From positions 1 through 31,299 of the forward strand of contig JBHLSH010000047.1 in assembly GCA_048881705.1 (NCBI GenBank): a stretch of DNA of 31,299 nt, read 5' to 3'. The notes under the pieces were generated by a model, which was given only the letters and a program-made list of their open reading frames with translations, did not search any database and was not told the DNA's origin. Shown one piece after another: positions 1 to 31,299 of the stretch (its first letter is position 1; every line of letters starts with the position of its first letter). The stretch is from Candidatus Heimdallarchaeota archaeon. Its GTDB lineage: Archaea; Asgardarchaeota; Heimdallarchaeia; Hodarchaeales; Hodarchaeaceae. The position numbers and the translations under genes are program-made.

Positions 1-2
1 AT

Positions 3-1184
3 AAGCTTTCAGATGATCATTTAGCCAAGTTTCTCATTCATGGAGTCGAAGCTGAATACATTCAGAGTTTAAAGGATATCCAGTATGATGATTTGCCGCC
101 TGAACACCTAATAAAGATGAAAATACATGATGTAGTAGTTGACTTCATCCTTGAACTCCAGGAGCTCGGCTATTCAAATTTAGCACCGAACCAATTGGTC
201 AAGATGCGAATATATGGAGTAACCCCCAGTTTTATTCGAAAATTAGGTCAGAAAGGAGATAACTATGAGAACTTAGAAGTCGGTCAATTGGTTAAATTAC
301 GGATCCATGATGTTACTCCAGAATTTATTGATGAACTGAAAGAACAGGGGTACGATAACCTTTCAATTAATCAGTTGGTAAAACTCCAGATTCACAATGT
401 GTCGATTAATTTGATCGAGCGATTTCAAGCCTTAAAACTGGATCTGTCTATTAATCAACTAGTCAACTTTCTCATCCAGAATATAACTCCCGAGTTTGTT
501 GAAGGATTGATCGATCGAAATTTCACTGACCTAACTCCCAATCAGATCCAACAATTTGGAATTCATAATGTCTCTCTGGATTTCATCGATAAAATGAGAG
601 AAAACTTCCCTGGTATTTCCCCAGGGCAACTTGTAAAACTACGTATTCATGATATCAATCCGGAATACATTACGGGCCTGAAGTCTCTCGGATTTAATGA
701 TATCTCGGCAAACAAAGTAATCAAGTGTAGAATTCATGGAGTCACTTCCGAGTTCATCGCTGGTCTACAGGCTCTAGGATATGACGTTCCAATTAACCGC
801 ATCATAAATCTAGCCATTCATAATGTGAGCATCGATTTTATAACTAGCTTTAGGGACATCGGTTATGATTCCTTATCATTAGAGGAAATTCAAGACGCGA
901 AAATTCATGGAGTAACCCCTGATTTTGTTACTAGACTGCAAGAAATGAATTATCTGGACATTGAGTTCTCTAAAGTTAAAAAAATGAAAATTCATGGGGT
1001 TAATATTGACATGATACGACAGTTTCGTGAATTAGGATTTCAAGATGTTTCCATTGATTATCTAATAAGGCTGGCAATATATAATGTTACTCCCTCTTTC
1101 ATTCAACGACTAAGAGATAAAGGCTTTCAAGACCTTGACCTGGATCAAATAATAAAAATAAAGATACATGGAATAATTGATTGA
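3..1184 (+). CDS. Tandem-repeat protein with ~29-aa 'IHxVTPxFI' repeats; 5'-truncated by the window edge
   Basis: The frame is open from base 3 (KLSDDHLAKFLIHGVEAEYIQ...), so the TTG at 93 is internal. 13 complete 28-31 aa units, consensus IH[GDN]V[TS]x[ED]FIxxLxxxG[YF]xxLxxxQLxK[LM][RK], ending IHGIID-TGA. Confidence 0.85.
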   Translation, partial: KLSDDHLAKFLIHGVEAEYIQSLKDIQYDDLPPEHLIKMKIHDVVVDFILELQELGYSNLAPNQLVKMRIYGVTPSFIRKLGQKGDNYENLEVGQLVKLRIHDVTPEFIDELKEQGYDNLSINQLVKLQIHNVSINLIERFQALKLDLSINQLVNFLIQNITPEFVEGLIDRNFTDLTPNQIQQFGIHNVSLDFIDKMRENFPGISPGQLVKLRIHDINPEYITGLKSLGFNDISANKVIKCRIHGVTSEFIAGLQALGYDVPINRIINLAIHNVSIDFITSFRDIGYDSLSLEEIQDAKIHGVTPDFVTRLQEMNYLDIEFSKVKKMKIHGVNIDMIRQFRELGFQDVSIDYLIRLAIYNVTPSFIQRLRDKGFQDLDLDQIIKIKIHGIID

Positions 1185-1315
1185 TCAATTGAACATTGAA
1201 TCTTCTTATATGGGAAGAACGACGAAGTCTTCATAAACGGGAAGCCAATTATAACCATGATTTAGAAGGCGCGTCCCTCCACTACGAACTATTTTCAACA
1301 TATAGAGGTATCTCT

Positions 1316-1948
1316 ATGAGTTTAGATCCCCGTAGATTCTTTTCTATTCATACCCTTGGCCTGGCGGGGGTATTAGCTCCAGTCATTGGTTATAGCGGAA
1401 TTCTTTTATCCATTCTCCTAAATCTAGACTGGTTTAGTCTGACAGATAACGCATTGAGTGATCTGGGTCATTACGGTAATCTGGGTCTCAAGGCATTCGT
1501 TTATAATGGTGGGTTATTCTTTAGCGGGCTAATGGCCCTGATATTTTGCTTAACGATATTCTACCAAGAGCGTGCCGCTTTTGCAGAAGATACCTTGGGA
1601 AAAACATCTTTCTTACTTGGGGTGATGGTCTTTTCCATTTCTGGCCTAGCCCTGGTGGGGATAAGCATACTTTCCGAGGATTTTGGTTCTATTCATAGAT
1701 TCGTCTCCGAAGTGTTTTTCGTGTCCATTCCGTTTGCCATGTGGCTTTTTGGAATTGCATTTTATCGTAGGGCTGAATTAAACGCCACGGGGTTATTCGC
1801 ACTTGTTGCGGGTACCGTTGCAGGTTTAGCCTGGATTTCATACTTTGCATTCCCAGTATTCTCTGGCGTAGCTATCCCTGAGGCCCTTTCATCAATTGCC
1901 GTGAGTCTCTGGATTGTCTTTCGTGGAATCCAGTATTACCAGTCTTGA
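1316..1948 (+). CDS. DUF998-family multi-pass membrane protein
   Basis: GVLAPVIGYSGILLSI..WFSLTDNALSDLG..FVYNGGLFFSG and HRFVSEVFF motifs, ~6 hydrophobic segments. Start moved from the track's TTG 1196 to ATG 1316, which follows a GAGGT RBS. Confidence 0.75.
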   Translation: MSLDPRRFFSIHTLGLAGVLAPVIGYSGILLSILLNLDWFSLTDNALSDLGHYGNLGLKAFVYNGGLFFSGLMALIFCLTIFYQERAAFAEDTLGKTSFLLGVMVFSISGLALVGISILSEDFGSIHRFVSEVFFVSIPFAMWLFGIAFYRRAELNATGLFALVAGTVAGLAWISYFAFPVFSGVAIPEALSSIAVSLWIVFRGIQYYQS

Positions 1949-2262
1949 TCAGCAAGAGTCCGTTTTCCTAAACGGCTGTTCATCTCGTAAATACTATAGT
2001 TTCCAGTGAAAATGATTCTAGCAACATATTCTTGTTTGAAAATATCTTTATTCAACTCCAAATGGAAGAAAATCCGCAAAACGACATCTGATTAAGCTAT
2101 AGCTAAGAACCCCAGCTAAGTTTGAATGCTGAAGTCGGTTCCATGGCTAAATTTGACCCATCTGCCGGGAGACGCTTTTTCATTCTAATTTATATTACAT
2201 AAAACAATTGGTTTCTGCGAAACGTATCAGAAAACATTTGAGAGAACTGATTGGAGTTCTAA

Positions 2263-2280
2263 TTGAGCGTATTTGCTCAA
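2263..2280. promoter_or_regulatory. Perfect inverted repeat TTGAGC-N6-GCTCAA, candidate operator
   Basis: ttgagc gtattt gctcaa lies directly before the GTGAGG RBS of the ATG at 2298. Confidence 0.35.
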
Positions 2281-2297
2281 GTGAGGCAACTAGTCAG

Positions 2298-2582
2298 ATG
2301 CTTTTCATTGTACAACACACACATTCTGAATCTAACTGCCCAGCTCGTGATCCTGAACAAGGGAACATGTTACTCCAACATATAAATCAAAATGCCGCCC
2401 ATTTCGGTGTCACTATCAATGCGGAGGGCGTGGCGAACGGAAAACACCAATTCCACTTGATTGTGGAATCAGACTCGCAAAAGAACGTAGAACGGTTCAT
2501 GGCACCGTTCAAACAAGCTGGCCAAGTTGAAATTCTTCCTGCTTCCCCCTGTGAGGTTGTTGTGGATCGAGGCGCCTGCTAG
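2298..2582 (+). CDS. Small His/Cys-containing protein, DUF3303/GYD-like alpha-beta barrel type (94 aa)
   Basis: MLFIVQHTHSESNCPARDP...HQFHLIVESDS..VERFMAPFKQAGQVEILPASPC..DRGAC. ATG 2298 follows a GTGAGG RBS; the track's upstream extension looks non-coding. Family is from recall. Confidence 0.6.
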   Translation: MLFIVQHTHSESNCPARDPEQGNMLLQHINQNAAHFGVTINAEGVANGKHQFHLIVESDSQKNVERFMAPFKQAGQVEILPASPCEVVVDRGAC

Positions 2583-2991
2583 GTTCCACCACCTCTCTCT
2601 TTTTACCATTTTTATGATTTTGGTTTCATTGGATTACGATTGACGGACGTGATTTCCATAACCTGAATTGGTCGAAAATCGGTCGGCCAGAAGAAATCGC
2701 CTTACGTTGATCGTAGGGGCCTGCCATGGTATTAAATTTTGATTTTTCTTACCCAGATTCAAAAAACCGAATATGACCTTTCTCCTCATAACTTTATTGG
2801 TTCCCCATTCCCTTTGTCAAAGGACAACAATGGACTATAGATTGGCTGCTGATGTGTGAGCATCAAAGTTTTCTTTCGCAATATCTGTTCTTTTATCTAA
2901 CAATTTATAACATCGATTGATTTAGTATTAGTCAAATTCAAAGCATTTATAATATTGTAAAATTGAATACCGATCGAGGTCGTGCTGGGAT

Positions 2992-3429
2992 TTGATGGAC
3001 ATGAGAAGGAGGAAAACATGCAATTATTGTAAAAAAGAAGTACCAGAGGAATTTGGGACTCCGACAATTCTATGGTCATATTTCATCGCGGGAAATCATC
3101 CAGCGAAAGGATGGCCCAAAGGCGCCTATTGTAACGGAAAATGTCGCTTAAGGCACAATCTACTAATGAATCCGTTGAGACCCTTTCTGGCACCAATTGG
3201 GTTAATTATTGTAGCACTAATCATCTATTCCTGGATAAATATTTACACTTCAGAAGTTGGTTTTCTGGAGTCTCACTCAGAAGGCGATATTTTTTTTCTT
3301 TATCTTTGGTCACTTCTAGGGAGTGCTAGTTTTCTGTATGGAATGGCTTCCTTATTGACAAGATTATACTACTACCTCTCCCTGAGCAGATCAAAAGAGA
3401 AAGAGGCCTCTTCCCTTTTGCGCCCCTAA
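2992..3429 (+). CDS. Hypothetical membrane protein with an N-terminal Cys4 (TRASH/MYM-like) finger and two TM helices
   Basis: CNYC-x33-CNGKC followed by two hydrophobic stretches; GAGGT upstream at 2976-2980. Confidence 0.6.
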   Translation: MMDMRRRKTCNYCKKEVPEEFGTPTILWSYFIAGNHPAKGWPKGAYCNGKCRLRHNLLMNPLRPFLAPIGLIIVALIIYSWINIYTSEVGFLESHSEGDIFFLYLWSLLGSASFLYGMASLLTRLYYYLSLSRSKEKEASSLLRP

Positions 3430-3527
3430 AACAAGTTCCTGATTAAGTTCGCCCTATGGTAAAGCTGTGGTGGAATTAGGCGCCCCTGTCGAAGATTATT
3501 GAGAGTTCGTACATCTCAGACTGAGCT

Positions 3528-3560
3528 GAAACATCGGCAAGTTTCTTGCGGTTTTTTTTT
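3528..3560 (+). terminator. Short hairpin plus T9 tract downstream of 2992..3429
   Basis: gaaac-atcggcaa-gtttc followed by a T9 run at 3552-3560. Confidence 0.4.
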
Positions 3561-3692
3561 CTAAGGAGATGGTTTATCATCGATACCCTGAATGAATAAA
3601 TACTGGTATTAAACCTTGTTTTGGGGAGAATTTTACCTGCTCTTCTACCAAGATTTCTAGACGATTTCTTCTAGGAAAAGAGATCGCGGATA

Positions 3693-3728
3693 TTCAAAAA
3701 TGTAGTACGGATCGTTCTAAAATGAAGG
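3693..3728 (+). repeat. 36-bp direct repeat, copy A
   Basis: ttcaaaaatgtagtac-GGATC-gttctaaaatgaagg; its 16-bp and 15-bp arms are identical to those at 5367..5402. Confidence 0.9.
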
Positions 3729-3953
3729 ATAATATGCCTTGATTTCTCCGATTAGTCGAAATTTAATTCTGGTGAGCATAAAGTGGGAAGACAAATTGAT
3801 CTTCATGATTACGATATTGCGGCTACAACCCATCTCCATAACACCCTCTTGTAACGACAAATGCTGCTCCTTTTAACCGAATAAACCAAATAACAAAGAT
3901 TGAATGGCCTCTCGAATTAATTCCGAGCTAATTAGGGATTTTAGGAGTGGACA

Positions 3954-4943
3954 TTAAAGGAGAGCATTAATCATTTCTGCAAGAGAATCCATTTTTACAA
4001 GGAGATACTGGAGTGGAGCCACTTTTCTAGCGATTCCATTTAGTACCAGTTCTGACTGGATTCTCTGGAAGACAAACAGATAATCGTTGGTTTCTAAGAT
4101 TGTTTTTAACGTTTCATCTGATGCAAAGTCAGCAGTAATCCGTTCGTAGTTTGTTAACCAGAGGTTGGCGGGAATCATAATATTGTGGGCCATCGGACCT
4201 TCCTCAAATATAGGAAGACCGTCTTCGGTATAAACAGTGATTCCAGAGAGTTCCTTATTCATTTCAATGAATTGTTGGATGGTTTGAGAGATATCTCCCC
4301 CTCCCGCCTTTTTGAGTATTATGGTTTGAATTAAATCTCCAATTGCTCGGAAAATTGAATTTTCAAAGATCGAGGTATTATAGTGTCTGATCTGGATTTT
4401 TGAATTCTTAGGTGGTACAAAGTATTCCTTCAGAGTTTCTGTTACCTCATCTTTCATATGGGGCAGTAAAAGGTCAGTTTTATGAAGTAAGCAAAATGCG
4501 ACAGCTCTTGGGGAATACTCATTAAGTTTATTGATTGCATGGGTAAAATAGAATTTTGACGTGGAAACTTGATCAAAATCACTCACATCAACAACCCATA
4601 CTAGGATTTCAACATCGGTGAAAATGAATTCCGCCTGTTCCCCCACGAATACGGAAAGGAAACTCTCTTGACCTCCGCAGTCAAAGATTTGAAATGCGGT
4701 ATTGATAATGTTCTTCGTTGAACGGGTATAATTTATTGTAGCATGGTAATCCTTCACGTCATCGGGAGTTTTACCTTCAAAGACGACGGCCCGAATACTA
4801 CTCTTGCCAGATGCCCCTAATCCCATCAATAAAACCTTTTGTGTCCGAGAAAAGGCGTCCATTTTTTGAAACTCTTTATTCACTGATCTTAAGAGGTTGG
4901 TCGGAGATTCGATGTTAGAATTAGAATAGATTGGAGTTTGCAT
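3954..4943 (-). CDS. Rag (Gtr1/RagA-like) GTPase with C-terminal roadblock-like domain
   Basis: KVLLMGLGASGKSS (G1), ATINY (G2), IFDCGGQ (G3, RagA-type), LLHKTD (Rag-type G4 HKxD), TSIF (G5), then a ~115-aa alpha/beta domain (LSGITVYTEDGLPIF...). Confidence 0.9.
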   Translation of the reverse strand: MQTPIYSNSNIESPTNLLRSVNKEFQKMDAFSRTQKVLLMGLGASGKSSIRAVVFEGKTPDDVKDYHATINYTRSTKNIINTAFQIFDCGGQESFLSVFVGEQAEFIFTDVEILVWVVDVSDFDQVSTSKFYFTHAINKLNEYSPRAVAFCLLHKTDLLLPHMKDEVTETLKEYFVPPKNSKIQIRHYNTSIFENSIFRAIGDLIQTIILKKAGGGDISQTIQQFIEMNKELSGITVYTEDGLPIFEEGPMAHNIMIPANLWLTNYERITADFASDETLKTILETNDYLFVFQRIQSELVLNGIARKVAPLQYLLVKMDSLAEMINALL

Positions 4944-4954
4944 TTAGAACTTTA

Positions 4955-4982
4955 TAGGTTCTCTTAGGATATAAGAGACCTA
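4955..4982. promoter_or_regulatory. Near-perfect inverted repeat 12 nt upstream of the Rag start codon
   Basis: taggttctctta-ggata-taagagaccta: 11 bp with one bulged T. Confidence 0.35.
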
Positions 4983-5366
4983 GAGTGTAAGCAATTCAAA
5001 AAATCCTGCAAAGACTTTAAGTGAGTGTCTAATAAAAATTCTCCCCTTTTCATTTGTCCAAGATCCAGCTACTAACGCAAACAGCTTCCCCAGTAGTTTC
5101 CTCTTTTGATTTTTGGAAGTTAAAAGCATAAGATAGAAGAACAACGAACTATTCTTTCTTTTTCTCTCAAGAAGAAGCGTTTAAATTTCCCGTTTTTTCA
5201 CGTTTGCTGCCGTCTAGAATTAACGAATCGTTCTAGGAAATTCTTCGTGTCCGCATCCCCGGAGAATTTTTTCCAATACGAATATTCATGATCCTCGCAA
5301 GGTTTCACGGGTCATCTTTTATAACCCAGAACCAGTCTGAAAGGAAGAGCTAGTTTTCTTTGAATG

Positions 5367-5402
5367 TTCAAAAATGTAGTACACTCTGTTCTAAAATGAA
5401 GG
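5367..5402 (+). repeat. 36-bp direct repeat, copy B
   Basis: ttcaaaaatgtagtac-ACTCT-gttctaaaatgaagg; lies ~55 bp upstream of the likely ATG at 5457. Confidence 0.9.
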
Positions 5403-5456
5403 GTGATAATCTTATATTCTCACAGACAGATTCGATTTATTCTAGGTGGCCGGAAA

Positions 5457-6098
5457 ATGAAAGATGAAAATAGAATCAGGGCATTCTTAATTAGTGTCAC
5501 GGGTTATTCAATTCTATTATTGCAACAGTTACCTGGAATTTGGGTTTGGATACCTCTGATGGCCGCTCCAGTATTCTTACTTCTTGGAGTCCTCATTTCT
5601 AACCTTCCAGCACGAATAACTGACATCTTTCAAAGCCTCATTTCGTTGAATGAAGTAATCCTTGGAAAACTGGCAATAATTATGGGTTTAATTATAGTGA
5701 TCTACTCCATTATCTATCTGGGTATCAAAAAGCGACACGGATTAGTCAAAACAGGGCTTTATCGTTTTATTAGACATCCACAATACCTGGGATTTATATT
5801 ATTAACTATCGGGTTTACTGGATGGAGTTATTACTACATTAAGTTTACATTCGGTATTAGCTGGATTTCTGCAGAACAGACAATCGGTTTATGGTATATC
5901 CAAATGTTTTTGTATTTTCTTCTCGCATTTATTGAAGAGAGGCATTTGACCGCAGCTTTTGGTGCAGAATTTACCGAGTATAAGAATGAAACGTCTTCTT
6001 TTCTCCCTTTTGCGAAATCAGACCTCCAGAACTACTTATCTTCTTTGATTGTCTTTAGTCTTATCTTAATGTTCGTGATCCAATTTCCATTCACATAG
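5457..6098 (+). CDS. Isoprenylcysteine carboxyl methyltransferase / PEMT-family membrane protein
   Basis: LVKTGLYRFIRHPQYLG and EERHL..AFGAEFTEYKNETSSFLP motifs, multiple TM segments. ATG 5457 follows an AGGTGG RBS. Confidence 0.8.
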   Translation: MKDENRIRAFLISVTGYSILLLQQLPGIWVWIPLMAAPVFLLLGVLISNLPARITDIFQSLISLNEVILGKLAIIMGLIIVIYSIIYLGIKKRHGLVKTGLYRFIRHPQYLGFILLTIGFTGWSYYYIKFTFGISWISAEQTIGLWYIQMFLYFLLAFIEERHLTAAFGAEFTEYKNETSSFLPFAKSDLQNYLSSLIVFSLILMFVIQFPFT

Positions 6099-6529
6099 AG
6101 GCGGTTCTATATTTGCTCTCGGTATTAGAAGCGATATTCATTCCAGGATCGCAAACAGCCCTTTGCGGACAACCACAGATATTCAATTCTCTCTATGGAA
6201 TCTTTGTTGCGGTGATTGGTGCCCTTGGAATCGCCGGGAGTAGCATTTGGGGATTAATCATCAAAGCATGTGGGATAAAACTCTCGATAATCAGCGTGAA
6301 AGACACGACCACTCCCTCCGACACCAATTTTAATTTTTCTCCTTCCTACGCTTTCTAGAACGAGATTGTAGATTTCACACCCTTTTGTCGATTCTTTAAG
6401 GGTAAATTTGAAGTAGGATTCGAGTTCAGCCTGTTGTAACCGTTCTTACAAAGAAACGTTTCGATTAATTAATTCCTACCAGATTTCTACCTGCTCCTTG
6501 ATGTTCCTGTTGTTTCTTTATCCAAATAC

Positions 6530-6716
6530 TCAATCCCCTTTTCCTAAGCGAGTTTCTGCGCCTTCCACTTGGATTCGGTTATTACAAAAATCAGCTCCAT
6601 GCGTCCATATATACCCTTCAGAAAAAAATATTTTCAACCATATTTCGAACCAGTTTATCTGATAGATCGATGGGGCTCCCTAAAATACCAATCTTCAGGA
6701 TATATTCGTTCTCAAC
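6530..6716 (-). pseudogene. Frameshifted N-terminal relic of a Rab/Ras-like GTPase
   Basis: Minus strand reads (V)ENEYILKIGILGSPIDLSDKLVRNMVENIF; skipping one base in the 7-nt homopolymer at 6622-6628 gives SEGYIWTHGADFCNNRIQVEGAETRL, resembling the beta1/P-loop and YxxTIGADF switch I of the Rab at 13803..14414. AGGAGGT RBS lies 8 nt before a non-start GTT. Confidence 0.5.
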
Positions 6717-6999
6717 TTTGTAGAACCTCCTTCCTGAAGGGGACCTAACTTTCAAATAATGAATTAAAAGTTGAAAAACCTTCAATTTCGATTTTTTTCT
6801 CTTTAATGTCCAAATAGGCGGTGTTGAGGATTATTTCCCTTATTATACTGATTTTACAAACAAAAGAAACTCAGTATTAGCCGATTTCAAAATGATTTGA
6901 AATGGTTTTTCTGGTTATTTAAGACAATAACTTGAGCAACCGAGTGAGAAGAAAAACGAAAGGATTTCCTTCTCAAACTCATTAACTCAATAATTCAAG

Positions 7000-7482
7000 G
7001 TGAAATGGGTGTCAAAAACTTGTGAAGAAAAAGAAATTGAAATAGAAGAAATTCCAGAAACAAATAAAGTTGTTAAAACAACTAGTGTCGCTGATGTATC
7101 AAATCCAGCTGAAAAAGTGCGAATGATATATGATGACATTAAAGCAACTTTAGGAATAGATTTTGTCCCTAATATGTACAAAGCAATGGCCGTAAACCCT
7201 GATTATCTGGAATTAACTTGGAATCGGATTCAGGCAGTGATGAGCAAAGAAGGAAAGCTTAATACAGTCACAAAAGACATTATAGCTCTTACCGTCTCGA
7301 TAATGAGTGGATCTACATACTGTATCGATGTTTACAAACAAGCTGTATCACACAATGGTTTGGATGACGAAGCAATATCTGAGATATATGCAATTATTGA
7401 GATTTACTCTGGGTTGAACCGATTCAACATTGCGCAGCAGACTGAAAAAGATGAGAAACCTTGGTATGGTTGTGGTGTATAA
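7000..7482 (+). CDS. Carboxymuconolactone decarboxylase / AhpD-like family protein
   Basis: IYDDIKATLGIDFVPNMYKAMAVNPDYL and TKDIIALTVS..SGSTYCID; C-terminal PWYGCGV. Exact start uncertain. Confidence 0.8.
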   Translation: MKWVSKTCEEKEIEIEEIPETNKVVKTTSVADVSNPAEKVRMIYDDIKATLGIDFVPNMYKAMAVNPDYLELTWNRIQAVMSKEGKLNTVTKDIIALTVSIMSGSTYCIDVYKQAVSHNGLDDEAISEIYAIIEIYSGLNRFNIAQQTEKDEKPWYGCGV

Positions 7483-7938
7483 AAAGGGAGTCATAATATG
7501 ATACAACAAGTCTTGGCAATTTTCCAAAGTCTAACAAAGCAGGAACTCCATATTATGGGATGATGCGGGTTTTCGGTGAGTGGCTGTGGATGGCGTTTAT
7601 GATGATTGGAGGAATGATACTAATAACTGAAGTCCCTCCTTGGATCATAAGGTTTGGATGATCTTGGCCGATCAAATACCTTTAACCCCCATTAGCTTTA
7701 GAGGGGAGACCTGCGAGTGAATAAACATCAATTTATCGAACATCATATCCGTAAAACCCAGGGTCTCGCCCGTCTATTCTTTCCCAAAGGAAGATGAGTT
7801 TCACCCCTCCTTCCGAGAGAATACGTGGACTAACCAGATATCAAATAACTGATCTACATATATTTTTCCCCTAGACTGAGTAAATTTTAAAAAAGGGATA
7901 TCATTTTTTGCTGCTGGTTGCTTTGAACATGAGTGTGT

Positions 7939-9294
7939 ATGAGTATGTCTTCCCTACCATCTACTGCTCTCGATGAAACAATTGAATTACTCCAAAAATT
8001 AATTCAGAATAAATGTGTTAATCCCCCCGGTGATGAACTTCGGTCTATTAAAACCATTGAATCGTACCTTACCGACCGAAATATTTCGTGTCAAGTGTTT
8101 GAAACCGCTCCCAATCGGGGAAATTTGGTTGCACGGATTAATGGTTCTAGTGATGGATCTAGTTTAATGTTTGGACCAGCTCATGTTGATGTCGTCCCAG
8201 TGGACCGTGATAAATGGTCTGTCGATCCCTTCGAGGGAGTTATCAAAGATGAACATGTGTGGGGACGTGGAACACTAGACATGCTGTTCATTGTGGCAGC
8301 CCAGGTTCAAGCATTTAGTCAACTCCAGCAAGAAGGTTTCAAACCAAAAGGGGATCTAATTCTATGTGTTGTAGCTGATGAAGAGGCGGGCGGTACCTAT
8401 GGTATGGAATGGTTGATAAAAAACCAATTGGAAATAATCCAATCCGATTATGCTCTTGGGGAAGCAGGGGGGTTTCCGTTGGCCGATGGCAAGTTACTCG
8501 TATTTGGAACAGGTGAGAAGGGAGCGGCATGGAAACGATTAACATTTAGAGGGACACCTGCACATGGTTCGAGCCCATATAAAAGTGATAACGCGGTGGT
8601 TAAGGCTGGATTGGCGGCAACCAGATTAGCTCGCTACAAATCTCCCGTAGATACTCAGTACATCAAAGTTATGGCAAAAGGAATTGGAATGAATCCGATC
8701 ATTCGTCTCTTGATGAATAGATGGATGCTAGCTCCTGTTTTGAATTTGATTTACAGAAAAAATCCAACTATAGCTAAATTGCTTTATTCTTTAAGTCGGA
8801 TGACTATTTCACCTAATATTGTACAAGGAGGGACAAAAACAAACATCATAGCTGGACAAGCGCATCTAGGTGTAGACATCCGAGTGTTACCAGACCAGAA
8901 TGACGGTTATGTGACTGACCATGTCAAAAAAGCTATCGGAAAAAAACTAGCTCAAGAGACGACTATTGAGACTCCGTCCGATTTACCTGGCTTCTTCCAA
9001 TCGCAAGGTAGTACCTCAGAGGTTTCCCCTGAAATTAAGGACGCAATCATGAAGTCGGTTTCACCATATTATCCTGATGCTCAATTTGTTCCAATGATGA
9101 GTTCTGGAGCGTCAGATCTCCGATTTCTGAGGCCACATGGGACACGAGCCTACGGGTTTTCGCTGTTCGATCCTTCCGTTAATATTAACGAAATTTCAAA
9201 GTTGGCTCACGGCCCTAATGAACGGATCGGCATAAAAACGATCGATTTAACTCTCCATGCTTATTATAACGTGGCAAAAGAGTTACTAGGATGA
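7939..9294 (+). CDS. M20/M25/M40-family metallo-hydrolase
   Basis: AHVDVV, WGRGTLDM, ADEEAGG, GEAGG and AHGPNERI metal-ligand/catalytic motifs; dimerisation domain GTPAHGS...GGTKTNII. Confidence 0.92.
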   Translation: MSMSSLPSTALDETIELLQKLIQNKCVNPPGDELRSIKTIESYLTDRNISCQVFETAPNRGNLVARINGSSDGSSLMFGPAHVDVVPVDRDKWSVDPFEGVIKDEHVWGRGTLDMLFIVAAQVQAFSQLQQEGFKPKGDLILCVVADEEAGGTYGMEWLIKNQLEIIQSDYALGEAGGFPLADGKLLVFGTGEKGAAWKRLTFRGTPAHGSSPYKSDNAVVKAGLAATRLARYKSPVDTQYIKVMAKGIGMNPIIRLLMNRWMLAPVLNLIYRKNPTIAKLLYSLSRMTISPNIVQGGTKTNIIAGQAHLGVDIRVLPDQNDGYVTDHVKKAIGKKLAQETTIETPSDLPGFFQSQGSTSEVSPEIKDAIMKSVSPYYPDAQFVPMMSSGASDLRFLRPHGTRAYGFSLFDPSVNINEISKLAHGPNERIGIKTIDLTLHAYYNVAKELLG

Positions 9295-9534
9295 ATCCTC
9301 CGATTTCAGCAGCAAAATTTGCTTTGATTCGAGAAAACTAAGTTTCTTGACCTGGGTAATAAAACAGAGATTTAGCTGATCATTTTCACCTGATTTGATC
9401 GAATATCAAGACATTAAAGCAGAATTGGACAAAATCTGAAATTGTTACCAAGGCAAAAAACTTTCGAGTTCTAATCAAGGATCGAAATGGGAGAAAAACT
9501 CTCTCATGATTATGTGGTTGATCCATTCTATCTA

Positions 9535-10812
9535 TTATTCTACCCGAGGCCGAATGACTACCCTGTGATTTCCCTGGGGGATCTGTTCCAAGAGGTTGGC
9601 ATCTAGGTCTGATACAGTAGAATCTTTACAACGGACTTCCAAGTCAGGATTGCACTGTTCGGGGAGTTTGGTCGGGAAAATGAGCTTTTTCACCAGTGGT
9701 ACGACTGGCCAGCCGTCTGCTTTCCACTTATCTCCCAGTGGATGTTCAAGTACCCACGCTGTAGGTGCAAAATCTATACGAATCACTTTTAACTTCGGAC
9801 ACTCGAATAATGGTGAGATATCAAGCCTTTCCACCTCATTGTAACTTATATTGATCCTCTTTATTGTTGGATGACGTTTGAACGGTTCTAGGTCTAATGT
9901 TGCAACCAACGTGCCTATTAAATTAAATTCTTGGAGGTTTGGCCAGTGATAAATTACAGAAGTATCGAACTTACTGATCATGGACGCCCCAATTTCAAAA
10001 TTTTCCAGATTTATACAGTTGCGAAGATGTTTACTCTCAAATTTAGCAAGCCGCGTGTAAAACAAGTTAAAGTCTCGTAGGTTACGACACTTCAACAATG
10101 CTTCTGTGTGCTGAAGCCTCATCACTTCAGTCCAATATAAATCGAGTCCCCGTAATTCTTCTGCCATAATTGGATCTGCTAAGCCCTCCAGGCTGATCTC
10201 TCGAAAGTATTCATCTTCCTCGGACACATCCAAAAAGAGCGTTCCATTTTTGAGCGGGATTTCCGTTATATCAAACGGCTCTTCCCTCCACCAGTTTTCC
10301 AGGTAAATCAGGTGACTGAACGCATCCCAACTGACCTCAAATTTTCGATAATGCTTCCATTCAATATCCTCATGATTGAATCGCATTAAATTCCACAAAT
10401 ATCTGATTTCATCTGGAATAACTCGTAACGGATTCTCTTCTATGAAGAAAATTTCTAATTCTTTCATTTTCGCAATTGTGGATGGAATCTCTGCAATGGA
10501 GTTGTGCGAAAGAAAGAGACGGCGCAAATTCCTCAATTCACAAACTATTTCTGGAAATCTCGTGATACGATTATGACCTAAATTCAATTCCTCAAGGTTC
10601 TGAAGGAATTTAAAGGATCCAGGGAGGTTCTGTATTTCATTGCCGTAGGCACTTAATTCCCGTAACTCGGTCAAGTCCCCTATTCCCTCTGGAAACTCTT
10701 GTAACCCGATTTCATCCAGCTTCAGGACAGTAATCCGGTCTCCCTCATATTCAATGTCATCGGGATGGATGTGGCCCTTGTATCTTGTCTCAATCTCTCG
10801 AAGGCACGCCAC
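9535..10812 (-). CDS. Leucine-rich repeat protein with two LRR blocks; possibly the C-terminal part of a longer ORF
   Basis: LxxLxxLxLxxNxI repeats at aa ~30-145 and a second LRR block at aa ~220-345 (DLEPFKRHPTIKRINISYNEVERLDISPLFECPKL). In frame with the upstream ORF across one TAG. Confidence 0.85.
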   Translation of the reverse strand: MACLREIETRYKGHIHPDDIEYEGDRITVLKLDEIGLQEFPEGIGDLTELRELSAYGNEIQNLPGSFKFLQNLEELNLGHNRITRFPEIVCELRNLRRLFLSHNSIAEIPSTIAKMKELEIFFIEENPLRVIPDEIRYLWNLMRFNHEDIEWKHYRKFEVSWDAFSHLIYLENWWREEPFDITEIPLKNGTLFLDVSEEDEYFREISLEGLADPIMAEELRGLDLYWTEVMRLQHTEALLKCRNLRDFNLFYTRLAKFESKHLRNCINLENFEIGASMISKFDTSVIYHWPNLQEFNLIGTLVATLDLEPFKRHPTIKRINISYNEVERLDISPLFECPKLKVIRIDFAPTAWVLEHPLGDKWKADGWPVVPLVKKLIFPTKLPEQCNPDLEVRCKDSTVSDLDANLLEQIPQGNHRVVIRPRVE

Positions 10813-10815
10813 TTC

Positions 10816-11142
10816 CTACGGATTCAGCTGCCGCTTAATCCATTTACTAACCGTACTGAAATAGATATGATTGAAGGCCTCCAGCTCCTTTGGCAGCTTT
10901 TCCTTCACGGAGACCTCCTGAGAAGCTTCCATCAAATCCAAAATTTCTTCTGCCACCTCCTCCCGTGTCTTCCCCTCCCAATCCTCTGCTTCTAGGTACT
11001 TCTGACCCGCCTGCCACGCCAAAATGGGATCGGGGTGCACGTTAAAGTACGCCCACATCCATTGCTGAAATTCGTCGGCTGTCGGCCACCATTCGTCGAA
11101 TTTCCGCTTGATCTCGGCCCACTTCTGCTTGTCCTTGGTCAT
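10816..11142 (-). CDS. Trp-rich helical hypothetical protein, or the N-terminal domain of the LRR protein
   Basis: ATG 11142 follows an AAGGAG RBS; reads MTKDKQKWAEIKRKFDEWW...KRQLNP-TAG, in the same frame as the LRR ORF. Confidence 0.6.
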   Translation of the reverse strand: MTKDKQKWAEIKRKFDEWWPTADEFQQWMWAYFNVHPDPILAWQAGQKYLEAEDWEGKTREEVAEEILDLMEASQEVSVKEKLPKELEAFNHIYFSTVSKWIKRQLNP

Positions 11143-11274
11143 CACGTTCTCCTTTCCCCCCATCCTATTTAAAGGTTTCATCCCCCTCAATCTAAACTAA
11201 CCTCTGCTTAGATTCGTTCTCCACTTCAGAGACGGCGTCTCCTCCTTTGTCGGAAAAATTGAGGGGGGAGGGAG

Positions 11275-11349
11275 GGTGTCGGAGTCGCAAAGATGACCGC
11301 GAACGGTTATCTATGCTTGAGAGAAGACCAAGAAAAGAACTCCGACACC
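11275..11349 (+). other. Candidate structured element (ncRNA or non-autonomous inverted-repeat element)
   Basis: An 11-bp perfect IR (GGTGTCGGAGT / ACTCCGACACC) encloses a 12-bp hairpin at 11287-11316 with a CGAA loop and a G-T pair that can pair only on the + strand. Confidence 0.35.
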
Positions 11350-11419
11350 GTGGAAGGGGATGGGGGATAAGAAAATAAAGGTTTCGTTATCTAAACGGAA
11401 GATGGAAGTGGTATGGAGG

Positions 11420-11441
11420 AGGAGGAATGACTCCTTTTTTT
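11420..11441 (+). terminator. Hairpin plus T7, terminator-like
   Basis: aggag-gaatga-ctcct followed by a T run to 11441; no + strand CDS lies directly upstream. Confidence 0.3.
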
Positions 11442-11903
11442 AGAGGGAGGAATCTTTTGAAAATGGCTATGATCGTGAAAAAGTAGAGTGAGGGGGCGGT
11501 TAAATCCTTCTCTTAAGTTTTTCACTTATTAAATCAAATGTTCTCAAGTCAGAGGTTCTGTGAAGCTTCCTATTATTGAAAATTCAGGAATAAATCTTTA
11601 ATAGATGAAAAGTGCTGAGATTAGGCATATATAGTTGAATTATGCTCATTCTTGGCACTTTTGTTTGTTCACACTTGTTCTGAAGAAGCCAAAAGGGGTG
11701 ATAAGATTGAGTGAAAGGCTAATGTCAGTGGTGATAATATGAGCAAAAACTCGCTAGGATTTCATTTTCTCTTTTGAAGACCTTCGACTATCAATACTTT
11801 AATAAGGACGACGGAACTTAGAAGGGCTGATCCAGTTCTCCCTCTTGAAGTAATTCACCAAAGCAGGTATGTCTGATCTAGGTTTGCCTAGAGTGAGTAA
11901 GAA

Positions 11904-13433
11904 ATGAGGAATCGGCGCAGGGTGAGTGTATTTGGGTTTTTTGTCATTCTCCTAGCCGTTTTAGGTTTGGTGTTCCCAACGGTAATCGGTGTTACCGATT
12001 CAACGCAGATTTTCGCGGTTGCGTATGTTGAAAGCGATCAAACCACCCATCTCCTTCTTCGCTATCGATTAACAACCGTGTCAGATTCAAGTTTGGGCAT
12101 CTATCACGCGTATAAATCAAGCGGAGGGATTTGGTCACAACCACAAGAGATGGATTTGAACGGAAGATGGTTCCTATCTCTCGTATCCAATAATGATAGC
12201 TTACGGCTTTATACTACGGAGGAAATTTTCTATCGATTTCCTGCTAAGGCACCTTCAATGATGGGGGATTATAGATATGGCGAGATCCTGTACGAACACA
12301 TCTATGATCCTTTAACGGCAGAATGGATGGTAGAGAGTATCTTTGAAACTGATCAAATCATGGGGGAATTAGAAAATGAGAGTTCCAGTTCATCATTTAG
12401 CGGTGTTGATCTATTTGACAATGATGTTTTATTTGTGCGCTGGGAAGAGCGTTTTACTGGAACCGCTTATATAACCAAACTAGATGGAAGTTCCAATTCA
12501 TCTCGAACTTACATATTGCAGAATAATAGCGTAAAAGCAATTATCCCCCAAAAGAATCGTTTGGACCAATATTTCATCTATACGAGAGATTATAGTGTCA
12601 CAGATAATTATACACGGTATATCCTCTTCTCTAACGATACAATGACGGGGCCCGAGGAGGTTCCTATCAATTCCCAAGATTTCTTATTCTATTCCATCGT
12701 GAACAATTTCTTCTTTGGAATGGAATATATCGATTCCCCAACTTCTTGGAAAACTTACGATCTATCGATGAATAACATCTCAATGTCTGTTTATCCATAT
12801 GACCATGAAAGTTATACTTTTGGGACATATAGAATCTCCCCCTTCGATTTGACGGGTTGGGATGATGAATCCCTATTATTTGCAACAATACAAGTCCCTC
12901 GAATCGAATTTTGGTTATTCGGTACTAATGACGCTGAGATGATCTTACTTGGGAATGCTACAATGGATATCCCTGGTGCTGAACAGATGAACCTAGCATC
13001 AATCAATGTAATTAATGATGCTGGGATCTTAACGTTCTATTGGACATTCGAATCTATACCTGGATTTTCAGACAGCTATGACGTTGAATACAACAGTTAT
13101 AACGTTGAATACAACAGTCACAATTCTACTGCGAGTGAAATCAGGGCAATGCGAAATTATCTAGATTTTTCTCTCCAAAGAAATCAATTATTCGTAAGAA
13201 CATGGGTGAATCAATTCATTCTACTTGCTGGGCTTGCCTGTACCGGATGGCTTCTAGTATGGTCGGTATCGGGAAAGAGGACTGATATCGAAGTCCGCGA
13301 AGATCGGAAAAATGATGGAAAAAAATCCTTAACATATTTTGGAATGCCATTTTTCTTGCTTTATAGTTATTTTCGTCCCCGTAAGAACCGTAGAGTAGAG
13401 GAGCCGGTGAACAAAAACAATATTGATATATAA
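11904..13433 (+). CDS. Membrane-anchored extracellular protein of unknown function
   Basis: Basic N-terminus plus hydrophobic signal (MRNRRRVSVFGFFVILLAVLGLVFP), a S/T/N/Y/D-rich beta-type body, a TM helix near aa 435-458 and a basic tail. Confidence 0.8.
   Translation: MRNRRRVSVFGFFVILLAVLGLVFPTVIGVTDSTQIFAVAYVESDQTTHLLLRYRLTTVSDSSLGIYHAYKSSGGIWSQPQEMDLNGRWFLSLVSNNDSLRLYTTEEIFYRFPAKAPSMMGDYRYGEILYEHIYDPLTAEWMVESIFETDQIMGELENESSSSSFSGVDLFDNDVLFVRWEERFTGTAYITKLDGSSNSSRTYILQNNSVKAIIPQKNRLDQYFIYTRDYSVTDNYTRYILFSNDTMTGPEEVPINSQDFLFYSIVNNFFFGMEYIDSPTSWKTYDLSMNNISMSVYPYDHESYTFGTYRISPFDLTGWDDESLLFATIQVPRIEFWLFGTNDAEMILLGNATMDIPGAEQMNLASINVINDAGILTFYWTFESIPGFSDSYDVEYNSYNVEYNSHNSTASEIRAMRNYLDFSLQRNQLFVRTWVNQFILLAGLACTGWLLVWSVSGKRTDIEVREDRKNDGKKSLTYFGMPFFLLYSYFRPRKNRRVEEPVNKNNIDI
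13074..13118 (+). repeat. 21-bp in-frame tandem duplication (SYDVEYN-SYNVEYN-S)
   Basis: agctatgacgttgaatacaac / agttataacgttgaatacaac / agt; 19 of 21 bases identical. Confidence 0.9.
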
Positions 13434-13802
13434 ATACCTTGATTGAGAGAAAAGGTTCTTGAACAAAGTATGTCGTACGATATGATCTAGTAGGAAGCGA
13501 GGATTTAAACGAAATACGATTGTTTTGGGTTGAGGCCTCTGGTTCTGTTCCCGAACTTCCAATGGGTAGCCAACTGATAATGCACACCTTTAACGGGAGT
13601 CCCTGCCAGGAAGCTCCCTTTTATTCCAGTTGGTTCTGATTCACGATTAATGTGGAGGGGCGTAACGGAACGAGTGCTATGAGTCTAGAACTCAATTCTT
13701 CGGGGAGATCTCCCATCTCCGCGATTCTTCCATCTCTTGCCATCACAATTTGGCTAGGAAGGTATTGCTTGCTGATTATCGAGAGCTGATAACAAAATGT
13801 TA

Positions 13803-14414
13803 TTACCACAGTTCAGCTAGCTGTTTCCGAATTACAGAGGGTTTGGATTTCCGCCTAAGATTTTCCCGTTTCACGGCAAAATCCATTATGTTTTCCCCGA
13901 GAAGTGAATAGGCGTCATGAACCTTAGTCCCTGTTTTTGCGGATGTTTCGACGTAGTGGCAAGCGAATCCCAGAGATGAAGTTAGTTTAGAGAGTTTCTT
14001 ACTGATCAACCTGCCTTGTTCGGAGGTTATGGGCTCATCACATGACTGACGTAAATCTATCTTGTTTGCCACTACAACAACCGGCACCTTCCCTCTGCCA
14101 TTATTCGCCCAAAGCTCTTTAATCCATTTTACGCAGTTGTAATACGATTCGGGCCTAGAGACATCATATACCAACAAGGCACCCATGGCTCCCTTGTAAT
14201 AGACGTCTCTTACGCCGTCAAAACGTTCTTGGCCCGCTAAATCCCATATCTGATATCTTATTGGGTTACCATGGATAACCTCATCTTTCATGGAAAAATC
14301 TGCACCGATTGTCATTACGTATTGAGTTTCAAAACCACGGCCAAGGTATCGTTCACGAATTGCGGTCTTACCCACACCACCATCACCGATTAATACAATT
14401 TTAAAAACGATCAT
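13803..14414 (-). CDS. Rab-like small GTPase (Ras superfamily)
   Basis: FKIVLIGDGGVGKT (G1), YVMTIGADF (G2), IWDLAGQERF (G3), YYKGAMGALLVYDV, NKID (G4), ETSAK (G5); basic C-terminal tail with no terminal Cys. Confidence 0.95.
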   Translation of the reverse strand: MIVFKIVLIGDGGVGKTAIRERYLGRGFETQYVMTIGADFSMKDEVIHGNPIRYQIWDLAGQERFDGVRDVYYKGAMGALLVYDVSRPESYYNCVKWIKELWANNGRGKVPVVVVANKIDLRQSCDEPITSEQGRLISKKLSKLTSSLGFACHYVETSAKTGTKVHDAYSLLGENIMDFAVKRENLRRKSKPSVIRKQLAELW

Positions 14415-14769
14415 GCCTGGGTGCTCTGAATTTTTTTCCTAGTGGTTTTCACGACTCACAGACCGGATCGATAAATAATAACATTTTCTGAATAATCTAT
14501 TCGGATGATTGAGTATCCCCCTAGGAGGGGCATCATTGTCCAGGAGACCCATATCCTACTCACGAAGATCAATGCTTGAGATAAGAGCTGCGAGGCAATT
14601 CCTCTTTTCTTTTTCGAACGAATTTAATCTAGTGCTCTCCTGTGAATACTCGTTAAGTTTCCCATGCTTCAAACGTTTATTAGTGCATCTTTTACAAGTG
14701 TAAAGCGAAAAAATTAGTCTTATATAGCTAGACTATGCTCTAATCCTTTAATTTCAATTCCTCAGCTTT

Positions 14770-16104
14770 ATGATGGACAAGGGAAAAGAGGTAGCAAATT
14801 TGGGTAAAAAGTTGCTCGTGCCAATAATTATGATGTTTATGTTCACTCCGATCAGTTTTTTATCTGCAGATCCGACTTATGTGGAAACAGCGAGTGAAAT
14901 TCCATCTATAAAAATCGATTGGAATCGTACATATGGAGGAGCAGGGGACCAATCTGGATATGCGATGATTCAAACGGTAGATGGCGGATTTGCCATTGCA
15001 GGGCAATCTTTATCCTCTGGAATGAATGGTTCGCAGGTAATGGTGGTAAAAACGAATGCCAGTGGACATGAACAGTGGAATTACCGTTTTGGGGGAAATC
15101 AAGTTATAGGAGAGAGTGCAAATGGATTGACTCAAACGTCAGATGGTGGATTTGTCCTTACTGGATGGACGGTATCCTTGGCTGTTCAGAACGAGACTAC
15201 CGATTCGTATACTGGCGATGTCTTGTTAGTGAAAATTGATGGCAGCGGTAAGGAGGTATGGAAACGTACATTCGGGGGAACTGACTGGGATTGGGCCAAT
15301 GAAATAATCGAAACAGTCGACGGAGGATTTCTCTTAGGTGGTTGTACAAATTCGTATGGTGCTGGAGAAGCCGATTTCTGGATAATAAAGACCGATAGCA
15401 ACGGACTAGAGGAATGGAACTACACATTAGGGGGACCTACAAGAGATTTTTGTGATTCACTAATCGAGACAAGAGATAGGGGTTTTGCCCTCTCTGGAAG
15501 CAGCGGTGACGACTTATGGTTGGTGAAAGTCGATGCGAGTGTTAACCAACAATGGGATCAGCGATTGGGGGGAGGAAACCGGGATATTGGAACTTCCGTA
15601 ATCCAGACAGAAGAGGGAGGATTTGTGGTTGCTGGGGTGATTTCAGGTAATTTCGATTATCGCGATGCCTGGTTGGTAAAAATTGACTCTTCCGGGAACG
15701 TGGAATGGTCACAGACGTACGGGGATTCACCAGTAGCGGAAGCCCATTCGGTAATCCAAACAGCAGATGGCGGATTCGCTTTTGCGGGATACAGCCAAGA
15801 AGACGTAGATGTTTATGCTGACACGGATCTATATGTTGTGAAAACTGATGCCAGCGGAAGTGAGGAATGGAATTATACTGTTGGAGGAACAGGCGAAGCT
15901 TTTGGACGATCGATTGTCCAGACGGCAAATGGAACATTTGTCATAGGAGGAAGTAGGAGTTCTAACAGTAATACTGATACAGATATGTGGCTCATAAAGG
16001 TCACACTAATTCCGCGCAGTTCTGTCTCCACCAACCTTCCAGGCCACTTCTTTATCCTCAGCGCGGGAATTCTGGCCTTAGTTAGGAGAAAGAGATTAAA
16101 ATAG
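14770..16104 (+). CDS. Surface protein with 7 repeats (probable 7-bladed beta-propeller) and a C-terminal sorting-like signal
   Basis: Signal-like N-terminus; seven W-x-x-[TR]-[YFLV]-G-[GD]...[QE]T-x-[DEN]-x-G/T-F-x-x-x-G units; ends LPGHFFILSAGILALVRRKRLK. Confidence 0.85.
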   Translation: MMDKGKEVANLGKKLLVPIIMMFMFTPISFLSADPTYVETASEIPSIKIDWNRTYGGAGDQSGYAMIQTVDGGFAIAGQSLSSGMNGSQVMVVKTNASGHEQWNYRFGGNQVIGESANGLTQTSDGGFVLTGWTVSLAVQNETTDSYTGDVLLVKIDGSGKEVWKRTFGGTDWDWANEIIETVDGGFLLGGCTNSYGAGEADFWIIKTDSNGLEEWNYTLGGPTRDFCDSLIETRDRGFALSGSSGDDLWLVKVDASVNQQWDQRLGGGNRDIGTSVIQTEEGGFVVAGVISGNFDYRDAWLVKIDSSGNVEWSQTYGDSPVAEAHSVIQTADGGFAFAGYSQEDVDVYADTDLYVVKTDASGSEEWNYTVGGTGEAFGRSIVQTANGTFVIGGSRSSNSNTDTDMWLIKVTLIPRSSVSTNLPGHFFILSAGILALVRRKRLK

Positions 16105-16118
16105 CTAATCTATTTCTC

Positions 16119-16128
16119 TTTTTTTTTT
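16119..16128 (+). terminator. T10 tract, archaeal-type terminator
   Basis: Begins 15 nt after the stop at 16104. Confidence 0.45.
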
Positions 16129-16272
16129 GTGACACACGATGATTTTTCTAGGGAATTAAATGGCACAGAATTTTCTTTCGCGGGATCCTCGCCTATCTAC
16201 CCTCATCTACTAGTGCCAAGTAGATCAGATATTTATGCCACATTTTCCATTTTCTCACAATCAACCGTTAAA

Positions 16273-16287
16273 CTAAATTAAATTTAG
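16273..16287. promoter_or_regulatory. Palindrome CTAAAT-N3-ATTTAG upstream of the flavin reductase gene
   Basis: Perfect 6-bp arms ~27 nt before the start. AT-rich, so it may be chance. Confidence 0.2.
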
Positions 16288-16313
16288 CTTATTCTGTTGG
16301 AGTGTAATTAGAT

Positions 16314-16889
16314 TTGAATATTGCTTCCCAAAAGGTTAATGAGTCCAATCCCGGAAAAACTACGGTTAAAGGGAACCTATTGAGTCCGTTACCGATCGTT
16401 TTGGTAGGAGCAAATGTTAAACAACGTCCTAACTATCTTGTAATAGGGTATATGTCACCTTTTGACTTTGGTAGATACATTTTCTTCAGTATTTACAAAA
16501 AACGCTTTACTAGAATTGGAATTCATGAAAACCGAACGTTCAGTGTGAACATCCCTTCAGAGGATCTTCTAAGAAAAACAAATCTTTGTGGAAGTAAATC
16601 TGGTCGGAATTACGATAAGAGTACTATCTTTGAGAGCTTTTATGGAGATTTACAAACCGCTCCCATGATTCGGGAATGTCCCATAAACATAGAATGCGAA
16701 GTAGCCGAAATCCTTGACTATCCTGAAAATGATGGAGTTATAGGTCGTGTAGTGAAATCATATGCCAATCCCCAGATATTAACCGACGGGAAACTCGATA
16801 TGAGGAAAGTTCACCCAATTCTGTGGGCCATAGGTGGGGATTTCAACTACTATCGACTTGGAGACAGATTGACCGTAGAAAAGCCTTGA
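16314..16889 (+). CDS. Flavin reductase-like (flavoredoxin-type) FMN-binding protein
   Basis: PLPIVLVGA..RPN, IHENRTFSVNIPS, CGSKSGR..DK, TAPMIRECPINIEC motifs. Confidence 0.88.
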   Translation: MNIASQKVNESNPGKTTVKGNLLSPLPIVLVGANVKQRPNYLVIGYMSPFDFGRYIFFSIYKKRFTRIGIHENRTFSVNIPSEDLLRKTNLCGSKSGRNYDKSTIFESFYGDLQTAPMIRECPINIECEVAEILDYPENDGVIGRVVKSYANPQILTDGKLDMRKVHPILWAIGGDFNYYRLGDRLTVEKP

Positions 16890-17115
16890 CCAGATGTCAA
16901 ACTAATGTTCGATATTGATAAAATCGAAGAATCGAAGTTCTTCAACATTAGGGTTATGGAACTTGCAATAAGGCTTCAATTTCGATTTTTCCAGATCATG
17001 ATCAATTCTGAATGCCCCTGATAGGTAATGATCATAGAAATCCCCTCAATCGATTCGGCTTTGTTGAAGGGAAGAAATCTCTTCCTCATTTTGGATCATT
17101 GAACTGTTTTTATCC

Positions 17116-18063
17116 TTAAAAGATCAGTGAAGGTTTAAAGTTCATAGTAGCTTCTCGTATGGCAAATATATCCTCTTGTTGTAGGTCAAATCCCGCTGCT
17201 TCCGCATTAGAAGCAGCTTGATCTTGACTCTTCGCTCCAGGTATGACAACAACTGATTTGTTGTCAATCAAATATCGAAGGGCAACTTGGGCCATTGTCA
17301 CATTGTATTTTTTTGCTAATTCTCCAAGAAGAGAGAGAAGATCTGTCCCTCGTTCGAAATTTCGTCGTCTAAAAACTCGATTCATCCTTCGAGAACCTTT
17401 GGGTCTATTATCCACTGAATATTTGCCTGATAAAAAACCTTGAGCAAGTGGACTATACGCCATGGTCATAATTTGATTTTCATTGGCATAAGGGAGGAAG
17501 CTGTTCTCTATACCGTGTTTTACAATGCTATAATTTACTTGGTTAACCTGAATCCTGTTGTTCTTCATCCGCTTTTGAAAGTGATCAAATCTGTTTTTGG
17601 AAAAATTAGAAACTCCAAGATGGCGAATAAGGCCTTCATCTACCATTTCTTCCATGTATTGGAGAACACGGCCAATAGAAATAAGCGGATTTGGAAAATG
17701 AATTAGGTATATGTCCACATACGAAGTTTGAAGCCTATCTAGGCTTTTTAATAACGCTTTCTTCACTGAAGACGGTCGAAGGCGAAACGGCATGAATTTG
17801 GTCGTAATCACTAATCTTTCACGATCATATCCCTTGATCGCTTCTCCAATGAGCTTTTCAGACTTTCCACCAGCGTAGATCTCTGCAGTGTCAATTAAGT
17901 TGACTCCATTTTCAATGGCCTTCTCAATGATCTTGAAAATATCCTCTTTATCGAATTCTTCTCCAAATCCCCATCTTTTGGATCCGAACTGCATGGTTCC
18001 CAAACCAATCTGAGAGACTTGATCTTGGGAATTTCCAATGGTTGTATACTTCATGGAAATCAC
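17116..18063 (-). CDS. Aldo/keto reductase
   Basis: IGLGTMQFG, IDTAEIY (catalytic D/Y), TTK, IYLIHFP, GVSNFS, NQVNYS, MAYSPLAQG. The start may be the ATG of MKYTTIG, three codons in. Confidence 0.95.
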   Translation of the reverse strand: MISMKYTTIGNSQDQVSQIGLGTMQFGSKRWGFGEEFDKEDIFKIIEKAIENGVNLIDTAEIYAGGKSEKLIGEAIKGYDRERLVITTKFMPFRLRPSSVKKALLKSLDRLQTSYVDIYLIHFPNPLISIGRVLQYMEEMVDEGLIRHLGVSNFSKNRFDHFQKRMKNNRIQVNQVNYSIVKHGIENSFLPYANENQIMTMAYSPLAQGFLSGKYSVDNRPKGSRRMNRVFRRRNFERGTDLLSLLGELAKKYNVTMAQVALRYLIDNKSVVVIPGAKSQDQAASNAEAAGFDLQQEDIFAIREATMNFKPSLIF

Positions 18064-18387
18064 CTTGATTTTGTAATCTAGAATGGAAAACGTACGTTAC
18101 AGCTTTTTCATAAATGAAATTTTCTTAGAATCGAAGTGAAATCCACTTGTGAACACATCAAACCAAATTATTATAGGGATGGAATGTAATTCATTATTCT
18201 ACATTAAAACTTCAGTGAGGGATGGCTAGCGTTTCCTAGTTGATGGAATTAAAAGCCAGATTCTGATTGAAAAAGCGGCTTGCGGGGTTTTCGGATTGGA
18301 AAATCTTTGAATTATGCCATACATTAGGCTAGCGTGAACAGGAAAATCCTATCCGATGTTAATACATTTGATTGAGCATGAATAAAT

Positions 18388-19530
18388 TTGACAGGTTCAA
18401 TTAAAGAGGTAGATATCTTTGTTGTTGGCTGTGGGCCTGGTGGAGCGGGTGCGGCAAAAGCTGCAGCAGAAAATGGCTATTCAACACTAGTGGTTGAGAA
18501 AAAAGACCTGAGTAACGGTGGTAGATACAAGGCCTGCGGCGGAGCTCTGGCTTGGGATACTGTGGATGGTACTCATTTTCCTGAAGAACGAATAGATAGG
18601 ATTATTGAAGGTCTGGAGCTACATCATGTCGATGGCGAACAGTACACGAAAACGGGGAAAGGGGCTGTCGTTTGGAGAAGTACATTTGATCTTTATTTAA
18701 TGGAACTGGCTCGGGATGCGGGAGCAGATGTTAAAGATAGGGAGCCTCTGATTCAAATAAGGGGCTTAGAATCCTTTTCAAAGACGAACGGGGAGACTAT
18801 GTATGAGATTCATACCCAAAATAACGTCTATCATGCAAAGTATGTTATTTCAGCAGACGGAATGCCTTCTAGAACTCTCCGGCTCTTGAATTGGCCTGAT
18901 TTTGCCAAGGATGACGTGATCTTGAGCATAACCAACGAAATGAGAACATCTAAAGCTGCAATTAATGAAACGCTTGGTTCTGATAAAATTCATCTCTTCT
19001 TCGGAATTAAAAACCTGATTCCTGTTGGTTACGCATGGTTATTCCCGAAAGCAGAACATATAACAACGGGTTGGGGGAATTTGAGAAATTTGATAACTAA
19101 TTCACGGATAGAATACCAGAAGTTTCTGGATCTTCCGATGGTTAAACAAGCACTCAATGGAGCCGTCTCAGATATCTATATGGCGCATCTCATTCCTGTA
19201 GGAATTAGATCCCAGCTCTATCAGGATCAAGTTTTCGCGGTAGGAGATGCTGGCGGCATAGTCGATCCAATAAGCGGCAAGGGAATTCCTTATGCCATGA
19301 AATCGGGAGAAATTGCCATAAAATCTATTATAGAATGTGAGGCGGATGGGGATTTATCGAATATGGGGGAAATATATGAAAATCAGCTAGAGAGGAAATT
19401 TCTCAAGAGTTTAAAGGCCAAACGGGCAGCACGTGATAGAATCTTCAAAAATGATGAAACTCTAAAGCGATTTTTGGGTTTATGGGAAAAATATTCGAGT
19501 TCTGAACTCATAGAACGCGGATTAATCTGA
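18388..19530 (+). CDS. Geranylgeranyl reductase family FAD-dependent oxidoreductase
   Basis: VVGCGPGG (GxGxxG), KACGG, PVGYAWLFP (GGR PxxYxWxFP signature), VGDAGG.DPISGKGI. Confidence 0.9.
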   Translation: MTGSIKEVDIFVVGCGPGGAGAAKAAAENGYSTLVVEKKDLSNGGRYKACGGALAWDTVDGTHFPEERIDRIIEGLELHHVDGEQYTKTGKGAVVWRSTFDLYLMELARDAGADVKDREPLIQIRGLESFSKTNGETMYEIHTQNNVYHAKYVISADGMPSRTLRLLNWPDFAKDDVILSITNEMRTSKAAINETLGSDKIHLFFGIKNLIPVGYAWLFPKAEHITTGWGNLRNLITNSRIEYQKFLDLPMVKQALNGAVSDIYMAHLIPVGIRSQLYQDQVFAVGDAGGIVDPISGKGIPYAMKSGEIAIKSIIECEADGDLSNMGEIYENQLERKFLKSLKAKRAARDRIFKNDETLKRFLGLWEKYSSSELIERGLI

Positions 19531-19651
19531 TCTAGTAGTATTGATGGATCTCCGGAACTTTCAGTTCTAATGCAAGGGATTAGAAGAAATTCATCCTAAT
19601 GCGTTAAAAGGAGGAAAGACATATTTTTCCAATTTTATTTGGCAAAAAAGT

Positions 19652-20971
19652 GTGGCATTGTTTAATTATTCGCGATTAAGGGTATCAGAGTATGCTGGAA
19701 TAGCATCAGTCCAGTTTCTTCTCTTTTTTAGACGTTTAATAATTTATACGTTCCTAGCGATTTATTTAAGAGTAGTTATCGGACTTTCGACAACAGAAAC
19801 CTCCCTCTTATCAGCCATTGGGATGATTGTGAGTTCAATCGCTCAACCCTTTCTCTGGGGAAGATTGTTAGATCGTTGGAAGATATCAGGGTCTATGTTT
19901 GTGGCGATCGGTGAGATTATCGCAGGTTTGGGTCATATTTTCATGTTTTTATGGCACAAGGCGACGTTAGAGACGGGAAATATCAGGTTAGCCGGATTTG
20001 TAATCATCATTAGCTTGGGTTTCATCGAATTACCCTGGTCCATGTCGAATGTTGGGTGGAGCACATTAATCTCGGAAAAGACGGAGGAAGAAGAAAGGAC
20101 GAAACTAATGGGACAGCTCTCTGTTGTGGGAGGAATAGGGGGAATAATAGGGGCATATTTAGGCGGTCAGTTATACATTGGGGGATTGGGGTTCTCATCG
20201 GGTGTACTGTTCTTTGTTGCCGCCATCGTCATGTTCGGATCTGGAATTATCGTATTCTTTTCTGTTAAAAGAGGAGAATCTTTGAAACACGATAGAAATT
20301 ATTCTGGCACAATGATTACAACAATTACGTCTTTAAGTGAACTACCCTCTAATGTAACAAAAACGTTTGTTATATTACTAGGATCCCTGGCTTTTTTCTT
20401 TTTTGGCCTTAATTCAGTGGTTTTTACTGCAATTTTTTATATAGTAGATCCAAATGCGTTTAACGCTAGTGACCAGCAGGTTGCTCTGTATCGTAACGTT
20501 TGGTCTATCTTCCAAATCATTGGTGGAATTTTCCTCGGCATTGTTAGTTATCGTATAAAGGATACAAAAATCCTTCTGTTCGGCATCGTGATTGGATCGC
20601 TTGCCCTGTTCTGGCTCCCATTTGCGCCAAACTACAATATCGCATTGGTCACACCTGGATTATACGGACTCTCATTTGTGCTAGGCAGAAGCGCTTCTTA
20701 TTCTGTTGTTGCAAAGATAATCCCTCCAGATTTTCGAGGCCGCCTATTTGGCTATTATAATTCAGTCTTCTTTCTGAGCTGGGGACTTGGTGGTACTGTC
20801 CTTGGCGGACCCGTTGCAGATTATTTCATTTCAAGGGGGTATTCCGCTGCGGAAGCTTACCGAGTCAGCTTTTTTGCGGCAGGGGGATTGGTGATTTTTG
20901 GTTTGATAATGATGTTATATGCTATCAAGCTGATAGGTAGCCTGGAGATAGCAACAGAAAAACGCAGCTAA
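19652..20971 (+). CDS. MFS transporter
   Basis: ~12 TM segments; WGRLLDRW motif A, EEERTKLMG and DFRGRLFG loops. Confidence 0.9.
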   Translation: MALFNYSRLRVSEYAGIASVQFLLFFRRLIIYTFLAIYLRVVIGLSTTETSLLSAIGMIVSSIAQPFLWGRLLDRWKISGSMFVAIGEIIAGLGHIFMFLWHKATLETGNIRLAGFVIIISLGFIELPWSMSNVGWSTLISEKTEEEERTKLMGQLSVVGGIGGIIGAYLGGQLYIGGLGFSSGVLFFVAAIVMFGSGIIVFFSVKRGESLKHDRNYSGTMITTITSLSELPSNVTKTFVILLGSLAFFFFGLNSVVFTAIFYIVDPNAFNASDQQVALYRNVWSIFQIIGGIFLGIVSYRIKDTKILLFGIVIGSLALFWLPFAPNYNIALVTPGLYGLSFVLGRSASYSVVAKIIPPDFRGRLFGYYNSVFFLSWGLGGTVLGGPVADYFISRGYSAAEAYRVSFFAAGGLVIFGLIMMLYAIKLIGSLEIATEKRS

Positions 20972-22605
20972 GATATGGCAACCAGGGGGCCAAATAATTC
21001 CTCGGCATCATTGACTGCATCTTCAAACACTTTGACATTCCCGTTCCAATCAGAAAGGACCTTCTGAAATCTCACTTCAAATCGATGAAGGAAACGTCTC
21101 AGCACTTTTTGGAGTTCTATATCGTTCTTATTGGAAAACACTGCCCCAGAGAGACCTCCTGATGTATCGGATAAAATAAAGTGAGTGCCATGTCGAACCA
21201 AGTTTAGATTGGCGTTTTCTTCTCCTGTGGCTTCAAGCATAAAACTTCCTACGGCAGAAAGAGCTCCAGAAATAAGGGGCAGGTCAACCTTCAAACTTTC
21301 TCCTTTTCCAAAGTTATAAGAAAAAATCGGTAGACCAGCATCATTAATTACCAATAAGAGAAAGAAATCCAGGGGTGGAGAGGAATCAGTTGTCCAATAG
21401 AGTGGGAAACTCGCTAAAACCGCCAAAGCAATAAGTAAGAATACATTGAAGGCTAATTTACTAGCAATGTCCGCGAAGGGATTGAACAATCCCAATATAA
21501 GTCCCAAAACGACTCCTAGAGAGATGGAAAGGAATCCAAGGGAGTAATATCGGCTTAATGAATCTCTTGATGCGAGATCGGCCCAAACAGAGGCATCAAG
21601 GGAAGGATGGATAAACGCAAATGCTATACCAATAATAAGTGCTGCAGTTAGGAAAGATAAGGGATTTTCGGGAAGTAGACCCACGATAATTGCTGCAAAA
21701 ACAATCAAATAGGTTGCAAGAACTATTGCAGATTTACGACCAAATTTATCAACAAATATGCTTGCCGGAAGAATCAACAACCCTGCTCCGAAGATCACTC
21801 CAGCCCAAAAGGTCTTATACGCCCCTAAATCGATTCCAAAGAAAGCTGTCACATTATAATAGGTCCCAGCTTCAGCTAAAGAACCAATCATGAGGCCTAT
21901 CATTAAATATACCAATGTGTGTGTCCAGAAATATACGATAACAGAGGGTCTTTTAATTATTTGCCAGTTAGTTGTGGGCCAAGGGTCATTAGTCCAAAAT
22001 GACCAAAGTTTTGTGCAATAAAAGAAAATACTTGTCAAAAATAAGCCCGTTAGGGAATAGAGAGTAAATCCGAGGAGGTAATTGCTATTAATAATACCGA
22101 TTCCGAGAATAACCAAGAGACTGAATAACTCGAAAATAAAGATTGCTACGCCATAATTGGTTCCTCGCTTCTTCCAATTGATATTTAAGCCTCCAAAGAG
22201 AGTATGGCTAGCGATAACAAGGACGCCCATTAAAAATCCCAGGCTCATTGCGCTGATGATAATAAACAATCCATTCTTAACTAACAGAGATACTACATAA
22301 TTAGCGAGAAGGGTCGAACTTCCGCCAAGACCGAGTAAGACAGTTTTGCCGATGTATTTGGGGTATTTATCTAGGAATACACCCGTTATAACCAAAGCTC
22401 CGGGAACAGGCCATGCAATAATGATTAACATTAACAAAACATCCACACCAGGAAGTATAGATGAGGAATTCATATAATCGACAAAATCATAAATATACAC
22501 AAGAACCAAAGAGGCAATAAACAGCCAGGAAAAGCTTAAGGGCAGGAGTAGAGCGGCATAAAATGAGAATGGCTTCGAAAGTTTGAACAAGGCCAAATAA
22601 AACAT
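20968..22605 (-). CDS. MFS-type 12-TM protein fused to a C-terminal longin-like domain
   Basis: aa 1-~405 hydrophobic with FVDKFGRK motif A; aa ~412-545 soluble: LLVINDAGLPIFSYNF..LISGALSAVGSFMLE..LNLVRHGTHFIL..AVF..VLRRFLHRFEVRF..LSDWNGNVKVFE. No stop between the domains. Confidence 0.82.
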   Translation of the reverse strand: MFYLALFKLSKPFSFYAALLLPLSFSWLFIASLVLVYIYDFVDYMNSSSILPGVDVLLMLIIIAWPVPGALVITGVFLDKYPKYIGKTVLLGLGGSSTLLANYVVSLLVKNGLFIIISAMSLGFLMGVLVIASHTLFGGLNINWKKRGTNYGVAIFIFELFSLLVILGIGIINSNYLLGFTLYSLTGLFLTSIFFYCTKLWSFWTNDPWPTTNWQIIKRPSVIVYFWTHTLVYLMIGLMIGSLAEAGTYYNVTAFFGIDLGAYKTFWAGVIFGAGLLILPASIFVDKFGRKSAIVLATYLIVFAAIIVGLLPENPLSFLTAALIIGIAFAFIHPSLDASVWADLASRDSLSRYYSLGFLSISLGVVLGLILGLFNPFADIASKLAFNVFLLIALAVLASFPLYWTTDSSPPLDFFLLLVINDAGLPIFSYNFGKGESLKVDLPLISGALSAVGSFMLEATGEENANLNLVRHGTHFILSDTSGGLSGAVFSNKNDIELQKVLRRFLHRFEVRFQKVLSDWNGNVKVFEDAVNDAEELFGPLVAIS

Positions 22606-22837
22606 CTGCTCATATAGGGTTGGGATTTGGAAGGAGTAATTATTTTTATAATCTTCCCTGAAGAAAAGATGGGGGATCTAAAAATGTGTGAGATAAATCC
22701 TGAGGACTCAGAATAAGTTATAACGATCCTTTAAATGCCTGACTAAGGTACGATTTTACAAGCTAGCAGAACTTTTTTGGACATGATAAGTAAGCATTAA
22801 TACAAAGGTACGGTAAGAACCAGTATGTTGTGATCAA

Positions 22838-24058
22838 ATGATTGAAGATTTAGATTCCGAATTAGAAAAAACAAATAGTGAGGCTATTATCATCATAGGA
22901 GACAGTACTTCGGGGAACCCCTCTCTTGCATACGTTTGTGGCGTAACAGTTCCTCGTGGTGGAGTTTATATCAAAAAAGTTGGTGAGGACCCTGTTCTTG
23001 TTGTTGGTGATTTGGATACGGCTAATGCTCAGCGCGGATTAGTTAAAAGGGTTTATCCCACATCTAAATACAATCTCTCAAAACTTGCCAAGGAGAACGG
23101 GCTTAAAGAGGCATATGTTGTCATCTATGATCAAATTCTTAAAGAATTTGGCGGAGCTAAAGGGGTTGTGCTTGCTGGCAAGATCGAGGCGGGTCAGGCC
23201 ATTGATATTTCAAGAAGAATGGTAAAAAGGGGGTATAAGATCGTGGCTGATCCTGATTTGGTGGATAAGGTTCGAAGAACAAAGAGTTCGAGAGAACTTG
23301 ATATCATAAATGAAGTAGCACGGAAAACCGAAGATGTTGTACGGGCCACGCTTTTAATGCTCCGAGAATGTTCAATAAAGGGCAACACACTTCAAAACCC
23401 CTTTGAATCAGGAAAAGCGTTAACAGTTGGCAATGTTAAACAGTTTATCAACCTCAGATTGGCAGAAAGAAACCTTATCGCTGTTTTTGATACAATATTC
23501 GCTCCTGGACCAGATGGAGCAGACCCACACAATCATGGCACCTCAGGACGAAAGGTAACCACAGGAACACCTATTGTATTTGATATTTTTCCCAGAGATA
23601 TCGAATCGGGATACTGCTTTGATACTACAAGAACTTTTACTATCGGAAAAGCGTCTGATGAGATAAAAAAAATGCATGAGGATGTTTTGACGGCTCAAGA
23701 GGCCGCTTTAGAACAGATCATGGCCAACTCCAACGGAAAGAAAATTTCAACATCGGTCTGCAATATTCTTGCAAAGCGTGGTCACAAAACTCCGTTATTT
23801 TATATGGAAAATCCTGGAATGCCTATGAAAGAAGGATATATTCATGGTTTGGGCCACGGGGTAGGTTTAACGATTGGTGAGCCCCCATATCTCTCACTTC
23901 TCAGAGAAGAAGAGGTTTTAAAGGTCGGAGATGTCGTTACAGTCGAACCTGGGGTTTATTATCCCAATAAATGGGGGATAAGAATTGAGGACACTGTTGC
24001 TGTGCAGAACAAAGGCCTTAGGAATTTTTCAACCTTGGAAAAGAATCTTGAGCTATAA
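22838..24058 (+). CDS. Xaa-Pro aminopeptidase / M24B peptidase
   Basis: Metal ligands in FDIFP, FDTTRT, HGLGHGVG, TVEPG and IRIEDTV. Confidence 0.93.
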   Translation: MIEDLDSELEKTNSEAIIIIGDSTSGNPSLAYVCGVTVPRGGVYIKKVGEDPVLVVGDLDTANAQRGLVKRVYPTSKYNLSKLAKENGLKEAYVVIYDQILKEFGGAKGVVLAGKIEAGQAIDISRRMVKRGYKIVADPDLVDKVRRTKSSRELDIINEVARKTEDVVRATLLMLRECSIKGNTLQNPFESGKALTVGNVKQFINLRLAERNLIAVFDTIFAPGPDGADPHNHGTSGRKVTTGTPIVFDIFPRDIESGYCFDTTRTFTIGKASDEIKKMHEDVLTAQEAALEQIMANSNGKKISTSVCNILAKRGHKTPLFYMENPGMPMKEGYIHGLGHGVGLTIGEPPYLSLLREEEVLKVGDVVTVEPGVYYPNKWGIRIEDTVAVQNKGLRNFSTLEKNLEL

Positions 24059-24149
24059 AATATTGTCTTTTATTTCTGATTCGTAAAAAAACAAAGGATA
24101 CATCTATATACACTAGGACGTGTTAGTTATTTTATAAAGGGGATTGTAG

Positions 24150-25307
24150 TTGCGAAGTAGTTTAGACGAGAAGGCCATTGAATTTTCAAGGATATTACCC
24201 CGAGAAGTCCATCAGCTCTTCAATATACTAAAGACCCATGATAAGGAATCCTTGATAATCGGAGGGGCCGTCAGGGATTTTTTCTTTGGGGTTCCGATAG
24301 GGGATTTTGATCTAGCGACATCAGCAACTCCAAACCAGTTGATTCAATGGCTCAAGGATTCAAATATTAAAACTAAATCTATTGGCGGCGAATTTGGGAC
24401 AGTCCTTGCCATTATGGGAAAAAAAGCTTTTGATGTCAGCACCTTTAGGCGGGAACATTTTCACGCCCCTGGAAAGCCTCCGATAGTAACGTTCGTGAAA
24501 TCGTTGGCAGATGACCTAGCCAGAAGGGATTTTACTATTAATGCAATAGTTTATGATGATGCAGATAAAAAGATCTACGATCCTTATGATGGTCTTCGCG
24601 ACATCCGAGAGCGCGTGATTCACATTATAGGAGATCCATTTATTCGTTTTCTTGAAGATGGCTTAAGAATAATTCGAATTTGCCGTTTTATTTCACAGTT
24701 CAATCTGAATCCTGGAGAAGCGGCCCATAAAGCGGTTTATGTTGTGGGACGACAAGCCTTATTTCGAAGTCGAACGGTAGTTCGTCAGGAGTTTTTCAAA
24801 CTTCTAAAGCTTCCGTATCCGGAAAGAGGATTACGACTTTTATACGATGCAGAAGTCTTGAAGGCAATTTTCCCTCATGTTCCTATTATTTCAGCTCAAA
24901 ATACCCAGGATTACTTAACTACCGTTTTTGACAAGCTTAAAATAATCCCTACCCGTCAACCTCTCATTAGGTTGTTTAGCTTTCTGGTAGCAGGAATTTC
25001 GTCTGAACATAACTCATTTCATGCATGGAAAACACACCAAGAAAACATTACACAGGATCTCAATTTGAACCAAAGGCAGCAGCAGGTATTGAGACGGCTA
25101 GTTGATGGATGGTTCAGTCTTCCTAATTTCGAAGTAGAGCGGGAAGTTCGACAGTGGATTCGTAAAACAGGCCTAAATACGAGCGAAGATCTTCTTCCAG
25201 CTTTGTTTCTCCTATCCGAAACCTTCGGAAACAATAATATATCGAAGGACTGGGAATCAGTAAGAAAAACTGTTACTCGAGCCATAACTAGCCTAAGGAG
25301 TTCCTAA
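24150..25307 (+). CDS. cca: Class II tRNA nucleotidyltransferase (CCA-adding / poly(A) polymerase family)
   Basis: IGGAVRD..DFDLAT (motif A), DLARRDFTINA (B), DPYDGLRDI, EDGLRIIR (D). GGEFGTV stands where PAPs have GRRF; no obvious HD domain. Confidence 0.85.
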   Translation: MRSSLDEKAIEFSRILPREVHQLFNILKTHDKESLIIGGAVRDFFFGVPIGDFDLATSATPNQLIQWLKDSNIKTKSIGGEFGTVLAIMGKKAFDVSTFRREHFHAPGKPPIVTFVKSLADDLARRDFTINAIVYDDADKKIYDPYDGLRDIRERVIHIIGDPFIRFLEDGLRIIRICRFISQFNLNPGEAAHKAVYVVGRQALFRSRTVVRQEFFKLLKLPYPERGLRLLYDAEVLKAIFPHVPIISAQNTQDYLTTVFDKLKIIPTRQPLIRLFSFLVAGISSEHNSFHAWKTHQENITQDLNLNQRQQQVLRRLVDGWFSLPNFEVEREVRQWIRKTGLNTSEDLLPALFLLSETFGNNNISKDWESVRKTVTRAITSLRSS

Positions 25308-25373
25308 CTAGAAGAAAATTTAATTAACGATGTAGTCCTACTTAAATCGGAATGGTAAAGGTCGATAAGATAG

Positions 25374-26663
25374 GTGGGTTCTATTAAGGTCACATATAAG
25401 CCAGTACATACCGAGGGGAAGGTACTAAACTGGTACAAATCGCCCGATATCTGGTTTTGGACCTATGGATCTGTAAACCCGTATCGAGGATGTGAGCATG
25501 ACTGTGTATATTGCGATGGGCGTGCCGAGTGGTATGGAATTAGCAATTTTGGAACTTTGATAAGGATTAAGGAAAATGCCCCACAACGCTACGAAAAAGA
25601 CCTTTTAAAGATCGGATATAGCCCAAATTACCGTCCTCGTTCTACTTCTATTGAAAGATTTTTCAAGTCTTCCTCAAACATACATTCTGAGGTGAAGATG
25701 AAGACTCAGCCACCACGGTTTCCCATTGCTATTGGGGGAGGCGTTTGTGACGTTTATCAGCCAGCTGAGAGAAAGTATCGTGTAACACGAAACCTGCTTG
25801 TAAAGCAACGAGATTTTGGTCTACCTACTACTGTATTAACTAAATCTAAATTAGTTCTCAGAGACATTGATATATTAAAAGAGATTAATGAAATAACCTA
25901 TGCCAGTGTGTCGTTTTCCATAACGTTATGTGATGAAAAGCTCAGAAAACGCTTTGAACCACATGCTGCCGCAAGCCGACAACGCTTTAAAGCACTTGCA
26001 GAGATTCGTGAAAACAAATTACATGGCGGGGTGATGTTGATGCCAATTTTACCTGGTGTGGGAGATACTGAAGAGAATCTAGGCTGTATTATAGAAGCGG
26101 CAAAAACTGCAGGTGCAGAGTTCATTCTGCCTAGCGGTTTAACTCTGAAACCAGGCAGAAATAAACGTGAATTTCTTGACGTCCTTCAAAGACATTTTCC
26201 TGCATTGATGCCATTATACCAAGAACTTTATGGAAATAATAGCAGGTATGGCATAGCAGACGGAACGAAAATTCAGAGAATTAATGTTAGTGCTCTAGCT
26301 CACGAACTATGCAGGAAATGGAAGATTCCAGACCGTCTTCCTAGATATATCCCTACCGAAGTTTACCAGACAAACTATTTGGTTTCCACGGTTCTAGCAA
26401 ATCTCGCTTATTACCTGCAATGGGTGAAAGAGGACTCTTGGACCAAGATTAAACCATTCATCGAGGCTGGTAAGCAAATCGAGGCCATGGACACAGATAT
26501 TCGGGCATTACCGTATAAGAAGATCCAAACACGATTTAAGTTAGTAGAGGAAGTCACTGATATAGTTCAGGAAGTAATTGAAACAGGATATTCGTCTTGG
26601 TTATCTGACTTTATACCCAAAGATCAAATTATGGTAACCAAACCGGAGCTAGATCCAAACTAG
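25374..26663 (+). CDS. Spore photoproduct lyase-like radical SAM protein with a C-terminal helical extension
   Basis: VNPYRGCEHDCVYCD (CxxxCxxC), DVYQPAERKY, TKS.LVLRDID, FEPHA, MPILPG motifs. Confidence 0.88.
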   Translation: MGSIKVTYKPVHTEGKVLNWYKSPDIWFWTYGSVNPYRGCEHDCVYCDGRAEWYGISNFGTLIRIKENAPQRYEKDLLKIGYSPNYRPRSTSIERFFKSSSNIHSEVKMKTQPPRFPIAIGGGVCDVYQPAERKYRVTRNLLVKQRDFGLPTTVLTKSKLVLRDIDILKEINEITYASVSFSITLCDEKLRKRFEPHAAASRQRFKALAEIRENKLHGGVMLMPILPGVGDTEENLGCIIEAAKTAGAEFILPSGLTLKPGRNKREFLDVLQRHFPALMPLYQELYGNNSRYGIADGTKIQRINVSALAHELCRKWKIPDRLPRYIPTEVYQTNYLVSTVLANLAYYLQWVKEDSWTKIKPFIEAGKQIEAMDTDIRALPYKKIQTRFKLVEEVTDIVQEVIETGYSSWLSDFIPKDQIMVTKPELDPN

Positions 26664-27056
26664 AACTGGGCCAAAGGGGGTAAAAGGATTCATCTTAGAA
26701 TTCATTAGTTTTCGATTTATCCCTGTTCTGGAGGTAAGGGTGCCTGGTAAGAAAAATTGTTAGAGAATACATTTTTGAACCAAAAAGGGCGTTTTTTGGC
26801 AAATTCTAAGCATATTGCAATTTAGAGTTTACCTCCTTTCGATCAAGTTCCTTTCTTTTAAGATAGGTTTATTTGAGAGCAAGAAAAGACGTGAATGGGT
26901 TGGATCTCTAGCTTTCTAGGGTTATAGGGTCAAAAAGACCAAACACTCTCCGAATTTCCTCTTTCTGTTTCCTTAAAAGTATCTCAACTGTATTAGTGTA
27001 GCATTGGAAGTTCCTCGATTTACAGGCATATTGCCCAGGTTTTTCGGTTTAATTGG

Positions 27057-27084
27057 CAGTCACGCCCGTAATGTGGCGTAACTG
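27057..27084 (-). other. 10-bp intergenic hairpin
   Basis: Minus strand cagttacgcc-acattacg-ggcgtgactg pairs fully with one T-G wobble; the + strand would have a C/A mismatch. Confidence 0.3.
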
Positions 27085-27196
27085 TACTCTTAAACCATCA
27101 AAAATTCTGTTTAAACGGGATTTCGAGTATTAAATCAAAAACTGGATCCTAAAACCATCCTTGATATAAAATTGGTCCCTCTTGGAAGTATAAACC

Positions 27197-28615
27197 ATGC
27201 GTTATCGAAAAACTGTTTTTAATCTAATGTTTGTAACTCTTGTCTCTTTTTCTTTGATTCAGGTGTTCTCCTACCAACATGCAGAATCAGGAGAAGTTAA
27301 TGCATTTTCAACAAATATACTCCTTTCCACCGAAGATATTATCTATCCACAGCATGTAGAACCTACATTGGCGATTTCTACAAATGGAACTCTGTTTGCA
27401 GGTTGGAAACAAGCCTACACGCATGATGGAGGGGGAGTTCGGGTCAGTTTTACCAAATCATCTGATGGTGGGGCTACATGGTCTTCCCCGTTTGATATGC
27501 CCAAGTTTCAGGGAATGAACACGGGCCAATCCGATCCATGGTTAGTTTGGCATAATGAAACTTTGTTTTATGCATACTTAGAGTATGAACTGAACCAACC
27601 ACTTGAAACCGCTTGGTCCCAAATCACAGTGGCAAAAAGTCAAGATTATGGAAAGACGTGGAATCCAGTAACAGCAACATATGGGGAAGGATTTGCGGAC
27701 AAAGAAACAATGGCTATTAGTTCCTCTGGCGTAATTTATGTTGCCTATGATGACATCGTTGGTGAGAATGTTACAGTCCGAGTAAGTCGTTCAGATGATG
27801 TCGGTATGACTTTTTCAGAGGTCGGAGTGATAACTGATTCAGTTACCGAGCCTGTAGATCACCTATCGCCTTACATAACGACAGATAGCCAAGGAAATGT
27901 CTATGTCGCTTGGATATGGTATACCGAAGCCAATTGGGGGGATATATACGTAGTAAAATCGCAAGATCAAGGCCAAACCTTCTCGGTTGAAGCCGATATT
28001 AATCCGAATGATCAAAATGCCTCAATTACCATAGCGGATGACCGTGTATCGCGCGCCTCCTTACCAGCCCTTAGGTTCCATGATGAAAGGCTATTTGTAT
28101 CATGGTGCGCAAGAGTTGAAGAAGCTGGAGGATGGGATGTATATCTTCGATATTCTGATGACTATGGCGCGACTTGGAGCAATAGAATACGTGTTAATCC
28201 AGAAACAGAGGGAGACCAATGGCAACCCGACTTTGACATTGATACGATGGGACGGGTTCACTACGTATGGTTAGATGAACAAGGGAATTCATTTCGGCCA
28301 TATTATAGGATGATCTCTATTTCGAACCAGGGTAGTTCCCCAACGCTTGGTCCAGTCGTACCCATTGCTAGTGCTAGTACGTTAAACACTTTCACAAGAC
28401 CTGGGGATTACTTTACTGTCCGTGTGGATGGCACTGACACTCCCCATGTTGTATGGACGGACGGTCGAGAGAGTGAAATGGATGTTTATTATAGCCATGG
28501 TATCCATGAAGAGACTACAACCAATACAACTCCCACAAGCTTCTATCTTTTTGTACCTTTCATTTTGGCAATGGTAGTGGGTCTAAAAAGGATAAGCGTG
28601 CGTTTCAAATCCTAA
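27197..28615 (+). CDS. BNR/Asp-box (sialidase-like) beta-propeller surface protein with C-terminal membrane anchor
   Basis: Five Asp-boxes (SSDGGATWS, SQDYGKTWN, SDDVGMTFS, SQDQGQTFS, SDDYGATWS), N-terminal signal, Thr-rich linker + TM + basic tail. Substrate not assignable. Confidence 0.87.
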   Translation: MRYRKTVFNLMFVTLVSFSLIQVFSYQHAESGEVNAFSTNILLSTEDIIYPQHVEPTLAISTNGTLFAGWKQAYTHDGGGVRVSFTKSSDGGATWSSPFDMPKFQGMNTGQSDPWLVWHNETLFYAYLEYELNQPLETAWSQITVAKSQDYGKTWNPVTATYGEGFADKETMAISSSGVIYVAYDDIVGENVTVRVSRSDDVGMTFSEVGVITDSVTEPVDHLSPYITTDSQGNVYVAWIWYTEANWGDIYVVKSQDQGQTFSVEADINPNDQNASITIADDRVSRASLPALRFHDERLFVSWCARVEEAGGWDVYLRYSDDYGATWSNRIRVNPETEGDQWQPDFDIDTMGRVHYVWLDEQGNSFRPYYRMISISNQGSSPTLGPVVPIASASTLNTFTRPGDYFTVRVDGTDTPHVVWTDGRESEMDVYYSHGIHEETTTNTTPTSFYLFVPFILAMVVGLKRISVRFKS

Positions 28616-28635
28616 GATGAATATAGAACGAGACA

Positions 28636-28658
28636 AGGTTCCTCAAGGATAGGAACCT
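28636..28658. terminator. 8-bp perfect hairpin after the Asp-box gene
   Basis: aggttcct-caaggat-aggaacct, 21 nt after the stop at 28615. Confidence 0.4.
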
Positions 28659-28861
28659 CTTCCTCCAATACAGAAATGATCTTTTTATGGTTGTATTCTG
28701 CGAGGATATTGCGTAGTCAATCGATTTAGGGACAAACTTTAAATCAGCAAGTTTTTAAGGAAGTCGTCCCTCATTAGACTGATTACTTTCAGAAAGATAT
28801 TAGTAATTTAGTTCTTCCTATTTTAACTTCTACTTCATTATATCACGCTTATAACTTACTA

Positions 28862-29383
28862 ATGGTGTATAAATTGAGTTTCTTCAAAAAACTATTTGCA
28901 AAACCAAAAACTAAAACAGTAAGAGCAGATTCTGATCTCGAATTACAAGAAAAGATTAGACAGAAGAGTGAAACGCCAGATAGTTCAGCTCCAATAACCA
29001 GGGGACGCGGAGGAATTAGCCTAAAAGATCACACCAACTTATTAGAAAAGCGACTAAATCAACCTGAAACACGGCAAAATCCCCCGAAACATATCGAAGT
29101 TATTCGTGCTTTGGCGGCTAATTACGTAAAACTAGGAAATCTTGAGGACTTTGGATACTTTGCAAAAGCTGAGAACCTCTATAAACAAATGAATGTTCTT
29201 TATCCTCTCCATATGGAAAAGATCGATTGGGTTAATTGGATCGAAACATCAGCTAGAGCAAAACTGATTCGGGAGGCCCGCCGCCTACTAACAGAAGCCC
29301 GCCTGCTGTTTCCAGGTGATGAAGAATTTGACCGTATTGAAACAACGGTTTTACATATCACTCAAACTGAAACAACTGGATAA
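28862..29383 (+). CDS. Hypothetical protein: N-terminal amphipathic segment, disordered linker, TPR-like helices
   Basis: LSFFKKLFAKPK at the N-terminus; ALAANYVKLGN..AKAENLYKQM and AKLIREARRLLTEARLLFPGDEEF resemble TPR helices. Confidence 0.7.
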   Translation: MVYKLSFFKKLFAKPKTKTVRADSDLELQEKIRQKSETPDSSAPITRGRGGISLKDHTNLLEKRLNQPETRQNPPKHIEVIRALAANYVKLGNLEDFGYFAKAENLYKQMNVLYPLHMEKIDWVNWIETSARAKLIREARRLLTEARLLFPGDEEFDRIETTVLHITQTETTG

Positions 29384-29421
29384 ACGGGACAAATAGCTTC
29401 CTTCCGGGTCAGAGATAAAGT

Positions 29422-30672
29422 TCATTGTGTAACATCAGTTTCTGGAAAAGGACCTGATTTCGGGTCGGACTCTCCCCTATAAAACAGTAATGCGATTATG
29501 ATTCCAATAAAGCCAATGAAAGATCCAACCCCAAAATTAGGTTGTATCTTCCCCGACCCTGATGCAAAATAGGCTCCTATCAGAGTTCCGGCGGCAATTC
29601 CAACGTAGTTTGAAGATCCAAGAAAACCCATATAACGTCCTCTGTTTTTCTCCGTTGTGTTTTCCGCAATAACCAGGGGAGATAGAATAAAAAAGATTGA
29701 ATAGATCGGGATGGTGTATAATATTAGCATCAAAAAGCGGTCAATTGTGGATAAGATGAACGTACCAAGTGCCAGAAAAAAATAGAGAAACATGGCCAAA
29801 ATTACAAGGGAGCGGGAAGAAATTCTGTTCACGAATTTTCCCATCAAAAATGTACCTCCCATGCCAAAGAGGGTAGCAAGTGTATTTACTATTCCAACCC
29901 ATGCGACAGACAATCCTGCCTCCTGTTCCAAAAAAATCGAATACAAGCCAGCAACCATGCTATTCGTTACCTGAGAGATGATTGTCAATAAAAGTAGAAT
30001 ATAAATCAGGTATAGGGATCCTTTATACTCTCGAACAGAAGATTCTATCCTATTGCCTGGATTAAGGGAGCGAGTCAACTCTATTGGCGAAATTTGCTTT
30101 TCCTGAAGTCCAAGACTAAGCAATACGGACACGCACGAGATTATCCCTGCCCAAAGAAATAAAGATTGCAGTCCCATATTATCAATTGTAAGAGAAGTAA
30201 ATAAGCTTCCCAATAAAAACCCCAAACTGGCCATAACTCCTAACCTGCCAAACTTCTCGGCCCGTTCCCCCTCTGGGGAATTAATTGTTGCCAAACGGAT
30301 AAATGCGGGTCCAAAAGCGGCAATAAAGAAATTAAAAAATAGATACGCCCAAAAAAAAGGAACTGCACTCTGAATTATCCAGTATACAAAAAAAGATAGC
30401 GCCATTACAACGAGACTCATAAAGATCACTCGTTTAGATCCCCATAGATCACTTAACCAGCCAAAGAAGGAAGTAGAGAAAATTTGAAGTAGATATGGAA
30501 TGCTGATCAGCAATCCTGCTCCCCAAATGTCTCCTTCCGACAGAATAAAGAAATACCAACCAACAAAAGGAGCAGCCACGGCAAAAGGAAAATGGAAAGA
30601 CGCATAGAGTATTTCATCTAGCGTAACGAACCTTTTATTAGAAAAATTTAAGGAGACCAGGGAAACTACCAA
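29422..30672 (-). CDS. MFS transporter
   Basis: FFGWLSDLWGSKR motif A, GERAEKFG and KNRGRYMG loops, ~12 TM segments. Confidence 0.92.
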   Translation of the reverse strand: MVVSLVSLNFSNKRFVTLDEILYASFHFPFAVAAPFVGWYFFILSEGDIWGAGLLISIPYLLQIFSTSFFGWLSDLWGSKRVIFMSLVVMALSFFVYWIIQSAVPFFWAYLFFNFFIAAFGPAFIRLATINSPEGERAEKFGRLGVMASLGFLLGSLFTSLTIDNMGLQSLFLWAGIISCVSVLLSLGLQEKQISPIELTRSLNPGNRIESSVREYKGSLYLIYILLLLTIISQVTNSMVAGLYSIFLEQEAGLSVAWVGIVNTLATLFGMGGTFLMGKFVNRISSRSLVILAMFLYFFLALGTFILSTIDRFLMLILYTIPIYSIFFILSPLVIAENTTEKNRGRYMGFLGSSNYVGIAAGTLIGAYFASGSGKIQPNFGVGSFIGFIGIIIALLFYRGESDPKSGPFPETDVTQ

Positions 30673-30798
30673 GGGAGAGTTCTATAACCTTTAATAGATA
30701 ACGGTTTTGGTTGTTAAAAATTGGTTAATTAAAGTAGATGCAAAGGGTAAGATCGTTGCCTTGTTTGTTTCCCATTTATTGACAGTGAAAATTACGCC

Positions 30799-31299
30799 TT
30801 ATTTCCAGATTTTTAGAAAAACACGTTCTAGATTCCCTCCCATGATTTTGCCAATATCGTGTTTACCAAAACCTTCTTTCTCGAGGGATACAGGAAGCTC
30901 CTTCATCTTGCTTACATCTTCCAATCCACGAGGAGTCATCGAAATTCCATCGAAATCGGAACCCACTCCAACATGTTTAACTCCAACAAGATCTGTAACA
31001 TAAGATATATGGGCAATTACATCGTTTATCGATGCGCTGCTAGGATCGACCCCGTGGACTAAGAATTTATTATAAAAATTGATTCCAATGACGCCATCTG
31101 CGCTGGCAATTGATTCTATTTGATCATCCAGAAGGTTACGAGGAATAGGACATATTTTATGTGCATTTGAGTGGGAGGCTATGAAAGGTTTTGTGGAAGT
31201 TTTGACTACATCTTCGAACCCTGGCTTATTCAAATGTGAAACATCGAGGATTATCCCTAAATCTTCCATGACTGGAATCAATTCCAATCCCTGCTGAGA
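30799..31299 (-). CDS. Membrane dipeptidase (peptidase M19), 5'-truncated by the window edge
   Basis: IILDVSHL, IASHSNA, RNLLDDQI, HVGVGSDFDG. The frame stays open to base 31299 (SQQGLELIP...). Confidence 0.93.
   Translation of the reverse strand, partial: SQQGLELIPVMEDLGIILDVSHLNKPGFEDVVKTSTKPFIASHSNAHKICPIPRNLLDDQIESIASADGVIGINFYNKFLVHGVDPSSASINDVIAHISYVTDLVGVKHVGVGSDFDGISMTPRGLEDVSKMKELPVSLEKEGFGKHDIGKIMGGNLERVFLKIWK

Follow-up and report, generated by a model that had tools for sequence, protein, structure and literature searches.

The window analysed here, a stretch of 31,299 nucleotides from Candidatus Heimdallarchaeota archaeon, carries on its minus strand a gene (positions 20968–22605) with an ATG start, which encodes a protein of 545 amino acids (P0001) followed by the stop codon. 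The open reading frame contains no internal stop. The full-length AF2 model (pLDDT 88.2, pTM 0.89), together with the reading frame, bears out an earlier note on this DNA, which had described a single uninterrupted frame with an MFS body and a C-terminal domain. Homologues of the gene form 73 protein clusters, nearly all 540–580 residues long with 96–99% coverage of the query, so the frame is not a chance one. Because these clusters come from many assemblies and share the same architecture, we could rule out an assembly artefact or a fusion produced by gene calling. The MFS body and the longin tail thus constitute one conserved fusion. The gene is convergent with a neighbouring MFS gene (19652–20971) and overlaps it by 4 nucleotides. 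This neighbour and an M24 peptidase are common only to a 92%-identical relative and are therefore uninformative on the conservation of the context.

The body (residues 13–403; 21397–22569, minus strand) is predicted to adopt the 12-TM MFS fold with two six-helix bundles, TM1–6 and TM7–12, separated by a central cytoplasmic loop (residues 198–219). Foldseek searches of the PDB retrieved VMAT1/2, YajR, OxlT, SfMCT, and LmrP (E 2e-8 to 1e-6, TM-score by target 0.7–0.82; 0.75–0.82 for VMAT1/2), with MCT1 and GLUT3 also among the matches. The 12 helices of the model and these matches uphold the earlier assignment to the 12-TM MFS proteins. The Pfam MFS_1 model aligns to residues 236–411 over its positions 3–178 with 32.0 bits, just under the cut-off of 33.4 bits (E 8e-8), and PF07690 is recorded for homologues of the protein. 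A canonical motif A resides in the TM8–TM9 loop (V-D286-K-F-G289-R290, then K291; 21739–21756, minus strand), with D286, G289, and R290 invariant and K291 conserved at more than 90%. The TM2–TM3 loop bears a family-specific variant (G75-VFL-D79-KY-P82-K; 22357–22383, minus strand), including the FLDKYPK (residues 77–83) quoted in the earlier note as a degenerate motif A that might impair transport. As G75, D79, and P82 are invariant across the family (n = 44 sequences), the variant is derived but conserved and does not reflect decay; together with the canonical motif in the TM8–TM9 loop, this leaves the suggestion of impaired transport weak. The conserved polar residues H229, H333, D343, R352, and Y353 are located toward the cytoplasmic side of the C-terminal half, outside the mid-membrane cavity.

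The body connects to the C-terminal cytoplasmic domain via a nearly invariant linker (WTTDSSPPLD, residues 404–413; 21367–21396, minus strand), in which D407, S408, P411, and L412 are invariant (n = 44 sequences). The domain comprises residues 414–545 (20971–21366, minus strand) according to the AF2 topology and the structure alignment, within two codons of the span proposed earlier (20968–21372). In the isolated-tail model (pLDDT 79.8), strands at 10–16 and 22–27, a helix at 38–56, strands at 65–68, 71–78, and 81–87, and a helix at 92–108 (tail numbering) are followed by terminal helices. DSSP assigns to both this and the full-length model the five-stranded antiparallel sheet of the longin fold in the order b1-b2-a1-b3-b4-b5-a2-a3 with C-terminal helices, so that the beta-beta-alpha-beta-beta-beta-alpha-alpha pattern read earlier from the sequence is recovered in the predicted structures. 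The tail motifs cited with it are also present, as ISGALSAVGSFMLEATGE (residues 445–462) and FLHRFEVRFQKVLSDWNG (residues 505–522).

A Foldseek search with the tail, a check that the earlier note had proposed, returned TRAPP, AP sigma, and Mon1-Ccz1 at the top. With VIA-align, the tail superimposes on TRAPP Trs23 (2j3t_D; Z 14.3, 128 aa, rmsd 2.8), Sec22b (1ifq; Z 14.3, 122 aa, rmsd 2.5), Fuzzy (Z 12.9), and the solved Lokiarchaeal longin 8yqg (Z 11.4, 128 residues). Ragulator roadblocks are also among the best structural matches. Whereas the longin matches span 122–131 of the 132 tail residues at Z of about 11–14.3, roadblock/MglB proteins align over only 100–107 residues (Z 10.6–11.4). Like longins and unlike roadblocks, the tail has no N-terminal helix and ends in two C-terminal helices. 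A Pfam scan of residues 400–545 at E ≤ 1 found no longin, roadblock, or other family, and the tail has no significant match to the named longin families (Pfam Longin, Sybindin, Sedlin, Fuz_longin, and Robl_LC7); we therefore assign it at the fold level only, its subtype and the class of its partner not being readable from sequence. PDB sequence searches with the tail (phmmer and profile) retrieved nothing credible, the best profile match being an unrelated protein at E 0.16. When all frames of the window were scanned with profiles, without filtering, no further longin-like domain came up.

The earlier note would have given up its interpretation had the fusion been absent from other genomes. 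Besides the 73 clusters, genome sampling found the fusion in 19 of 20 members of the window's own family and in one of two from a sister family, and in none of 279 genomes that represent 28 further families of the phylum. Within the sample searched, the family is confined to one order, of Hodarchaeales type, a label resting on the names of the database records found. It consists of three old clades with about 40% identity, and a quick IQ-TREE tree places the window's gene as the single main-clade copy of its genome, which encodes two paralogues on contig C35. Mean column identity is highest in the linker (0.83) and the tail (0.75) and lower in the body (0.57), where the C-half TM helices adjoining the tail reach 0.59–0.78 against about 0.5 in the N-half.

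The tail is not restricted to this carrier. Its profile retrieved 1457 proteins of many architectures at E ≤ 1e-3. Among 112 more distant ones, the tail sits at the extreme C-terminus in 69%, and one or more predicted TM segments precede it in 74%; the N-terminal parts of 72 distant proteins from the same search include MFS_1, KaiC, and DUF835 in a Pfam scan. Response-regulator and V4R fusions also bear the fold of the tail.

A recurrent neighbour of the main-clade copies is a conserved protein of about 600 residues, here called c1, which is encoded directly upstream in about half of the related genomes. Among homologues gathered by locus and genome searches, c1 adjoins the main-clade copy in 7 of the 14 own-family genomes holding such a copy. 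It precedes the fusion gene on the same strand by 9–100 nucleotides in L002/L024, L004, L027, L033, and L037; in L025 and L028, it is also directly upstream and is cut by the contig end, and in L031 it lies upstream across a gap of about 700 nucleotides. The window's genome encodes one c1 (P0222), on contig C45, apart from the contig of the fusion, and the two genes are likewise unlinked in the subclade to which the window's gene belongs (L001, L022, L003/L020). c1 also occurs in families f4, f6, and f22, where the fusion is absent and no such gene follows c1; this wider phyletic range indicates that c1 does not need the fusion. We found neither a Pfam family nor a PDB sequence match for c1, and a profile comparison with the tail by hhalign detected no similarity (probability 0.3%). 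The ESM Atlas model of c1 is of too low quality for use (pTM 0.21), and complex prediction for c1 (599 aa) with the tail, run without controls, gave an ipSAE of 0.00 in both runs, which weighs neither for nor against binding.

We favour, at a probability of roughly 55%, an MFS-fold carrier or sensor whose membrane-proximal cytoplasmic longin tail serves as a docking and dimerising module. The body would be a solute carrier or a carrier-derived sensor, and the tail, most likely a protein-docking and dimerising module, would be held rigidly beneath its cytoplasmic face. A cytoplasmic partner of longin/roadblock type would then either regulate the carrier or receive its conformational state; c1 is a candidate for this partner. 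The predicted fold matches of the body and the tail are consistent with this reading, which is also backed by the conserved fusion, the constraint on the tail, its portability, the operon-like link to c1, and the main-clade placement of the gene. The separation of c1 from the fusion in this genome and subclade, its presence in families without the fusion, the lack of similarity between the c1 and tail profiles, and the missing Pfam longin/roadblock match of the tail at E ≤ 1 count against it.

The tail might instead act within an ordinary transporter, as a domain for intramolecular regulation or for oligomerisation that sends no outward signal, as in YajR. We consider this unlikely, even though the best matches to the whole protein include YajR (3wdo), an MFS protein that carries an additional soluble domain at its C-terminus, and a linker this short and invariant, together with the pTM of 0.89, would suit a tail pinned to the carrier. 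The aspartate kept in both motif-A loops and the canonical C-half also make a normal transport cycle plausible, as judged from sequence. However, the occurrence of the tail on many unrelated, mostly membrane proteins agrees better with a common external partner than with gating specific to a transporter. The tail is also conserved more than the carrier, and a second component is suggested by the operon-like arrangement with c1 seen in many genomes.

The earlier note had proposed a transceptor hard-wired to GTPase signalling, in which the tail would dock or regulate a Rag- or Rab-like GTPase and the protein might act as a functional analogue of SLC38A9-Ragulator-Rag. This also appears improbable to us. 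The best matches of the tail do include longins of Rab GEFs (TRAPP Trs23/Bet5, Mon1-Ccz1, and Fuzzy) and Ragulator roadblocks, but scores just as high as those of the GEF longins came from Sec22b, VAMP7, and Ykt6, SNARE longins that have no action on GTPases. The genome is also rich in small GTPases, with 49 Ras-family and about 9 Rag-like matches, i.e., about 58 in 3.96 Mb. At this density of about one per 68 kb, a GTPase within 7 kb on either side of a gene is expected by chance in about 19% of cases. The Ras-like gene (13803–14414) and the Rag-like gene (3954–4943) of the window lie 6.5 kb and 16 kb from the fusion gene, with unrelated genes of mixed orientation in between, and no GTPase was adjacent in any main-clade context examined. 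A GTPase does occur near a paralogous tandem pair, distinct from the window's gene: a divergent Ras-family member is encoded 2–4 kb upstream (L032, L034, L036, G259, G136, G130, and G211), followed in L032, L034, and L036 by a conserved protein of about 255 residues, which in L036 (13-nucleotide gap) matches Fuz_longin_1 weakly, below the cut-off (E 0.0018). The synteny was seen within a single family and could reflect simple inheritance. The MFS-fold body, the longin-fold domain, and the conserved fusion of the earlier interpretation thus stand, and its link to a GTPase is unsupported for this copy, although a small GTPase may act downstream of the carrier.

A wider scheme, which we regard as distinctly doubtful, would unite the MFS-longin carriers, c1, and the Ras-GTPase/longin-like operon of the tandem paralogues in a membrane-bound nutrient-sensing platform restricted to the Hodarchaeales-type order holding this genome, where a longin heterodimer would relay the conformation of the carrier to a small GTPase. 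If true, the platform would be an archaeal precursor of the transporter-Ragulator-Rag logic, or a counterpart to it. Least probable is a non-transporting MFS body acting as a polytopic anchor or ligand sensor that displays the longin domain for membrane-remodelling or trafficking-like machinery: the poorly conserved N-half with its non-canonical motif A, the MFS_1 score under the threshold, and conserved polar residues away from the mid-membrane cavity would suit it, but the 12-TM fold and both motif-A aspartates have been kept over the deep divergence of the three clades, which exceeds the needs of an anchor.

Returning to the docking and dimerising tail, longin and roadblock domains count among the Asgard eukaryotic signature proteins, and the Hodarchaeales-type lineage is often placed nearest to eukaryotes within Asgard. 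To our knowledge, no Asgard longin or roadblock domain has so far been tied to a membrane. The MFS-longin family, as modelled, would fix a longin domain permanently to the cytoplasmic side of a solute carrier and thereby offers a defined domain pair for asking whether archaeal longins already serve as membrane-bound docking platforms, with the tail, c1, and the GTPases of the genome as concrete candidate interactors. If the tail only regulates the carrier, the fusion would be a modest new regulatory-domain architecture. In eukaryotes, the longin fold serves to dock small GTPases. Longin domains form homo- or heterodimeric platforms, e.g., in TRAPP Bet5/Trs23 and Mon1-Ccz1. Such a role has been reviewed for Asgard proteins (PMC10933270), in which the shuffling of longins onto GTPases, TRAPPC3/V4R, and two-component modules has already been reported (PMC10933270; Liu et al. 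preprint, 10.1101/2020.10.19.343400). Nowhere in the text of the papers found is a fusion of an MFS or other transporter with a longin mentioned, in agreement with the earlier remark that no characterised MFS-longin fusion was known.

Among known systems, E. coli YajR (3WDO) resembles the protein in having a 12-TM MFS body followed by a small cytoplasmic alpha/beta domain (whole-chain Foldseek E 5.7e-8, 516 aligned columns). Its C-terminal YAM domain is a ferredoxin-like domain of about 65 residues and not a longin, and the relationship does not extend beyond the MFS body. The lysosomal amino-acid sensing system SLC38A9-Ragulator-Rag is alike in concept only, combining a transporter-fold protein with roadblock/longin-type platforms: SLC38A9 is an APC/LeuT-fold protein that binds Ragulator-Rag via a disordered N-terminal tail in place of a fused longin domain. 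The Asgard longin and roadblock proteins, such as the Lokiarchaeal Roadblock-Longin (8YQG) and the MK-D1 roadblock (9JUE), belong to the superfamily of the tail and come from the same phylum. The eukaryotic longins TRAPP Trs23/TRAPPC4 and Bet5/TRAPPC1 (2J3T, 3CUE, 7E8T), Sec22b/VAMP7/Ykt6 (1IFQ, 4AFI, 3BW6), and Fuzzy and Mon1-Ccz1 (9RS8, 5LDD) have the fold and the order of strands and helices in common with the tail, but their sequence identity to it is only 7–16% and the tail matches no Pfam longin family. Eukaryotic longins occur as soluble subunits or at the N-terminus of tail-anchored SNAREs, whereas the tail described here forms the C-terminus of a polytopic transporter.

As the earlier note had described, the MFS-longin gene at positions 20968–22605 is one uninterrupted ORF; it lies on the reverse strand, begins with ATG, and spans 545 codons, and every motif quoted in the note was found in the protein. 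A word-index search retrieved 73 homologous clusters, nearly all 540–580 residues long and with a query coverage of 96–99%, confirming that the fusion exists in other genomes. An assembly or gene-calling accident as the source of the fusion is ruled out because these clusters are near full length. MFS-longin is a new domain architecture composed of two known folds. Full-text literature searches, which covered article texts, turned up no account of a transporter-longin fusion, and an Asgard transporter census contains no mention of one (PMC7997004).

We modeled the full-length protein with AlphaFold2 using an alignment of 44 sequences (mean pLDDT 88.2, pTM 0.89). The model revealed 12 long helices arranged as 6+6 about a cytoplasmic loop (residues 198–219), followed by a 10-residue linker and an alpha/beta domain. 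Foldseek comparison of the whole model with the PDB returned MFS transporters only (VMAT1/2, YajR, OxlT, SfMCT, LmrP, MCT1, and GLUT3), with E-values from 2e-8 to about 3e-6 and TM-scores by target of up to 0.82. The Pfam match to MFS_1 is sub-threshold (32.0 bits at a cut-off of 33.4) and restricted to residues 236–411. Pfam aligns the C-half of the protein to the N-half of its MFS_1 model because the textbook motif A (D286-K-F-G289-R290-K291, invariant or nearly so in the alignment) sits in the TM8-9 loop. The TM2-3 loop carries a family variant of motif A, in which G75, D79, and P82 are invariant. The suspicion that a degenerate motif A may impair transport is thus weak, and the state of the motif, as judged from the aligned sequences, gives no reason to suspect a lost conformational cycle.

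As a measure of constraint, we used the mean column identity in the full-length alignment, which amounts to 0.57 for residues 1–403 (the transmembrane body including the N-terminus and loops), about 0.5 for the N-half helices, 0.59–0.78 for the C-half helices, 0.83 for the linker, and 0.75 for the longin domain. The strongest constraint therefore lies on the tail and the carrier half bearing it, a pattern that fits a tail with specific contacts. In the best reading, to which we assign a probability of roughly 0.55, an MFS carrier or sensor would bear a rigidly attached longin docking tail; the first partner candidates for this tail would be c1, a neighbor protein of about 600 residues, and other longin tails.

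Among 301 sampled genomes of the phylum, the tail was detected at E ≤ 1e-25 in 19 of the 20 genomes of the window's own family, in one of two sister-family genomes, and in none of the 279 genomes from 28 other families. The window's own genome contains three MFS-longin copies: the window's gene and a tandem pair of paralogues (559 and 562 residues; locus L018) at positions 43–1722 and 4906–6594 on the forward strand of contig C35. SelR, methyltransferase, and zinc-ribbon genes separate the two paralogues, and C35 begins at the first of them, so the assembly does not include their upstream block. In a quick maximum-likelihood tree, whose key splits have SH-aLRT values of 99–100, the family falls into three deep clades, one for each member of the tandem pair, which was found in 14 of 20 sampled family genomes, and a large main clade holding the window's gene.

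The earlier note had read the protein as a candidate transceptor, hard-wired to a GTPase-docking module in the form of its longin tail. The window encodes a Rag-like GTPase (3954–4943) and a Ras-family GTPase (13803–14414), located 16 kb and 6.5 kb from the MFS-longin gene and separated from it by unrelated genes in mixed orientation. The 3.96-Mb genome has 49 Ras-family and about nine dedicated Rag-like matches, approximately one per 68 kb, giving chance expectations of about 0.19 for a GTPase within 7 kb on either side and about 0.08 for two in a 31-kb window. With these distances, these chance expectations, and no adjacent GTPase at any main-clade locus examined, the GTPase-wired reading, though conceivable, is unsupported for the window's copy. 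Two large forward-strand ORFs flanking the Ras-family GTPase (11904–13433, 509 residues; 14770–16104, 444 residues) match no Pfam family at E ≤ 0.001.

As for the tandem paralogues, a divergent Ras-family GTPase lies 2–4 kb upstream in 7 of 8 genomes checked. The divergent upstream block occurs in L036 (56–4708; from a relative of the window's genome), L032, and L034, and further such GTPase blocks are located at G259:C1:3148551-3149051, G136:C1:25249-25740, G130:C11:153314-153814, and G211:C20:38731-39231. A conserved protein of about 255 residues directly follows the GTPase in L032, L034, and L036; in L036, its gene lies 13 nt behind the GTPase and shows a weak Fuz_longin_1 match below the cut-off (E 0.0018). 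The block further contains an amino-acid-kinase/metallo-beta-lactamase fusion (about 565 residues), to which L032 and L036 add an M42 aminopeptidase. This synteny is a family-level lead in one taxonomic family and no evidence for the window's copy.

Returning to the proposed docking tail, c1 (about 583–611 residues, no Pfam family) is encoded directly upstream on the same strand at main-clade loci of several genomes. The gap to the fusion is 9–100 nt in L002/L024, L004, L027, L033, and L037 and about 700 nt in L031; c1 is truncated by the contig end in L025 and L028, and a 609-residue unannotated gene at the corresponding position before the protein P0032 is probably c1. By coordinate comparison, c1 adjoins the fusion in 7 of the 14 own-family genomes with a main-clade copy. 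Since the adjacent loci are spread over different main-clade subclades, the adjacency is probably ancestral in the main clade. No such adjacency exists in the subclade that the window's gene shares with L001, L022, and L003/L020. The window's genome carries a single c1 (P0222; L005/L019) on the reverse strand of contig C45 (1774–3534), without a Pfam family. In this protein, conserved N- and C-domains are joined by a basic low-complexity linker (...GFFxRIKxxLFGKK...). The genes around P0222 match those in L004 and L033, except that the fusion and SIR2 are absent and one small gene has the opposite orientation; the fusion gene therefore appears to have moved away from the c1 locus in the window's lineage. 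The range of c1 extends to three further families of the same class without the fusion (f4, f6, and f22), where no MFS-longin gene follows it; c1 is therefore a candidate partner, not an obligate one.

Convergent with the window's gene lies a canonical MFS_1 transporter (19652–20971, forward, 439 residues, 125 bits), the stop codons of the two genes overlapping by 4 nt; apart from the window, only the 92%-identical relative (L003/L020) shows this layout. The 31-kb window contains three metallopeptidase genes, namely M24 (22838–24058, forward, divergent from the MFS-longin gene), M20 (7933–9294, forward), and the M19 dipeptidase (30799–31299, reverse), and the M42 aminopeptidase adjoins the tandem paralogues. 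Such neighbors might point to peptides or amino acids as a common theme; main-clade contexts elsewhere are without this metallopeptidase setting.

The tail itself behaves as a portable module. Its profile, run against 1.84 billion representative proteins, matched 1457 at E ≤ 1e-3, 122 of them at E ≤ 1e-10; the matched proteins range from about 110 to more than 2000 residues. For the 112 more distant of the best 150 matches, one or more TM segments are predicted ahead of the tail in 74%, and the tail forms the extreme C-terminus in 69%. Pfam families in 72 distant tail-bearing proteins from this search include MFS_1 (7), KaiC (3), and DUF835 (3), among others; most have none. In the ESM Atlas, a shape search located this fold in Asgard hypothetical proteins and in fusions to response regulators and to V4R. 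This portability is consistent with the longin shuffling already remarked on in Asgard archaea (preprint 10.1101/2020.10.19.343400; PMC10933270). Nine more open frames of the window's genome (268–888 residues) bear more distant tail relatives, with E-values between 2e-15 and 7e-4. Two lie within 1.2 kb of one another on C32 (32839–33180, forward; 34052–34384, reverse), the others on C97, C4, C25, C19, C110, C77, and C61.

Residues 400–545 match no Pfam family even at E ≤ 1. Folded alone from the tail alignment (pLDDT 79.8), the tail shows the secondary-structure order b-b-a-b-b-b-a-a, and its best Foldseek matches are TRAPP Trs23/Bet5, AP sigma subunits, Mon1-Ccz1, Fuzzy, and zeta-COP, followed by Ragulator and MglB roadblocks. 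With VIA-align, the model superimposes on Trs23 over 128 residues (Z 14.3, rmsd 2.8) and on the Sec22b longin over 122 residues (Z 14.3, rmsd 2.5), and VAMP7, Ykt6, and Fuzzy reach Z 12–13. From these matches, the modeled tail is a longin at the fold level, as previously claimed, assignable to no longin sequence family. The solved longin domain of a Lokiarchaeal Roadblock-Longin protein (8yqg) aligns with Z 11.4, whereas roadblock proteins align over just 100–107 residues (Z 10.6–11.4) because they lack the C-terminal helices.
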